Of a DNA stretch of 64,000 nt, positions 1-64,000 are shown piece by piece. This DNA is from an uncultured delta proteobacterium. Lineage in GTDB: Bacteria; Desulfobacterota; Binatia; Binatales; Binataceae. The notes beneath the pieces were generated by a model. That model made no database searches and was not told the origin of the DNA. It saw only the letters and a list, made by a program, of their open reading frames with translations. Where the stretch lies: the NCBI GenBank assembly GCA_963711565.1, contig CAVQEQ010000004.1, positions 672,001-736,000 on the forward strand, given 5' to 3'. Every line of letters begins with the position of its first letter. Position 1 is the stretch's first letter. Position numbers and translations under genes: made by a program.

Positions 1-2
1 AT

Positions 3-383
3 GACGGTTCGATCGCCACCATCCACGCCAACAGCCCGCGCGAATGCCTGGGCCGGCTCGAGATGATGATGCTGCTGTCTGGAGTCTCGATTCCGCAGCG
101 CGCGATGCGCCAGCAGATTGCGTCCGCCCTCAACATAGTCGTTCACGTCAGCCGCCTGTCCGACGGTTCGCGCAAGGTCATGAAGATCTCCGAGATCAGC
201 GGCATGGAAGGCGACATGATCATGATGCAGGACCTGTTCGAATTTATCCGCGCCGAAACTACAGCGGCGGGAAAAATCAACGGCAACTTCCACTCGACCG
301 GCATCCGCTCGGCCTACACGCAGCGCCTCGAAACGGCCGGATACAAGACCGAATCGAAAGTGATTAAGGCGGCGGCGCGATGA
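3..383 (+). CDS. tadA: Tad/Flp pilus assembly ATPase CpaF/TadA, C-terminal part (5' truncated by window edge)
   Basis: Frame from nt 3 reads DGSIATIHANSPRECLGRLEMM...RLSDGSRKVMKISEISGMEGD, the CpaF C-terminus. Followed by tadB and tadC. Confidence 0.92.
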   Translation, partial: DGSIATIHANSPRECLGRLEMMMLLSGVSIPQRAMRQQIASALNIVVHVSRLSDGSRKVMKISEISGMEGDMIMMQDLFEFIRAETTAAGKINGNFHSTGIRSAYTQRLETAGYKTESKVIKAAAR

Positions 384-1342
384 ATCTCGATAACCTGCTG
401 ATTCCGGCCGCCGTCGCGGGCATCGTGCTGGTGGTCTGCGCGCTGCTATTTATGCGACGCAGCAATCGACCCGGCGTCACGCGTGCGGTCATGATACGGA
501 TGTCGCGCCCCGACGTGGCGTTGGAGGGCGGTATCACCAAGACTGGTTCTCGCCGTTTGACCGGGCAGGAGTTCCTGACCCGATTCTACCGGCTCAATTT
601 GCTTCAAAAGCTTGAGGAGAACCTCTGGCAGGCGGGAATCTACGCCCGCATCGCCAACGTCTTGCTCGTGATCTTGCTGATGTTCACGGCGGGCCTGTTC
701 GCGGGCGAGGCCATCTCGGGCCGGGTGCTCATCTCGGTCGGCATCGGCGCGGCTATGGCAAGTTTGCCGATTGTCTATATCCGCATGCGCAGGCAGCGGC
801 GTCTCAAGGCATTCGCCAAGCAACTGCCGTACGCGCTCGATTTGATCAAGTCGTCACTGGAAGCCGGTCACACTCTGCTGCGCGGATTGCAAGTCGTGGT
901 GTCGGAGTTCCCCGACCCGATGGGCACCGAATTCCGCTCCGCTATCGAACAGAGCCGTCTTGGGCTGCCCCTCCCGCGCGCGCTGGAAGAGATGCTCAAG
1001 CGCGTGCCGCAGGACGATCTTCGGTTGTTGGTCGTCGCGGTGCGCGTACAAGCGGAAGTCGGCAGCTCGCTGGCTATCATACTGGGGCGGCTCTCGGAGA
1101 TTGTGCGCACGCGCCAGCGCCTGCAGCAGCAAATCAAGGCGCTCACGGCGCAATCCAAGATGAGCGGAATACTCGTCGGGTTCCTGCCGATCGTGATGCT
1201 GGCGGCTTTCAGTGTCATTCAGCCAAGCTACACCGACACGCTGTTCTTCGACCCGGCCGGTCAAAAGATTCTCGAAGTTGCCTGCGTACTCGACGCCCTC
1301 GCGTTTCTCTCAATTCGCAAGCTGCTGAAAGTGAAGTACTGA
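380..1342 (+). CDS. tadB: Tad pilus inner-membrane protein TadB (T2SS F family)
   Basis: TM segments, QLPYALDLIKSSLEAGH, GSSLAIILGRLSEIVRTR, IKALTAQSKMS. Operon context. Confidence 0.9.
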   Translation: MNLDNLLIPAAVAGIVLVVCALLFMRRSNRPGVTRAVMIRMSRPDVALEGGITKTGSRRLTGQEFLTRFYRLNLLQKLEENLWQAGIYARIANVLLVILLMFTAGLFAGEAISGRVLISVGIGAAMASLPIVYIRMRRQRRLKAFAKQLPYALDLIKSSLEAGHTLLRGLQVVVSEFPDPMGTEFRSAIEQSRLGLPLPRALEEMLKRVPQDDLRLLVVAVRVQAEVGSSLAIILGRLSEIVRTRQRLQQQIKALTAQSKMSGILVGFLPIVMLAAFSVIQPSYTDTLFFDPAGQKILEVACVLDALAFLSIRKLLKVKY

Positions 1343-1352
1343 AGTACCCTCG

Positions 1353-2294
1353 ATGCCGGCAATCTATGCAAGCCTGACCGTGTTTCTCTTGTTTGGCGCA
1401 GTCTCGGTCGCGATCTACGCCGCCATCTACGGGATCAACCGGCCATTTGACGATCGTATAGCCGAGATGGGCGTCAAGATGCGCGTCGCCTACGGCAATC
1501 CCGAAAATTTAGACAGGGACTCCGATTCGTTCGCGAACGCGTTGTTTCGATGGATCACCAAGCATCTTCCCGAACCCGCGATCAATACTCCGGAGCGAGA
1601 GAAACTCTCGCAGACTCTGGTCCGCGCCGGATTTCCGGGGCCCGGCGCCATCCGCACTTTTCATTTCGCCCGCCTCACATCGACGGCGGGAACTGCGATC
1701 GTAGCGATGGTGGTCGCGATGGTTTTCGGTCTCCACGGCATCAAGCCGCTCGTGGTGATGCTGATCGGCGCGGGCGTTGGCGCATTCGCCCCGAGCTACT
1801 ACATCGGCCGTAGATCGAGGAACCGTCGCGATCGAATCGGCGGTCAGCTCTCCAACGTCTTGGATTTGCTGGTAGTTTGCGTCGAAGCCGGCCTGGGCCT
1901 CAGCGAAGCGATCAAGATCGTCGGCTCCGAGTCGCAGCGGCAAAAGCAGGAAATAGGGGCCGAGCTGTCGATGGTGTCGGCCGAGCTCGCAGCAGGCAGC
2001 ACGCTTGGTCAGTCGCTCAAGAATTTCGCCGATCGCACCGCCGTCGAAGACATTCGGCCGCTCGCCGCCACGCTGGTGCAAAGCGAAAAGCTCGGCGCGC
2101 AAATCGGCCCCGCACTGCGCTCGATCTCGGACACGATGCGCACCACCCGCCGCCTCCGCGCCGAGGAAGCCGCCGCCAAAACCACCGTCAAGATTCTCTT
2201 CCCGCTCGTGCTGTTCATCCTGCCCGCGATGATGAGCGTGATCGTCGGCCCTGCGATGATTCAGATCATGCGGGCGCTCACCCACGTGCAGTGA
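1353..2294 (+). CDS. tadC: Tad pilus inner-membrane protein TadC
   Basis: LDLLVVCVEAGLGL, QSEKLG, AEEAAAKTTVKILFPLVLFILPA motifs. Confidence 0.92.
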   Translation: MPAIYASLTVFLLFGAVSVAIYAAIYGINRPFDDRIAEMGVKMRVAYGNPENLDRDSDSFANALFRWITKHLPEPAINTPEREKLSQTLVRAGFPGPGAIRTFHFARLTSTAGTAIVAMVVAMVFGLHGIKPLVVMLIGAGVGAFAPSYYIGRRSRNRRDRIGGQLSNVLDLLVVCVEAGLGLSEAIKIVGSESQRQKQEIGAELSMVSAELAAGSTLGQSLKNFADRTAVEDIRPLAATLVQSEKLGAQIGPALRSISDTMRTTRRLRAEEAAAKTTVKILFPLVLFILPAMMSVIVGPAMIQIMRALTHVQ

Positions 2295-2366
2295 TCGCAT
2301 CCGCATCGCGATCGCGCGGGTAGCGATGCTCTTGACGCGGCCGGATCGGCACAATACCGATCGATC

Positions 2367-2852
2367 ATGGCTGATTCGGAAGCGCGCACGCGCGCCCTCG
2401 AGTTGTGGAACGAGGCGATGCGCTTTCACATGAACCACGAACTCGAGCGCGCGGTCGAGCTCTACACCAAATCGATCGAAGTTTTTCCAACCGCCGAGGC
2501 CTACACGTTTCGCGGCTGGGCGTTCGAGGGGATGGGCCGAATCGACGAGGCGATCGCGGAATGCCACCGCGCCATCGAAGTCGATCCCGCTTTTGGCAAC
2601 CCGTACAACGATATAGGCGCCTACCTGATCGCGAAGGATGAGCTCGACGAGGCGATCCCGTGGCTCGAGAAGGCCAAGACCGCGCCGCGCTACGACCCGC
2701 GGCACTACCCGTTCATGAACCTCGGCCGCATCTATGCTGCCAAGGGAATGGTGAAACGCGCGATCGACGAATTCGAAGGTGCGCTGGCATTCGCACCCGG
2801 CGAGCCGACTTGCGAATCCGCGCTGGCACAGCTCCGCGCCATGCTGAATTAG
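2367..2852 (+). CDS. Tetratricopeptide repeat protein
   Basis: Tandem TPR consensus (AEAYTFRGW, AIEVDPAFGNPYNDIG, NLGRIY). Confidence 0.85.
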   Translation: MADSEARTRALELWNEAMRFHMNHELERAVELYTKSIEVFPTAEAYTFRGWAFEGMGRIDEAIAECHRAIEVDPAFGNPYNDIGAYLIAKDELDEAIPWLEKAKTAPRYDPRHYPFMNLGRIYAAKGMVKRAIDEFEGALAFAPGEPTCESALAQLRAMLN

Positions 2853-2871
2853 ACGATCGAGTTGAATTGAA

Positions 2872-3318
2872 GTGATCAAAGTCGGAGAGTCAGCGCCGGA
2901 TTTCACGCTCGCCGCGCACGACGGCGGAAGTCTTTCGCTCAAGAGTCTGCGCGGCGCCAAAGTGCTGTTGTGGTTCTTCGTCGAGGCCAACACGCCGGGG
3001 TGCGCGCTCGAAGGACGCGGCTTTCGCGACCATCAATCGTACTTCGACGAAAATAACATCCGCGTGGTCGGCGTGAGTTTCGACTCGATCGAAGACAACG
3101 CGGCTTTCGCTCGCCGGCACGAATTCGGATTCCCGCTCCTCAGCGACGCCGATCACGTCGTCGCGATTGCCTACGGTGCTTGTGCGGGACCGGAAGCGAG
3201 ATATCCCGACCGCGTGAGTTTCCTGATAAATGAGCGTGGTGCGATCGAACGGGTTTACGATCAGGTCGATCCGCGCGACCATCCGGCTCGCGTGTTGGCC
3301 GACATCCTGGGGGTGTGA
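2872..3318 (+). CDS. bcp: Peroxiredoxin, BCP/PrxQ family
   Basis: APDFTL, ANTPGC, VVGVSFD, FPLLSD motifs. Confidence 0.85.
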   Translation: MIKVGESAPDFTLAAHDGGSLSLKSLRGAKVLLWFFVEANTPGCALEGRGFRDHQSYFDENNIRVVGVSFDSIEDNAAFARRHEFGFPLLSDADHVVAIAYGACAGPEARYPDRVSFLINERGAIERVYDQVDPRDHPARVLADILGV

Positions 3319-3321
3319 TCG

Positions 3322-4128
3322 ATGCCGCATCCTCAGATGAAAGTCCGCGCCGTCATCTTCGATCTCGACGAAACCTTGATTGAAGAAGAAGCCTCGAACG
3401 ACGCCTCCGCGCTGGCCGCCGGCGAGATCGCCCGGGTTCGCTACGGCGTCAACAGCGCCGCGCTGCTCACCGCTTTGCGCAAGCGTTCACGCGAATTGTT
3501 TCTCGCCGGCCCGATGATCGATTACTGCCGCGACATCGGCATCAGCACGCGCGAAGCCCTGTGGGGCACGTTCAGTGGCGACGATTCCTCGCTCGCGCAA
3601 CTCCGCGAGTGGATGCCTACCTACAGACTTCAATCGTGGATGGGCGCGCTCAGCGAGCTCGGCATTGACGACCGGGTACTCGCCGCCGAACTCGTGGAAT
3701 TCTTTGCGGCAGATCGAAGCCGGCGCCACGTCGTGTTCGCCGAGTCGGAGCAAGTCCTGCACGACTTGAAGAAGAATTTTGGGCTCGCGCTGCTCACTAA
3801 CGGCGCGCCGGATATTCAAGGCACGAAGATCGACGGTTCGAACCTCGCCGGCTTCTTCGGAACGATAATCATCTCGGGCGATCATGGATTCGGAAAACCC
3901 GATTCCAGGATTTTTCAATTGGCGTTGAAACGATTGAAGGTCGCGGCGCACGAAGCAGTGATGATAGGCGACAGTCTAAACCGCGATATCGCCGGCGCCC
4001 GAGCCGCCGGCCTCCGCACCATCTGGATCAATCGATACAACAGAACGTTAAGCAGCAGCCATCCAATTCCCGACCTCGAACTAACCAATCTGCGCGACCT
4101 CCCGACCATACTGACGGCCGCTGACTGA
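3322..4128 (+). CDS. HAD-superfamily hydrolase
   Basis: FDLDETL motif I, LTNG motif II, KPD and MIGDSLNRDIAGA motifs III/IV. Confidence 0.9.
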   Translation: MPHPQMKVRAVIFDLDETLIEEEASNDASALAAGEIARVRYGVNSAALLTALRKRSRELFLAGPMIDYCRDIGISTREALWGTFSGDDSSLAQLREWMPTYRLQSWMGALSELGIDDRVLAAELVEFFAADRSRRHVVFAESEQVLHDLKKNFGLALLTNGAPDIQGTKIDGSNLAGFFGTIIISGDHGFGKPDSRIFQLALKRLKVAAHEAVMIGDSLNRDIAGARAAGLRTIWINRYNRTLSSSHPIPDLELTNLRDLPTILTAAD

Positions 4129-4271
4129 TCGGCGTCCGAGTGGCGGCAAATCGATGTCGCATTCTGACTTCTGACGCCATCGAAATGCCGCATCGAGCGT
4201 CATCTGCGGCTCGCGGCGCAGTTGTGCCTACCAGGGACAATCGTTCAACGAGTGTGTCGGTTCCGCGACGA

Positions 4272-4287
4272 TGGCCCACCATTTGCT
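4272..4287 (+). promoter_or_regulatory. Putative sigma-54 (-24/-12) promoter of the downstream activator gene
   Basis: TGGCCC-ACCAT-TTGCT matches TGGCAC-N5-TTGCW with exact spacing, about 45 nt upstream of the ORF. Confidence 0.7.
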
Positions 4288-4332
4288 CTAAACACGGTTG
4301 TTAACCTGCCCTAGCAGGCCGAAGAAGGAGGA

Positions 4333-5499
4333 TTGGTGCAGGACGAGGATACTCAACCGCCCTCAGGAACTCAGCACTCATCTGCGACTGTCGCCAACGG
4401 CAACGGCGCCAGCGAGATGGTGTCGCTCGGCCAGCTGGTGCATAGCGCGGACCGGCTGGGCGGCATGGTCGTACGCTCGGCGCAGGTGCGCAAGGTCTTG
4501 AAGTCGGTGTCGCAACTGAGTCCCTACAAGGCGACTGTGCTGATTTCGGGCGAGTCCGGAACAGGCAAGGAATTGATCGCGCGCGCACTTCATACGTTGG
4601 GGCCGGTTCCGAATGGTCCGTTCGTTACGCTGAATTGCTCCAACCTCGTCGAATCGCTGGCCGAGTCGCAGTTGTTCGGTCACATACGCGGCGCCTTCAC
4701 CGACGCGCGCGACGAATCGCAGGGCTACTTCCGATCGGCCAATGGCGGCACGTTGTTCCTCGACGAGATCGGCGAGTTGCCGCTCAAGCTCCAGCCCAAG
4801 TTGCTGCGCTCGGTCGAGACGCATGAGGTTCAGCCGGTCGGTTCGTCGCATTGCTACAAGGTTAATCTGCGACTGGTCGCGGCGACCAATCGCGATTTGC
4901 GTGCGATGGTCAAAGCGGGAACGTTTCGCGACGACCTCTACTTCCGGATGAGCGCGGCGGCGATTTTCATCCCGCCACTGCGCGAGCGGCGCGAGGCGAT
5001 CCCGGCTTTCATCGGGTATTTCATCGAGCAATACAATCACCTGTTCAATAAGAGCGTCTCGGAAATCTCCCGCGCCGCGATCGACGTTCTATGCGCGTAT
5101 CAATGGCCGGGGAATGTCCGCGAAATTTCCAACGCGATCGAAAGCGCGGTTATTTTGAGCGAGAATAATCGCATTGTCGTAACTGATCTTCCCGAACAGG
5201 TCGTGGATGGAACCGGCGCGGAGTTGTTGAACCCGCACAGGGAACAGCCCACCAACGGTCATGGGCCGGCGCCGATTGCGAACCACGCGCCGCAAATAGA
5301 CTTCGCCTCGGAGCCGTTGGGCTTTCTGCTCGATGACGTTATCAAGAAGACGTTGGTGCGCTCGCTCGAAGAGACCGAGGGAAATCGGCGCCGCGCAGCC
5401 AACTTGCTGGGTGTTTCACGCTCGACGCTCTATCGGATGCTCACCCGTTACGGCATCGCCGAGAATCCGCATCGCCTGTCTATTCAGCCGACGCTATGA
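4333..5499 (+). CDS. Sigma-54-dependent transcriptional activator (AAA+ plus Fis HTH, no N-terminal sensor domain)
   Basis: GESGTGKE Walker A, GAFTDA loop, TLFLDEIGE Walker B, WPGNVRE, C-terminal AANLLGVSRSTLYRML. Confidence 0.93.
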   Translation: MVQDEDTQPPSGTQHSSATVANGNGASEMVSLGQLVHSADRLGGMVVRSAQVRKVLKSVSQLSPYKATVLISGESGTGKELIARALHTLGPVPNGPFVTLNCSNLVESLAESQLFGHIRGAFTDARDESQGYFRSANGGTLFLDEIGELPLKLQPKLLRSVETHEVQPVGSSHCYKVNLRLVAATNRDLRAMVKAGTFRDDLYFRMSAAAIFIPPLRERREAIPAFIGYFIEQYNHLFNKSVSEISRAAIDVLCAYQWPGNVREISNAIESAVILSENNRIVVTDLPEQVVDGTGAELLNPHREQPTNGHGPAPIANHAPQIDFASEPLGFLLDDVIKKTLVRSLEETEGNRRRAANLLGVSRSTLYRMLTRYGIAENPHRLSIQPTL

Positions 5500-5577
5500 A
5501 ACCGGATCGATTAAGCTCGGTCGCTTCGCGGAGTCTCGAAGCTGGAAAACTTCACGCGTTTCGATAAGAATTCCAGC

Positions 5578-5877
5578 TTGATGACGAAGGGCGCGCGACT
5601 TTTCGCGGCGATTGCCGCGCTGGCTATTCTCGTCCACACCTGGCCGGCGATGTCTGCTTCGCCGTCACCTGAACTGGTCAACCTGGAGCGTGAGGTATCG
5701 CTCCAGTTGGCTCACGTACGCGACAACGGTCCCACCGATCCCGCCAAGCGCAAACAGCTTTTCGACGCGAGCCAGTTGGATCAGAAGGGTGAGGCGGCGA
5801 TCAAATCCGGCGACTACAAATCCGCCGAGGACAGTCTGCTCCAGGCGCGCGCGATTCTGCGGCAGCTCTCCGACTGA
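5578..5877 (+). CDS. Hypothetical secreted helical protein
   Basis: Signal-peptide-like N-terminus. Fills the gap between genes. Confidence 0.6.
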   Translation: MMTKGARLFAAIAALAILVHTWPAMSASPSPELVNLEREVSLQLAHVRDNGPTDPAKRKQLFDASQLDQKGEAAIKSGDYKSAEDSLLQARAILRQLSD

Positions 5878-5941
5878 CGCTCCGGCGCGGCGCATTCATC
5901 GCGCGCGCCCGTTCTGGTAAGTTCTAGTCGCGACTTCTGAG

Positions 5942-7103
5942 ATGAGTGGTTCCGATCAAATCTGGGCTGAGGCGCTGCGCACGCTCGAACATGGGCAGCC
6001 GTTCGCGCTGGCGACGGTGGTGAATGTCCGCGGCTCCACGCCGCGTGAAGTCGGCGCCAAGATGATCGTCCGCAGCGACGGGCAGTTCGGCACTATCGGC
6101 GGTGGCTGCGGCGAAGCCGAGGTTTATCGAAAAGCTCGTGTATTACTTGAAGAACCCAGCGACCGCGGAGCGCGGCTGGCCGAAGTCGATCTAACCGGCG
6201 ATTTTGACCAGCGCGAGATCGGCACCTGCGGCGGAATAATGGACGTGTTCGTTCAACCTGTGGTCGCCGGCTCGCGACCTGGGAATTGCGCGCAAGCTGG
6301 CCGACGCCGCCGGCCGCAGCGCTCCCGGCGCGCTGCTAACGGTGGTCGATTCCGGTGCGCGAGCGGAGGTGCCGGCGGGGTCGCGGACGTTTATCGATCC
6401 CCGCGATACGGGCGCGCGCGATGCGGGGCCGATCGATCTGCCGGCGGCGGGATTCGCGCAAATCGTCGAGCGGACGGCCGACGCGATTCCCAGCTTGTTC
6501 GAAGTTGATGCTGTCGGCGGACTACGACCTGTCACGCACCTCGAACCGAACGGTGGCGTACGCCTGTTCGTTGATCCGATCGTCGGTGCGCAACGCCTGA
6601 TAATAGTGGGCGCGGGACATATCGCCGTGCCGTTGTGTGCGCTTGGAACGATGCTGGGCTTTCACGTCACGGTGATCGACGACCGCGCATCCTTTGCAAG
6701 CCGCGAGCGGTTCCCCGAGGCCGATGAGATTATCGTCAGGCCGTTCAAAGACGCGATCGACTCGCTCGCGCTCGACGGCCACTGCTACCTGGTGAGTGTC
6801 ACGCGCGGTCATTCGTTCGACGAAGAGGTCGTGCGCGCGGCGCTGATGCAGCCGTGCGGATTTGTCGGGATGATTGGTTCGCGCCGCCGCGTGAAGGCCA
6901 CGCTCGAGAGAATCGGCGAGGGTGGGGTTCCCAAGGAGCGGCTCACCGACGTTCATGCGCCGCTCGGCGTCGCAATCGGCGGCGAGACGCCCGAGGAGAT
7001 CGCAATCTCGATCATCGCTGAAATCATCCGCGAGCGCCGCACCAAAGAGCGCGACGAGTTCACCCTCGGGGTGCGTTTCGGAAGCCTCAAACGCTCGAAG
7101 TAG
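5942..7103 (+). pseudogene. xdhC: XdhC/CoxI molybdenum-cofactor insertion chaperone, frameshifted at about 6251-6254 (possibly assembly error)
   Basis: N-terminal ATVVNVRGSTPREVGAKM..GTIGGGC..CGG in ORF 5942. It continues as NLWSPARDL...LIIVGAGHIA..TRGH..GMIGSRRR..GGETPEEIA in the +1 frame. Confidence 0.85.
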
Positions 7104-7111
7104 CTCTCTCA

Positions 7112-7723
7112 ATGCCGAAGCGTCTCGAGGGGATCATACTGGCGGCAGGGGAGTCGAGAAGGATGGGCTATCCGAAACCGCTCCTCCAGATCGGCGGACA
7201 GACCTTCATCGAGCGCATCGCCGAATCGATGCTCGCGGTCGTGCCGCGGCTGGTGATTGTTCTCGGAGCGCATTGCGATCGCGTGCGCGCCGCGATACCA
7301 CGCGACGCCCGCATCGCGATCGTCGAGAATCCGAACTATGCGTGCGGCCAACTGTCGTCGCTAAAGGTCGGCCTCGGCGCTCTTCAGCCGGACTCGGCGG
7401 GCGCGCTGGTTCATCTGGGAGACCATCCGGTGGTGCGCCTCGAAACGTTCCGGGCGATAGTCGAGTTCTACTATCAAACCGGCAAGCCGATCGTTGTCGC
7501 GCGCCACGACGGTCACCGCGGCCACCCAGTAGTCTTCGACCGCGCGCTATTTTCCGAACTGCAATCTGCGCCGGAAGAAGAGGGCGCCCGCCACGTAGTA
7601 AACGCCGACCTGTCGCGAGTCGCCTACATCGACCTCGACGATCCAGGAATCAATTTGGATTTAGACACGCCCTCCGACCTGGAGCGCGCCGGCCTCCCCC
7701 CGCCCAGTTGGTCAAAGACATGA
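7112..7723 (+). CDS. mocA: Nucleotidyltransferase, MocA/MobA-like (molybdenum cofactor cytidylyltransferase)
   Basis: ILAAGESRRMGYPK, LGDHP, GHPVVF, DLDTPSD motifs. Adjacent to xdhC. Confidence 0.8.
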   Translation: MPKRLEGIILAAGESRRMGYPKPLLQIGGQTFIERIAESMLAVVPRLVIVLGAHCDRVRAAIPRDARIAIVENPNYACGQLSSLKVGLGALQPDSAGALVHLGDHPVVRLETFRAIVEFYYQTGKPIVVARHDGHRGHPVVFDRALFSELQSAPEEEGARHVVNADLSRVAYIDLDDPGINLDLDTPSDLERAGLPPPSWSKT

Positions 7724-7872
7724 CGAGTTTCCAGAGCCTTCCTTTGCGCTTCTCTCATCTGGTCCGGGGTATTCAACTCCCCTATTCTGTGGCGTGAGAT
7801 GCACCCTGATTTCCATTATCAAGCGGTTTGGATGGCGGGACGGTTGGCGAGGGCGGAAATCGGGCGAAACCG

Positions 7873-7898
7873 TGTAACCACTGGCGGCATTGTGCGTA
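7873..7898 (+). promoter_or_regulatory. Putative ECF-sigma autoregulatory promoter
   Basis: TGTAAC-N16-CGTA, a typical ECF AAC/CGT bipartite motif, just upstream of the ECF gene. Confidence 0.6.
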
Positions 7899-7911
7899 TT
7901 AATAAACAGTT

Positions 7912-8544
7912 ATGTTCAGTGGCTTGGCGCGCAGAAGGGCAGGGTCGAGATTGAGCGCCAAACCCGACGAGGAACTGATAGCCGAAATCCTCGGCGGGCA
8001 GGTTGACGCTTTCACCGAGCTTGCGGCGCGGCATCGGCCACGAGTGGAGCGGTTATGCAGGCGATTTTTTTCGGACGAAGAAATGGCGCGGGATATCGCG
8101 CAGGAGAGTTTCATCCGAGCTTACACCGCGCTGGCGACGTATCGGGCCGAGATGCCGTTTGGCGGATGGCTGCGCGCAATAGTAGTGAATCTGTGCTACG
8201 ACGAGTTGCGCCGGCGGCGGCGGCGTCCCGAAGAGCTGGTCGGGGATTTCAGCGCGCCGGAAGTGCAATGGATGCAGACCGCGAACGTCGCATCGCCGGA
8301 GGAGATCGTGGGTGACGCCGAAGAGCGGCGCGAAGCGTACGACTTGGCGCATCGGTTGCTCGACACGCTCAAGCCCGAGGACCGGATGGTGATGGTACTC
8401 AAAGAGAGTGAAGATTTAAGCGTCAGCGAAATCGCCGAGACGCTTGGATGGAGTGAGGCCAAGGTAAAAATTCGCGCGTTCCGGGCGCGACAGGCGCTGC
8501 GCAAACAGGCGGAGCGGATGCTCGCCGCCGGACGCAATAGGTAA
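7912..8544 (+). CDS. ECF RNA polymerase sigma-70 factor
   Basis: DIAQESFIRAY, FGGWLRAIVVNLCYD (region 2) and LSVSEIAETLGWSEAKVKIRAFRAR (region 4). Confidence 0.92.
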   Translation: MFSGLARRRAGSRLSAKPDEELIAEILGGQVDAFTELAARHRPRVERLCRRFFSDEEMARDIAQESFIRAYTALATYRAEMPFGGWLRAIVVNLCYDELRRRRRRPEELVGDFSAPEVQWMQTANVASPEEIVGDAEERREAYDLAHRLLDTLKPEDRMVMVLKESEDLSVSEIAETLGWSEAKVKIRAFRARQALRKQAERMLAAGRNR

Positions 8545-8549
8545 GAGTC

Positions 8550-9008
8550 ATGAATTGTTTTGAAGCACGACAGGAATTTTCCGCGCTGTGGCGCAAAACG
8601 CTCGCATCCGTGCGGCGTACCGAACTGCTGGCGCATCTGAAGGGATGCGAGAAGTGCGACCATGCGTTTCGCGTGTTTGCGCTGACGGCGCCGGTGCTGC
8701 ACGGCGAGATGGAACGACAGGCGTCGCGAGCATCAGCACCGGCGCGTCGCGAATTCTCGCTGGCGGACAGGCCACGGCGGTTCGCGTCGGTACCGCGCGA
8801 GGCACCGCGTGCCAACCGGTGGATCCCGATGGCGGCGGCTGCGGCGATTTTCGTATTCGCGACCAGCGCCGCGTATTTGTCGGCGCGAGTGCCGGATGAG
8901 TCCCTCGGCGAGGCGTTATCGGTACCCGAGTCGAGTATGACTTCCGAAACGACAGGCGATCCATTGGCGCCGGAGATGCCGCTGACAGAGAGCGATCTTG
9001 CCAGCTAG
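8550..9008 (+). CDS. Anti-sigma factor with zf-HC2 zinc finger and TM helix
   Basis: MNC...HLKGCEKC (HxxxCxxC) and a single TM segment. Follows the ECF sigma gene. Confidence 0.85.
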   Translation: MNCFEARQEFSALWRKTLASVRRTELLAHLKGCEKCDHAFRVFALTAPVLHGEMERQASRASAPARREFSLADRPRRFASVPREAPRANRWIPMAAAAAIFVFATSAAYLSARVPDESLGEALSVPESSMTSETTGDPLAPEMPLTESDLAS

Positions 9009-9447
9009 GTCGAATTTCTGGTTCGGCCTGCTGATCGGAGTCTCCTGCCTCCTGATTGGTTTTGCTCTGAGCACGATGGCGTACCGGTATCGTTACTTGC
9101 GGGTGCCGGGCGGCGGGATAATCGATCGAATGAATCGCGACCTCAATCTTACACCGGCGCAACGCGATCGAGTCGGCGACATCCTGCGCGATACACGGTT
9201 CAAGGTGACGCAAGCGCGCCGGGATTTTGATCACCAGCGGCACAACCTTTTCTGGCAAGGCCTTGGGCAGATTCGCGGCGTGCTGACGCCCGATCAGCAG
9301 AAGATCTTCGATAGCGAATTCACGCAGCCGTGGGCGCATGGCGGGCACGGTGACCACGGCGACCACGACGACTACGATCAGTCGCCGCCCGAACAAGGCG
9401 CGCCCTCACCAGCGCTCCCTCCCCAGCCTCCGGCATCTCAGAATTAG
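8998..9447 (+). CDS. Periplasmic Spy/CpxP-like (heavy-metal sensor-like) protein
   Basis: N-terminal TM, LNLTPAQR and VLTPDQQ LTxxQ motifs, His-rich tail. Confidence 0.7.
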   Translation: MPARSNFWFGLLIGVSCLLIGFALSTMAYRYRYLRVPGGGIIDRMNRDLNLTPAQRDRVGDILRDTRFKVTQARRDFDHQRHNLFWQGLGQIRGVLTPDQQKIFDSEFTQPWAHGGHGDHGDHDDYDQSPPEQGAPSPALPPQPPASQN

Positions 9448-9559
9448 GCGAGAGCCGCAGGGCAGAGCGACTCTCATACCACCGAACGAACGCCCCTCGT
9501 AGCTCTTCGCACATCTCCGGAATGTACGGTCGAGGTCGCTTGACCGCGCCGAAATAAAA

Positions 9560-9576
9560 TGACACTCATAGTGTCA
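9560..9576. promoter_or_regulatory. Perfect palindrome TGACACT-CAT-AGTGTCA, putative TetR operator
   Basis: 7-bp inverted repeat 30 nt upstream of an operon that ends in a TetR gene. TTGACC at 9540. Confidence 0.65.
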
Positions 9577-9605
9577 ATACATGGATCCCAAAGCCGGAGA
9601 TAATA

Positions 9606-10706
9606 GTGCGGACTGATCGCGCAGCGAGCTATCGCGTCTATGGGATGAGCCAATCCTACTTCACGCGCAAGCTGACCGGTTATCTCGACTACAAGGCCAT
9701 CCCGTATTTTCTGCGGCGGTTCGCGAGCGCGAATCGGACGGCCCGCGACGCCGGATGGCCCGGCGCGATGCCGGTGGTGATGACGCCCTCCGGCGAATTC
9801 ATGTGGGATACAACGGCGATGATTCACCACCTGGAGTCCCGCTTTCCTGAACCGAGCGTGTTTCCCGCGGACCCGGTGCTGCGGTTTCTCGACTACGTCC
9901 TTGAAGACGCGCTCGACGAATGGTTCTACCGACCCGCCGTCGGATCGCGATGGTTCTACGAAGAAAACCATCGCGTGGGCGGATGGGAGCTGGCCCGCGA
10001 CGCCACCCACGAGGTGAACGTTCCTGGCGATCAGGCTTATGAGGCGGTGAAAGCGCACGTCACTGCGACCTGCGAGCCCTTCGGCGTGACGGCCGCGAAC
10101 ATCGATTCATGGATCGGTGAAATTCTGCGGCCCTGGCTTCGCGTGACAGGGGCGCATCTCGTGTCGCATCGATATCTCTTCGGCGGACGTCCGTCGCTTG
10201 CGGACTTCGCATTCTTCGGGGGTAACGCCGCGCACTTTATCAACGATCCGCTGTGCCGCCGATGGGTCGATGCGGACGCGCCGGCAATCGTCGCGCATAC
10301 GCATCGCATCATGGAGCCGGAAGACCAGGAGTTCGGTGAGTGGATGGCGCCGGGCGAGGTGCCCGAGACGATGATCGCGATCCTGTCCGAGCTCGGCCGC
10401 TTCTATCTGCCCTGGGTCAGCCGCGCGTCGGTGGATGGGAAAGCGGAACTCGCATTTGCAAGCGGCCAGCGCGTCGAAATAGCAGTCACGCCGTTTCTTG
10501 CCGAAGCCCGCGCGACTTTGCTCGCACGCTACGTGGAGTTTCGCAGCGATGCACTCGACGCGGTTCTCGAACGCGCGGGAATTCGTTTGTACTTCGCCGA
10601 CTTCGCCGATCGCGCCGGCAAGCTACCGAGCTACGAGAAGCCGCCGCAGCCCGCGTTGAACCGCCCGTTCGGGCCGCCATGGGAAAGAGAGGGCACCGGT
10701 CGATGA
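9606..10706 (+). CDS. Glutathione S-transferase family protein
   Basis: SYFTRKLTGYLDYK, MPVV, DTTAMI, YLFGGRPSLADF motifs. Confidence 0.8.
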   Translation: MRTDRAASYRVYGMSQSYFTRKLTGYLDYKAIPYFLRRFASANRTARDAGWPGAMPVVMTPSGEFMWDTTAMIHHLESRFPEPSVFPADPVLRFLDYVLEDALDEWFYRPAVGSRWFYEENHRVGGWELARDATHEVNVPGDQAYEAVKAHVTATCEPFGVTAANIDSWIGEILRPWLRVTGAHLVSHRYLFGGRPSLADFAFFGGNAAHFINDPLCRRWVDADAPAIVAHTHRIMEPEDQEFGEWMAPGEVPETMIAILSELGRFYLPWVSRASVDGKAELAFASGQRVEIAVTPFLAEARATLLARYVEFRSDALDAVLERAGIRLYFADFADRAGKLPSYEKPPQPALNRPFGPPWEREGTGR

Positions 10707-11158
10707 ATGCACCGTCGAGATCGACACAGTCCGTCGAGCCGCTCGCGTGGGTCGTGGTGGCTTTGATCGGCATCCTGAATTTGTTTCGCGGCAGCGTCCA
10801 CACGTTCCTCCCCGACGGCGGTGCGGGAGTGATCGCGGGCTTCGACCTTAGCCACTCGCGGCAGACGATCGTGTTTCTGTTCGCGGTGATGGGAATCGAG
10901 CAGCTTTCGCTGGGGGTTGTCGATCTGATCGTGGCTTTTCGTGTGCGATGGCTCGCGCTGCCGGCGCTGTGGTTCCACGCGCTGGAGCAGACCGCGGCGG
11001 AAATCATTTTCGTCTTCTATAAACCTCCGCCGGGCCATCCGCCCGGCATGGTCGGCGCGCCGCTGGTGCTTGCGGTTCTGTGGCTCGTAGTTGGATGGAT
11101 TTACTGGCGGCGCTCAGGCGCGGCGCGTCAAACGGCGACGGCGCTTCAAGCGCGTTGA
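10703..11158 (+). CDS. Hypothetical membrane protein
   Basis: ATG overlaps the GST stop. About four hydrophobic segments. Confidence 0.7.
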   Translation: MNAPSRSTQSVEPLAWVVVALIGILNLFRGSVHTFLPDGGAGVIAGFDLSHSRQTIVFLFAVMGIEQLSLGVVDLIVAFRVRWLALPALWFHALEQTAAEIIFVFYKPPPGHPPGMVGAPLVLAVLWLVVGWIYWRRSGAARQTATALQAR

Positions 11159-11181
11159 CGAAGGAAGGCGGGAAAGCGTCG

Positions 11182-12843
11182 ATGCGAATTGGGACGAAGG
11201 GCAGGGTCGCGATCGTGGCGGCGGTCGTGGTGGCGGTGGCCGGCTGGGCGCTGTTTCAACGTTACTGGTACTACATTCCTGGCATCGTGCTCAGCATCAG
11301 AAATCCGATTGAGCCGAATCATCCGGTGACGTGGGAGAGCGGACCTGCCGTAGCGGCCGCCCCGCCCGAGCAGCGTCCGCCGAATGTGATTGTTATTCTT
11401 GCCGACGATCTCGGCTTCAACGACATCACGATCAACGGCGGTGGAGTTGCGGACGGCGCGGTGCCGACGCCCAATATCGACGCGATTGCGCATGAGGGCG
11501 TGTCGTTTGCCCAAGGTTATGCGGGCGACGCGACTTGCGCGCCGTCGCGCGCCGCGATCATGACTGGGCGCTTTGCCACGCGATTTGGCTTCGAGTTCAC
11601 GCCGGCGCCGGTGGCATTCGAGCGATTGATTTCGCTATCCGACTACGGTCTGCATCAGCCGATATTCCATAAGGAGCTGGTGAGCCACGAACCGCCATTG
11701 GCGCAAGAGGCGGTGCCGACGAGCGAGATCACGATCGCGCAACTGCTTAAGACCCGCGACTATCACACGATTTTTCTGGGCAAGTGGCATTTGGGCGAGA
11801 CTGACGGGACGCGGCCCGACCACCGCGGTTTTGACGAGACGCTCGGTTTCCTTGCGGGTGCGTCGATGTATTTGCGCGCGAACGATCCCGCGGTCGAGAA
11901 CTCGGTTCAGGATTTCGATCCGATCGACAAATTCCTGTGGGCCAACCTGCCGTTCGCCGTGACGCGCAACGGGAGCCACCGGTTTTACCCGTCCGAGTAC
12001 ATGACCGATTACCTTGGCGACGAGGCGGTCAAGGCGATCGACGCCAATCGCAATCGGCCATTTTTCATTTACCTTGCGTTCAACGCGCCGCATGTTCCGC
12101 TGCAGGCGCTGAAATCGGACTACGACGCTTTGCCGCAAATCACCGATCACCGGCTGCGGGTGTATGGAGCGATGATCCGCGCACTCGATCGCAACGTCGG
12201 TCATGTGATGTCGGCACTGAAGGAAAACGGGCTCGATAAGAACACGCTGGTGATTTTCACCAGCGACAACGGCGGCGCGAATTATATCGGCTTGCCGTAT
12301 ATCAACCGGCCATACCGCGGGTGGAAAGCGACCTTCTTCGAGGGCGGCATTCACGTGCCGTTCTTCATGAGGTGGCCCGCGAAAATCCCGGCCGGCACGA
12401 AGTACAATTTGCCGATTGCGCACACGGACATTTTTGCGACTGTCGCGGCGGCGGCAGGCGCGGCCATGCCGACCGATCGCGTGATGGACGGCGTCAACGT
12501 GATTCCGTTTGTCACCGGGGCGAGCACGGGAACCCCTCATCAAATGCTCTACTGGCGATCGGGCGCGTACAAGACCTTGCTCGATGGCGAATGGAAGCTG
12601 CAGGTCTCGGCGCGGCCGGACAAGATGTGGCTGTTCGATTTGAAGACGGATCCGACCGAGCACAATAATCTCGCGTCGAGCCAGACCGACAAGCTCAAGG
12701 AAATGGTGCAGGTGCTGGACGCGATCGATCGGCAGCAGGCCAAGCCGCTGTGGCCGTCGCTGCTCGAAGGGCCGATCGACATCGATCATCCATTGTCGTT
12801 CCCGCAGCGTCCTGATGACGAGTACGTGTATTGGTCCAACTGA
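11182..12843 (+). CDS. Sulfatase (formylglycine type, membrane-anchored or secreted)
   Basis: PNVIVILADDLG, CAPSRAAIMTGR, GKWHLG, FTSDNG, EGGIHVP motifs. Confidence 0.92.
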   Translation: MRIGTKGRVAIVAAVVVAVAGWALFQRYWYYIPGIVLSIRNPIEPNHPVTWESGPAVAAAPPEQRPPNVIVILADDLGFNDITINGGGVADGAVPTPNIDAIAHEGVSFAQGYAGDATCAPSRAAIMTGRFATRFGFEFTPAPVAFERLISLSDYGLHQPIFHKELVSHEPPLAQEAVPTSEITIAQLLKTRDYHTIFLGKWHLGETDGTRPDHRGFDETLGFLAGASMYLRANDPAVENSVQDFDPIDKFLWANLPFAVTRNGSHRFYPSEYMTDYLGDEAVKAIDANRNRPFFIYLAFNAPHVPLQALKSDYDALPQITDHRLRVYGAMIRALDRNVGHVMSALKENGLDKNTLVIFTSDNGGANYIGLPYINRPYRGWKATFFEGGIHVPFFMRWPAKIPAGTKYNLPIAHTDIFATVAAAAGAAMPTDRVMDGVNVIPFVTGASTGTPHQMLYWRSGAYKTLLDGEWKLQVSARPDKMWLFDLKTDPTEHNNLASSQTDKLKEMVQVLDAIDRQQAKPLWPSLLEGPIDIDHPLSFPQRPDDEYVYWSN

Positions 12844-12861
12844 CTCTGTGAGAGGTGCAGC

Positions 12862-13767
12862 TTGAAGATTTTGAGAAGTCCTGACGCGCGATTTGCCAAC
12901 CTGCCGGATTTTCCATTCACGCCGCACTACTGCGAGGTGAGGGATTCCGACGGCACTGCGCTGAGGATTCACTACCTGGACGAAGGCCCTCGTGACGCGA
13001 ATCCGGTGCTGCTGATGCATGGCGAGCCGTCGTGGTCGTTTCTCTATCGCAAGATAGTTGCGAATCTCGCCGCGCGCGGGCATCGCGTCGTCGCGCCGGA
13101 CCTCGTTGGATTCGGCCGCTCGGACAAACCTGCCGAGCAATTGGATTACACCTTCGAGCGCCATGTGCGCTGGATGAGCGATTGGCTGGTTGCGACGCGA
13201 CTGACGGACATCACGCTCTTTTGCCAGGACTGGGGCGGACTGATCGGACTACGGCTGGTGGCCGCGTTCCCGGAAAAATTCGCGCGCGTGGTGGTCGCGA
13301 ATACCGGCCTGCCGACGGGCGAAGGATTCAGCGCCGCGTTTCAGCAATGGCTGGAATTCAGCCAGAGCATTCCCGTCTTGCCGGTCGGGCAGATCGTGGG
13401 CATGGGATGCAAGCGCGGCTTGAGCGAGGCTGAGAAGGCGGCGTACGACGCGCCGTTCCCGGACGAATCGTTCAAGACGGGCGCGCGCCGCTTTCCGGCG
13501 CTGGTTCCAATTACGCCGCAGCACGGCTCGGTCGCCGAGAACAAGGCCGCCTGGAAAGTTCTGGAAAACTTCCGCAAGCCTTTTCTAACTGCGTTCAGCG
13601 ACTCTGATCCGGTGACGAAAGGCGGCGAGCAAATTTTTCAGCAGCGTGTTCCAGGAACCAAGGGGCAGAAACACGTGACAATTACGGGCGCCGGACACTT
13701 TCTGCAGGAGGACAAGCCGGACGAGATTGCCGACTTGCTCCACGAATTTATCGCTTCAACAAAATAG
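12862..13767 (+). CDS. Haloalkane dehalogenase (HLD-I, DhlA/DhmA-like)
   Basis: [27 protein letters not shown] nucleophile elbow, AYDAPFP, GHFLQED. Confidence 0.9.
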
Positions 13768-13770
13768 AGG

Positions 13771-14187
13771 ATGGAAAAAATGAAAGTTGAGAACGCAGTT
13801 TACCCGACTGCCGATGGAATCCGCGCGCTGGGGCAGGATACTTCGCCGACGAAGATCGCAATGCTGAACCTGCTCAAGTTCCGCGAAAAGGCGGTGTACA
13901 GGGACGGGCGACCCGATAACATCTCGGGCCGCGAAGCGTACATGCGCTACGGCAACGCAATGACGAAAATTGTCGAGCGTGAGGGCGGCCGGATCTTGTT
14001 CACCGGCAGAATCGCGGGCCTGGTGATCGGCGAGGTCGAGGGTCTGTGGGACGTCGCCGCGATAATGGAGTACCCATCGCGCGCGGCCTTCCAGCGCATC
14101 GTGACCTTGCCGGAAGTGGCGGAGATCGGCGTGCATCGCGAGGCCGGACTCGAGGGGCAGCTGCTGATCATGACGGAGAGCATCTAA
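13771..14187 (+). CDS. DUF1330 domain protein
   Basis: MLNLLKFREKAVY, SGREAYMRY, EYPSRAAF, HREAGL motifs. Confidence 0.8.
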   Translation: MEKMKVENAVYPTADGIRALGQDTSPTKIAMLNLLKFREKAVYRDGRPDNISGREAYMRYGNAMTKIVEREGGRILFTGRIAGLVIGEVEGLWDVAAIMEYPSRAAFQRIVTLPEVAEIGVHREAGLEGQLLIMTESI

Positions 14188-14207
14188 CGTCAGAGGCTCG
14201 GTCGCGG

Positions 14208-14810
14208 ATGGCGCAGGAGGCAAGGGCGAAAGCTGAAACCGCCGATGGACGAATAGTCCGCGGGCACAACAATCGGCGGCGGATTGTCGCGGCGATGCTC
14301 GAGCTGGTGCGCGCGGGTGCGATCTCGCCGGGAGCGGAAGAAGTCGCCGATCGCGCCGGCGTGGGCTTGCGTACGGTGTTCCGGCACTTTGACGACATGG
14401 ACAGTTTGTATCGCGAAATGGCGGAGGCGATGCGGCACGAATTGCAGCCGATTGTAGCGGCGCCGTTCGTGTCGCGAAACTGGAAGGGCAGGCTCGGCGA
14501 AATGGTGGATCGGCGCGCGCGGCTGTTTGAGCGTGCGATGCCGTTTAAGAACGCAGCCGACGTGCATCGGCATCGCTCGACTTTTCTGCGCAAGGACTAC
14601 GAGACGATGAGAAGCGAGGAACGGGCTGCGCTCGAGGCCGTGCTGCCTGCCGCCATGAGAAACGACAAAGGATTTTTCGAGGCGATCGATCAGGCGTTGA
14701 GCTTTTCGACCTGGCAGCATCTGCGGCGCGATCAGAAACTGACTCAGGCGCAGGCCCGCCAGACGGTCGAATACGCGATGCGTGCGCTGGTCGGCGCGGC
14801 TGGAAAATAA
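14208..14810 (+). CDS. TetR/AcrR family transcriptional regulator
   Basis: DGRIVRG..RRRIVAAM, HTH EVADRAGVGLRTVFRHF. Confidence 0.88.
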   Translation: MAQEARAKAETADGRIVRGHNNRRRIVAAMLELVRAGAISPGAEEVADRAGVGLRTVFRHFDDMDSLYREMAEAMRHELQPIVAAPFVSRNWKGRLGEMVDRRARLFERAMPFKNAADVHRHRSTFLRKDYETMRSEERAALEAVLPAAMRNDKGFFEAIDQALSFSTWQHLRRDQKLTQAQARQTVEYAMRALVGAAGK

Positions 14811-14823
14811 AGCGGACGCCCCG

Positions 14824-15390
14824 TCAGAGAGCGCCCATCTGCTTGAGAGTTTTTTCAGCTTCCGACGCGACCGTAGGATTCTTCGCACTGTCGCCGAGCG
14901 CAATCTTCAGATACTTGAGGGCATCGTCGCGTTGACCGGTTTGCGCGAGCAGCTCGCCAATTCTAAGCGCGGCGAAAGAGTTGTTGGGCTCTATCTGGTA
15001 TGCCTTGCGATAGTAAACCAGCGCGTCGTCGGTCTTGGGCGGCGAAAATGACATATACGCCTCGCCGATATTCAGATATGCGCTGACCTGGTTAGGCTGA
15101 TACTTGACGAGTTTTTGATAAACCTTGACGACATTGTCGAAATCGGATCGCGAGTTGTAGTAGAGGCCCAGATAAACGTACGCGTCCTCGTCCGCCGGAG
15201 CGATGTCGGTGGCTTGCCAGAGCAGCTTTACAGCGGCGTCGCTGTCGCTCATTTTGATTGCGGCATCGACCAGCGCGCGCGCCTTGAGTGCGTTGGCGTC
15301 CTGCGACTGCGCGGAAAATGGAAACGACGCGAGCGCAAGCACCAGGACGGCGAAGAGAGTGAACGATTTCAGCGCGGTTCGATCTCGCAT
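14824..15390 (-). CDS. Secreted TPR protein
   Basis: Signal peptide and TPR repeats (AYVYLG, AYLNIGEAY). Confidence 0.8.
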   Translation of the reverse strand: MRDRTALKSFTLFAVLVLALASFPFSAQSQDANALKARALVDAAIKMSDSDAAVKLLWQATDIAPADEDAYVYLGLYYNSRSDFDNVVKVYQKLVKYQPNQVSAYLNIGEAYMSFSPPKTDDALVYYRKAYQIEPNNSFAALRIGELLAQTGQRDDALKYLKIALGDSAKNPTVASEAEKTLKQMGAL

Positions 15391-15513
15391 GGCATCAGGT
15401 CGTGCATAGAACTCAGCCTCTAAATGGTGGCATGAAAGGGGCGCGATGCAAAGGTATCATGTGTCCGCGATGGGCGGTTGCTTCGACGTGAAAAAGGAAA
15501 TTCAGGGAGACCG

Positions 15514-16329
15514 GTGAAAACGCATCGTTTCATGGCCAACGGGCTCGCGCTGAATTGTCTTGACTATGGCGGCGACGGCAAGCGCCCGCTGTTGTTCCTG
15601 CATGGTGGCTCGGCGCACGCGCATTGGTGGGACTTCGTCGCGCCGGCCTTCGTGGAAGATTTTCACGTGCTCGCGCTCGATCAACGCGGGCACGGCGAGA
15701 GCGATTGGGCTGACGAATGGGCGTATGGTTCGCGGCATTACGTCTCGGATCTGGATCAAGTGATCGACGGATGGGGATTTGGCGCGCCGATTCTGGTTGG
15801 ACATTCGATGGGTGCGCATAACGTACTCGCCTATGCGGCCGAACACAGCGAAAAACTGCGGGCGATCGTGGCGCTCGATCCACCGCCTGACTACACGGAG
15901 CGGGCGGTCGAATTTCTCCAGTCGATTGCGGAAAAGCCGGCGCGCAGATTCGATTCGCTCGACGAGGCCGCGCGGAATTTCAAGGTTCTGCCGCGAGAGA
16001 CGCTCGCGAAGAAAGAAATCCTGGAGCACGTGGCGCGCAGCAGCTTCAAACGACACCAAGACGGTGCGTGGATACACAAGCTGGACCGGCGCACGATGAT
16101 TCGCGAACCGTCTCGCGTATGGAAGTCGTTGCATCGGATTACGTGCCCCGCGCTGATCGTCAAGATTACGAAGAGCCCATTGCTTGATCGCGAGGTAGCG
16201 AAAAAAATGGTCGCGCAGTTTGCGAACGCGCGGCTGGCGGAAATCGACGACTCGTATCATCACGTGATGCTGGATAATCCAACGGCGCTGATCGAAGTAA
16301 TTCGAAGTTTTGTCGGCGAGTTTAAGTGA
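15514..16329 (+). CDS. Alpha/beta hydrolase
   Basis: FLHGG, DQRGHGES, GHSMG, C-terminal HHV. GTG start after RBS GGGAGA. Confidence 0.88.
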   Translation: MKTHRFMANGLALNCLDYGGDGKRPLLFLHGGSAHAHWWDFVAPAFVEDFHVLALDQRGHGESDWADEWAYGSRHYVSDLDQVIDGWGFGAPILVGHSMGAHNVLAYAAEHSEKLRAIVALDPPPDYTERAVEFLQSIAEKPARRFDSLDEAARNFKVLPRETLAKKEILEHVARSSFKRHQDGAWIHKLDRRTMIREPSRVWKSLHRITCPALIVKITKSPLLDREVAKKMVAQFANARLAEIDDSYHHVMLDNPTALIEVIRSFVGEFK

Positions 16330-17153
16330 CGGCGCCGCACAGCCATCTGCTCGAAGGCTCGCCGCGGCTCCATTACCTGGAATGGAATCCGGCCGGGAGG
16401 CGCACGATTGTCCTCCTGCACGGCAACTCGGCGAATGCGTGGTGGTGGGAACCGCTAGCCCGCGCGATCGCGCCGGACTACCGGCTGCTCGCGCTCGACC
16501 AGCGCGGGCATGGCGACAGCGAGTGGGCGCGTCCGGCGGCATACTCGCCGACGGATTACGCGAACGACATTGCGAGGTTCGTCGCGCACGTGACGGCCAA
16601 TGCGGAAAAGCCGGTTGTCGTGGGTCACAGCATGGGCGGGCTGAACGTGCTGGCGTTTGCGCGGCGGCATCCGGAAAGCGCGCGCGGCGCGATGGCGATC
16701 AACGTCGCAGTCACATCGAGCCGCGGGCGTGATCGATATCTGCGGCGGCTGAAGGCGTTGCCGGTGGTGACGTATCCCGATCTGGCGACAGCAAAGGCGC
16801 GTTTCCGTCTGATGCCGAACGAGGGAGGAATCCCGGTCGAAGTAGTGCATGAGATCGCGGAAAAGAGCCTGGCGCGGACGGAGGAAGGGCGGTGGACGCT
16901 CAAATTCGATCGCGAAAGTTTTCTCGGCGGCGACGGGCTGGCAGTGCTCGAGACGATCAAGGAAATCAGGATTCCCACGATGCTGGTGCGCGCCGAGCAC
17001 AGCCGCATCATGACAGCGGAGGCGGCGGAGCAGGCGCGTGCTTCGAATCCGAAGGCGCGGCTGGTGACGATTGCCGACGCACATCATCACGTGATCCTCG
17101 AGAAGCCGGATGCGGTCGCGCGGGTGATCGAAGAGTTCGCGGCCAGCTTGTGA
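16326..17153 (+). CDS. Alpha/beta hydrolase (tandem paralog)
   Basis: LLHG, DQRGHGDS, GHSMGG, AHHHV motifs. Confidence 0.88.
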   Translation: MTAPHSHLLEGSPRLHYLEWNPAGRRTIVLLHGNSANAWWWEPLARAIAPDYRLLALDQRGHGDSEWARPAAYSPTDYANDIARFVAHVTANAEKPVVVGHSMGGLNVLAFARRHPESARGAMAINVAVTSSRGRDRYLRRLKALPVVTYPDLATAKARFRLMPNEGGIPVEVVHEIAEKSLARTEEGRWTLKFDRESFLGGDGLAVLETIKEIRIPTMLVRAEHSRIMTAEAAEQARASNPKARLVTIADAHHHVILEKPDAVARVIEEFAASL

Positions 17154-17157
17154 CGCG

Positions 17158-17637
17158 TTATAGGTCGCGTTCCATTTTGCGGTGTGCGATGCCGGCCTCA
17201 TCGAAGACGCCGCCCACCGGTCTGAATCCTTCCTTGAGATAGAAGCCGTCGGCGGTAAGCTGCGCGTGCAGGATTGCTTTGCGGAATCCGCGCGTGCGCG
17301 CGCGGTCGATCAGGAAGCGCAGGATTTTCTGACCGACGCCGGTTTTCCGCAGCTCCCGCAGAACCGCCATTCGGCCGATTTTCATTTCGCCGCTGCCATG
17401 CTCGACCATCCGGCCGCATCCGACCGCGACGCCGTCGAGAATCGCGAGTGCGTGAAATGCGCGCGCGTCGTCGGCGTCCATTTCAATTTCTTCGGGCACC
17501 TGTTGCTCTTCGATAAAGACGCGGCGGCGAATCGCCCAAGCTCGTTCCATGTCCGCGGGCGTTTCGATCGCGATCACTTTGATGCGAGAGCTTTCATCCA
17601 CGGGCGATTGACTAGCGCGCGATGGAGGCAGCGTCAA
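17158..17637 (-). CDS. GNAT N-acetyltransferase (ElaA/YjcF-like), start uncertain
   Basis: IRRRVFIEEQQVP, KIGRMAV, LHAQ, FDEAGIAHRKM motifs. Confidence 0.85.
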   Translation of the reverse strand: MTLPPSRASQSPVDESSRIKVIAIETPADMERAWAIRRRVFIEEQQVPEEIEMDADDARAFHALAILDGVAVGCGRMVEHGSGEMKIGRMAVLRELRKTGVGQKILRFLIDRARTRGFRKAILHAQLTADGFYLKEGFRPVGGVFDEAGIAHRKMERDL

Positions 17638-17680
17638 ATCCTCTTCGAGGTAAAACCGGGGCTGTGATACGCTCGCGGCA

Positions 17681-18479
17681 ATGGCAAAGCCGAGCGAGAG
17701 CGCAAGCGACGACGAGACTCGGGAAGCCGCGCGAACGATCCTGGCGGCGCGATACGCGATCGCGCTCACGGGTGCGGGGATGTCGGTCGAAAGTGGAATA
17801 CCGCCGTTTCGTGGACCGGGTGGGCTGTGGACCAAGTACGGTGAGCCGCCGATGAACGGCTTTCAACGTTTCATGGCCGATCCGAAAAAGGCTTGGGAAG
17901 AACGGCTCAGCAAACGCAACGACGAACTTTACAAACCGCTCGCGGTTGCGAAGCCGAACCCAGGCCATCTCGCTCTGGTCGAACTGGAGCAACTGGGAGT
18001 GCTGCGGTTTGTGATTACGCAGAACGTCGATGACCTGCATCGGCAGGCGGGGCAGAAGGCGCTCGCGGAAATTCACGGCAACTGGACTTTGATCCGATGC
18101 CTCGATTGCAGGACGCGGTTTCATGGCGACGCAATAAGCCTCGAAGACGCTGCCGCCGGCGTGTCCGCGATGCGAAGGATTGTTGAAATCCGACACGGTT
18201 TCGTTCGGCGAGCCGATTCCGACCGACGTGCTGAACATGTGCGCGGATCATTCGGCGAAGGCGGACCTGGTAGTCGTGGCGGGGACCTCGGCGATGGTTT
18301 ATCCAGCCGCGGGATTTGCGCTCGAGGTGAAACAGCGCGGCGGGACGCTCGTCGAGGTGAATCTGTACGAATCGGAACTAACGCCGATATGCGATGTCAG
18401 CCTGCGAGGCGCATCGGCGGACGTGCTGCCGCGGCTGGCGAAGGCAGTTGGAGAGATTCGCCGAGAGAGTTTGTCTTAG
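17681..18479 (+). pseudogene. cobB: Sir2/CobB NAD-dependent deacylase, frameshifted at about 18146 (possibly assembly error)
   Basis: ALTGAGMSVESGIPPFRG, ITQNVDDLH, EIHG, CLDC, then +1 frame TLPPACPRC..VSFGE..GTS..VYPAA..EVN. Confidence 0.85.
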
Positions 18480-20259
18480 AAATTCCTGCCTGGATGTAGT
18501 CATCCGAAGGTTTAGGCGGCGGAGTTGCCGAACCCGCGCGCCGGCGGAGGAGCAGCATTTCGTCGGTGCCGTCCAGCGAGGTTGGGTTCGATACCATAAC
18601 GATTTCGAAGCGGTTTCTCTTCGACGCGGGGAGTGCGTCGAAGAGCGTGCGCCAGGCGATCAGGTACTGCGGTATTTCGGGATCTTTTTGCGAGACGATC
18701 GGAATGGTGCGGCGGCTGTAGAAAGCTACGTCGTAGTTGAGTGCGCCCAGGTAGCCGACCGGACTGTCGTCCACGACTTTCATTGCATCCTCGGTAAAGT
18801 CCTTGAGCGAGAGGGTGTTGGCGATGGCCGGAACAACAACGACATTGACCGCAACCGTGATGAACACCATCGTGGCCGCGATCGCCGGCACGGTTCGTTC
18901 TAAAAGCGGGCGGGTGACGATCAGCCGTACGCCGAGTACGACCACCGCCAGCGGCATCGCGACCGCGAGAACCCAATGATTGCCGACCGTTGCGATCAAG
19001 ATGCGTGGGAAGGAGAGCGCGCGAATGCTTGCCGCTTGCAGCAGGTCGGCGAACTCGAGCGGCCAGGCGACGAGCATCGCGAGGGCGACCAGGGCGGCGC
19101 TGCCGAGCAGCAGCATCGCGAAGCCGGACAATCGCGCGATCCAGTTGGCGACGGCGCGCGCGGGCGCAGGACGCATGATGGACTGCCGGATATAAATCGC
19201 GACGAGAGTGGCGAATGCGGGATACAAACAGAGCAGGTATACGCCGCGCTTGCTTTGCGGAAGGTTGTAGAAAATCAGCACCGCGGTGAACCAGACAACG
19301 ATGTATTTGAGGCGCGAATCGACCGCGACCGGCGCGCGCGCGGCCTGTAAGCCGACGATCGGCAGCACAATTGTCCACGGCAGGAAGCCGGCGAAGAGGG
19401 CGAGCTCCATGTAATAGAAGGGATGGATGTGGCCCTCGTGGAAGTCGCCGCCGCCGGCGAAACGGAGCAGGTTTTCGGTCAGGATCTGCTTGCGGAAAAA
19501 ATCGAGGCCGCCTTCGATGAGCGCCGCGGCGTACCATCCTCCCGCGAGCACAATCACGACGAGCGCGCCCCGAACGAGATTCATCTCGCGAAGAAAGCTC
19601 CAGCGCTTTTCGAGAGCGATCCAGATCAAGGCGACCAGGCCCGGGAGAATCAAACCGATGGGGCCCTTGGTCAAAACGGCGAGCGCGATTGCGACATAGA
19701 GAAGCATCCGGCGGCGCGTCAAGCCCTCGGCCATGAAAATGAATTCGAAGAACGCGACTTCCATGAAGAATGTCAGCGTCATGTCGACGCGCGCGCCGGT
19801 CGCCGCTTGCAGGTACTGAAACGTCGTGGCCAGGATCAGCGCGGCAATGAGCGCGGTCACGTCGTCGAACAAGCGGCGAACGTAGAAGTAGCAAACGATC
19901 ACGCCGGCGATGGCGAGACCGGCTGACGGCAGGCGCACCGAGAATTCATTCACGCCGCCGGCGACGAGCGAGACGAGCGCGGCGAGCCAGTGCATCAGCA
20001 GCGGCTTCGAGGGAATTTCAACGCCGGCGCGCTGGGGCAGAATCACGCCGCCGCCGTGGACGATGTCGAAGACGGTGACGGCCTCGCGCGGCTCGCCCTT
20101 GGTGTAGAGCGGGTAGCCACCGAGATTTACGAGGTAGAGGGCGACGCCGAAGATCAGCAGGATAGGCCACGCGTGGCGCGCCTCGGCGATGTACTGGAGC
20201 CAATCCGGAGTGGTTGCAGTCTCGGAGTCGGAGCGCGAGGTCTCTTCAGGAAGTTTCAA
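18397..20259 (-). CDS. ArnT/GT39-like (GT-C) membrane glycosyltransferase
   Basis: KGEPREA, SKPLLMHW, EFSVRLPSA, ARVDM, LAVLTKGPIG, SKRGVYLL motifs and many TMs. Confidence 0.88.
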   Translation of the reverse strand: MKLPEETSRSDSETATTPDWLQYIAEARHAWPILLIFGVALYLVNLGGYPLYTKGEPREAVTVFDIVHGGGVILPQRAGVEIPSKPLLMHWLAALVSLVAGGVNEFSVRLPSAGLAIAGVIVCYFYVRRLFDDVTALIAALILATTFQYLQAATGARVDMTLTFFMEVAFFEFIFMAEGLTRRRMLLYVAIALAVLTKGPIGLILPGLVALIWIALEKRWSFLREMNLVRGALVVIVLAGGWYAAALIEGGLDFFRKQILTENLLRFAGGGDFHEGHIHPFYYMELALFAGFLPWTIVLPIVGLQAARAPVAVDSRLKYIVVWFTAVLIFYNLPQSKRGVYLLCLYPAFATLVAIYIRQSIMRPAPARAVANWIARLSGFAMLLLGSAALVALAMLVAWPLEFADLLQAASIRALSFPRILIATVGNHWVLAVAMPLAVVVLGVRLIVTRPLLERTVPAIAATMVFITVAVNVVVVPAIANTLSLKDFTEDAMKVVDDSPVGYLGALNYDVAFYSRRTIPIVSQKDPEIPQYLIAWRTLFDALPASKRNRFEIVMVSNPTSLDGTDEMLLLRRRAGSATPPPKPSDDYIQAGISKTNSLGESLQLPSPAAAARPPMRLAG

Positions 20260-20272
20260 TTTTGAATAGGTA

Positions 20273-20316
20273 GGGGAAACCTAACCCCTAACCCCTTCCC
20301 TCGAGGGAAGGGGAAC
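20273..20316. repeat. REP-like palindromic element
   Basis: CCTAACCCCTAA followed by the perfect 22-bp palindrome CCCCTTCCCTCGAGGGAAGGGG (20292-20313), intergenic. Confidence 0.6.
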
Positions 20317-20348
20317 AATCGCGGAGGGTAGGAACGGCCGCGGAACGG

Positions 20349-20552
20349 CTAGTATTCGGTTTTGACGCGGGCGCGGCCGATGTCGTCGTAGAGATAAGTG
20401 TCGGACGGATTTTCGTCGCGCGTCTTTTTATGCGAGCCGTCGCAAAAGGGTTTGTTCTTCGATAGTCCGCACGCGCAGATATAGATCGGCAGCTCAGTGC
20501 CTTCCGGTACTTCGTAGGGAGAGTTTTTTTCGTGTCTGACCATTCGGGCCAT
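20349..20552 (-). CDS. CDGSH iron-sulfur domain protein
   Basis: [17 protein letters not shown] motif. Confidence 0.9.
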
Positions 20553-20634
20553 GGATAAATCCTCGCGTTGAGTTTTAGTGCGGCGGCACCTGTGGCTCAC
20601 TTAAGACCAGGCGAGTCGCAGAGTCAAATGTCCG

Positions 20635-20943
20635 TCACTCGGTGCCGGCGTTGCGTTTCAGGTATTCGAGGATCGACTCGCGCTCGTCCGAGGTCAGCGC
20701 GGGCATGCCGGCGGCCTGGATCTTCACCTCCATCATCGTGACCTGCGTGTCCCACATCGCGGCCGTCATCTCATGGGGATTGTACGGTGCGTGGCAATTG
20801 CCGCATCGACTTACGTAGAGCTGCGCGTCAGGGCTGGCTGCGTCGGGGAGCGCGGCAGGTTTGCAACCCGCAGCGACGATGGTGAGGAGTGCGAGCGCGA
20901 GTGCGACGCGCGAAATTCGGCTAGCCGATTGAGATGCGCGCAT
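20635..20943 (-). CDS. Monoheme c-type cytochrome lipoprotein
   Basis: Lipobox VAAGC and CGNCH heme motif. Confidence 0.75.
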   Translation of the reverse strand: MRASQSASRISRVALALALLTIVAAGCKPAALPDAASPDAQLYVSRCGNCHAPYNPHEMTAAMWDTQVTMMEVKIQAAGMPALTSDERESILEYLKRNAGTE

Positions 20944-21403
20944 CGGGGAAGCGGATGGCAAGCTGGGTGCGGAGGGAACCGATAAGAACGCGGCGGTCAT
21001 CTTCGTCGAGGGTTACCTTTCGTTCGGATTCCGGACGGAGCCAGATTGGTCCGCGCCGCAATTCGTCGGGTTCGTTTTCGTTGCGCGGCAACAGATGCCA
21101 ATGCACATGCGGTTCCGAATTGCCGAGACATTCGTAGTTCATTTTCCATGGCTTGACGACGACGGCGATAGCCTCGGCGACCAGGCGCATCTCGTCGGAA
21201 AGGAGTCGTGCCGCATCGGCGGGCATCAGGTAGAGCTCGGTCGCGTGAAGCTTTGCGAACACCACACAGTAGCCGCGATAGAATTGCTGATCGCCGAGGA
21301 TCACATAGCAGCTCTTCAGCTCCGCAACAAAATCGCGGAAGCTGCCGGCCTTGACGCGATCGATCATCGCGCAGATTCCGCAGGCGGGCTTCGCGGACGT
21401 CAT
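20921..21403 (-). CDS. HIT family hydrolase
   Basis: CGIC and NYECLGNSEPHVHWHLLPR. Confidence 0.88.
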   Translation of the reverse strand: MTSAKPACGICAMIDRVKAGSFRDFVAELKSCYVILGDQQFYRGYCVVFAKLHATELYLMPADAARLLSDEMRLVAEAIAVVVKPWKMNYECLGNSEPHVHWHLLPRNENEPDELRRGPIWLRPESERKVTLDEDDRRVLIGSLRTQLAIRFPDARISIG

Positions 21404-21951
21404 GAGGGATCCGCGGCCGGGACTGCGACGAGCTTAATGCTCGCGCCTTTGAGGAGCTGCTCGACGGTGTGAAGCTTGTACGGGCGCGCGTAATACACAG
21501 TGCGGACGCCGGTGTTGATGAGCACCTTGAGGCAATGGATGCACGGAGTATGGGTGACGTAGATGTCGGCGTCGCGGATTGCGGCGCCGTTACGGGCCGC
21601 TTGCGAGATTGCGTTGATCTCGGCGTGGATGGTGCGGTAGCAGTTCTGCTCGATCTCGCCGTCGGGCGTGCGCGACTCGTAAACGAGGCATCCGACCTCG
21701 GTGCAATGCGGCAATCCCGCGGGCGAGCCGTTGTAACCAGTCGCAAGAATACTGCGGTCGCGAACGATGACGGCGCCGACCTTGGCACGCAGGCAGGTTG
21801 AGCGTTCGGCGACCTCGCGCGTGATAGTCATGAAGTATTGGTCCCAGCTCGGACGTTCGGGCCTGGACTGTCGAGTCGCTTTGTCGGTCGGACTTTCGGC
21901 CAATACTGTTCCCCTCGATCGATCAGTTAAATGCGACTCAGATTTTGACAC
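21400..21951 (-). CDS. Deoxycytidylate deaminase (ComEB-like)
   Basis: RPSWDQYFM, RSTC, TGYNG, HAEINAI, PCIHC motifs. Confidence 0.92.
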   Translation of the reverse strand: MSKSESHLTDRSRGTVLAESPTDKATRQSRPERPSWDQYFMTITREVAERSTCLRAKVGAVIVRDRSILATGYNGSPAGLPHCTEVGCLVYESRTPDGEIEQNCYRTIHAEINAISQAARNGAAIRDADIYVTHTPCIHCLKVLINTGVRTVYYARPYKLHTVEQLLKGASIKLVAVPAADPS

Positions 21952-23020
21952 GGCAGAGTTGCCGCAGCATCTGATCGTATTGCGGCATATGATGGATTAT
22001 TTCCTGACTATGACTATTTTCGTCCGTCGGAATAGGCGCTTCGGGTTGGACGAAAGCGAGTGGCACCGGGCTGAACGTCACGATGAACAATACAACGGTG
22101 GCCCACGCAGCGAGAGCGCGGCGAGGATTCAGGGGGGTGTCGCGATCAATGGTAGAGGGATGCCCCAATCCGAGCGCGAGCACCAGCACTGCCCAGAGGA
22201 GCCAGCCCCACCATAGATTGTAGCCGAGCGCGAGCGGCACCAGCACCATCAGCACGCACGAGATAACGAACAGCACCGAGATCGTGCGATGGCGGCGCGG
22301 GAAAAGCGCATAGACCACGTGACCGCCGTCGAGCTGCCCGACCGGCAGCAGGTTCAGCGTGGTGACGAACAGCCCGAGCCATCCGGCGAATGCGATCGGA
22401 TGGAGATTTACGTTCACGGTCGAAGGATCGACGCCGAGCACCAGGTGCGAGAGGCCCAGGAACAGGAGCGAGTTGCCGAGTTCGAGACCGCCGGCGGTTT
22501 TATCCAGTGGCGTCACGTCGGAGAGATAGAGTCCGATGATCACGGCGGGTATCGCGAGCATCACGCCCGCCCACGGACCGGCGGCGCCGATGTCGAACAT
22601 CACGCGGCGAGTGCGCGCAGGCTGGCGCATGCGGATGAATGCGCCGAACGTGCCGATGATAAATAGCGACGGCGGCGCCGGAATGAAGTAGGGCAGGGAT
22701 GCGTTAACGTTGTGATAGCGCGAGGTCAGGTAGTGGCCCATCTCATGCGCGAAGAGAATCATCATCAGGGGAATCGAGAACGAAAGTCCCGAGCCTAGCG
22801 CCGCGATCGCGAGAAACGGATGGAAGAAGGAGACCTCCTCGCCATTCATGTACGCGCCGGCGGTGGTGGTAGTCAGGAAGGTGAGCAACAACAGCGCGAC
22901 GTTCAGCGGCGGAATTCGCGGGCGGTCGAGCGCGCGCGCGGCTGGCTCGGGCGGCGCGCTATAACGCGGAATTTCGGTAAGGACGGTGGGGGTGTCCTTG
23001 TGTGTGATTATTTCATCCAT
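21938..23020 (-). CDS. Site-2 protease (M50 family)
   Basis: HEMGH and NLLPVGQLDGGH motifs, multiple TMs. Confidence 0.92.
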   Translation of the reverse strand: MDEIITHKDTPTVLTEIPRYSAPPEPAARALDRPRIPPLNVALLLLTFLTTTTAGAYMNGEEVSFFHPFLAIAALGSGLSFSIPLMMILFAHEMGHYLTSRYHNVNASLPYFIPAPPSLFIIGTFGAFIRMRQPARTRRVMFDIGAAGPWAGVMLAIPAVIIGLYLSDVTPLDKTAGGLELGNSLLFLGLSHLVLGVDPSTVNVNLHPIAFAGWLGLFVTTLNLLPVGQLDGGHVVYALFPRRHRTISVLFVISCVLMVLVPLALGYNLWWGWLLWAVLVLALGLGHPSTIDRDTPLNPRRALAAWATVVLFIVTFSPVPLAFVQPEAPIPTDENSHSQEIIHHMPQYDQMLRQLCRVKI

Positions 23021-23860
23021 TTATTTGCGTATGCCTTTGGGAGCGACCAGAGAAACCGGCGAGCCGGGCCCGGCGGCGAAGTGCATGGCAGCGTTGCCGT
23101 CGCGAATCGCGACTTCGAGCAGGCCGAAGCTTCCGAATATTGCGAGAGGAACACCTTCTGGCGCGTCAGCATAGGCGTCGAGTAACCGCATCGCCGCGCC
23201 ACCTCTGATCCTAACGGAAAGGGATTTGTGGCGAAAGCGAGAGCCGAACTGTTTGGCAACCTGCCGATCGATGTTGCTCACCAGATTGCCGAAGCCGTCC
23301 ACATAGATCACTTCGCCGCGCACCTCGCGCCCCGACTCCACAGGTCGCGGCAGATTGAGTCGAACAATCGAGCTCGGGCCGAGTGCAGGCCCCAGCGCGG
23401 AAATCGGCGTGCCACGCCAGAGGTACGCTGCCGCAGGTGCGAAGATGTCGCGACCGTGAAAGGTAGCACTCACGTTGGTAAGACGATGGCTGCGCGAAGT
23501 AAGTTTCACGACTCGCTTGATACCCGCCTGAGTGGCGGCGAGCCAGAGCAGGCCGTTGTCGGGTCCGACGAAGCGGGCGCCGCTATGAGTCTCGATGGCA
23601 ATCGGCGCGCGCGCAGTTCCAACGCCCGGATCGACAACCGCGAGAAATACAGTTCGCGGCGGGAAGAAGCGCCAGGACTCGCGCAGAGCGAGTGCGCCAG
23701 CCACGATGGATTGCGCGGGGATGCCGTGGGTGATGTCGATGACGACGGCTCCGGGAGCGATCGACGCGATCACGCCCTTCATCGCACCCGTATAATGGTC
23801 GCGGTAGCCGAAGTCGGTTATGATTGCCAGCGGGAACGGGCGTCGCACGAGCGTCGGCAT
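23021..23860 (-). CDS. SAM hydroxide adenosyltransferase / chlorinase-fluorinase family (DUF62)
   Basis: ITDFG, IDITH, VVDPGVGT, GPDNG, TFHGRDIFAPAAA, YVDGFGN motifs. Confidence 0.9.
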   Translation of the reverse strand: MPTLVRRPFPLAIITDFGYRDHYTGAMKGVIASIAPGAVVIDITHGIPAQSIVAGALALRESWRFFPPRTVFLAVVDPGVGTARAPIAIETHSGARFVGPDNGLLWLAATQAGIKRVVKLTSRSHRLTNVSATFHGRDIFAPAAAYLWRGTPISALGPALGPSSIVRLNLPRPVESGREVRGEVIYVDGFGNLVSNIDRQVAKQFGSRFRHKSLSVRIRGGAAMRLLDAYADAPEGVPLAIFGSFGLLEVAIRDGNAAMHFAAGPGSPVSLVAPKGIRK

Positions 23861-23941
23861 CGCGAATAGTAGATGCGAAATAGCCGCGTCGCGCAATTTC
23901 CCGAAGCCGGCTCGCAACACGCGTCGAACAGATCCAGATCA

Positions 23942-25543
23942 ATGAAGCGCAACTTTCTGCCGGATGGCTGGCAAGCACAGGCTGGGGTAGTCCTGCTGAT
24001 TGCTGTGGCGGTCGGCACGATACTACGCTTTTTTCGACTCGGCTCGCGCGAGTTGTCGATTGACGAATCGCTTTCGTGGGCCGAGTCGTCAGGGCCGAGA
24101 GTGGCCGACGTTTTGCGCACACAGCATCAACTGGATTCCGGCAAGTTCCCGATTTACGAGCTCGCGCAACACGGATGGATGCAGATTTTCGGCGAGAGCG
24201 AGGCGGCGATGCGCGCGTTGCCGGCGCTTATCGGCTCGCTGTCGATCGTGCTGGTGTTCATCCTGGGCGTGGAACTGATGTTGGCGGTCAGGGGAAGCCC
24301 GAAGACCTCGCCTCCCGAGCCGCGCTCGGCCGTCTCTCCCGCGAAAGAACGGGAGCGAAATGAGGAGGGCGGCATCTACATGGTGGCGGCTGCGTGCGCG
24401 CTACTCTTTGCGGTTGGGCTTCCGTCGGTCGAAATCGCGCGCCAGGCACGGATGTACTCAATGATGCAGGCGTGGATTCTCGCGCAGGTGATCTTCCTGG
24501 TCCGTGCATGGCGCCAGGGCGGGTTGGCGAACTACGCCGGTCTCACAATTTTTTCAGCGATCGCAGTGGCCACGAACTTTACCGCCACGCTGGTGATCTC
24601 GGCCGAGGTGTTGTGGCTGATCTATCTGGGGTTCGCCCGCACACAAAGCGATGAAGAGTCGGGAAGCGCTGAACCATGGATGATGGGAGCCGCACTCGTC
24701 GTCGCGATGTTGTTGCTGCTGCCTTTTCTTGCCGGTCTGCGATACGGGGTCGAGGGCGTGCAGCGTGGCGACTACGACTGGATCAAGCCGCCGGGGCGGT
24801 GGGAGCCATTGGCTACGTTCGAGAGCGGACTCGGTAGCTGGCCGTTCCTGCTTTTCGCGCTGTTCGCGATCATGGGTGGGATTCGGCTGTGGCGCTCGCA
24901 CAAAGATGTCGCGGCGCTGCTGATCCTCTGGATCGGGCTGCCGCCGATCGTTCTGTTCGCGGGATCGTACTTGGTTACTCCGATGCTGGTAACGCGTTAC
25001 CTAATATCCTCTTTCGTTCCTTTGTTCATACTCACTGCAATAGGCATTGAGGCTTTACGTGCGCGAAGTTACCGCGCAGTCGCGATACTCGCGATAGTAA
25101 GTCTCTCTATATTGCGGGTGTCGTCGGATCTGAGGCCGGGAGATAGTCGGTGGCGCGATGCGTGTGAGATAGCGCTCACTAGAGCGGGTTCGGAGCGGCG
25201 CATCGGCGCATTTCACGAGTACTATCTCGTTTCCTATTACATTCCCGCAGCGGAGCGGGACAGTGTAGAAGTGGTTCGAGTTCCCCTTCATGGAGTTGAG
25301 GGAGAAGCGCCGCGAGTGGTGGTCGTTTCGCCAACGGCGACGCCTGCGCAAGTCGCCGAGATTCGCCGGGACTATCCGCTACTCGTGGCGACTTTCAAAA
25401 ATGTGATCGTATTGTCGCGGGTCCCAGCGGACACGCAGAATGCGCCTGCGGCTAATCGCGCGGCGCGACCGAAACGTAGCGGTTGCCGCGTTCATAGAAC
25501 CGCCATCGCTTCGATGCCCAATGGCCGGCGTAATCGACGTTGA
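23942..25543 (+). CDS. GT39/PMT-like membrane glycosyltransferase
   Basis: LSIDE, FGESEAAMRALPAL, ARQARMYS motifs and many TMs. 3' end overlaps mpg. Confidence 0.8.
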   Translation: MKRNFLPDGWQAQAGVVLLIAVAVGTILRFFRLGSRELSIDESLSWAESSGPRVADVLRTQHQLDSGKFPIYELAQHGWMQIFGESEAAMRALPALIGSLSIVLVFILGVELMLAVRGSPKTSPPEPRSAVSPAKERERNEEGGIYMVAAACALLFAVGLPSVEIARQARMYSMMQAWILAQVIFLVRAWRQGGLANYAGLTIFSAIAVATNFTATLVISAEVLWLIYLGFARTQSDEESGSAEPWMMGAALVVAMLLLLPFLAGLRYGVEGVQRGDYDWIKPPGRWEPLATFESGLGSWPFLLFALFAIMGGIRLWRSHKDVAALLILWIGLPPIVLFAGSYLVTPMLVTRYLISSFVPLFILTAIGIEALRARSYRAVAILAIVSLSILRVSSDLRPGDSRWRDACEIALTRAGSERRIGAFHEYYLVSYYIPAAERDSVEVVRVPLHGVEGEAPRVVVVSPTATPAQVAEIRRDYPLLVATFKNVIVLSRVPADTQNAPAANRAARPKRSGCRVHRTAIASMPNGRRNRR

Positions 25544-26057
25544 TCCTTGACGAGCGGCCGATGCGTCCGACCGGGAGTTCCGAGTGCTCCAGGTAGAGCC
25601 GTCCACCGCATAAGTCCCGTCCATAGTCGGCGCCCGTAATAGCCAGTGCATTAGTCAGTTTGCCGGGGCCATTAGTCAGTTCACGGGAATCGGGCGGTTT
25701 GCGCCGCCGCCGCGCCATCAAAGCGATACCTCGCAGCGGCTCGATGGCTCGGATCAGTACAGCGTGCGGCTTCCCATCGGCAGTAGTCACAAGGTTAATC
25801 GCCCAACTGATTCCGTATAGCAAGTACACATAGGCGTAGCCCGGTGGTCCATACATCGCGGCGGTTCGTTTGGTGAGTCCGCGCGCGCTATGCGCGGCGA
25901 GATCGAGCGGGCCGCGATATGCTTCGACCTCCACGATTCGGCCGGCCGCAGTACCCTGGGCGGTGCGATGGACGAGAACTTTGCCGACGCATTCGCGCGC
26001 CACGAGCAGGACTGGGCGGGCGTAAAATTCGCGCGTCAGCTTCCGCGACTCACTCAT
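25452..26057 (-). CDS. mpg: DNA-3-methyladenine glycosylase (AAG/MPG type)
   Basis: GRIVEVEAY, AYVYLLYG, AVLIRAIEP, TNGPGKL motifs. Confidence 0.92.
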   Translation of the reverse strand: MSESRKLTREFYARPVLLVARECVGKVLVHRTAQGTAAGRIVEVEAYRGPLDLAAHSARGLTKRTAAMYGPPGYAYVYLLYGISWAINLVTTADGKPHAVLIRAIEPLRGIALMARRRRKPPDSRELTNGPGKLTNALAITGADYGRDLCGGRLYLEHSELPVGRIGRSSRINVDYAGHWASKRWRFYERGNRYVSVAPRD

Positions 26058-26067
26058 CGCGACTTTT

Positions 26068-26691
26068 TTACTGCAACTGCGGAAAGCAGGGCAACTCGGG
26101 CGTCAGAGTGTAGCTGTACGCTCGTCCGCGCCATGTAAATTCGCCCTGTGCGGTGCCGAACACTTGTCTAATCGTGTCGGATTTCTGACTCTCGTCGAGG
26201 CTGTCGGTCTGGACTGGGGCGTAGGAGAGGAAGTGGCTGGACCCGGGCGTAAGAGCGGGCTCGAGGGGCGGTTGGAAGTTGAGCTTGTCGAGGCCCGGCT
26301 TGGGCGCCCAGCCGCCGGAAGAGGAGTCGGGAGCCCTGACGAAAACCCAACGGTGGTCGGAGCCATTTCCGAGCAGGGTCCATTGGCGGCTCTCGATGGC
26401 GCCCTGGTTGATACGAAGTTCTTCGACGCCGGGCGTAGCCGCGACGAGCTGATCGCAATGTTCCTGCAGATCGTCCTTTGGAAGGCTCGCGTCGGTTCGA
26501 AGGGCAGTCTGCTGGTCGGCGTAGGCCTGCAACTGTTGTTGAGTGGGCTGATTCGCGGAGATTGGTTTGGCCCCAAAATGGAAGCATCCAGCGGATGCGA
26601 GAGTGAGGCATCCCGCGATGAGCAAAAGAATGGCTCTACGGCGGGGAGGTCGAGAAGCGCGCCGAGCGGCGGGATTAAAGCGGAGATCCAT
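26068..26691 (-). CDS. Hypothetical lipoprotein
   Basis: Basic N-terminus, hydrophobic stretch and ASAGC lipobox. Confidence 0.6.
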   Translation of the reverse strand: MDLRFNPAARRASRPPRRRAILLLIAGCLTLASAGCFHFGAKPISANQPTQQQLQAYADQQTALRTDASLPKDDLQEHCDQLVAATPGVEELRINQGAIESRQWTLLGNGSDHRWVFVRAPDSSSGGWAPKPGLDKLNFQPPLEPALTPGSSHFLSYAPVQTDSLDESQKSDTIRQVFGTAQGEFTWRGRAYSYTLTPELPCFPQLQ

Positions 26692-26776
26692 ACCAGAGAA
26701 TTTCTGGTTGGCGGCAGCGAAGTCAATGCCAAGGCAAACAGCGGGATTTGCGCACGCCAGGTCCAGGGCGATTCAA

Positions 26777-26805
26777 TTGACAGTCGGAAGGGCGCTACCT
26801 ACACT
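26777..26805 (+). promoter_or_regulatory. Sigma-70 promoter of tRNA-Gly
   Basis: TTGACA-N17-TACACT, 9 nt before the tRNA. Confidence 0.8.
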
Positions 26806-26814
26806 CGCGTCAGA

Positions 26815-26889
<75 letters not shown>

Positions 26890-27076
26890 CGATTTCTCAC
26901 AGAAGAATCAACTACTTGTGAAGATGAGCGTGTCGCTACTGCTGAACTGAGACGGGGAAGTAGGAGAAGAGCCCGTCCTCTGCCGTCGAGACCCGAACCA
27001 CCATCCCTCCATCGACGAGATTGGTGTCTCGTGCCGCACTTGACGCTCGCTAGACTGATCGGGAAGAATTGCGTCA

Positions 27077-27219
27077 CGGCGCCGACCGGTCGCCGAGCTG
27101 TGGAACATCCGCCCCAGCCGGAGTTCTGTTAGCGAAGGGGAGTTGCCCTCACGGTCGTCGCTTTCACAGGCCATCTCTCAACACCGCGTCGCTGGTGGGA
27201 CGAAGGTGTAAAGAGGAGG
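27077..27219 (+). ncRNA. Candidate structured 5' leader RNA (four tandem stems, the last covering the RBS)
   Basis: Stems CGGCG/CGCCG, GCTG/CAGC, CTGT-AGCGA..TCGCT-ACAG with inner AGGG/CCCT, and CTCT-ACACC-CGTC..GACG-GGTGT-AGAG overlapping GAGGAGG. Upstream TTGACG (27040) and AAGAAT (27064). Confidence 0.5.
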
Positions 27220-27226
27220 CTTGTCC

Positions 27227-28294
27227 ATGACCAAGCACGGCAGTTTCAAGAAGGTCGTCCGCCGCCACGCTGAGGAAACGGGTCAGCGCTACACCGAAGC
27301 GCTCACCGACCTTGAAGGGCTCCAAGCCCGGATGTTTCACCAGCCCGTCGGTGAGCGTCTGGTCGCACATCTCCGCGATCACTACGGCATCGGCGCGGTC
27401 GCCGCGACGAAGGCCAGTCAGCATCATGACCACGTCTTTCGCGTTGACCGCAGCGACGGCGACCCGTGGATTGCGCGCGCGTTCTCGCCGGCCCGACCGC
27501 GGGCCGGGGTCGAAGGCGATGCCACAATCCTGCGGTTCCTCGAGCGGCACGACTACCCGGCGGAGCGGCTCGCGACCGACGACGCGGTGTCGGCGTTCGA
27601 CGACTCAACCGTCCTCGTCACCCGATTCGTTCCCGGCGGGCCGCTCCCCATGGCCGTCGGACACGAGGGCAGCGAGAAGTTCGCCATCATGGGTGACCTG
27701 CTCGGACGGCTGCATACTCTGCCGTTCGACGTGTCCGCCAGCCGCCCCGGTGGGGCGAGCGGGGATGATCCCAGCCGCGAGGGCAGCCCGCGTCAGGACC
27801 TGATGGCGGCGCTCGCGTTCCTCGACGCGGTCGACACGAAGGTCGCTCCGGCCGAGCGCGAGCGATTCGAACGGCTCCGCGATCGGGTGCGCTCGGCCGA
27901 CGACGGCCAGGGCCTGCCCGAGGCGTTGCTGCACGGCAACCTCCTCCACGCTCCGGATCACGTGATCCGGAGCGAGCAAGGGCCGGTGGCGATCAACTTT
28001 AAGGCGGCCGGCCGCGGCCCGCGCCTGGCGGACTTTGCGTGGCTGATGTGGGGCACCTGGGGCAACGCGGACTGGATCAAACTGGCCGTAGACGCGTACC
28101 GCCGGCACGTCGAGTTGACCGACGACGAGCTCGAGCGGCTCGAGGCGGTGATGTACATACGGCCGCTGTACCTGGGTTGCTTCAGCTACCGGCGCGACCT
28201 GGTCAACGGCCGCCCGCCGAAGGAAGTGTGGGGCTTCGTTAACCCCGAGCACATCGGCGCAATTGCAGCCGCAACCCGAGCCGCCTGCCGCTGA
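27227..28294 (+). CDS. APH/homoserine-kinase-II fold protein with short basic N-terminal helical extension and degenerate catalytic motifs
   Basis: VFRVD, ILRFLE, MGDLLGRLH, LPEALLHGN, AINF, GPRLADFAW. Strong RBS GAGGAGG. Confidence 0.8.
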   Translation: MTKHGSFKKVVRRHAEETGQRYTEALTDLEGLQARMFHQPVGERLVAHLRDHYGIGAVAATKASQHHDHVFRVDRSDGDPWIARAFSPARPRAGVEGDATILRFLERHDYPAERLATDDAVSAFDDSTVLVTRFVPGGPLPMAVGHEGSEKFAIMGDLLGRLHTLPFDVSASRPGGASGDDPSREGSPRQDLMAALAFLDAVDTKVAPAERERFERLRDRVRSADDGQGLPEALLHGNLLHAPDHVIRSEQGPVAINFKAAGRGPRLADFAWLMWGTWGNADWIKLAVDAYRRHVELTDDELERLEAVMYIRPLYLGCFSYRRDLVNGRPPKEVWGFVNPEHIGAIAAATRAACR

Positions 28295-28380
28295 TCGGTA
28301 CTCCCACTGCGCGCGACAAGTTCGATCACCTCGGAACCTATCGCGAGGTCGGCGCTCCTGCCTCGCTGCCCTTCCGTGCC

Positions 28381-28416
28381 GGACGTGGCCGGTTCGACCC
28401 CGGTCGCCCGCTCCAC
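28381..28416 (+). repeat. attR-like duplicate of the tRNA-Gly 3' half
   Basis: Matches the tRNA T-arm, acceptor strand and CCA with one mismatch. Confidence 0.88.
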
Positions 28417-29301
28417 TCATTCACGATTCTTCAGCTGCTGACCTTCGCCGAGTCCGTATACCATCGCGGTTTTGGTGGTGCCAAGTTTGATCCATTCCGC
28501 GCAATCGAGCTGCACCCTTTTGTAATACTCTTCAGAGAGCTCGAGCGACTCCTTGCTTACCTCGTCGAGCCGGTCGAACTTGCACTGAAAGGCGAACTCG
28601 CCCGATAGCGATTTCTCCAGAGCGCGGCTGCGCCAGATCGCGACAGTCGTCTTACCCTTGAAGTGGTGTCCGAAGTGAATGATGCCCATCGTATTTTGTA
28701 CTTCTTCGACGGCCACGTTGTTCACCAGCATCATTTTGGTCCGGGGCCTGATGTCTATGCGCTTGAGGGTGGGAAAGGCTTTGGCGATGTCCTCGATGCC
28801 GCGGTCGAGCTCGATCTTGGGCGAGGTGAGCACGCATCCATGCGAATAAACGCTGCGCATCCCGCCGAGGCGGTCGCGCTCGAGCAACAGTTCTTCTTTA
28901 AACTTTATCTCGTCGTGGCCACCCAATTGCGGACGCACGTCGATGGCGGCGGCATCCTTGAGCTCCGGCGCGCGGTACTTGAAGGTCAGCTCATGGCCGG
29001 GGCGGGGCCATCCCTGGTCGTAAAAAGTGCGTTTTCGCAAAATGAAGTGGTTGTTGTAGAGGTCGAACTGCGGAGTGTCATAAAAGAGCACTTCTCGAAC
29101 CTGGCTGTCGAACGCGTGCTCGTCCACATCAACCTTGATGTGGAGCTTCTTAAGGGTCTTGGAAGCTGCTTCCCAAAATTCGAGGAAACCATTTTTGCTC
29201 GTAAAACGATCGGGCTGAAGGAGGATTTTATACTCGCGGTAGTGAACTACGTCGCCAGCGAGATGCTGCGTTTCGGGATGCTTGCTTATGTGCTTGTCCA
29301 T
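28417..29301 (-). CDS. Hypothetical protein, probable CYTH (triphosphate tunnel) superfamily
   Basis: REYK near the N-terminus, REVLFYDTPQFDLYNNHFILRKR, ELTFK, KFKEE, C-terminal TKT. Confidence 0.6.
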   Translation of the reverse strand: MDKHISKHPETQHLAGDVVHYREYKILLQPDRFTSKNGFLEFWEAASKTLKKLHIKVDVDEHAFDSQVREVLFYDTPQFDLYNNHFILRKRTFYDQGWPRPGHELTFKYRAPELKDAAAIDVRPQLGGHDEIKFKEELLLERDRLGGMRSVYSHGCVLTSPKIELDRGIEDIAKAFPTLKRIDIRPRTKMMLVNNVAVEEVQNTMGIIHFGHHFKGKTTVAIWRSRALEKSLSGEFAFQCKFDRLDEVSKESLELSEEYYKRVQLDCAEWIKLGTTKTAMVYGLGEGQQLKNRE

Positions 29302-29374
29302 TGCGGCACTATACTCCTGGAAATTGGCGGAAGCATTGCAGGCGGGATCGTAGTTGGCAGCACAGACTAACGCA

Positions 29375-29391
29375 ATTGCACTTTGGTGCAG
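29375..29391. promoter_or_regulatory. Palindromic box, copy 1 (ATTGCAC-TTTG-GTGCAG)
   Basis: Same consensus as the boxes at 36541, 39410 and 46301. Confidence 0.55.
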
Positions 29392-29437
29392 CGCCGATGA
29401 TGGAGAAGGTGGCGCAAGACCGGCGTCGACGAAACCG

Positions 29438-30775
29438 TCAAGTTCCGGTTGAACCGAACTTCCAGATGAAATTGATGTTGAAGAAGTTAATATTCACGTC
29501 CGAGAAGCGACCGGCCACCGTACCCTGAATCGGGTTGGCGCTCTGGTGCAATCCCAGATCGCCTTGCCATTGAAATTCGTAAGCGGCGCCCAGGGTCATC
29601 GCCTTGTTAAGTACATACTGCGCACCCACACCATAGCGCCACTGATTTCCGAGCGGCGCGCTGACCGAGCGCGAGGGGCTGCTGACCATCGAGTTGTCGA
29701 AATCGAAACCGGTCGAGAGCATCAACAGATCAGACACCCTGATCTGCGTCCCTATCGCTACGTCAAAAGTGTCCTGATAGCGCAAGTTCGTAGTTGCGCT
29801 GTGCGGCTTTGCGGAGTTAATGCCGATTCCCAGGTTGCCGAACTGGCTCCAGTTCTGCCATCCCGCATTCGCCATCAGTGCGAACCGGTTGGTGAATTCA
29901 TGGTAAGCGCTGAACAGCAATGATTGCGGCACCGTCATATCCACGTCGAGACTGGCGCCATAAATTCCGTGCTTCTTGAACAAATGTACGAGACCAGGCC
30001 CGAGCCCGGAAAAGTGAGGCACGTCGCTGAAATCCAGGGATACCGGAGTCAGGTATTGAATTCCGAAGCGGGTCTTCGAGTCCGGCTCGACCATGACTCC
30101 TATGTCTCCGCCGATGCCGGCGGTCCAATCCCTTAGCGTCATTTGTGCGTCTTCGTTTCTGACCAGAAGAGTGTTGACGCCCACTCGTTCATTCAGATAT
30201 CCAACCATGATGTTGAAGCCGGCGCCTACGGACAGCCACTTGTTGATCCGATATGCAATCGTAGGCAGAAGGCTACTGCCAAGAATGGTGGCGCCTTGAA
30301 GGTAGTAACGTCCAACCCAGTTCTTGTTGTACTCGAGTGCGCCGCCAAAGTAAGTGACGCTCGCGATTCCCAGTTTGAGATCCGGCGTCAGGTTGTAAAC
30401 GAAGAACGCGCTCGCGCCGGGTAAGGGAACGATAGAGTTGCCACCGTCGGTTCCGCCAGTATTGGTTTGACTGTTAGGAGTGAATACTGAATGCGCGTAG
30501 ATGGGCTCAACGCCGACCATCAACTGCGTCTCGTCCAGCCGCGTCATTCCCGCGGGATTGGTGAACACCGTCGATGCGTCCTGCGCGCGGGCCGCGTAAC
30601 CGGCGGACGCCAGCCCCAGGTCGGGAGTTCCTATCTCGGATAGAAAAAAACCGCCCGCTCGTGCCGTGCTAGACCATACAATCGACGCGAGCAAAGAGAT
30701 TGTGATCGCCTGCAAAATGCCCTTGCGTAGCATCGGCCCAGCCCCCAACCGTACGCGCCTTGTCTCACTCGACAT
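29438..30775 (-). CDS. OmpP1/FadL/TodX family outer-membrane transporter
   Basis: Signal peptide, GGFFLSE, AQDASTVFTNPAGMTRL, C-terminal beta-signal ending WKF. Confidence 0.88.
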   Translation of the reverse strand: MSSETRRVRLGAGPMLRKGILQAITISLLASIVWSSTARAGGFFLSEIGTPDLGLASAGYAARAQDASTVFTNPAGMTRLDETQLMVGVEPIYAHSVFTPNSQTNTGGTDGGNSIVPLPGASAFFVYNLTPDLKLGIASVTYFGGALEYNKNWVGRYYLQGATILGSSLLPTIAYRINKWLSVGAGFNIMVGYLNERVGVNTLLVRNEDAQMTLRDWTAGIGGDIGVMVEPDSKTRFGIQYLTPVSLDFSDVPHFSGLGPGLVHLFKKHGIYGASLDVDMTVPQSLLFSAYHEFTNRFALMANAGWQNWSQFGNLGIGINSAKPHSATTNLRYQDTFDVAIGTQIRVSDLLMLSTGFDFDNSMVSSPSRSVSAPLGNQWRYGVGAQYVLNKAMTLGAAYEFQWQGDLGLHQSANPIQGTVAGRFSDVNINFFNINFIWKFGSTGT

Positions 30776-30854
30776 GGCTCTCACCCCTCCTAGACTACGA
30801 CATCGGCGAACAGCGGCATCCTTGTGCTATTGCCAGCCTACTACCCGGAGCACT

Positions 30855-31634
30855 TCATTTGGACATGAGTACTTTGCCGGTTGTGCTATCGATGTTGAAC
30901 AGCCAGAAGGCTGTCACGTCCTCCTCCAGGATCATCGCGACCATACCGACGCCCGGTGCAAAAAGGTTATAGCCGGTGTTCTGCGTATGAGCCGGTCCAA
31001 CTCTGCCTTCGCAGTGTACGCGGAATAGTACCGCCGGAAAGGTTCCAGCTGGCACCGTTACCTGGTACGTACCGACATATGTGTAGGTGCCGTTGAGCGA
31101 TCCTGAGTATCTCTGGTCGCTCGGGTCGTCCAGATAGTTCACCGAGACCTGCTGCGTGTAGCTACGGGTCTCTCCCGGTTGCATGCCCTTAGGGATGAAG
31201 GGATTGGCGGGAGTTGTGACGACTACCACGCCTTCGCCCGCGTCGGTGAGAGCGGCCATTATTATGTCGCCTTGCTCGGTCTCGCGCATAAAGCCCGCCA
31301 ACGAGGGGGTCATCTGAAACCGCCAAGCCTTCTTTCCGCCGGGGCGTCTGGCCTTCCAAAGCCCAAGCGTCTGGACGGTCCCGGCGTGAGGCCCCGCGAC
31401 GACCTGGAACTGCTGTGATTTCTGTTCAAGCGGGAAGTAAACGGACGGGTCGCTGATGGGGCTGCTAGGCAAAGGGGTACCGACTACTCCGGGCCCAAGC
31501 TGAGCGGTTATATTTTGCTGATCCTCGGGCGGCAAAGGCAGCACAACACCCTGAGCGCGCGCAGATCCTGAGGCAAGCAGCAGAAGGCTCAGCGTTGCAG
31601 TCAGAATTGTTCGCATTGCGATTCGATTTTCCAT
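30855..31634 (-). CDS. Secreted hypothetical protein (VTVPAGTF / APGVG beta-rich, DUF3108-like)
   Basis: Signal peptide, YQVTVPAGTFPA and FAPGVGMV motifs. Confidence 0.65.
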   Translation of the reverse strand: MENRIAMRTILTATLSLLLLASGSARAQGVVLPLPPEDQQNITAQLGPGVVGTPLPSSPISDPSVYFPLEQKSQQFQVVAGPHAGTVQTLGLWKARRPGGKKAWRFQMTPSLAGFMRETEQGDIIMAALTDAGEGVVVVTTPANPFIPKGMQPGETRSYTQQVSVNYLDDPSDQRYSGSLNGTYTYVGTYQVTVPAGTFPAVLFRVHCEGRVGPAHTQNTGYNLFAPGVGMVAMILEEDVTAFWLFNIDSTTGKVLMSK

Positions 31635-31644
31635 TACTTTCCCC

Positions 31645-31802
31645 TAGCAGGCTGTTGAAAAGTAATTTTCAACGCCCGCTCCCTCTCTCTTGTCTCCCCC
31701 AAAGGGGGAGATGTTGTAGGTAAGAAGACATCTTCTACGCAGAGTGTTGAAGCGCTTGAAATCAAATCCACGAGTTGCATCGAGTTCTTCAACACCCTGC
31801 TA
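31645..31802. mobile_element. MITE / non-autonomous IS remnant, 158 bp
   Basis: Terminal inverted repeats TAGCAGGCTGTTGAAAA and TTCTTCAACACCCTGCTA. No transposase ORF. Internal hairpins. Confidence 0.75.
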
Positions 31803-32366
31803 CGGCGTCTGATCCTGAATTACGATGTTGATGCGGCGATTCTGCGCGCGCCCTGACGGGCTGTCGTTCGACGCGACCGGATGATACTTGCCGAATGCGA
31901 CGGCGGACAGTCCGTTCGGATCAAGCCCTTGCTCCTCCAGATAGCTCACGACCGAGATTGCGCGGGCGGCAGACAGGTACCAGTTGTTCGGAAATCGACT
32001 CTTCAAGGGCTCCAGGACGACTTCGTTGTCCGTATAGCCTTCGATCACAATCTGTTTTCCGGCAACACCTTGAAGAGTAGGAACGATCTTGTTCAGCTCT
32101 CGTTTTCCGTTCTCACTTAGTTCCCAACCACCTTCCGGGAACAGAATTGCATTGACCATAGTCACCTGCAACCGATTCTGCAGCTGCTTGACTTCCACCT
32201 GGTCGGCGCTCACTTCGGCCTGCAGATTCTGGTTGAGTTGCTTGTAGGTGTTGTCCATGTAGGTCAAGTGTTGTACCTGCTGGACTTCCTGGTTGTACTG
32301 TTGCTGCGGCACACAGCCTGCCACGAGCAGTAGAGCCAGCAGTGCGACGAGTTTTCTGTCCCTCAT
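31800..32366 (-). CDS. OmpA/MotB-like peptidoglycan-binding lipoprotein
   Basis: Lipobox VAGC, IEGYTDN, NWYLSAARA, GRAQNRRINI. Confidence 0.88.
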   Translation of the reverse strand: MRDRKLVALLALLLVAGCVPQQQYNQEVQQVQHLTYMDNTYKQLNQNLQAEVSADQVEVKQLQNRLQVTMVNAILFPEGGWELSENGKRELNKIVPTLQGVAGKQIVIEGYTDNEVVLEPLKSRFPNNWYLSAARAISVVSYLEEQGLDPNGLSAVAFGKYHPVASNDSPSGRAQNRRINIVIQDQTP

Positions 32367-32466
32367 TTGATCCTCGATTCAGAAAGTTGATAGCTTCTAA
32401 TTATCGTCACGCGGTCCGGGCGACGCGCGGCCTATGATAGGCCGCCCGTCCAAGTTGCCAGTTGAG

Positions 32467-34146
32467 CTATTCGCCTTCGTGCTGCTTGATCGCTTCGTCG
32501 ATCTTGGTCTTTATCGCCGACAGGTTGAAAGACGCGGGCGCTTGCATAGGAGGATAGTCGATCGCGGTCATCGCGAGCTTGCCCACGTATTGTTGCACCA
32601 TCACGAAACGCCAGAATTCACGCGCATAGAAATCGTTCAAGTAGCCTCCACCCATATCGTTCGTGGTTTCACCCCGGACAGCCGGCGTGCGCTCGAACGG
32701 GTCTTGCCGGAGGTTTACGATGGTAGGCATGTCGGTTGAAACCTTCTCGCCTGGCCAGCCGTATGGCTGCTGGTAGAACTGGTACTTGAAGTCATCGATG
32801 CGGACGGCGCCCAGTTGTGCGCCGCCGAAATAGAAAATCTCGTGGCGTTTGGACGGCCCTGTGCCGTTCAGCAGAGCGAGCTGGTTGTAGCCGTCGAGGT
32901 GATTCTTGTATTCACGATCGCCGAGGGTCACTCCCGTCAAGAGCTGCTTGGTAATGTCGGGATTGCCGGCAGCCGCAGCGAGCGTGGGCAGCCAATCGAG
33001 CCCGGAGAAGATGCCGTTCTCGACCGCGCCAGGCTTGACGTGTCCCGGCCAACGGACAATCGCAGGAACGCGGAAGCCACCCTCAAAAACAGTGCCCTTG
33101 GTGGCTCGGAAGGGCGTCATGCCGCCGTCCGGCCAGGTGAAGACTTCGGCACCGTTGTCGGTGGTGAAAATCACGATGGTATTGTCAGCCTCGCCGATGT
33201 CTTCGATATGCTTCAGGATCTCGCCGACGCTATCATCCATCTGCGCCATGCCGGCTTCTTCTACATTGTAGTTATCCTTTGCGTCCATGATGGCCTGGTA
33301 CTTCGGCGGCAGGTAGGTAAAGACGTGCATGCGGGTGGTGTTATGCCAGATGAAGAACGGCTTGCCGTCGCTCTTGGCCTTGTCCATGAAGCGGTTGGTG
33401 TTCTGGACTAGCACGTCGTCGAAAGTTTCCATGTCGTACTTGGCTTTGCGACCTTCCTGCCAGTTCTGCATGTCCTTCATATTGGGAAATGGGGCCAAAG
33501 GTCCCTCATCCACGATCTTCTGTTTGCCGACCTTGCCCCAGCGCGGCATAACGGTTGCGTCATCAGTCTCGGACGCCCAGCAGTGCGTTAGGTTGCGCGG
33601 TCCAGTCTTGTCTATCCATTCCTGCGGATAGTCGAACCAATACGGATCAGACATCGCGTCGAGGTGGTACAAGTAGCCGAAGAATTCGTCAAAGCCGTGT
33701 ACGCATGGCAGGTACTTGTTCAGATCTCCGAGATGGTTTTTCCCGAACTGGGCAGTTTCGTAGCCCTGCGCCTTTAGAACGGTGGCGAGTGTGACGGCTC
33801 GATCCGGCAATCCTACGTCCGCCCCGGCCTGCCCAACAGTCGTTAAGCCCGTCCTGATAGGCAGCTCGCCAGTAATGAAGTTGGCGCGCCCAGCCGTGCA
33901 GCTTGCTTCGGCGTAGTAATCGGTAAACATCATGCCCTGGGAGGCAAGCTTGTCGAGGTTAGGCGTCTTCCCCGACATGATTCCACGATGATAGGCCCCG
34001 ATGTTAAACCAACCAACGTCATCGCCCATGATGACTACGATGTTGGGTTTCTTGTCCTGAGCCCAGGCCGAGTGTGCAGCCGACAAGCCGACTATCGCGC
34101 CTACAATTAGTGCGGTCGCGAAATATTTAGTGTTGCAAACACGCAT
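32467..34146 (-). CDS. Arylsulfatase (periplasmic)
   Basis: KPNIVVIMGDDVG, SCTAGRANFITG, GKNHLGD, FTTDNG, EGGFRVP. Confidence 0.92.
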   Translation of the reverse strand: MRVCNTKYFATALIVGAIVGLSAAHSAWAQDKKPNIVVIMGDDVGWFNIGAYHRGIMSGKTPNLDKLASQGMMFTDYYAEASCTAGRANFITGELPIRTGLTTVGQAGADVGLPDRAVTLATVLKAQGYETAQFGKNHLGDLNKYLPCVHGFDEFFGYLYHLDAMSDPYWFDYPQEWIDKTGPRNLTHCWASETDDATVMPRWGKVGKQKIVDEGPLAPFPNMKDMQNWQEGRKAKYDMETFDDVLVQNTNRFMDKAKSDGKPFFIWHNTTRMHVFTYLPPKYQAIMDAKDNYNVEEAGMAQMDDSVGEILKHIEDIGEADNTIVIFTTDNGAEVFTWPDGGMTPFRATKGTVFEGGFRVPAIVRWPGHVKPGAVENGIFSGLDWLPTLAAAAGNPDITKQLLTGVTLGDREYKNHLDGYNQLALLNGTGPSKRHEIFYFGGAQLGAVRIDDFKYQFYQQPYGWPGEKVSTDMPTIVNLRQDPFERTPAVRGETTNDMGGGYLNDFYAREFWRFVMVQQYVGKLAMTAIDYPPMQAPASFNLSAIKTKIDEAIKQHEGE

Positions 34147-34194
34147 AGAATGCTCCGTATGTTGTGGGCTCCCGGGGCCCTTTAAAGAACAATC

Positions 34195-34941
34195 CTAGCT
34201 CTGCGTTGCCTTTCCCTGCAGTTGCAGGATGCGATTTGGAATTTTCTGCGACCAGTAGTCCATCGCGTTCTGCGCGTCGCCCCATTGGAATGAAGCTGCG
34301 CTCTTGATACCCATGCCACCGGCGCGCTGATCGACTGCTTCGGCTAGCAGTTGGCCAGTGACGGAGTCAGTCAGCTTCATTTCGGCTTCGGCCGATCCTA
34401 CAAACGCGTAGCTGTCAGTCGCCATCGACTGAGCAAGGTTGAGCACGCGGGCTTGCGGAACAATTACCGAGATAGTGCGCAGGCCAGGAACCGCAGTCGT
34501 CGCGTCCATCAGCGCCACCCGCAAGGTCATCACGCCGGGACCCGGCTGATCGACAAGGGTGAAGCTCTTGGACAGGTTGGTCTGGAGTTGGTTGTAGAAG
34601 TATTCGGTCAGCGTAGCCTGGTCTGCTGCCGATACTTTCGAATCGGCGGCGGCCCAGAACTCAACCGGCATCAGCTGTATCTTGGTATAGCTGCTCCATT
34701 GAGCGTTTGGATTAATCCACGCTAGCGCGGCGCCACCCTCCGGGCCGGGCGCCAACCTCGACGCATCAGGACCGAGAAATCCCGTGACTGCACTGGGCAG
34801 CGGTCCCCCCGATTCCACTGCTTGTGCAGCCGCCGGCGCGCTCGCAACCGTCGTCGAGCATCCCGAGGTGAACAGCGCTGCAGCCAAACCTGCCGCGGCG
34901 AGGCCGGTTACCATCTTCTGTGCCAAATTTTTGGTGATCAT
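34195..34941 (-). CDS. DUF3313 family lipoprotein
   Basis: Lipobox TSGC, GFLG, PGPGVMTLRVALMD, EMKLTDSVTGQLLAEAVDQRAG. Confidence 0.8.
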   Translation of the reverse strand: MITKNLAQKMVTGLAAAGLAAALFTSGCSTTVASAPAAAQAVESGGPLPSAVTGFLGPDASRLAPGPEGGAALAWINPNAQWSSYTKIQLMPVEFWAAADSKVSAADQATLTEYFYNQLQTNLSKSFTLVDQPGPGVMTLRVALMDATTAVPGLRTISVIVPQARVLNLAQSMATDSYAFVGSAEAEMKLTDSVTGQLLAEAVDQRAGGMGIKSAASFQWGDAQNAMDYWSQKIPNRILQLQGKATQS

Positions 34942-35005
34942 TCATTTCCTCCGTAATCTTGGCTCTTGCCAGTTCAATAAGTTTCCGAAACCAAAATCTC
35001 ACGCT

Positions 35006-36367
35006 CTATTGCTGTGCAGACTGGACATTCCAGCCCTTGTCACCCAGTTGCTGACGCGCGAGTGGCGTCATTCCGCCGGTGATCAAAAGAACTCGGTTCT
35101 GCATTCCCAGCAATTGGGGATCAGTCGCAAATCCCGCGATGCGCTGGGTCCATGACAGGTAATCGACTGGGGCCGGCAGTATAGTGGCTCCGTTCTGATC
35201 GTTTGCAACCAGCACTCCCGGAGCCTGAATCGCCGCGATAGGAGCTTGCCGCTGGCCCCATTGATTAAGCATGTGCAACGAAGTGACGAGAAACCGCGCC
35301 TGGTATTCGGTCATTACGTTGCCAATAGCGACAGCCGCCGCGTGACGCCCCGGGATGTGGCCGAGCGCCTCGAGCTCTTTGACCGCGTCAACTTGCACAC
35401 TCAGCGGAATCGCGGTGTTGGTGCTGAAGGTTACTATCTCTTCCTGCGATAGACCAAAACTCTTCAGCTTCTTTTGAACAAGGATGATGAGGTCTGCTCT
35501 CGGTGTCTGATAGACGAGGTCGTTGGTGACTGTGACGGCGGTGATAATTATTGAACCCGGCACTGCCATCATGGCCGCAGACACCGTCATGCGGGCTGAG
35601 AACATGACCCATGCAACGTGGTTCAGCTTCTTGGTGAGAATCGGATCGGAGCTGTACGGATCGACGTGCAGCTCATGCGCGAGCTGGCGACGCACCTGGT
35701 CATAGCCCAGTGCGGTGAGGGTAGCATTGCCGGCCTGACCGGCGGCTTTGCCGCTGCCAAAGGAATTCGCAGCCGACGAAGCTATTTGTCCGGCGCCGAG
35801 ACTTACTCGGCCAAACAAATCTCCAACTCCACCCGGCAGCCCGGTAACCGTATCCATCGGATGCATTACCATGTTCGCAGCGGCATTCACGGGACGTAAG
35901 GCGCTGCTGGCCAGTGCCTGGGCGAACACGCTGCTATTACTCATACCATCGAGCTGAACGATCGCCGGAATCTCGGATAGGCGTATCTTCAGCATATCGA
36001 GGCTTTCGACGTAGTAAGTACCGGCGTCGTCATGAAAGACACTCGGGTCGGCCACGATGGTGTATTGACCCATTGCGCCATTGGTGGGCGCCTGTGGTTG
36101 AACCGAAAATCCTTGCCCCGAGAGAGGAGTACCGGGCATCAAGTCGGCCACATTGACGATCGGCGGCTCTTCGTACTGTCCTCCGACGGCTATTTGCGGC
36201 GGTTGTACGCTCGCCATCGGCGGAGGCGGCGCCTGTCCGATCGGTGCCTGCACGGCTTGGTTGGGCGCAGGAGGAGTTGTCTGAGAGCAACTCACCAGCA
36301 AAAGTCCGGCGAGTAGAACAGATAGCAAGCTCGATGCGCCCTTCATACTTCTGTAGTTCAGATTCAT
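35006..36367 (-). CDS. Hypothetical lipoprotein
   Basis: Lipobox LVSC, Pro-rich linker, RQLAHELHVDPYSSDP motif. Confidence 0.75.
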   Translation of the reverse strand: MNLNYRSMKGASSLLSVLLAGLLLVSCSQTTPPAPNQAVQAPIGQAPPPPMASVQPPQIAVGGQYEEPPIVNVADLMPGTPLSGQGFSVQPQAPTNGAMGQYTIVADPSVFHDDAGTYYVESLDMLKIRLSEIPAIVQLDGMSNSSVFAQALASSALRPVNAAANMVMHPMDTVTGLPGGVGDLFGRVSLGAGQIASSAANSFGSGKAAGQAGNATLTALGYDQVRRQLAHELHVDPYSSDPILTKKLNHVAWVMFSARMTVSAAMMAVPGSIIITAVTVTNDLVYQTPRADLIILVQKKLKSFGLSQEEIVTFSTNTAIPLSVQVDAVKELEALGHIPGRHAAAVAIGNVMTEYQARFLVTSLHMLNQWGQRQAPIAAIQAPGVLVANDQNGATILPAPVDYLSWTQRIAGFATDPQLLGMQNRVLLITGGMTPLARQQLGDKGWNVQSAQQ

Positions 36368-36540
36368 TCTCTCCTCAGAGTGCTTCTTTTCACTGCCGCG
36401 TTTCTGAATCGGCGCGCTTGCAGTTCTACGCCAGCGGCTGTCGCCTCCGGTCTGTTTTGTAACCCACCGCCGCGAACGACGTATGACATTTCGGCTTTCA
36501 CTGGCTCGCCCAAGATTCGTCCATTTCTCCGGGGAGCGAT

Positions 36541-36558
36541 ATTGTACTTTGGTACAAT
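36541..36558. promoter_or_regulatory. Palindromic box, copy 2 (ATTGTAC-TTTG-GTACAAT)
   Basis: Perfect 7-bp arms, identical to 46301. Lies in a divergent promoter region. Confidence 0.75.
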
Positions 36559-36578
36559 AGCCGGGCGGAGCGCGTGCG

Positions 36579-37043
36579 ATGCACAGTGTTGTTGCAAAGA
36601 ACCGTGCGGCTGACGGGCGATCCGTTCACGCACGGAGGCGGTATCGTCAGTTGTGGAAAAAACCGGCGGCCACAGTGATTGTGGTAGATGATGACGCGTC
36701 CGTCCGCCGGGCGCTGCGAAGCCAATTGCAGATTATAGGATTCAACGTACTGGACTTTGAAAGCGCGGAAGAGTTCCTGGCGAGCGAAGTTCCAACTGAC
36801 GACGCATGTTTGTTGCTGGACGTTTACATGCCGGCGATGACGGGGATCGAACTATGCCGGAAATTAACGGAGTCAGGACGGCGCCTGCCGACTATTCTGA
36901 TCAGCGGCCGTGACGATCCGCAGACCAGGAAAATGATGCACGCGGCGAACCCGATCGCGAGCTTGCTCAAGCCGTTCGACGAAAAAACCCTTCTGCGGGC
37001 TATTAGGAAGGCGCTACCCAATCAGATGAAATTGCCGCATTAA
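36579..37043 (+). CDS. Stand-alone response regulator receiver (FixJ-associated type), start uncertain
   Basis: VVDDD, SAEEFL, CLLLDVYMP, ISG, LLKPF. Confidence 0.88.
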   Translation: MHSVVAKNRAADGRSVHARRRYRQLWKKPAATVIVVDDDASVRRALRSQLQIIGFNVLDFESAEEFLASEVPTDDACLLLDVYMPAMTGIELCRKLTESGRRLPTILISGRDDPQTRKMMHAANPIASLLKPFDEKTLLRAIRKALPNQMKLPH

Positions 37044-37252
37044 GTGCCATCGGCGGCGCTATAGTGGCAAACAGTCCATTCATTAAATCCCGGTGAACCC
37101 CGATTTGCCGGTCTCCCTCAGCGATTTGCTCTCGCTTTCTTGTGAATCCATATTGTATGGTTTCGTGCCGAGAGGATCAGTTCCGCCGCCGCTAGAATTT
37201 CCCTATCCCGGTCCGGATCCCAGACAGGGCACGGTTTCCGCTTTTCGCGTAT

Positions 37253-38599
37253 ATGCAACGTCGAGCCACCAGTGCCACAATCGAGCCAAAGCGCGACAGA
37301 ACGGCGCGCGTCGGCCGCGAACGTCGGGAGGCTGCGCGCTTCGAATCACTTGTCGGCGAACTATCGGCGGCGATGGCCCGAGTGCCAGCCGAGGAAGTCG
37401 ATGTCGAAATCGAGCGATGGTTGGGGAAGATCTGCTTGGCCCTGGACCTGGACCGGAGCGCCGTCTACGAGCGCGATTCGCCGGACGATCCGGTACGTGC
37501 AACGCATACCTGGGTTAGACCGAATTTTCCCGCCTTTCCACGAAACTATGATCCGGAGAAGCTCCTTCAGCGAAGTACCCAGTTGGTCATGTCGGGAAAA
37601 ATGCTTGTGTTCGCACGTCCAAGTGAGATTCCAGCTGAAAACAGAGATACAAGGCGCTTTGTAGAGCGATACGGACCCAAGGCTTCCGCGGCGATCCCGA
37701 TGTGGGCCGGTGGCAAAGTCATCGGAGCGGCGACTTTCGGCAAGTTTCGATCAGCTCGGAAATGGCCGCTTGAGGTGCTCGATAACCTCGCGCTGGCGGC
37801 GCGACTGTTCGGAAGCGCGATCGAGCGCAAGCAAGCCGAGATTGCAATCGGGGCGGTTCGCAGTGAGCTCAGGTTCGCTTCGCGGCGCAATTTGATGAGC
37901 GAACTGGTCGCTTCGCTGTCGCATGAAATCAACCAGCCGCTGGGCGCGATTTTGAGCAACCTCGGCGGTCTCGCGCGCTTGCTTGCCCGGGGAAATCCGG
38001 AGCCCGCGATGGCTCTGGAAGCAGTCAACAACGCAGTTGAAGACACCAAGCGCACGGCTGAAATCGTCCGCCGAATCCGCTTCATGTTCAAGCGACACGT
38101 CGAGCACAAGACCGCGATTGGCATCGGCGGATTGATCGACGAAGTGGTTAAGTTGACTGCCGGCGAGGCTTCCGTCCGGAAGATCGCCGTGCAGGTCGAG
38201 ATCTCGCCCCCTGGTCAGCGGGTTACTGGCGACTCGATCCAGCTGCAGCAGTGCGTGTTAAATCTCGTGATGAACGCATTCGATGCGATCACAGAGGCCG
38301 GGCCTGCTCGACGCGACGTGGCAATCAAGGTGGCTCCGGAAAAGATCGGATGGGTCGGGGTGAGCATATGCGATAGCGGCACCGGAATTGCCCCTGCCGT
38401 CGCGAAACGTCTGTTCGAGCCGTTCGTTACGACCAAGAGCGAAGGAATGGGATTGGGCCTGCTCGTGACCCGATCGATAGTGGAGAGCCACGGCGGCAGA
38501 ATCTGGGCATCGCCGAATCCCGACCAGGGGACCACGTTTACGTTCACGCTCCCGGTCGCACAGACGAAACGAGCTGGTGCATCGAGACGCATCGGCTGA
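37253..38599 (+). CDS. Cytoplasmic GAF-domain sensor histidine kinase
   Basis: GAF-like N-terminus, SLSHEINQPL H-box, NLVMNA, DSGTG, FEPFVTTK, GMGLGL. No TM. Confidence 0.9.
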   Translation: MQRRATSATIEPKRDRTARVGRERREAARFESLVGELSAAMARVPAEEVDVEIERWLGKICLALDLDRSAVYERDSPDDPVRATHTWVRPNFPAFPRNYDPEKLLQRSTQLVMSGKMLVFARPSEIPAENRDTRRFVERYGPKASAAIPMWAGGKVIGAATFGKFRSARKWPLEVLDNLALAARLFGSAIERKQAEIAIGAVRSELRFASRRNLMSELVASLSHEINQPLGAILSNLGGLARLLARGNPEPAMALEAVNNAVEDTKRTAEIVRRIRFMFKRHVEHKTAIGIGGLIDEVVKLTAGEASVRKIAVQVEISPPGQRVTGDSIQLQQCVLNLVMNAFDAITEAGPARRDVAIKVAPEKIGWVGVSICDSGTGIAPAVAKRLFEPFVTTKSEGMGLGLLVTRSIVESHGGRIWASPNPDQGTTFTFTLPVAQTKRAGASRRIG

Positions 38600-38649
38600 A
38601 CGTATCGTACAGGGGGTCATCAACCCCGGTGTCTGTTTCGTTGAGGCGT

Positions 38650-39339
38650 TCAGTTGGAGTGAATCTGGAGGATCCCGGCCATTCGCACCAGGTCGGCCAG
38701 CGAGCTGGCGCGCATTTTGTTCATTACGCTTGCGCGATGCGCCTTCACGGTTCGTTCGGTTGTTCCCAGTTCAGCGGCGACTTGCTTGTTCAACAAGCCG
38801 GAGATTATCAGTGCGAAGACTTCGCGTTCGCGAGAGGTCAGGGAGCGTTGCAGCGCTTCAAGTTCGATGAGCTGCGACCGCTCGGCGCGCCGTTTGCGCG
38901 AAAGATCGGCGCCTCGGGCGATGGAACTCAGCAGGGCTTGATCGTCAACCGGCTTTTCGAGGAAATCCACTGCCCCTTTTCTCATTGCGTGCATCCCGAG
39001 AGACAGATCGCCGCGACCGGTGATGAAAACGATAGACGCGTACGGAATGGTGCGGTTGAGTTCCTCCTGAAGCTGGAGCCCGTTCATCTTCGGCAGATAA
39101 ACGTCCGCCACGACGCAATCGAATTCTTTTGCATCGGGAGCCTCGAGAAGTTCCTCGGCCGATGTGTAAGCGGTGACCTCAAAGCCAGCGGTGCTGAGTT
39201 GGAACGACAGGGCCTGCCGCGCGCTCTCGTCGTCCTCGATAATGGCGACCCTGATCTGTTTAGTGGTCGGATCGGTGATGTCCCCGACATCTTCCGATCT
39301 TCCAATTTGAGGTCCAACGCGAGTCCTGGCGATCGGCAC
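38650..39339 (-). CDS. FixJ/NodW/TodT-like response regulator (REC plus LuxR HTH)
   Basis: IIEDD, ADVYLP, FITGRGD, AMRKGAVDFLEKP, LTSREREV..GLLNKQVAAELG..VKAHR. Confidence 0.92.
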   Translation of the reverse strand: MPIARTRVGPQIGRSEDVGDITDPTTKQIRVAIIEDDESARQALSFQLSTAGFEVTAYTSAEELLEAPDAKEFDCVVADVYLPKMNGLQLQEELNRTIPYASIVFITGRGDLSLGMHAMRKGAVDFLEKPVDDQALLSSIARGADLSRKRRAERSQLIELEALQRSLTSREREVFALIISGLLNKQVAAELGTTERTVKAHRASVMNKMRASSLADLVRMAGILQIHSN

Positions 39340-39409
39340 TATTCTTCCTCCCCAAACACTTCCCGATGAGATCTGACGAATTAGTCCAAATCGTTGACGG
39401 AATCGAGCA

Positions 39410-39427
39410 ATTGGACTTTGGTCACAT
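39410..39427. promoter_or_regulatory. Palindromic box, copy 3 (ATTGGAC-TTTG-GTCACAT, imperfect)
   Basis: Lies between the divergent regulator and cytochrome genes. Extra half-site GTCCAA at about 39384. Confidence 0.55.
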
Positions 39428-39480
39428 ATTAAATTCGATCACTGGCCACGGCCCAGAAGATTATTCTGAAGAGTTGAAGG

Positions 39481-41916
39481 TTGAGCAAGAAGAAAAAGCC
39501 TCGGAACAAGCGGTCAATCGCCGGGGCCACCGGAAAGATCGCGGCGCGAGCGCAACCTTCCGCAGCGTCACCAAGGTTTCGACTGCGGCCCTTGGCGTGG
39601 CTGCTGCCAATAGTCGCGCTGTCAATCGTCGCGGTCGTGTTCCTGACTCGGCGGACGCACGAATCCGTAAGCCCGGTCGCGACGATACCGCCCGTGATGC
39701 TCGATGCTAAATTCGTCGGTGCGGCCCAATGCGCGACCTGTCACGAGCAAGAGAATGCGCTCTGGCGCGGATCGCATCATCAACTGGCGATGCAACCGGC
39801 GGTGGATTCAACGGTCCTGGGCGACTTCAATCATGCGAGCTTCGATAACAACGGCGTCACGTCGAGCTTCTACCGTAGTGGCTCCAAGTTCATGGTACGT
39901 ACCGACGGCCCGGACGGCGCCCTTCATGACTACGAAATCGAGTACACGTTCGGCGTTTATCCGCTGCAACAATATCTCATCGCGATGCCGGGCGGACGCT
40001 TGCAGGCGCTGGGGATCGCCTGGGACACGAGGCCGCGCGAGAGCGGCGGCCGGCGGTGGTTCTCTCTGTATCCCGGACAGAAGATCACGCCGCGGGACTC
40101 CCGGCACTGGACCGGCATCGATCAGAACTGGAATTACATGTGCGCCGATTGCCATTCGACCAATCTGCGCAAGAACTACGACGCTCGCGCGCGCACGTTT
40201 TCCACTTCCTATTCGGAGATCGATGTGTCGTGCGAGGCTTGCCATGGTCCCGGGTCCAATCATGTATCGTGGGCGAAGAAGCAGGGCGATTGGCAGCAAC
40301 TTGACGCGACCGAGGGCCTGACGATCGCGCTTGATGAGCGCAATGGCGTGGCGTGGTCGATCGATCCCGCAGCCGGCAACGCGCGTCGAAGCTCGGCGCG
40401 TAAATCGGAGCGGGAAATTGAGATGTGCGCGCGATGTCATGCGCGACGCGGCGAGATTCACGAAGACTATGTGCATGGTCAGCCGGTGGGCGACGATTAT
40501 CGTGTCGCGCTGCTCGATGAAGATCACTATTTCCCCGACGGGCAGATAAAAGAGGAGGACTACGAGTACGGCTCCTTCAGCCAGAGCCGGATGTTCCATG
40601 CAGGCGTGACGTGCAGCGATTGCCACGAACCGCATAGTTCCAAGCTGCGCGGCACGGGAAATGCCTTGTGTTCACAATGTCATCTTGCAGCCAAGTACGA
40701 CTCGCAGCAGCATTACTTGCATCAGTCGGGAACTGCGGGCGCGCAGTGCGTCGATTGCCACATGCCGACGCGTACCTACATGGTCGTCAACGCGCGCCGC
40801 GATCACAGTATTCGCATCCCGCGTCCGGACCTTTCCGTGAGGCTCGGTACTCCCAACGCATGCACCAATTGCCACACCGACAAGTCGGCGAAGTGGGCGT
40901 TGGACCAGGTGAAGAAGTGGTACGGACATACGCCTGAGGGCTTCCAGCAATTTGCGGAAACGCTCAACGCCGGAACGGAGGGCGCACCCGGTTCGCAGCA
41001 AGCGCTCGAACAATTGGTCGCAGACACTGAGCAGCCGGCAATCGCGCGCGCGACCGCGCTATCCTTGCTCGCGGACTACGCTCCGTCGCCAACAGATGCG
41101 GCGGTTCGCGCCGGGGTTGGCGATGATTGGAGCTTGGTACGACGGGCTGCCGCTCATGCGCTTTCCAACAGCGAGCCGGCTGCCAGTGCGAACGTGCTGG
41201 CGCCTCTGCTCAGCGATCCGGTTCGTGCAGTGCGGATCGAAGCCGCGGAAGTGCTGGCAGGGTTGCCCGCGGAGAACCTACCCGCAGATGTTGCCGCCGC
41301 TTTCAGGCACGCCACTGATGAGTACATTGGCGCGCAGCAATTGAACGCGGATCGGCCCGAGGCGCATCTGAACTTGGGCCTGTTGTATGCTAAGCAGAAT
41401 CACTTCGACAAAGCTGAGCAGGAACTTAAGACCGCATTGTCGCTCGACCCGAGCTTTGCGCCGGGCGCCGTTAACCTGGCAGACCTATATCGGGCACAGA
41501 ACCGGGACAACGAGGGGGAACAGGTGCTGACAGACGCTTTGAGTCGGTCGCCGGACGACGCGTCGCTCGAGCATGCGCTGGGTCTGCTCATGGTGCGTCA
41601 GAAGCGTAATGCGCAAGCGCTTGATCTGCTGGGGGCAGCGGCGCGCGGTGCGCCGGACAATGCGCGCTACGCTTACGTCTATGCGGTCGCGCTGAACGAT
41701 GCGGGAAAGACGCACGCGGCAATCGAAACGCTGGAGAGCTCTATCAAGGCGCATCCCTATGACCGCGATTCACTTGCCGCGCTGGTGAACTTCCTGGAAG
41801 AGTCTGGCGATCCCGTCAAGGCGCTCACTTATGCGCAACGATTAGGTGAGCTTGAACCGGGAGACCCACAAGTTCTTCAGATGCTGAAAGAGCTACGAGA
41901 GCATTCACATGGCTGA
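39481..41916 (+). CDS. Octaheme c-type cytochrome with HEAT and TPR repeats
   Basis: Eight CxxCH motifs (CATCH, CADCH, CEACH, CARCH, CSDCH, CSQCH, CVDCH, CTNCH), N-terminal TM, C-terminal HEAT/TPR. Confidence 0.9.
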   Translation: MSKKKKPRNKRSIAGATGKIAARAQPSAASPRFRLRPLAWLLPIVALSIVAVVFLTRRTHESVSPVATIPPVMLDAKFVGAAQCATCHEQENALWRGSHHQLAMQPAVDSTVLGDFNHASFDNNGVTSSFYRSGSKFMVRTDGPDGALHDYEIEYTFGVYPLQQYLIAMPGGRLQALGIAWDTRPRESGGRRWFSLYPGQKITPRDSRHWTGIDQNWNYMCADCHSTNLRKNYDARARTFSTSYSEIDVSCEACHGPGSNHVSWAKKQGDWQQLDATEGLTIALDERNGVAWSIDPAAGNARRSSARKSEREIEMCARCHARRGEIHEDYVHGQPVGDDYRVALLDEDHYFPDGQIKEEDYEYGSFSQSRMFHAGVTCSDCHEPHSSKLRGTGNALCSQCHLAAKYDSQQHYLHQSGTAGAQCVDCHMPTRTYMVVNARRDHSIRIPRPDLSVRLGTPNACTNCHTDKSAKWALDQVKKWYGHTPEGFQQFAETLNAGTEGAPGSQQALEQLVADTEQPAIARATALSLLADYAPSPTDAAVRAGVGDDWSLVRRAAAHALSNSEPAASANVLAPLLSDPVRAVRIEAAEVLAGLPAENLPADVAAAFRHATDEYIGAQQLNADRPEAHLNLGLLYAKQNHFDKAEQELKTALSLDPSFAPGAVNLADLYRAQNRDNEGEQVLTDALSRSPDDASLEHALGLLMVRQKRNAQALDLLGAAARGAPDNARYAYVYAVALNDAGKTHAAIETLESSIKAHPYDRDSLAALVNFLEESGDPVKALTYAQRLGELEPGDPQVLQMLKELREHSHG

Positions 41917-42985
41917 TAAGTCCGGCGATGGCGGGCGGCGAACCCCGGTCGAGCTGTGGGTTGGCGGGACAGCGGTTGTCTTACTGGGACTTTTGTGTCT
42001 GCTGGTCCTGCGTCCATTTATATCCGCGGCGCTATGGGCGGTAGTGCTATGTTTCACGACCTGGCCGCTGTTCCTCAGGCTCGAGATGCTACTCGGCGGA
42101 CGAAGGACGCTGTCGGCGCTAATCGCCACGGTATTGCTGACTGCAATCATAGTCGGACCGGTAGTAATACTCGGAGCTACACTCGCCGATAATGTGTCGG
42201 CGCTGATTGCGGCCAGTCAGAAGCTTATCGAGGAAGGTCCTCCTAGTCCGCCCGACTGGGTTGCCGGCATCCCACTGATTGGCAGTCATGTCGCCGCCTA
42301 CTGGAACTATCTAAACGAGGGCAGTTCCGTGAGGCTGCATGAGCTGGGCAGGCTGCTACCTGCGGCCAGGACGGTGGCTGTGTGGGGCGGCGGCGCGCTT
42401 GCCGAGGGAATCTTTCAGATAGGTCTGAGCATACTGATCGCGTTCTTTTTCTATCGCGACGGTCACGCCGCTGCGAATCAACTCCAGGAGGCGCTTCATC
42501 GGATAGCAGGGGAGAGAGGAGATCGTCTGCTCGAACTCGCGGGCGCGACGATTCGCGCGGTGGTTTACGGCGTTCTCGGGACGGCGCTCCTGCAGGGCGT
42601 GGTCGCGGCGATTGGCTTCGCTATTGCCGGAGTTCCTGGAGCTGTGTCCTTGGGATTCATTACGTTTGTGCTGTCCTTTCTGCCTGGCGGGCCGGCAATC
42701 GTCGCGGCGCCGGCCGCGTTCTGGTTGTATCGGCAAGGCTCGATTGGGTGGGCGGTCTTCATGATGGCATGGGGATTGATGGTCGCGATGCTGGATAACG
42801 TCGTGAAGCCGCTGCTTATCAGCCGCGGCGGATCGACACCTATGATACTTGTGATGCTGGGAGTGCTAGGTGGGGCTCTCGCCTTCGGCGTGATCGGGAT
42901 GTTCCTTGGACCGACGCTCGTGGCCTTGGGTTATAGCCTATTCGAGCAATGGGCCGTGTCCGCGGGTGGCGCGAGACAAACTTGA
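41909..42985 (+). CDS. AI-2E family transporter (YdiK-like)
   Basis: PFISAALWAVVL, TALLQG, DNVVKPLLISRG, GMFLGP motifs. Confidence 0.88.
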   Translation: MADKSGDGGRRTPVELWVGGTAVVLLGLLCLLVLRPFISAALWAVVLCFTTWPLFLRLEMLLGGRRTLSALIATVLLTAIIVGPVVILGATLADNVSALIAASQKLIEEGPPSPPDWVAGIPLIGSHVAAYWNYLNEGSSVRLHELGRLLPAARTVAVWGGGALAEGIFQIGLSILIAFFFYRDGHAAANQLQEALHRIAGERGDRLLELAGATIRAVVYGVLGTALLQGVVAAIGFAIAGVPGAVSLGFITFVLSFLPGGPAIVAAPAAFWLYRQGSIGWAVFMMAWGLMVAMLDNVVKPLLISRGGSTPMILVMLGVLGGALAFGVIGMFLGPTLVALGYSLFEQWAVSAGGARQT

Positions 42986-43005
42986 AAAAGGGCAGCGCTA
43001 TTCGA

Positions 43006-46000
43006 TTACGGCCCGGTTCCAGTCAGGCTGATGGTATGCGGGCTGATCGGATCGCTCGCGACGTTCACCATCATGCTTGCGCTCTCTGCCGAGCCGCCGC
43101 CCGTAGGTGTGAACTTTACCGCGATAGTACATGACGAATGCGCCGCCGCCATCGCGCCGCACGTGCCGCCCGCCAGTGTGAAGTCGTCCGAATTCGCGCC
43201 ACTGAAGCTCTCCGTCAACGGTAGTGAGAATCCCGACAGGTTGGTCACGGTAGCGTTCAATGTCTTTGAGGTTGTCTTCAGTGTCCCATACGCGAGTTTC
43301 GCCGGCGTGACGGTAGCCGGAATCGTCGCTCCGGTGCTGAGCGCGACTGCGTAAGGGCTGAGCGGATCGGGAGTGTCAGAGATCGACAGTGTCGCCGATT
43401 CTGTTCCTAGGGCGCCCGGCTTGAAGGTCACAACTATTGTGCACGCCTTGGCGGCGGCAAGGGTCGCAGCGCAGGTGCCGCCCGTGACCGAGAAGTCGGC
43501 GGCATTGGGTCCGCCTGAGGTTTCGCTCAGAGTCACCTGCTGGGTTCGATGGTTGGTCACGCTGAAGGAGCCGATCGGCTTAGCGTTGAACTTGACGCTT
43601 CCGAAGACCAGGCCGGTCTTCGATATGGTCAAACCTGCAATGCCGGTGCCGCTGAGCGTTGAGTGCTGCGGGCTGGTGGTGGCGTTGTCGAAGATCGTCA
43701 GAGTTGCGCTGTGCGCACCAAGCGCCGCGGGCGTGAACGCCACTCCCAGCGTGCAAGTGGTCTTGGGCGCGAGCGTGACTGGGAGCGCACCGCACGTTCC
43801 CGTGCCGCTTAGAGCGTATTCGGTCGAGTCTGATGATGTCGCGCTCGAGATGACCAGCGGATGGGTCGCGCCGGTATTATGCACCGTCAGATTCTTCGTT
43901 GAAGTCTGACCCACGGCGACATTGCCGAACGCGAGCGACGCCGTCACCGTCATCGCGGTGGTCGGAGTTGATGTCGGCGTGGCAGTTGCCGTAAGTGTCG
44001 GGGTCTGAGTTGCGGTAGCGGTGGCTGTACTCGTCCTGGTGGCAGTGGGTGTCGCGGTTCTGGTCGCAGTTGCTGTGGAAGTGCGGGTGGCGGTCGCCGT
44101 CAAAGTCGCGGTAGCTGTCGCGGTTGGAGTAGCTGTCCTGGTCGCGGTCGGAGTTGGCGAAGCCGATCCGCCGCCAAATGCTATCACGTTGGCCGAGTAT
44201 GCCGGGAAGCTGTATGAAAAATTTGACGATAGGGCGCCGATAGCACTCGTCGCGATGTCGGCTGAACCGACTCCTGTCTCCGCCGCGTTGTCTTGCGGGA
44301 TGCCGTAGGAATACAAAGTGCCGGCGCTGCCCAGCGACGCACCGCTGATAGAGATGTTGGCATTGAGTGCGTTGGTTGCGCTGTTATTCACGACCAGGAG
44401 CGTCAACCCGCCACCAGTCCGTTGGGCCGCGCACACGCTAAGGAACGGATAGTCACTGATAGCGCTGACGAGCTGGTCGCCGCCGCGGGCGAAGTGTTGC
44501 AACAATCTTTCGACGTAAAATGTCGGATAGGTATCAGCCGGGCCGGGAGGGTTGGCGCTGTCCACGACGCCGTAGTCGCCATACTGACGCCATCCGTAGA
44601 GAGTCGAGGAATTGTTATCGGTGGTTTCCTGGCCGTTGCGGAGGTCCCACCAGGTAACTGAATTGAACTCGGTATTCATTGCCGCGCAAATGCTGTCGGC
44701 GAGGAACAACCCATTTACCAGGCTGGTGGTCTGTTTGCCGGGGTCGGACGAGACCGAGTTGTTTTCGGTGTTATCCAGTTCGACACCGGCCGCCGCGGTC
44801 GTGCCGAGGTAGTCGTTCAACTGACTGCGAAGATCGGCGGCGTCGGTGCTCCAGGTCCCGTTGGAGAGCAGCAGCCCCTGATCGCTCTCGCCACCCGGCG
44901 ACTCCGGATAGCGATGGTAGATCAGGAAATCAGGAATCACGCCCAGGCTGTTCAGTGTGGCGAGCATCACTGGCGTCCAGCCGTTGTGAGTTACTCCGGT
45001 TACGGGATTGACCACAGGGTGGTTGCTATTGTTGGCATAGCTGTCCTCGCCGGGAACCGCAACAGCGCCGATCTTGATAGTAGGATCGACAGCCTTCATC
45101 TGCGTGTAGTACTGCTGGAAGCGCTGCGCATAGGTATAGGGATCGTGGGGCACAATGTTAGTGTCGGTCTCCCATGAGCCATATTCCTCGTTGCCGATTT
45201 CCCAGTACTTAAAGCCATAGTGATTCGTGACATTCGATTCCTGCACCCACGCGGCCGCCTCGGCCGGCGTGCCCGATCCATAGTCGGCAGTTACGAAGAC
45301 CTGTGCGCCAATCGCGGTGGCAACCTGCGCGAACTGGTCGAATGACGTAGCCCATGTCCAGGTGTTGCTGTCTGTAGTGTTGGTCGCCCAATGATAGTCG
45401 TCGGAGAGCGAACCGCCGGGGAAGCGCAGGGAACCCGCGCCCATCGCAGTTAGCAGATTAGTCGTCACGCTAGTATCGAGGAGCGAGTCCCACACGGCGG
45501 TGTTGACGCCGAAATGGCGCGCATCGACGACGCGCGCCGCGTCCGCCGCGTTCACGGTAACGTTGATCACGCTGGGCGGGGGTTGCGCGGTGATCGAGAT
45601 GGTATCCACGTAGAACGTCGGCTGCGTCGTGCCGCTGCGGTCCTGGATCCAGAATCCGTCCATGTCGGGCTGGTTCTGCACGCCCAGCGAGGACAGTGGA
45701 ATGCTGACCTGCTGCCAGGTGTTCGCCGCGAGGGCGGGCAGAGTCACGACAGTCTGAGCCGTGCCGTTGAGCGTTGCCTGTACTTGCAGCAACTGGCCGC
45801 CGGTCGTGCCGCCATTGATCCAGAAAACCAGATCTGCATAGACACTCGAATCGAAGGGCGTCTGATGCAGATAGAGCGCCTGATAAGGGCCCGCGCTGAC
45901 GCTGATCGAGTCGGTGCCGGACTGGACCGGCGTCGTGTTGCCGAGATTCACGGTCGCCCAGCTCCAGTTCTGCCAGCCGTTGACGAGAGCGTCGGTGTAT

Positions 46001-46113
46001 ACGGACTGGTTCGTTTGCGCCCGCGCCGGGGTGGACAGCGCGAGGCAGCAAAGCAGCGCCGTCAAAACCGGGAGCAGCGATCGCGCGCGCCGAAACATGA
46101 CAAACTGAGCCAT
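43006..46113 (-). CDS. Secreted GH-A clan glycoside hydrolase (GH44/GH51-like) with CBM-like N-domain, Thr/Ala/Pro linker and choice-of-anchor D/ASH-like Ig domains
   Basis: Signal peptide, GWQNWSW, LRFPGGSLSDDYHW, YWEIGNEEYGSWE, SLAFGNVAVG..CTLGVAFTP repeats. Confidence 0.8.
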   Translation of the reverse strand: MAQFVMFRRARSLLPVLTALLCCLALSTPARAQTNQSVYTDALVNGWQNWSWATVNLGNTTPVQSGTDSISVSAGPYQALYLHQTPFDSSVYADLVFWINGGTTGGQLLQVQATLNGTAQTVVTLPALAANTWQQVSIPLSSLGVQNQPDMDGFWIQDRSGTTQPTFYVDTISITAQPPPSVINVTVNAADAARVVDARHFGVNTAVWDSLLDTSVTTNLLTAMGAGSLRFPGGSLSDDYHWATNTTDSNTWTWATSFDQFAQVATAIGAQVFVTADYGSGTPAEAAAWVQESNVTNHYGFKYWEIGNEEYGSWETDTNIVPHDPYTYAQRFQQYYTQMKAVDPTIKIGAVAVPGEDSYANNSNHPVVNPVTGVTHNGWTPVMLATLNSLGVIPDFLIYHRYPESPGGESDQGLLLSNGTWSTDAADLRSQLNDYLGTTAAAGVELDNTENNSVSSDPGKQTTSLVNGLFLADSICAAMNTEFNSVTWWDLRNGQETTDNNSSTLYGWRQYGDYGVVDSANPPGPADTYPTFYVERLLQHFARGGDQLVSAISDYPFLSVCAAQRTGGGLTLLVVNNSATNALNANISISGASLGSAGTLYSYGIPQDNAAETGVGSADIATSAIGALSSNFSYSFPAYSANVIAFGGGSASPTPTATRTATPTATATATLTATATRTSTATATRTATPTATRTSTATATATQTPTLTATATPTSTPTTAMTVTASLAFGNVAVGQTSTKNLTVHNTGATHPLVISSATSSDSTEYALSGTGTCGALPVTLAPKTTCTLGVAFTPAALGAHSATLTIFDNATTSPQHSTLSGTGIAGLTISKTGLVFGSVKFNAKPIGSFSVTNHRTQQVTLSETSGGPNAADFSVTGGTCAATLAAAKACTIVVTFKPGALGTESATLSISDTPDPLSPYAVALSTGATIPATVTPAKLAYGTLKTTSKTLNATVTNLSGFSLPLTESFSGANSDDFTLAGGTCGAMAAAHSSCTIAVKFTPTGGGSAESASMMVNVASDPISPHTISLTGTGP
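43965..44165 (-). repeat. Low-complexity TAT/PT linker repeat within the glycosidase
   Basis: SPTPTATRTATPTATATATLTATATRTSTATATRTATP... Confidence 0.85.
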
Positions 46114-46300
46114 ATTATTACAATATGTATAATTGAAGGCCTGCTGCGAGCAAAGGGTCTCCTTCGTGTCTGCGGGGCACCCCGCCGAGCAGGTAGAAAA
46201 CCTGTTGCGGATCGCAAAAGCAGCGACGCGACGCTCTCACCTCTTCCTGACAGAGCATTACGTATAGCTGTTACTTTCGTCCGCTGTTCGCACGCGGGGC

Positions 46301-46318
46301 ATTGTACTTTGGTACAAT
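46301..46318. promoter_or_regulatory. Palindromic box, copy 4 (ATTGTAC-TTTG-GTACAAT)
   Basis: Identical to 36541, including the following AGC. Lies in a divergent promoter region. Confidence 0.75.
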
Positions 46319-46426
46319 AGCTGCAAATTTTTCCCCAATGCAGAATCATTTGCATGCGGCACGATCCCGTGATCGCCGCTGGATGGACAGGAATGATCAA
46401 CGTTGACAGTCAATGGGAGGGCAAAC

Positions 46427-47233
46427 ATGAGCCTCAAATTTGTGGCCGCCGCTTGCGGAGCCGCGATGGGAATAGCGTTAGCCTTGAATGCAGCACTGGC
46501 CGCAGATCCGGCTTCATCGCCGACCCAGGTGGCGCCACCCGCGCAAGCCGCGGTCCCCAGCATTGACCCGCAGGCCGACGAACTTCTCAGCAAAACGTGT
46601 ACGGCGCTGGGTGCGGCCGACGCTTTGAGCTTTCACGCGGAGATCCTGTTCGACAAGGTGCTCCCCCACTCGGTGAAGGTTCAGTACGCCGCGGAAATGA
46701 ACTTCGCGCTCCAGCGTCCGGACGAACTGATGGTCGATTACCATAGCGACCTCGGCGGCAAACAACTTTGGTACCAGGGCGACACCTTGACGATCTTCGA
46801 CGAGCCGCACGAGATGTACGCGAGCATGAAGGTACCGTCCTCGATTGACGCGATGCTCGATCAGGTGGAGGCGACGGAGAACCTTACGCTTCCGCTGTCG
46901 AACCTGGCGTATAGCGATCCATGCCAAAGGATTCGCAAACAGATCGTCTTCGGAACGTACATAGGAGTGAATGACGTCAACGGCGTCGCCTGCGATCACG
47001 TCGCGTTTTCGTCGCGCAACATAGACCTTCAGCTTTGGCTCGATCGATCGGGAAAGCCAGTGCCGCGCAAAATCGTTATCAACTACCGGACCGAGCCGGG
47101 CGCGCCGGAATACATCGCGGTGCTTTCCGACTGGAAATTTCCGAAAAAAATCTCCGAGAGCCAATTCAACCCTCAACTTCCCAAAGATGCAAAACGCATC
47201 GAGTTTCTGAAGGTCAAGGGGTCACAGCCGTGA
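46427..47233 (+). CDS. DUF2092 periplasmic protein (LolA-like fold)
   Basis: Signal peptide, LQRPDEL, CDHVAF, DLQLWL, PRKIVI, F.PQLPKDAKRIEF. Confidence 0.82.
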   Translation: MSLKFVAAACGAAMGIALALNAALAADPASSPTQVAPPAQAAVPSIDPQADELLSKTCTALGAADALSFHAEILFDKVLPHSVKVQYAAEMNFALQRPDELMVDYHSDLGGKQLWYQGDTLTIFDEPHEMYASMKVPSSIDAMLDQVEATENLTLPLSNLAYSDPCQRIRKQIVFGTYIGVNDVNGVACDHVAFSSRNIDLQLWLDRSGKPVPRKIVINYRTEPGAPEYIAVLSDWKFPKKISESQFNPQLPKDAKRIEFLKVKGSQP

Positions 47234-47319
47234 AGAACACGATAGCTTTGTGCACGGCCGGCACGAAATGGCAGTCAGCATGATGGCAGCAAATTCCCAG
47301 GCGAAAACTCCGACCACTA

Positions 47320-47470
47320 CAGTACTTCTGTGGGTTTCTTGGCGGTGAGATCGACCAATGGACGCCGTATCTTTTTCGCAATACGACACAGGTGTTTCCC
47401 TGGATCGGCAAACCCGGCACTGCCTACGCCGACAATGAAATACATGCGCGACCTGAACGCTGCCGCACAG
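47320..47470 (+). pseudogene. Arylsulfatase internal remnant
   Basis: QYFCGFLGGEIDQWTPYLFRNTTQVFPWIGKPG and, out of frame, MKYMRDLNAAA. Both resemble internal segments of AtsA/AtsD-type arylsulfatases. Confidence 0.6.
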
Positions 47471-47907
47471 CACCGCGGTGTCCCCGGCTCTCGTCATTGG
47501 ACGCTCTGCTGACCGCGACCGCGCTGATCGAAGCAGGAGCCGGCGTGGCGCTGCTGATTCTGCCTTCGAGAGCGGTGGAACTCCTGCTCGGCGCGCCGCT
47601 TGAGGCGCCTGACGCTTTCACAGTGGCGCGAGTCGGCGGTACGGCGCTGCTTACTCTCGGAGCGGCTGCCTGGCTTGCTCGCGGCGACACGCAAAGCCGC
47701 GCGGCGCGGGGATTGGTATCGGCGATGGTGATCTATAATCTCGGCGTAGCACTTATTCTGGGCGCTGCCGGTATCCGCTCGGAGCGGGTCGGCATTGTCC
47801 TGTGGCCGGCCGTCGTGCTGCATACTGCTATGACCATCTGGTGCATTATGAGCCTTCGGCATCCGAGCATCGCCGAGGATTCCGGGAACCTCCGTCAGCA
47901 GCTATAG
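47392..47907 (+). CDS. Small four-TM membrane protein, probably 5'-truncated and fused to the sulfatase remnant
   Basis: LLTATALIEAGAGVALL..GLVSAMVIYN..LWPAVVLH hydrophobic core from about 47505. Confidence 0.55.
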   Translation: MFPWIGKPGTAYADNEIHARPERCRTAPRCPRLSSLDALLTATALIEAGAGVALLILPSRAVELLLGAPLEAPDAFTVARVGGTALLTLGAAAWLARGDTQSRAARGLVSAMVIYNLGVALILGAAGIRSERVGIVLWPAVVLHTAMTIWCIMSLRHPSIAEDSGNLRQQL

Positions 47908-47913
47908 AGAACG

Positions 47914-48585
47914 ATGAGTTATAACCAACCGATCGGCGACACTTCGCTCATCGCCTGCCTGCACTGCGATCTGCTGCAACGCATTCCGGAGCTTGAGCCC
48001 GGCGCGTCGGCCCGTTGCCCGCGATGCGACAAGGAGCTGTGGCGCAATCGCGTGGACTCACTCAACCGGACGCTCGCACTGACGCTGGGAGCGGTATTGC
48101 TCTATGCGATCGCGAACTCCGTTCCGATGCTTGGCCTTACGATCGTGGGGCGCGACGCTTCGACCACGGTGATCGGCGGCGCTCAGCACTTGTGGGACAA
48201 CGACCAGAAGGTCGTCGGGGTGCTGGTGCTGTTCACCGCGGTCATCGCGCCCGCCCTGCAGATTGGCTTGATGCTGGCGATCGTGCTCGGGAGTATGCGC
48301 GCGCGGCCGCCGCGATGGGTAGGAACTCTGCTGCGCTATCACCCGACCACGAAAATCTGGAGCATGATCGAGGTCATGATGGTGGGCGTGCTGGTCGCCC
48401 TGGTCAAGATTGCGGACTACGCGACGGTGATTCCGGGAATGGCGCTGTTCGTGCTGTGGGTGCTGGTGTTCGTTCTGGCCGGGATGTCGGCCAGCTTCGA
48501 CTCTCGCGATGTGTGGGAACGGATCCAGTGGGCCGACGAAGAGCAGCACGACGCCGCCGGTGAGTTGGCGGAGGGAACGTCGTGA
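47914..48585 (+). CDS. pqiA: Paraquat-inducible protein A (N-half)
   Basis: ACLHCD, CPRC, WSMIEVMMVGVLVALVKI. Confidence 0.9.
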   Translation: MSYNQPIGDTSLIACLHCDLLQRIPELEPGASARCPRCDKELWRNRVDSLNRTLALTLGAVLLYAIANSVPMLGLTIVGRDASTTVIGGAQHLWDNDQKVVGVLVLFTAVIAPALQIGLMLAIVLGSMRARPPRWVGTLLRYHPTTKIWSMIEVMMVGVLVALVKIADYATVIPGMALFVLWVLVFVLAGMSASFDSRDVWERIQWADEEQHDAAGELAEGTS

Positions 48586-49238
48586 GCGCGGCCGGCATTA
48601 CCGCGATGCAGCAAGGCCTGCAGAGCTGCGAAGGCTGCGGCCTGCTCTCGCGCCCCGCGCCGGGCGAGGAAGAAGGACGCTGCCCGCGCTGCGACGAGCA
48701 CCTTGAATTTCGCAAGAAGGCCAGTTATCAGCGCACGTGGGCGTACCTTATCGCCGCTGCGATCTGTTACATCCCGGCCAACGTACTTCCCGTCTTGACG
48801 ACCACCACGGCCGCAGGAGCGGAGTCCGACACTATTCTGCAAGGCGTTGTTTTGTTGTGGTCGCCGACCGGATGGCCGCTCTCGATCATCGTGCTGGTCG
48901 CCAGCATCATGATCCCCAGCGCGAAGATCCTGGCGCTGGGCTACCTGCTGATCACGGCACAGCGCGGCTCCGTCGCGAACAACGATCAACGGATCCGGAT
49001 GTACAGGATGGTCGAGTTCATCGGGCGCTGGTCGATGGTCGATGTATTCGTCGATACCTTCACCGCGGCGCTGATCCAGCTCCAGCCGCTCATGTCGGTC
49101 GAGCCGGGGCCCGGCCTGATCTTCTTCGCGGCGGTGGTGGTATTTACGATGCTCGCGGTCGAGGCCTTCGATCCGCGGCTCATCTGGGACTCAGCAAGTC
49201 AGCAAGAGGCAGATTCGAAAGAGGTTGCTTATGCCTGA
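48582..49238 (+). CDS. pqiA: Paraquat-inducible protein A (C-half)
   Basis: CEGC..CPRC, YIPAN, VEFIGRWSMVDVFV, FDPRLIWD. Confidence 0.9.
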   Translation: MSAAGITAMQQGLQSCEGCGLLSRPAPGEEEGRCPRCDEHLEFRKKASYQRTWAYLIAAAICYIPANVLPVLTTTTAAGAESDTILQGVVLLWSPTGWPLSIIVLVASIMIPSAKILALGYLLITAQRGSVANNDQRIRMYRMVEFIGRWSMVDVFVDTFTAALIQLQPLMSVEPGPGLIFFAAVVVFTMLAVEAFDPRLIWDSASQQEADSKEVAYA

Positions 49239-50820
49239 TCGCGATCCACCACGCTCCTCAGTTCCCGAGTCGAGGAACGTGCCCCGCAAGCGCACGCGAC
49301 TCTCACTCGTTTGGTTCATCCCGATTCTGGCGGCGATTGTCGGCGCATGGGTGGCAGTGACGCGGGTACTGAGTGAGGGCCCCAAGATTACAATCGTCAT
49401 GAGAACGGCGGAGGGACTGGAAGCCGGTAAGACCAAGATTCACTACAACGGCGTTGATATCGGCACGGTTTCGACTATCGAGTTGTCAGCGGATCATCAG
49501 AGAGTGATCCTGACCGCGCAGATGGCGCCAAAGACGGAAGCCTTTCTGGTCGATGATACAAAGTTCTGGGTCGTGAAGCCGCGGATTTCGGGCGCCAATG
49601 TGAGTGGGTTAGGTACGCTTATCTCCGGCTCCTACATAGGCATGGAGATAGGAACATCGAAGGAAGACCGGCGGGATTTTGTGGCACTCGAGACGCCGCC
49701 GGTCATAAGCGGTGACATCCCCGGACGCTTCTTCATCCTTAAAACGTCGGATCTCGGCTCGATCGACACGGGCACCCCCATATATTTCAGGCGGCTGCAG
49801 GTCGGGCAGGTGGCGTCCTACGCGCTCGACAATGACGGCAAGAACCTGACCGTCAAGGTGTTCGTGCGGGCGCCATACGATCAGTACGTCAATCCGAATA
49901 CGCGCTTCTGGCATGCGAGCGGGATTGACGTGTCGCTTTCGGCCAGCGGACTTACCGTGCAAACTCAGTCGGTGTTGTCGATCCTTATAGGTGGCATCGC
50001 GTTCGAGACCGCGGCGACTGCCTTGGTCTTACCACCGTCCGACGAGAATGCAGTCTTCACGCTGTACGGCAACCGGACCGAGGCCTTCAACCCACCCCCG
50101 CAGCATCCGCAGACCTACCAGCTAATATTCAAAGACTCGGTTCGTGGGCTCTCAACGGGGGCGCCCGTCGAGTTTCGTGGCATTCAGATCGGCGAGGTTA
50201 CTGATATCAGCGCGCAGATCGATCTCAAGACATTCGAATTCTCGGCGCCGGTGACTATTAGCCTGGACCCACGAAGACTCGGCGTCAAAATCCTTGATCT
50301 GGGTCCCGGCGTGAATCTGGAAACCATGCGCCGAAGCCTAATCGACGCTCTAGTCGCGCATGGAGTCCGGGCGCAGTTGAAGACCGGAAACCTGTTGACG
50401 GGATCGGTGTATGTGTCTCTCGACTTCTCCCCCGGCGCGCCTAGGGCAACGGTGGACTGGTCGCAAACACCCGTACAGTTGCCGACGATCTCGGGGCAGC
50501 TGGAGGCGACCGAGGCGACCGTCGAGGACATCATCAAGAAACTCGACAAGGTGAAATTCCAGGAGATCGGCGACGACCTGCGCAAGGCGATCAATCAGCT
50601 GGATAAGACTCTGGTTGATGCGCAAGGCACACTCGCCAGCGCGCAAGGCACGCTGGACAACACCAAAGATCTCACGGGACCCAATTCCATGCAGGTGCAG
50701 CAAATCAGCAGCACGTTGCAGGAGGTGAGCCGCGCGGCGCGGTCGTTGCGCGTGCTGGCAGACTATCTCGAGCGCCATCCTGAGGCGCTCATTCGTGGCA
50801 AGAAGGGAGAGGCGAAGTGA
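49231..50820 (+). CDS. pqiB: PqiB multi-MCE/MlaD domain protein
   Basis: AEGLEAGKT, FWVVKPRI, GSIDTGTPIYFR, SVRGLSTGAPVEFRG, LERHPEALIRG. Confidence 0.92.
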   Translation: MPDRDPPRSSVPESRNVPRKRTRLSLVWFIPILAAIVGAWVAVTRVLSEGPKITIVMRTAEGLEAGKTKIHYNGVDIGTVSTIELSADHQRVILTAQMAPKTEAFLVDDTKFWVVKPRISGANVSGLGTLISGSYIGMEIGTSKEDRRDFVALETPPVISGDIPGRFFILKTSDLGSIDTGTPIYFRRLQVGQVASYALDNDGKNLTVKVFVRAPYDQYVNPNTRFWHASGIDVSLSASGLTVQTQSVLSILIGGIAFETAATALVLPPSDENAVFTLYGNRTEAFNPPPQHPQTYQLIFKDSVRGLSTGAPVEFRGIQIGEVTDISAQIDLKTFEFSAPVTISLDPRRLGVKILDLGPGVNLETMRRSLIDALVAHGVRAQLKTGNLLTGSVYVSLDFSPGAPRATVDWSQTPVQLPTISGQLEATEATVEDIIKKLDKVKFQEIGDDLRKAINQLDKTLVDAQGTLASAQGTLDNTKDLTGPNSMQVQQISSTLQEVSRAARSLRVLADYLERHPEALIRGKKGEAK

Positions 50821-51410
50821 TGGCACGGCGTATCGCGCAACTAATCTCGATCGCGTTGATTGCAATGGTTGCCGCGGGTTGCAGCACGGCGCCGTCGCGA
50901 TTCTACTCACTGACCTCCACCTCGACGGCGGACGGCACGCCCGCGACGCCGGCCAAGGTGATGGTTGGCCCGGTAACGATTCCCGCCGCAGTGGACCAGC
51001 CTGAGTTCGTGGTGCAGGTCGCGCCGAATCGCGTCGAGGTTGACGAGTTCAATCGATGGGTCGCGCCGTTGACAGACGGCATAGCGCGCGCTGTTGCCGG
51101 CGACCTAACCGTACTGCTCGGCACGCCGGACGTGGCCAGTTCGCAGTTGGCTAACTTCACTCCCGACTACAGGGTCACGATCGACGTCCAACGCTTCGAG
51201 ACGACCAAAGGCCAGGGAGTTACTGTCGAGGCGGTCTGGACAGTGCGCAAGAGCTCCGACGGCGCGACCCGCGCGGGACGTACGGTCGCCAGCGAGACAG
51301 CGCAGGGTCAGGGCTTTGACGCGCTCGCCGCCGCGCACAGCCAGGCAATAGCGAAGATGAGCGGCGATATCGCAGCCGCCATCCGGGCGGAAGCCGAGCA
51401 GAAATCGTAG
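50817..51410 (+). CDS. pqiC: PqiC family lipoprotein
   Basis: Lipobox AAGC, RFYSL, VGPVTIP, NRWVAPL. Confidence 0.85.
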   Translation: MMARRIAQLISIALIAMVAAGCSTAPSRFYSLTSTSTADGTPATPAKVMVGPVTIPAAVDQPEFVVQVAPNRVEVDEFNRWVAPLTDGIARAVAGDLTVLLGTPDVASSQLANFTPDYRVTIDVQRFETTKGQGVTVEAVWTVRKSSDGATRAGRTVASETAQGQGFDALAAAHSQAIAKMSGDIAAAIRAEAEQKS

Positions 51411-51468
51411 TGCTACAGACGACGAGCGAGAAATTCCACCTAGTGCGCGACACCGAGGTTTTTCGACG

Positions 51469-53055
51469 ATGAAGTTACTAGCCAGGCCTGAGGGACGATC
51501 GCTGCCGTTGATACTTGCGGCGGCTGTCCTCATATCCACGTCGCCGATGGTCACCGGATGCTCGCGCGGCGACGACCAACCTGCCGCTGCGCCATCGACG
51601 CAGGAACAGCCGAGCGTCGCCGCGACAGCTGTACCTGCTCCTCCTCCCCCAGCCGCGGCCGCTGAGCCCGGTCCTCCGCCTGGTGCGGCTACCCCGCAAC
51701 AGTTACAGGAGCTGGTATCACCGATAGCTCTATATCCTGATGTGCTGGTGGCGCAGATCCTCGCTGGATCCACCTATCCAACACAGGTGGTGGAGGCGGA
51801 TAGGTGGCTAAAACAGAATCCGAATCTGACTGGCGACCAGCTGGCCAACCAGGTGAACCAGCAGAACTGGGATCCAAGCATCAAGTCGCTCACGCAATTC
51901 CCGACCGTGCTGCAAACGATGAACGACAACCTCGCGTGGACCTCCAACCTGGGCGAGGCGTACTACAATCAGCCCGCCGACGTGATGAATGCTATCCAGG
52001 TTCTGCGCAACATGGCAGTGAATGCGGGAACGCTGAAGTCCACCGCGCAACAGCAAGTTGAAGTCCAGCCCGCTCCTCCTGCCGCGCAAGGCAGTACGCA
52101 GCCCTCGGTGCAGCAGACAGTTATCATCCAGCCGGCACAGCCGAATACGGTTTATGTCCCACAGTACAATCCGACTAGCGCCTATGGCGCTCCTGTCGCG
52201 GCGCCGCCGGGATACAGCGGCAGCGATTTGCTCCTCACAGGTGTCTTATCATTTGGCGCGGGGATTTTGCTCGGGTCACTGATCAACAACGGTCACAACG
52301 ATTGGAACTGCGGTTGGTATGGCGGTGGCGGCAGTACGGTCAAGTACAACAACAACGTTTACGTGACCAACAACAACGTGTACCCGGGACGATATCCCGG
52401 CGGCGGCGGGGGCTATCGACCGCCGGCGTACCGGCCGCCGAACGGCGGGTATCCGCCGCGACCAGCGCCATATCCGGGCAACAGGCCACCTTACAATGGT
52501 GGCGGCGGATACAATCGTCCGAACAATCCGGGAATCCCGGCGACGCGGCCGTACGACAAGAATACCGCGCGGCCGGCCAATCCCAATGTCACAACGCCAA
52601 ACTTCCCCAAGCCCAGCACACTGCCGAATAATCCCGTCGGGGCTAACCAGAACGGCAAGAACCCAGGAAAGAATCGACCCAATCCGCCGGCTAATCCCTC
52701 GTCAGGAACTCGGCCAGCAAATCCAGGTGCGGGAACGCTGCCAGCCAAGCCCGCCGCCGGGAATCGGCCCGCTACTGGCAAGCCCGCCAATCGCGCGGCG
52801 GACCCGGCTCGAGGCTTCGCGAAAGACAATAGCAGCATGGGCGGCCGCAATAGCGCCTTCGGTGGATATGAGCCCGGCGGAAATACGCGGGCATCAAGCG
52901 ATCGCGGACAAGCCAGCTTCAGGGGAAATCAAAAACCCGCTGGTGGTGGCGGCAAGGTTGGTGGTGGCGGAGGCGGCAATGCCAAACGCGGCGGCGGTGG
53001 CCATGGCGGCGGCGGTAATGGAGGAAATCGGGGCGGCAAGAAGAAGGGTAATTGA
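51469..53055 (+). CDS. DUF3300 domain lipoprotein with Pro/Asn/Gly-rich disordered tail
   Basis: LVSPIALYPDVLVAQIL, WDPSIKSL, VYVPQYNP, SSDRGQAS. Confidence 0.88.
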   Translation: MKLLARPEGRSLPLILAAAVLISTSPMVTGCSRGDDQPAAAPSTQEQPSVAATAVPAPPPPAAAAEPGPPPGAATPQQLQELVSPIALYPDVLVAQILAGSTYPTQVVEADRWLKQNPNLTGDQLANQVNQQNWDPSIKSLTQFPTVLQTMNDNLAWTSNLGEAYYNQPADVMNAIQVLRNMAVNAGTLKSTAQQQVEVQPAPPAAQGSTQPSVQQTVIIQPAQPNTVYVPQYNPTSAYGAPVAAPPGYSGSDLLLTGVLSFGAGILLGSLINNGHNDWNCGWYGGGGSTVKYNNNVYVTNNNVYPGRYPGGGGGYRPPAYRPPNGGYPPRPAPYPGNRPPYNGGGGYNRPNNPGIPATRPYDKNTARPANPNVTTPNFPKPSTLPNNPVGANQNGKNPGKNRPNPPANPSSGTRPANPGAGTLPAKPAAGNRPATGKPANRAADPARGFAKDNSSMGGRNSAFGGYEPGGNTRASSDRGQASFRGNQKPAGGGGKVGGGGGGNAKRGGGGHGGGGNGGNRGGKKKGN

Positions 53056-53064
53056 GGAATTCCT

Positions 53065-54096
53065 ATGATGCGCAATCAAATGATTAAGGAACACCTCAAC
53101 ATCAATTTACACCGCGCCGCGAACGCGACGGGAAAAACACTTATGTCGAATTTTCTTAACTATTCGCGGCTGAGAGTCGCGCTCGTGCTGTCATCGCTCC
53201 TTTTGATAGGATTGTTGGTCGCACCGTTCGCGTCGGCGGACGAACCCGCCTCGCAGCAAGCATTCCCATCGCCGGACGCCGCAGCTAAGGCCCTCGTCGT
53301 CGCCGACAGAGCGGACGATATGAAAGCCCTCGGCTCGATTCTCGGCCCGGACGCCGATCAGGTCCTTTCATCGGGAGATCCAGTTGCCGACAAGAACGCG
53401 CGTGACGACTTCGCGCGACGCTACGACGAAATGCATCGATTCGAGTACGACGATCAGGGTCGCGTGATCCTTTATATAGGCGCCGGCAACTGGCCGGTTC
53501 CGATTCGGCTCGTAAAGAAAGTGGACGGATGGGTGTTCGACACGGCTGCCGGCAAAGATGAGCTGCTATACAGGCGAATAGGTCGAAATGAGCTTTTCAC
53601 GATCAAGGTTCTCGAAAATTTGGCCGATGCCCAGACAGAGTACGCAAGCGACGCACACGATGGCGAGGGTCCCGGTCTCTACGCCCGGAAAATTCTGAGC
53701 GATATCGGTAAACAGAACGGGTTGTATTGGGAGACCGCTGAAGGGCAGCCCGAGAGTCCTATTGGACCTCTTGTCGCGAGCGCAACTGCGGCCGGCTATA
53801 GGAAAGGTACCGGTGGAAATCCTGTCCCGTTTCACGGGTACTACTACAAAGTACTGACAAAGCAGGGCAGGAATGCGCCGGACGGAGCAATGAACTACCT
53901 GGTCGATGGCAAAATGACCAAGGGCTTCGCATTCCTGGCTTATCCCGCCGAGTATCGCGCCTCGGGAGTTATGACACTCATGATCAACCAGGACGGTGTC
54001 ATAGTTCAAAAGGACCTGGGTGCCGACACTACTAAAATGGCGGACGCGATCGACGTATACAATCCCGACAAGACCTGGCAGGAAGTGGACGAGTAG
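53065..54096 (+). CDS. DUF2950 family protein
   Basis: FPSPDAAAKAL, RRIGRNE, GLYW, SPIGPL, PFHGYYYKVL, AYPAEYRASGVMT, NPDKTW. Confidence 0.88.
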   Translation: MMRNQMIKEHLNINLHRAANATGKTLMSNFLNYSRLRVALVLSSLLLIGLLVAPFASADEPASQQAFPSPDAAAKALVVADRADDMKALGSILGPDADQVLSSGDPVADKNARDDFARRYDEMHRFEYDDQGRVILYIGAGNWPVPIRLVKKVDGWVFDTAAGKDELLYRRIGRNELFTIKVLENLADAQTEYASDAHDGEGPGLYARKILSDIGKQNGLYWETAEGQPESPIGPLVASATAAGYRKGTGGNPVPFHGYYYKVLTKQGRNAPDGAMNYLVDGKMTKGFAFLAYPAEYRASGVMTLMINQDGVIVQKDLGADTTKMADAIDVYNPDKTWQEVDE

Positions 54097-54153
54097 ATTA
54101 TCATTGCCGGCGCATGCCGCGTGGGTGCAGTAACGATGGCGGGCGGAGATCAA

Positions 54154-54938
54154 ATGTCAGTCGAAGCCACTCTCATCGGACAACTGCGGGATGAAATCCA
54201 TCGTCGCCTCGCACCACATAGGCATACGGCGCTGCTCGCCGCGATTATCGCTGCGTTCATGGTTCGGCCATTGATCGGTGATTCCGGCGCTGGTCCTATC
54301 ATGTTCAGCAGCGCGATGTTGGTGCTGCTTCTGCTAGCCCTGTACAACATCGACGTTGATGAGTTGGTAGGCGACCGGGAAACTCTTATAGCCCAGAGGC
54401 GGAGGCGGAGCATCATCGCGTGGACGCTGGGTATTCCCGCGATCGTAGAACGATTTGTCGTCGTCTTCTCACCAAGCCACTCGATCTACCTGGCCGGCTC
54501 GATTCTGTGGATGCTGCTCTTCGCCTTCATCACGTGGAATGAATTGCGTGCCGTCCTGAGGCAGAAGGAGATTACGCGGGAAGTCATCAGCATGTCGATT
54601 TCGACCTACCTCCTGCTGGGTCTGACTTGTGGGCTGTTCTATATCCTACTTCACGATCTACAGCCCAATGCCTTCAGCTTCGGTTCCGGGCGCCTCTTTC
54701 CGAGCAACAGACTATCCCGGTTATGATCTATTTCAGCCTCACTACTCTATCGACTATCGGGTTTGGCGACATAACGCCGGTAACTCTACAAGCACGCTAC
54801 GCGGCGGTGGCGGAAGGTATAACCGGACAGTTCTACCTGGCGATTTTGGTCGCGCGGCTGGTGGGAATGCAGATGACCCAGTCGCCAACCCAGCACGCGG
54901 AACAAAAAGCATTCGAGGCCGGTACCGAACCAAAATGA
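54154..54938 (+). pseudogene. Potassium channel family (Ion_trans_2) protein, frameshifted at about 54690 (possibly assembly error)
   Basis: TM helices, then in the next frame YFSLTTLSTIGFGDITP..EGITGQFYLAILVARLV. Confidence 0.8.
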
Positions 54939-54989
54939 GCTGCCGGGCGAGACGCTAAGCTACGGGCCGAGTTTTATGAGGAACTACTC

Positions 54990-55745
54990 GTGAGCCCAAT
55001 CGCTGTCGGTTGCATCGTGCTGGCATGCGTTTTCGGCGGCGCGCTGCTCGGAATGGCTCTTCAGACGATTCTGCCCGAGCACCACCTGAGCGTGGATTCC
55101 AGGGACGTAATCAAACTAGGGATGGGTCTGATCGCGACGATGTCGGCCCTGGTTCTTGCACTGCTGATTAGCTCGGCAAAGGGTTCCTACGACACACAGA
55201 GAAACGAACTCACTCAAGCCGCCGCCAACATCATCCTGATCGATCGCGTGCTAGCGCATTACGGACCCGAGAGCAAGGAAGCTCGCGATCTCCTCCAGCT
55301 ATCCGTCGCTGGGATGATCGATCGAATCTGGCCCAGCGATCCTGCGGCAAATGCGAAGTTGGGGCCGACCACGGCTGGCGGCGAACTGTTCTTCGACAAG
55401 ATCCAGGAACTTACCCCGCAGAACGACGTTCAGCGCGCGCTTCAGGCCGAAGCCGTGAGGATGAGCATCGACATCGGGCAGGCGCGCTTATTGTTGTTCG
55501 AGCAGAGCGGCCGTTCGATCCCGATGCCGTTTCTTGTGCTATTGATCTTCTGGGTGACTGTTATTTTTCTCAGCTTCGGACTTTTCGCCCCCCACAACGC
55601 AACCGTGATCGCGACTCTGTTCTTGTGTGCGCTATCGGTTTCAGGCGCTATCTTTTTGATAATGGAGTTGGACCGACCGTTCGGTGGGATGATTCAGATT
55701 TCGAGTGCTCCGCTGCGCTCCGCCATCGCCAGTATCGACAAGTAG
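54990..55745 (+). CDS. DUF4239 (bestrophin-like) membrane protein
   Basis: LIATMSALVLALLISSAKGSYD, DRVLAHYG, IMELDRPFGG..ISSAPL. Confidence 0.8.
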   Translation: MSPIAVGCIVLACVFGGALLGMALQTILPEHHLSVDSRDVIKLGMGLIATMSALVLALLISSAKGSYDTQRNELTQAAANIILIDRVLAHYGPESKEARDLLQLSVAGMIDRIWPSDPAANAKLGPTTAGGELFFDKIQELTPQNDVQRALQAEAVRMSIDIGQARLLLFEQSGRSIPMPFLVLLIFWVTVIFLSFGLFAPHNATVIATLFLCALSVSGAIFLIMELDRPFGGMIQISSAPLRSAIASIDK

Positions 55746-55746
55746 C

Positions 55747-56180
55747 ATGAGCGCTGTACCACAAAACATCGCCGTAACCGGCAAGTGGCTACACTGCGAC
55801 TTCGTCGCAGCCCGGCCAGTATTCGTCTTCTTTCTGGTCGCCTTCGTGCTCCAGCTTTTGATCATCAAGCTGGCAGTCGCGGAATTCTCAATTCCGATAA
55901 CTGCGTTTTCCCAGGCCGTGGTCGGCGCCCTGCTGGCAGCCAAGGCGGTCCTGATACTTGACGAAACGCGGCTTGGACGGAGCCTCGAACGCTATCGCAA
56001 GATCGTCGCGCTTGGCGTCAAGACAATTCTCTACAGATTCGGCGCGCTGCTGCTCGGCTACCTCGAACGATTTCTTGAAGCGCTGCACTGGTTGGCAGCT
56101 TCGACGAAGCCGTCCGGGACATGATCGACAGGGCAAACTTGTATCGGTTCTCCGCCTGGGTACTGGGAGTAACTCTGCGG
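55747..56180 (+). pseudogene. Degenerate membrane protein gene (frameshift at about 56090, truncated at about 56180)
   Basis: PVFVFFLVAF..GALLAAKAVLILD..LERFLEA continues out of frame as GSFDEAVRDMIDRANLYRFSAWVLG, then breaks. Confidence 0.5.
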
Positions 56181-56184
56181 CACG

Positions 56185-56400
56185 GCGCGCGAGGACCAAA
56201 AGGACGCCCACGGCAACGTCGTCGCGACTACACCCTTTTGGACGAGCGCTTCGGATTTGAAGGCGAAGCGATTCTATTTCCGCACTCACGAGAACAGTCA
56301 AATTCGCTCAGTCAACCTCATGAAAATGCCGGTGGACGCCAAAAGCATCGCCACCATTTCCATGAAGGGCAGCGAGGACATCAAATCTCTGAACCCCTGA
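56185..56400 (+). pseudogene. C-terminal remnant of choloylglycine hydrolase / penicillin V acylase family
   Basis: With small frameshifts it reads AREDQKDAHGNVV-DYTLWTSASDLKAKRFYFRTHENSQIRSVNL...SLNP*. Confidence 0.6.
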
Positions 56401-56590
56401 AGGGCACCAACTCGCGTGTCGATGCTACGGCACAGTCCGCAACTGTCAATCCTGCCCGAGCGGACTTGAACCCGATTCGGTCCACTCGCGCCGCAGGTGT
56501 CAAGTGGCAAACGGGCTTTCATAAATGCGAGCTACAAGCTTATCATCTTCCGGAAGATTGCTCGGAATTTGAAATCGCTCGAGGCTTGAA

Positions 56591-59500
56591 ATGAATCCGT
56601 TTTCCGCCAGGAATCGAACTGATCGGGCAAGTGAGCCTGGGCGGCGCGCGAGTCGCCGCCGCAGCCTTTGGCTCGGCTTGATATTAGTTCTGATAGCACT
56701 ATCTCCTCTGTCCCTGAACCTGAAAGCGGCGTCACCTCCTCCCCCGTTGATTGGCTTCAGCCCGCAGGCCGGGACCTCCGTGCTGCCCGCCAACGAATTG
56801 GCGGCCTGCGCAAATCCCGGCTATACTTCGCTGAGCCAATGCATCGACAAACAGGACAAGGACAACGTAGTCATCGGAGAGGGTGCGAAAAAAGCTCTGT
56901 GCAAGACAAATGTCGTCGCCGATGAAGCGTCTTACGCTTTTGGGAAAATCACTATCGGCGCGGGCGGGTTGCTGCTGGTGCCTGATCAGACGGCGCAAAC
57001 TCCGGTCAGCATCACAACGACGGGAATCAACGTTGCCGGTACGCTGCAAATCGGTGATCCGGCCTGCCCTATCGGCACTACCAGTCCGGCTGACAAGGTA
57101 ACGATCACCTTCACCGGAGATAAGAAGACTTGCTCGGGTGGCTGTGACGGCAGCGTGAAGGGAATCGAGGTCGAGAAGAACGGCAGCTTGATAATGTACG
57201 GCCTCAAGGGTGCACCGAATCCATCTGTTAGCCCCGCCTCTCCAGGAGTGAGCTGGACCTATCTAACGGCGCCGGCCGGGCCGACTACCTACAATTCCAC
57301 AGCCGGCGTATTGAGCCCGGTTCCGAGTGAGGGCACCACCACGCTGCAACTGGCTAGCGATGTGACCGGTCCGAACGGCTGGAAGATGGGCGATTGGATC
57401 GCGGTGGCGACGACGAGTTTCAGTCCGTTTGAAACCGAGTTCGTGCAATTGGCCGGTAACCCGACGGTGGTCGTTGCGGGCGTCAGCAGCAGTGTGACGC
57501 TTATGCAGCCGCTGAAGTTCTATCACTTCGGCGGAACCGCTCCCAGCACGGGCTCCACCGGGAAATGTACCAAGAACCCAACCCTGCCTGACTCTTACTG
57601 CGACCCTTCGACGCAGAACTTCGGCGTCGATGAAAGAGCCGAAGTTGGACTAATCAGCCGCAATATCAAGTTAACGGCCGACACCGCCGCAACCGGGGAT
57701 AGCCGTCACTGGGGCGGCGAGTTGCGCTTTGTCATGGGGTACAAACAAGTCGCGCTGCAAGGTGTCGAGATCGAGAAGTTCGGCAAGGAACAGCTGGGAA
57801 GCTATCCAATCCACTTTCATATGGACGGCTCCCTGCCTGCGGATTCGGGGTCCGGCGGCACGCTGGTCAACGCGAACAGCATTCATCATAGCTACAACAA
57901 GTGCATCGCGATTCACGAGACGAATAATCTTGTTATTCAGAACAATGTATGCGCGCGCATAACTGGGAACATCTTCTACGAAGAGATCGGCGACGAGACT
58001 AATACCACCTTCACCGGCAACCTCGGGATGGGTGCGATGAGCAATTGGTTCAACGTCCATGAGACTGTAGATAGCACCCGGGACAATCTTATCTCGACGT
58101 ATTATTGGCCCGGCGATAACTTGCAGACAGTCACCAGCTTTAACCAGTTCAACATACGCGACACCGATAACCAGTTCTCGAAGGAGATCGCGGAGGGGCT
58201 TCCCCGGGTGCGTGGTAGCTGCGGGACCTTCGGCCCGCAAGGCAAAATTGACCTGAACCGGCCCTTCACCAAAGATCATACCTTCTGTGATCCCGACCAG
58301 GGCGAGGTGTATTTCGAACCTCCCAATGGTTTCTGGATCCTCAATCCCAGTACCAAGCTCATGAATAACTCAATTGCCGGTTGCCAGGATGTTGGTAAGG
58401 CCTACTGGTATGTGCCACCCAAGGATTCCTCCAGCACGGCGGCCAAGTTTATTCCGATCGGTATGCAGTATAGCGGTCCCGATCCGTCGAAGTTCGGACT
58501 GTTTCAGAATAATCGCGGACACGGCTGTTATTCAGGAGTGTACGGTGAAGATGATGGATTGGTCACCTCCGACCAGCTCTTTGGCTATCAGGACGGTGTC
58601 CACGACGCGTCACATCAGGCCGTGGTCGACGAGTTCGACGGCCTGACCCTGTCCCGCATCAAGGACCGCGGCGTCTGGCTGCGTCCGAGCTTTTTCGTGG
58701 TCAAGGACGCACGAGTTGCGACCAGCCGCGACGGCGTGTCGACGGTTACTTCGGGTGGCGTCGATGGCAATTATCCGGGCGTCTGGGGGATGCTCCTCGA
58801 CTCGGTAGTTGTTGGGATAAGCATGAATAACGTGGATCGATGGGGACCCTGCGGTTCTAAGGTGTTAGTCCCGGGGTTCCCCCAGAGCCGCGGCGGCGAT
58901 ATGGGTTGTATCGATCAGACGGTGCCGAAAAACGGAACGTCAAAGACCGGCGGAGAGTTCACCGATAGAGGTTATCCCACTCCCGATTGGCCAATGTTCG
59001 GCTTCATGATTTACGACGGTCCGCCACTCATAATCACGGACCGCTTCGTCAATTTCCGGGCCGCGCCGGGGTCAACGGCGACCACTGGTTTTACGGCGGC
59101 GAAACTTCTCACCACCGCCGACAATTGCATTTTGACTGGGTGCCCCAATCAAACACCCGCGGTCATGCCGTGGGGCTTCTACGGGATACCCGGCTGTCCC
59201 ACCAATCCATTGGGTTACTCGATCTACGAGGGTGACGCGGCCCTGGGCTGGTTCAACGTCAATCAGAGTTCTTATCCAGCCGCGACCACTACTGACAATT
59301 TGACATTCACCAACGTTGATTTGCGCCATCAGATCTACACCGCGCAAGTCAATCGAGGAGGCTTCACCGACGGCGACGAGAACACTACCATAGTCGACCT
59401 CGACGGTTCGCTTTCCGGAATCGTCGCGTTGGATCCGGACGGCAACCCACTTCCGACAATCTCGCTCAACAACCTTGGGATCAACGCGTCGAGTAATTCG

Positions 59501-60736
59501 GTAGATGAGTGTCTGGCAGCTGGCGCGGAAGACAGCCTGCTCGAGGGTCGGCCTACCAGCGGTATGGTTCCCAGCGCACTCGGTCAGCTCGAGTTTGAGC
59601 AGTTGTATCCGCCATCTCCACAGCCGATTGAAAATAATCCACTCAACGCGCTTGCACACAAGGAGCTGCTCACGTTCGCCAAGAACACGATCGATTTCAA
59701 TCTATTGACGAACGTCAACCATCACCAATCGATGCCCCTGACCAGCCGCAACGGGCTGGGTGATTGGGAACCAAAAGTCACCGACGGCTACGGCTACACC
59801 GTTACCGCAGGCAGCTTTGCTTACCCTAGTTCACCTTCCTGTAAGGTCGCGCCTCCGGACAAGGCTCCGGGAATTAGCAAGATCGTGGACCTGACCTTGA
59901 CCGACATAGTCAATGCCGAAAGCATCACAACCAAGAACCCTTTCTATGTGCAATTGGGTATTTGCTATACCGACAAGGACGGTAATCATCCTGATCCATC
60001 CGCGGTAAACGGCCCTTTGTTTTCGATTTCGAAAGGCTATCGTTCATATGGTGGCGGAAACGTGGTTCCAAATGACGATCTCAATGAATACTGGGGCGGC
60101 CCTCTAGCCTGCGACGGACTCGACAACTCGCTAGCCGTACAAAACGGGGATAAGCCGGAAGATACCAAGACCATGCCTTCGCAGTGTCCCTCAGCGTCGT
60201 CTACGGGCTCTCCGGTGTTCACCGGTTTTAATCCGGTCCAGAATTACGCGGACATGACTATGTCTACCCCCGGTATGCCAAGTACACCGAACGGACCTCC
60301 GATCCTCAACAATTACTACTATGACAAAGCCAACGGGTGGTTGTTCGTGTGGGTCGCGCAGACCGAGCCCAACGCCCAAGGGCCATCGCCGCTCGGGAAT
60401 TGCACGGGTAACAAAGCGACGGATCCGATCTATTGTCCGAGCCAAACCACCGGCGAGAGCTACTATGTCTGTCCTGCGGAGGGCTGTCCGTCTTATCGAA
60501 TTGTCTTGAACGATCCGAACTATAAACCCGGCATGTCCAGCTGCGGAGATCCTTATTCAGCGCAAGAAGGATATGAATGGCCGGCGGGCCCGATGAACCA
60601 GAACACTTTGGCTCTGGTTAACACCACAACGCCGTTGGTTCAGGCGCAGATGCAGGGGAAACAGGTCGGTACCAACTTCCCATTTCCCCACTATACGGCC
60701 GATCCCCCGCTGACGTGTCCCTTGACTACACCGTGA
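56591..60736 (+). CDS. Large secreted or anchored G8-domain / parallel beta-helix protein (TMEM2/CEMIP-like)
   Basis: N-terminal TM, GTLQIG, GVDERAEVGLISRNI, GKEQLGSYPIHFH, SIHHSYNKCIAIH, GFMIYDGP. Cys-rich. Confidence 0.8.
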   Translation: MNPFSARNRTDRASEPGRRASRRRSLWLGLILVLIALSPLSLNLKAASPPPPLIGFSPQAGTSVLPANELAACANPGYTSLSQCIDKQDKDNVVIGEGAKKALCKTNVVADEASYAFGKITIGAGGLLLVPDQTAQTPVSITTTGINVAGTLQIGDPACPIGTTSPADKVTITFTGDKKTCSGGCDGSVKGIEVEKNGSLIMYGLKGAPNPSVSPASPGVSWTYLTAPAGPTTYNSTAGVLSPVPSEGTTTLQLASDVTGPNGWKMGDWIAVATTSFSPFETEFVQLAGNPTVVVAGVSSSVTLMQPLKFYHFGGTAPSTGSTGKCTKNPTLPDSYCDPSTQNFGVDERAEVGLISRNIKLTADTAATGDSRHWGGELRFVMGYKQVALQGVEIEKFGKEQLGSYPIHFHMDGSLPADSGSGGTLVNANSIHHSYNKCIAIHETNNLVIQNNVCARITGNIFYEEIGDETNTTFTGNLGMGAMSNWFNVHETVDSTRDNLISTYYWPGDNLQTVTSFNQFNIRDTDNQFSKEIAEGLPRVRGSCGTFGPQGKIDLNRPFTKDHTFCDPDQGEVYFEPPNGFWILNPSTKLMNNSIAGCQDVGKAYWYVPPKDSSSTAAKFIPIGMQYSGPDPSKFGLFQNNRGHGCYSGVYGEDDGLVTSDQLFGYQDGVHDASHQAVVDEFDGLTLSRIKDRGVWLRPSFFVVKDARVATSRDGVSTVTSGGVDGNYPGVWGMLLDSVVVGISMNNVDRWGPCGSKVLVPGFPQSRGGDMGCIDQTVPKNGTSKTGGEFTDRGYPTPDWPMFGFMIYDGPPLIITDRFVNFRAAPGSTATTGFTAAKLLTTADNCILTGCPNQTPAVMPWGFYGIPGCPTNPLGYSIYEGDAALGWFNVNQSSYPAATTTDNLTFTNVDLRHQIYTAQVNRGGFTDGDENTTIVDLDGSLSGIVALDPDGNPLPTISLNNLGINASSNSVDECLAAGAEDSLLEGRPTSGMVPSALGQLEFEQLYPPSPQPIENNPLNALAHKELLTFAKNTIDFNLLTNVNHHQSMPLTSRNGLGDWEPKVTDGYGYTVTAGSFAYPSSPSCKVAPPDKAPGISKIVDLTLTDIVNAESITTKNPFYVQLGICYTDKDGNHPDPSAVNGPLFSISKGYRSYGGGNVVPNDDLNEYWGGPLACDGLDNSLAVQNGDKPEDTKTMPSQCPSASSTGSPVFTGFNPVQNYADMTMSTPGMPSTPNGPPILNNYYYDKANGWLFVWVAQTEPNAQGPSPLGNCTGNKATDPIYCPSQTTGESYYVCPAEGCPSYRIVLNDPNYKPGMSSCGDPYSAQEGYEWPAGPMNQNTLALVNTTTPLVQAQMQGKQVGTNFPFPHYTADPPLTCPLTTP

Positions 60737-60982
60737 GTCACGCTCAAAAGGTTATTAGCTAGTGGCGCATCACTGAGTATAGTAAGTGCATACTCACTAC
60801 TAATTAGCGTAGCTAATTTGACACCTTTCAAACGAAGGGAGTAAGCTTTGATTCGTCGGAATCGTAAAACGAATCGAGCCCGACTTTGATCCAGCCCGAC
60901 CTGTGGCCCTTTTGCTCGCCTTTGACCACGCTCCGCTAGACCAACACAAATTGTAAGTCATCAAGGCTTGAGGGAGACCCCA

Positions 60983-61363
60983 ATGGGACGACCTCGTTTC
61001 CATCCAATGCGGAATGGTCTGGCCGCTATCGCTGTGGCTGGTGCGATGCTACTGAGCGTCGCCGCACCCGCCGCAGCTGCTCCATGGCAGCAAGCGTGGG
61101 GCGACTACGACAAACAACAGCAATGGCACGACGCAAGTTGGTGGCTGCAAAACCAGCATGAATGGGTCGTCTCGCATCATCCCGAATGGACTGACAACTA
61201 CGCCGCAACCCCCGGGCAAATTGGCGATTCTGACCGATTCCACGGACGGCACTATGGCGACGGCGGGACGGATCGTACAGACGCGGTAGCACTCGAGGCC
61301 GTGAAGAACGAGCGACTAAAGGCATCGACAAAAACTGAAGCATCAGTCAAGAACGCTTCGTGA
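60983..61363 (+). CDS. Small secreted Trp/His-rich protein
   Basis: RBS AGGGAG, signal peptide, WGDYDKQQQWHDASWWLQNQHEWVVSHHPEW. Confidence 0.6.
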   Translation: MGRPRFHPMRNGLAAIAVAGAMLLSVAAPAAAAPWQQAWGDYDKQQQWHDASWWLQNQHEWVVSHHPEWTDNYAATPGQIGDSDRFHGRHYGDGGTDRTDAVALEAVKNERLKASTKTEASVKNAS

Positions 61364-61380
61364 ATTGTAAAGGAAAAGAT

Positions 61381-61728
61381 ATGAAAAGGATCAACTACGG
61401 AAAAATGGCAATGGCCTTTGGCGGAATCATGATCGCAACGCTTGCCGTGGGATGCTATGGCGGCGGGTCCGGATATTCCGGCGGATACGGCTACAACAGC
61501 AGCTATGCCAGCTATGGGAACTCCTATCCTTATAGCGGTTACTCCAGTCCACGAAACTATGGCAACTCATATACCACCGGCTATCAGAACGGAGTACGAG
61601 CTGATGCGAATCGCGACCACGGCGAAGATCGCGCGACCGGGCAGCGTGCCGTAGCTGTAAATCGCGATAGCGCGGTGGCACGAACTGAGACGACGCATTC
61701 CAACGTCGATCGCACTGAGAAAAACTAG
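61381..61728 (+). CDS. Small Gly/Tyr/Ser-rich lipoprotein
   Basis: RBS AGGA, lipobox LAVGC, GY-rich low complexity. Confidence 0.6.
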   Translation: MKRINYGKMAMAFGGIMIATLAVGCYGGGSGYSGGYGYNSSYASYGNSYPYSGYSSPRNYGNSYTTGYQNGVRADANRDHGEDRATGQRAVAVNRDSAVARTETTHSNVDRTEKN

Positions 61729-62351
61729 CCGTCGGTGCTTGCCGCTATGAACTCAGCCACGAGCGCGATAGCCGCGCGAACGTTGTCGGCTTCGGTGCGG
61801 CCGCTGCGTGCGCGCGGCTTGAAGGAATGATCGCCATCTTCGATCCACTCGATCCGAATTGCGGGCGATAGTTTATAGCCGCCGACATCTTGCGGACTGC
61901 CGAAGCTGTCTCGCGTCCCCTGGACAATCAACGTCGGGGTCCGCAGCGTCTCCAGATGCTTCGTTCGCGTCTTCTCAGGTTTGCCCGCCGGATGAAACGG
62001 ATAGCCGAGGCAGACCACGCCGCGCACCGCTACGTCGTCAGCGACCATGCTCGCAATTCTGCCACCCATCGACTTGCCGCCGATCACGAGCGTGCTGCCG
62101 CCACCGGCCTCGCCGATCGCATCACGAAACGACTGCATCAACACGCTCGGCGGATCCGGTGCTCCCCCCTTGCCAGTCTCCCGCCGCCGCTGCATGTAAG
62201 GAAACTCAAATCGGATCACCCGTACGCCGGACGCTGCAACTCCTTCTGCGACACGCTGCATGAAAAGCGAATCCATCGGCGCGCCCGCGCCATGCACAAA
62301 CAAAAACGATTTCGTCGCCGCCTTTGGTCCATCGATAATCAGCGCCGCCAT
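61725..62351 (-). CDS. Alpha/beta hydrolase (KANL3/Tex30-like)
   Basis: HGAGAPMDS, RFEFPY, GGKSMGGR, LGYPFHP, QGTRD, DGDHS. Confidence 0.88.
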   Translation of the reverse strand: MAALIIDGPKAATKSFLFVHGAGAPMDSLFMQRVAEGVAASGVRVIRFEFPYMQRRRETGKGGAPDPPSVLMQSFRDAIGEAGGGSTLVIGGKSMGGRIASMVADDVAVRGVVCLGYPFHPAGKPEKTRTKHLETLRTPTLIVQGTRDSFGSPQDVGGYKLSPAIRIEWIEDGDHSFKPRARSGRTEADNVRAAIALVAEFIAASTDG

Positions 62352-62612
62352 GACGTTGAATCATCGAACGCTCGCTGCATCCGCGCAACCAAATTCGACT
62401 TTTGTTTTTGGAGTGTGTTGCGAGAATGGAGTGTGCGGATGCTGCCTGCGACGATGCCCTCAGGACTCGGTCGCGTCAATGCCGGAGAAGCAAATCGCCG
62501 AAGGCATCCGCCGCTTCGCCTCCGTCGTCAACTCACTCTGAAAACTCGGAGTCCTATCGATCGTCTGGAGGATGACCGATAGGACTCCACCAAATGTCAC
62601 TCGGGCCGCGCC

Positions 62613-63335
62613 CTAGGATGACCATCCTTGTCGATTATAGTAGTTCACCATCTGCTCAACGATCTGGTCGGTCGTCTTGTCCACCAGGTAGCCGGTGGAC
62701 GACGTTATGTTCTTCACGCCTCCCGCGGCGATGTTCACACCGATGCTTGCAGCCGCGGCTGCTCCGCCCGCTGCTGCGCCTGCCGGCCCCGTGATTCCCG
62801 CTCCCGGCATGTAGCCGCTGTCAGCACTGGTGGCAAAGTCGATCAGCTCGCTTGAACCCTGGGGAGTCTTCTGAATGACCTGGACCACGGTATCGACCTT
62901 GGAAGCCCCCGCGCCGAGCCCGATGACCATCCGCCGAAGCCGGTTGCCTTCGCTGATGTCAGTGAATTGGCCATCCAGCACCAGGACGTTGTCGCCCGTA
63001 GGAGGAACTCCGCGCTGCAGGCACGTAGTAGTGATGCCCTTTTGCGTCAGGTTCGCTGCGACCCGGACGCAGATGTTCTGCGCCGTCTGGTGGGCTAGCT
63101 CGACCTGTTGGGCACTCTGGTCTTCGCCGGACATGTTTCTGTAGGCCACCTGGAAGATACTGGAGTTAAGTGAGACATCGGACGCATCGACCGCAAACGG
63201 ATAGACGACGACCGCAGTTGGCGGCGTTGCAGTGATGGGTGCTGTCGAACTTTGCTGCGTGACCTGCGCCCCCGCGCATCCGAATGCCGCGATAGCTAGT
63301 AGCACGTACGCTCGATTGAGAATTTGAGACCTCAT
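62613..63335 (-). CDS. DUF4410 family lipoprotein
   Basis: Lipobox AFGC, GQFTDISEGNRLRRMVIGLGAGAS, SGYMPG. Confidence 0.8.
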   Translation of the reverse strand: MRSQILNRAYVLLAIAAFGCAGAQVTQQSSTAPITATPPTAVVVYPFAVDASDVSLNSSIFQVAYRNMSGEDQSAQQVELAHQTAQNICVRVAANLTQKGITTTCLQRGVPPTGDNVLVLDGQFTDISEGNRLRRMVIGLGAGASKVDTVVQVIQKTPQGSSELIDFATSADSGYMPGAGITGPAGAAAGGAAAAASIGVNIAAGGVKNITSSTGYLVDKTTDQIVEQMVNYYNRQGWSS

Positions 63336-63425
63336 AATACTCCTCTTCTTGGTTGGCTTAGCTTCTTTGCGGTTCTTTTCGAGTTCAATTTCGATCGCAT
63401 AGCGTCCATTAAACTAAAACTCAGC

Positions 63426-64000
63426 TTATAGTTGTAGCTGCGGCATCAGCACGTTTACCTGGAATCGTAAGCCGAATTGTTCGACTTGAGTGGTAAATTG
63501 TCGATAAGCCATCCATTCGCCGGAAAACGACGTATCGATTGAGTAACCCTTGTCGAATTTCCAGACTTTCCCAAACCCTGCACTAAGCGGTATTTGCGTC
63601 GAAGTCTTGTGCCGCCAGTTGATTGTCCAGGTCGAGTCGCTCGATTTCAAATACCAACCGCTGCCCACCTGATAGGACAGCATCGGTTGAATCTGAAGCG
63701 AACTTTGCGGCACCGAATGCGACGACGAGTACGCAAACGAGGTGTTCTGCTGAAACAGTCCCGCAATATTCAGCCCTGGAATTCGCTTATAGGAGAAAGC
63801 CCAGGCCGGCCCATCTGCCACGCTCCCCTGCCGGTGTACTGGCTGGTGGAGGTCGGGAATACGAAAGTTGGTCCGAATCCCCAGCGGAAAAGAGTCTCCT
63901 TTTCGTTCGGCCATGGCATCACGAACAGGTCGAGAAGTTGGAAGTCGTCGAGCGCTGTGGTCGTTGACGCGCCCTTGTTGCGAGGAACTGTGACGACTTG
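63426..64000 (-). pseudogene. Outer-membrane beta-barrel-like protein (5' end outside window), frameshift at about 63811
   Basis: GFGPTFVFPTSTSQYTGRGAWQM joins GPAWAF..LQIQPMLSY..QIPLSAGFGKV..LRFQVNVL after a one-base shift. Confidence 0.65.

Follow-up and report, generated by a model that had tools for sequence, protein, structure and literature searches.

A widespread, apparently uncatalogued cassette of kissing-loop leader RNA and N-terminal peptide, a candidate for translational autoregulation, drives a pseudokinase-like gene in a tRNA-Gly islet

In autogenous ribosomal-protein leaders, the gene product binds its own leader and limits its own expression. Cobalamin riboswitches have a regulatory kissing loop, and second-messenger riboswitches precede diverse genes. 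The 'protein-binding candidate' motifs described in the accessible part of PMC11109978 are likewise structured 5' UTRs, with the protein encoded downstream as the presumed binder, and the supplement of that work holds 107 protein-binding and 427 unnamed candidates. ANTAR proteins, as presented in the accessible part of PMC8934654, carry a small helical RNA-binding module within multi-domain regulators that act on structured 5' UTRs, the target RNA having two hexaloops with conserved positions 1 and 4; stem-loops overlapping the ribosome-binding site (RBS) are mentioned there for Mycobacterium. Here, a locus within a window of 64,000 nucleotides (the whole stretch of DNA that was analysed) is compared with these systems. 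The comparison of its relatives points to a widespread cassette, RNA plus peptide, that appears to be uncatalogued. No description of it was found in the literature available outside subscription journals, in which PMC11109978 was covered in part; the supplement candidates of that work may hold the motif.

On the forward strand of the window, a sigma-70-type promoter (27040..27069) carries both hexamers named in a preliminary description of this DNA, the -35 box TTGACG (27040) and the -10 box AAGAAT (27064-27069), with an 18-nt spacer. The 1.9-kb region has two such promoter-like sites, whereas shuffled sequence would be expected to give 0.1. The promoter is followed by a leader of about 150 nt (27078-27223) and by the ORF at 27227-28294. 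As first described, the stretch 27070-27235 is predicted to fold into four tandem stems, at -72 kcal/mol (z = -2.55), with none of 200 shuffles as stable. These comprise the P1 hairpin (27078..27094, GGCG/CGCC; 99% paired across families, with double changes); the P2 stem (27097..27133), whose covariation-supported 7-nt terminal loop CCCCAGC (27112-27118) is the putative 5' kissing strand; a conserved purine junction, GAA here and AAA in most families, together with P3 (27134..27150, GGGG/CCTC), both defined by comparison across families; and the long P4 stem (27167..27223), defined by fold and alignment, whose loop GCTGGTGG (27191-27198) is the putative 3' kissing strand and whose base pairs over the RBS. 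The 3' loop of the window has one extra T relative to the family sequence GCTGGGG, as does metagenome locus L032, and forms five contiguous pairs plus two, with a one-base bulge. The last stem, placed by the preliminary description at 27175-27215, is real and covers the Shine-Dalgarno sequence GAGGAGG (27213..27219), predicted to be sequestered in the P4 base (unpaired probability 0.15); its perfect pairing was an idealisation, the stem having bulges and an extra outer helix, CAGGCC/GGCTTG. The RBS helix is 98.6% paired, with one-sided changes only. The kissing loop, the loss of both catalytic Asp residues and the tRNA-Gly attachment repeats presented below go beyond that description.

The leader had not been recognised as a known riboswitch class, and no Rfam 15 covariance model matches it: the hits in the window region were a tRNA and two sub-threshold sRNA matches inside the ORF, and 8 diverse module loci gave no leader match either. 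The ORF is spanned in part by contigs from four soil or metagenome RNA runs, and relatives from one of these runs span the leader from about 27087 and the leader-ORF junction, with none at 26944-27065; strand, start and level are invisible in these contigs and DNA was possibly present, so they are no proof of transcription.

Other fusions of the peptide are preceded by the same architecture. After P1 comes P2, capped by a 7-nt loop; the purine junction and P3 follow, and a stretch that varies separates them from P4, which carries a second 7-nt loop complementary to the first, and from the RBS. Among 76 kinase-family loci with enough upstream DNA, the leader was present in all but a few. A perfect 7-bp loop-loop complement was found in 139 of 198 distinct leaders, compared with 57 of 1,980 shuffles and 33 of 552 cross-pairings. 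When the loops were chosen independently, a procedure that left 30 of the 198 leaders unparsed, 142 of 168 were fully paired, in 23 distinct combinations. At the three central kissing positions, which the loop-picking patterns leave unconstrained, 23 of 37 unique combinations pair, against a mean of 7.6 and a maximum of 16 in 10,000 permutations. In the 5' domain, 9 of 13 pairs exhibit double changes and none of 500 shuffles scores as high, the alignment having been fitted to that same structure; in the kinase-family alignment, 97.8% of the cells pair, against 42-55% for slid controls. Within this family, the leader p-distance is 0.147, compared with 0.35-0.39 at four-fold sites. Thus, chance folding and hitch-hiking of the leader are ruled out by the loop-complement test and the low leader p-distance.

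Of 61 kinase-family loci, 58 have a -35 box (TTG[AC]C) 30-45 nt upstream of P1; outside this family, TANNNT directly precedes P1 in 59 of 107 loci, as against 4 of 321 control windows. The placing of these promoter elements suggests that the RNA is likely to form the very 5' end of the transcript. The predicted unpaired probability of the RBS was 0.23 in module genes (n = 61) versus 0.405 in 40 control genes, with a p value of 0.005 that leans on related sequences. By family, the medians predict a paired RBS in the kinase (0.17), AHSA1 (0.25) and TPR (0.02) groups, whereas it is not clearly paired in the nitrilase (0.40), DUF1835 (0.52) and BtrH (0.40) groups; according to these models, RBS sequestration is not general across families. 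In most families (L111-L190), the 5' strand of P2 reads CCTCC, which is anti-Shine-Dalgarno-like and could pair alternatively with the RBS; the window subfamily is without it. A divergent leader subtype, mostly from actinobacterial plasmids (L012-L015, L097, L099, L101, L102, L104, L105, L197, L211), has complementary loops and a different junction, and two Streptomyces plasmid copies with an MP-starting peptide (L098, L100) have in common a shorter, different upstream motif.

The first 30 codons of the ORF (27227..27316) encode the portable peptide, a helix-turn-helix hairpin according to a low-confidence prediction, in which M1, K8, R12, T18, G19, Y22 and A25 are invariant across families. 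The ORF begins as the preliminary description had quoted it, but the basic character given there to the segment is faint in this copy: with 6 K/R versus 5 D/E (net charge about +1), the window peptide is weakly basic overall. Of 1.84 billion protein clusters searched with a profile, 4,393 match at E <= 0.001. The hosts span six or more phyla, those named including Actinomycetota, Acidobacteriota, Myxococcota, Planctomycetota, Gemmatimonadetes and Thermomicrobiaceae, and the peptide is also found on rhizobial plasmids and on 10 viral-collection contigs. It has no match in Pfam and no sequence match in the PDB, residues 1-36 gave no usable match in the ESM Atlas, and no ANTAR match was obtained in Pfam for the window protein or for 16 peptides.

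Across 60 kinase-family genes, divergence at four-fold sites is 0.39 in the peptide codons and 0.35-0.39 elsewhere, and the amino-acid distance is 0.144 in the peptide versus 0.148 in the former active-site region. Since four-fold sites are free and residues are conserved, selection acts on the peptide, and its conservation only as RNA is ruled out. Structure prediction from the single sequence gave a pLDDT of 40. In a model based on an alignment of 124 sequences, residues 1-27, with two short predicted helices, remained below 50, so that the fold of the peptide is only a low-confidence prediction; a homodimer prediction score of 0.02 is no evidence either way.

The coupling between RNA and peptide was followed with an RNA model, R1, which comprises P1-P3 only and misses the divergent plasmid subtype (L012-L015, L097, L099, L101, L102, L104, L105, L197). 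In 82 of 100 sources, 48 of which are training rows, R1 gave a single match per locus, always directly before the peptide, with one weak match elsewhere in 513 kb. An independent set of 150 evenly drawn Actinomycetota genomes, selected with the centre genome left out, yielded 27 RNA matches, in 19 genomes (about 13%), and 30 peptide matches. Twenty-five of the 27 RNA matches stand directly before a peptide match (22 of 24 without the unpublished G036, G083 and G155), and the other two are truncated 5' halves with neither P4 nor an ORF. On visual inspection, the motif with its complementary loops is apparent in four of the five peptide matches lacking an R1 match; the fifth is L260. The peptide also occurs without a visible leader in L198-L200. 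Comparison across fusions indicates that the leader travels with the peptide and not with the C-terminal domain; the shared covarying structure sought upstream of homologues is present and follows the peptide. None of the refuting conditions set by the preliminary description went against it in the computational tests.

The leader has been lost in 4 of 67 kinase-family loci. All four carry 2-11 lesions at conserved peptide positions, with the body 81-89% conserved, and in two of them the second peptide helix is deleted in frame; two further loci with damaged leaders have in-frame peptide deletions too, although these cases of co-decay are few and two of the four leaderless loci, L047 and L055, look like one event. 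The peptide is free of lesions in 45 of the 67 loci. Adjacency of the leader and peptide DNA alone explains their joint transfer, though not their joint conservation. Leader identity and peptide identity are weakly correlated overall (rho 0.22, p 0.08). Lys17 accompanies 80 of 85 AAA-junction leaders and none of 50 GAA-junction leaders, the latter found with several partner domains, a hint of RNA-peptide contact that shared ancestry could also explain. No neighbour gene recurs across families and none is present in more than 6 of the 67 kinase-family loci, which rules out operon control. Overall, the comparison supports a leader positioned behind a conserved promoter, a covarying structure that includes the loop-loop pairing, protein-level selection on the peptide, a pairing of RNA with peptide that is almost one-to-one irrespective of the domain downstream, and a peptide that decays once the leader is lost.

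The segment had been proposed to be portable, and indeed it caps at least a dozen unrelated domains. Fusion partners include nitrilase, BtrH_N with DUF4872, DUF4287 with AHSA1, DUF1835-like, TPR, FHA and FtsK domains, as well as bifunctional nuclease (BFN), glyoxalase, sigma-70, PP2C-like and intact APH kinase domains and several unnamed proteins; L259, L249 and L255 are the sigma-70-like and bifunctional-nuclease-domain fusions, and a plasmid copy is a stand-alone peptide ORF of 40 aa.

In the window, the partner (27347..28294) is a predicted APH/RdoA-fold pseudokinase body in which the D, N and D of the parent family are replaced by N238, D244 and N257. It has no Pfam match above cut-off, and NCBIfam gives weak APH and RdoA matches. 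PDB sequence searches found no match for this body, for one nitrilase fusion or for one BtrH fusion, so that the catalytic-residue calls in the latter two were made from the general motifs of these families. The alignment-based model of the body (pLDDT 79.6, confident outside residues 1-27) resembles YihE 1zyl (Foldseek E 1e-8, TM 0.56-0.61), and also homoserine kinase and macrolide or aminoglycoside kinases. Among 1,686 scored relatives, the best 120 are 73-92% identical, the named ones being from Devosia, Terracidiphilus and Dehalococcoidia. Of the 121 family members among the matches listed, 119 have Asn at position 238; at position 257, 120 have Asn or Gln and the remaining one has Ser. 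The body is 30% identical to the intact kinase L258, whose HPD and VDW motifs align with N238 and N257, and both Asp are kept in 120 of 120 relatives of L258 among the matches listed. The HxD motif provides the catalytic Asp of such kinases and the D-W/F motif the metal-binding one. Because both have been lost from a kinase fold, the window family is read as a pseudokinase, and it probably represents a conserved pseudokinase lineage; an active resistance kinase is ruled out by the replacement of both residues. Arg at the usual ATP-binding Lys position is found in 116 of 120 parent-family relatives among the matches listed and, being common to the whole parent family, is no sign of inactivation.

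A dead partner domain is not a requirement, since 21 of 120 intact related kinases among the matches listed carry the peptide together with both Asp. A FastTree phylogeny of the kinase bodies, rooted at the midpoint and built from 24 peptide-bearing and 49 other rows after every second peptide-less row had been dropped, places peptide-bearing kinases in two separate clades, a split weakened by a long branch. FtsK fusions keep Walker A. The nitrilase-fold fusions (L011, L103, L188 and L257; 48 among the matches listed) keep the Glu of FPEG and presumably lack the catalytic Lys and Cys. A perfect 26-nt inverted repeat lies within the window ORF at the degenerate catalytic loop (27949-27974), with a similar match in L002 and L004. 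In two genus relatives (L002, L006), the leader is intact and the kinase gene is frameshifted early, by decay or assembly error. Further fusions of the parent kinase family (P0240-P0359) involve methyltransferase (PF04072), esterase (PF00756) and PF02036 domains.

The cassette of the window lies beside a tRNA-Gly(CCC) gene (26815..26889), the integration target, whose 3' half forms the left attachment repeat (26852-26890). The right repeat (28378..28416) is 39 nt long and 95% identical to the tRNA 3' end. With the tRNA 3' end duplicated in this way, 26891-28377 is read as a 1.5-kb islet, in which the kinase-fold ORF is the sole gene. The locus thus shares with tRNA-integrated islands the duplicated tRNA 3' end and an empty site in relatives, but not an integrase of its own, none being found among the ORFs of the islet. 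Of 18 further genomes from the genus, 6 have the cassette; their copies are 82-94% identical to it, and the conservation sets in at or just before the -35 box. The tRNA-Gly site is empty in G013 and G017, has the same arrangement as the window in G009 and metagenome locus L032, contains a different 1.8-kb insert between the same repeats in G001 (G001:C33:49700-51900), and holds the cassette plus about 23 kb of extra DNA in G007 (G007:C1:3573300-3601042); tRNA-Gly(CCC) is an insertion hotspot in the genus. The host genome has a single cassette copy. A draw of 150 further genomes from the same phylum gave no R1 match, a result that suggests horizontal acquisition and shows that false positives are rare. 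A second promoter-like site (10/12) at 26777-26805, before the tRNA, could read into the islet. Beyond the right repeat, a 294-aa ORF on the reverse strand (28417-29301) with no Pfam match is found in most genus relatives, in three copies in G017. On a Frondihabitans plasmid (L102:80-3070), a module gene stands within an array of at least 14 tRNA genes.

On balance, these comparisons make it probable that the peptide binds its own leader and exerts translational feedback on its own protein. The promoter, the kissing-loop leader and the first 30 codons would travel as one cassette before unrelated genes; the peptide would bind the kissing-loop-locked leader of its own mRNA, and the bound leader would hold the RBS closed and limit synthesis of the protein. 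Such feedback may give a horizontally moving gene a host-independent expression level. We infer physical binding, repression as the sign of control and the gene itself as the target, the latter being the simplest choice because no neighbour is conserved. In the window copy, the cassette would drive a catalytically degenerate APH-fold protein acting as a ligand-binding or sequestering protein.

The preliminary description also took the fused domain for a ligand sensor, which agrees with part of the data. Even granting that the peptide binds, it is rather doubtful that a ligand on the fused domain loosens or tightens the feedback, and this cannot hold for every family. In favour of sensing at this locus is the degenerate state of the kinase. 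The nitrilase fusions presumably have lost the catalytic Lys and Cys, and DUF1835 and TPR domains are known as C-terminal extensions of ECF sigma factors, as stated in the accessible part of PMC7826278, both of which also make the idea attractive. However, sensing is not required, because the peptide is carried by intact kinases and by FtsK fusions with their Walker A, and one copy stands alone with 40 aa; with intact kinases and ATPases in the set, it is plausible only for some lineages. In a broader reading, which we consider unlikely, the cassettes would be one-component RNA regulators, in which a 30-residue module and its kissing-loop operator are mounted on dead enzymes or binding folds, and the sensing or soaking of small molecules switches their own translation across phyla. 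The pseudokinase, pseudo-nitrilase, AHSA1, glyoxalase, DUF1835 and TPR domains would then be exchangeable sensors of a kind of protein-assisted riboswitch.

An orphan riboswitch would share many features of the leader, including a compact fold of several stems, a kissing loop, a last stem whose base holds the RBS, a position at the very 5' end of the transcript, an invariant unpaired core that could equally be a small-molecule pocket, and downstream genes as diverse as those of second-messenger riboswitches. The RNA would bind a metabolite, ion or second messenger, and the peptide would have a separate job, such as degradation tag, partner recruitment or localisation. We regard this as improbable, since it leaves unexplained why this single peptide accompanies the RNA almost everywhere and why the peptide decays after leader loss, and no shared pathway links the partner domains. 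A stable ribonucleoprotein is quite improbable; in it the RNA, either released or still part of the mRNA, would hold the fused domain, inhibit it or act as its scaffold, in the manner of a type III antitoxin or a Y RNA. The rigid pseudoknotted RNA, its strong sequence conservation, the nucleases and ATPases among the partners (BFN, FtsK) and the occurrence on plasmids, viral contigs and islets are in keeping with such a particle; nevertheless, the leader is a single unit with one R1 match per locus and without the tandem RNA repeats of type III toxin-antitoxin systems, most partners are not toxin-like (no toxin family appears among their Pfam matches), and the overlap of the last stem with the RBS in the kinase family fits cis control.

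There is a slim chance that RNA and peptide are coupled without touching, the peptide acting as a nascent chain on the ribosome or both binding a third host factor. The peptide match starts at residue 1 in 126 of the best 150 of the 4,393 clusters, with a conserved M-T start, as for a co-translational signal; however, the cassette persists in hosts of many phyla, and the tracking of residue 17 by junction type fits direct contact better, shared ancestry being possible. A function at the DNA level, with a helix-turn-helix-like peptide binding an operator or the end of a mobile element, is highly improbable: the two short predicted helices, the tRNA-integrated islet and one weak peptide match to a phage repressor would agree with it, but many G-U pairs and one-sided changes keep pairing on the sense strand only, the covarying loop-loop pairing spans about 80 nt, the element has a fixed place between promoter and RBS, tRNAs lie inside the fetched flanks at only 11 of 198 module loci, and no such leader precedes the phage repressor.

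An RNA family present in about 13% of the sampled Actinomycetota genomes is thus absent from Rfam, and a peptide family of thousands of clusters is absent from Pfam. If the peptide binds its leader, as we favour, the cassette would be a minimal, host-independent RNA-peptide pair of about 240 bases, already grafted by nature onto many proteins. Both the RNA-binding fold and the kissing-loop architecture would then be new, synthetic biology would gain a ready-made feedback part, and several dead-enzyme families would acquire a function. With 23 loop variants available from nature, as well as subtypes of both the RNA and the peptide, direct tests and orthogonal pairs are easy to design.

Among known systems, the APH, RdoA (YihE) and homoserine kinase type II proteins share the predicted fold of the window body, but the window family is without the catalytic and metal-binding Asp, both of which the listed parent-family relatives keep. 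Cobalamin riboswitches resemble the leader in being multi-stem RNAs with loop-loop pairing near the RBS and differ from it in that the cassette has no Rfam match, no cobalamin genes among its partners and an obligate peptide. By analogy, the cassette would work most like autogenous leaders and ANTAR proteins. As in the former, a structured RNA lies in the gene's own 5' UTR and adjoins the RBS; ribosomal-protein leaders are tied to one protein family, whereas no ribosomal protein is found downstream or among the partner domains of the cassette, whose RNA and 30-aa module are found with at least a dozen unrelated domains. With ANTAR proteins, the likeness lies in a small helical module placed in multi-domain proteins and, putatively, acting on a structured 5' UTR. 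In contrast to the two hexaloops of the ANTAR target, the loops of the cassette have 7 nt, are variable and are complementary to each other, and its peptide, which does not match ANTAR, is N-terminal and tied to its own leader.
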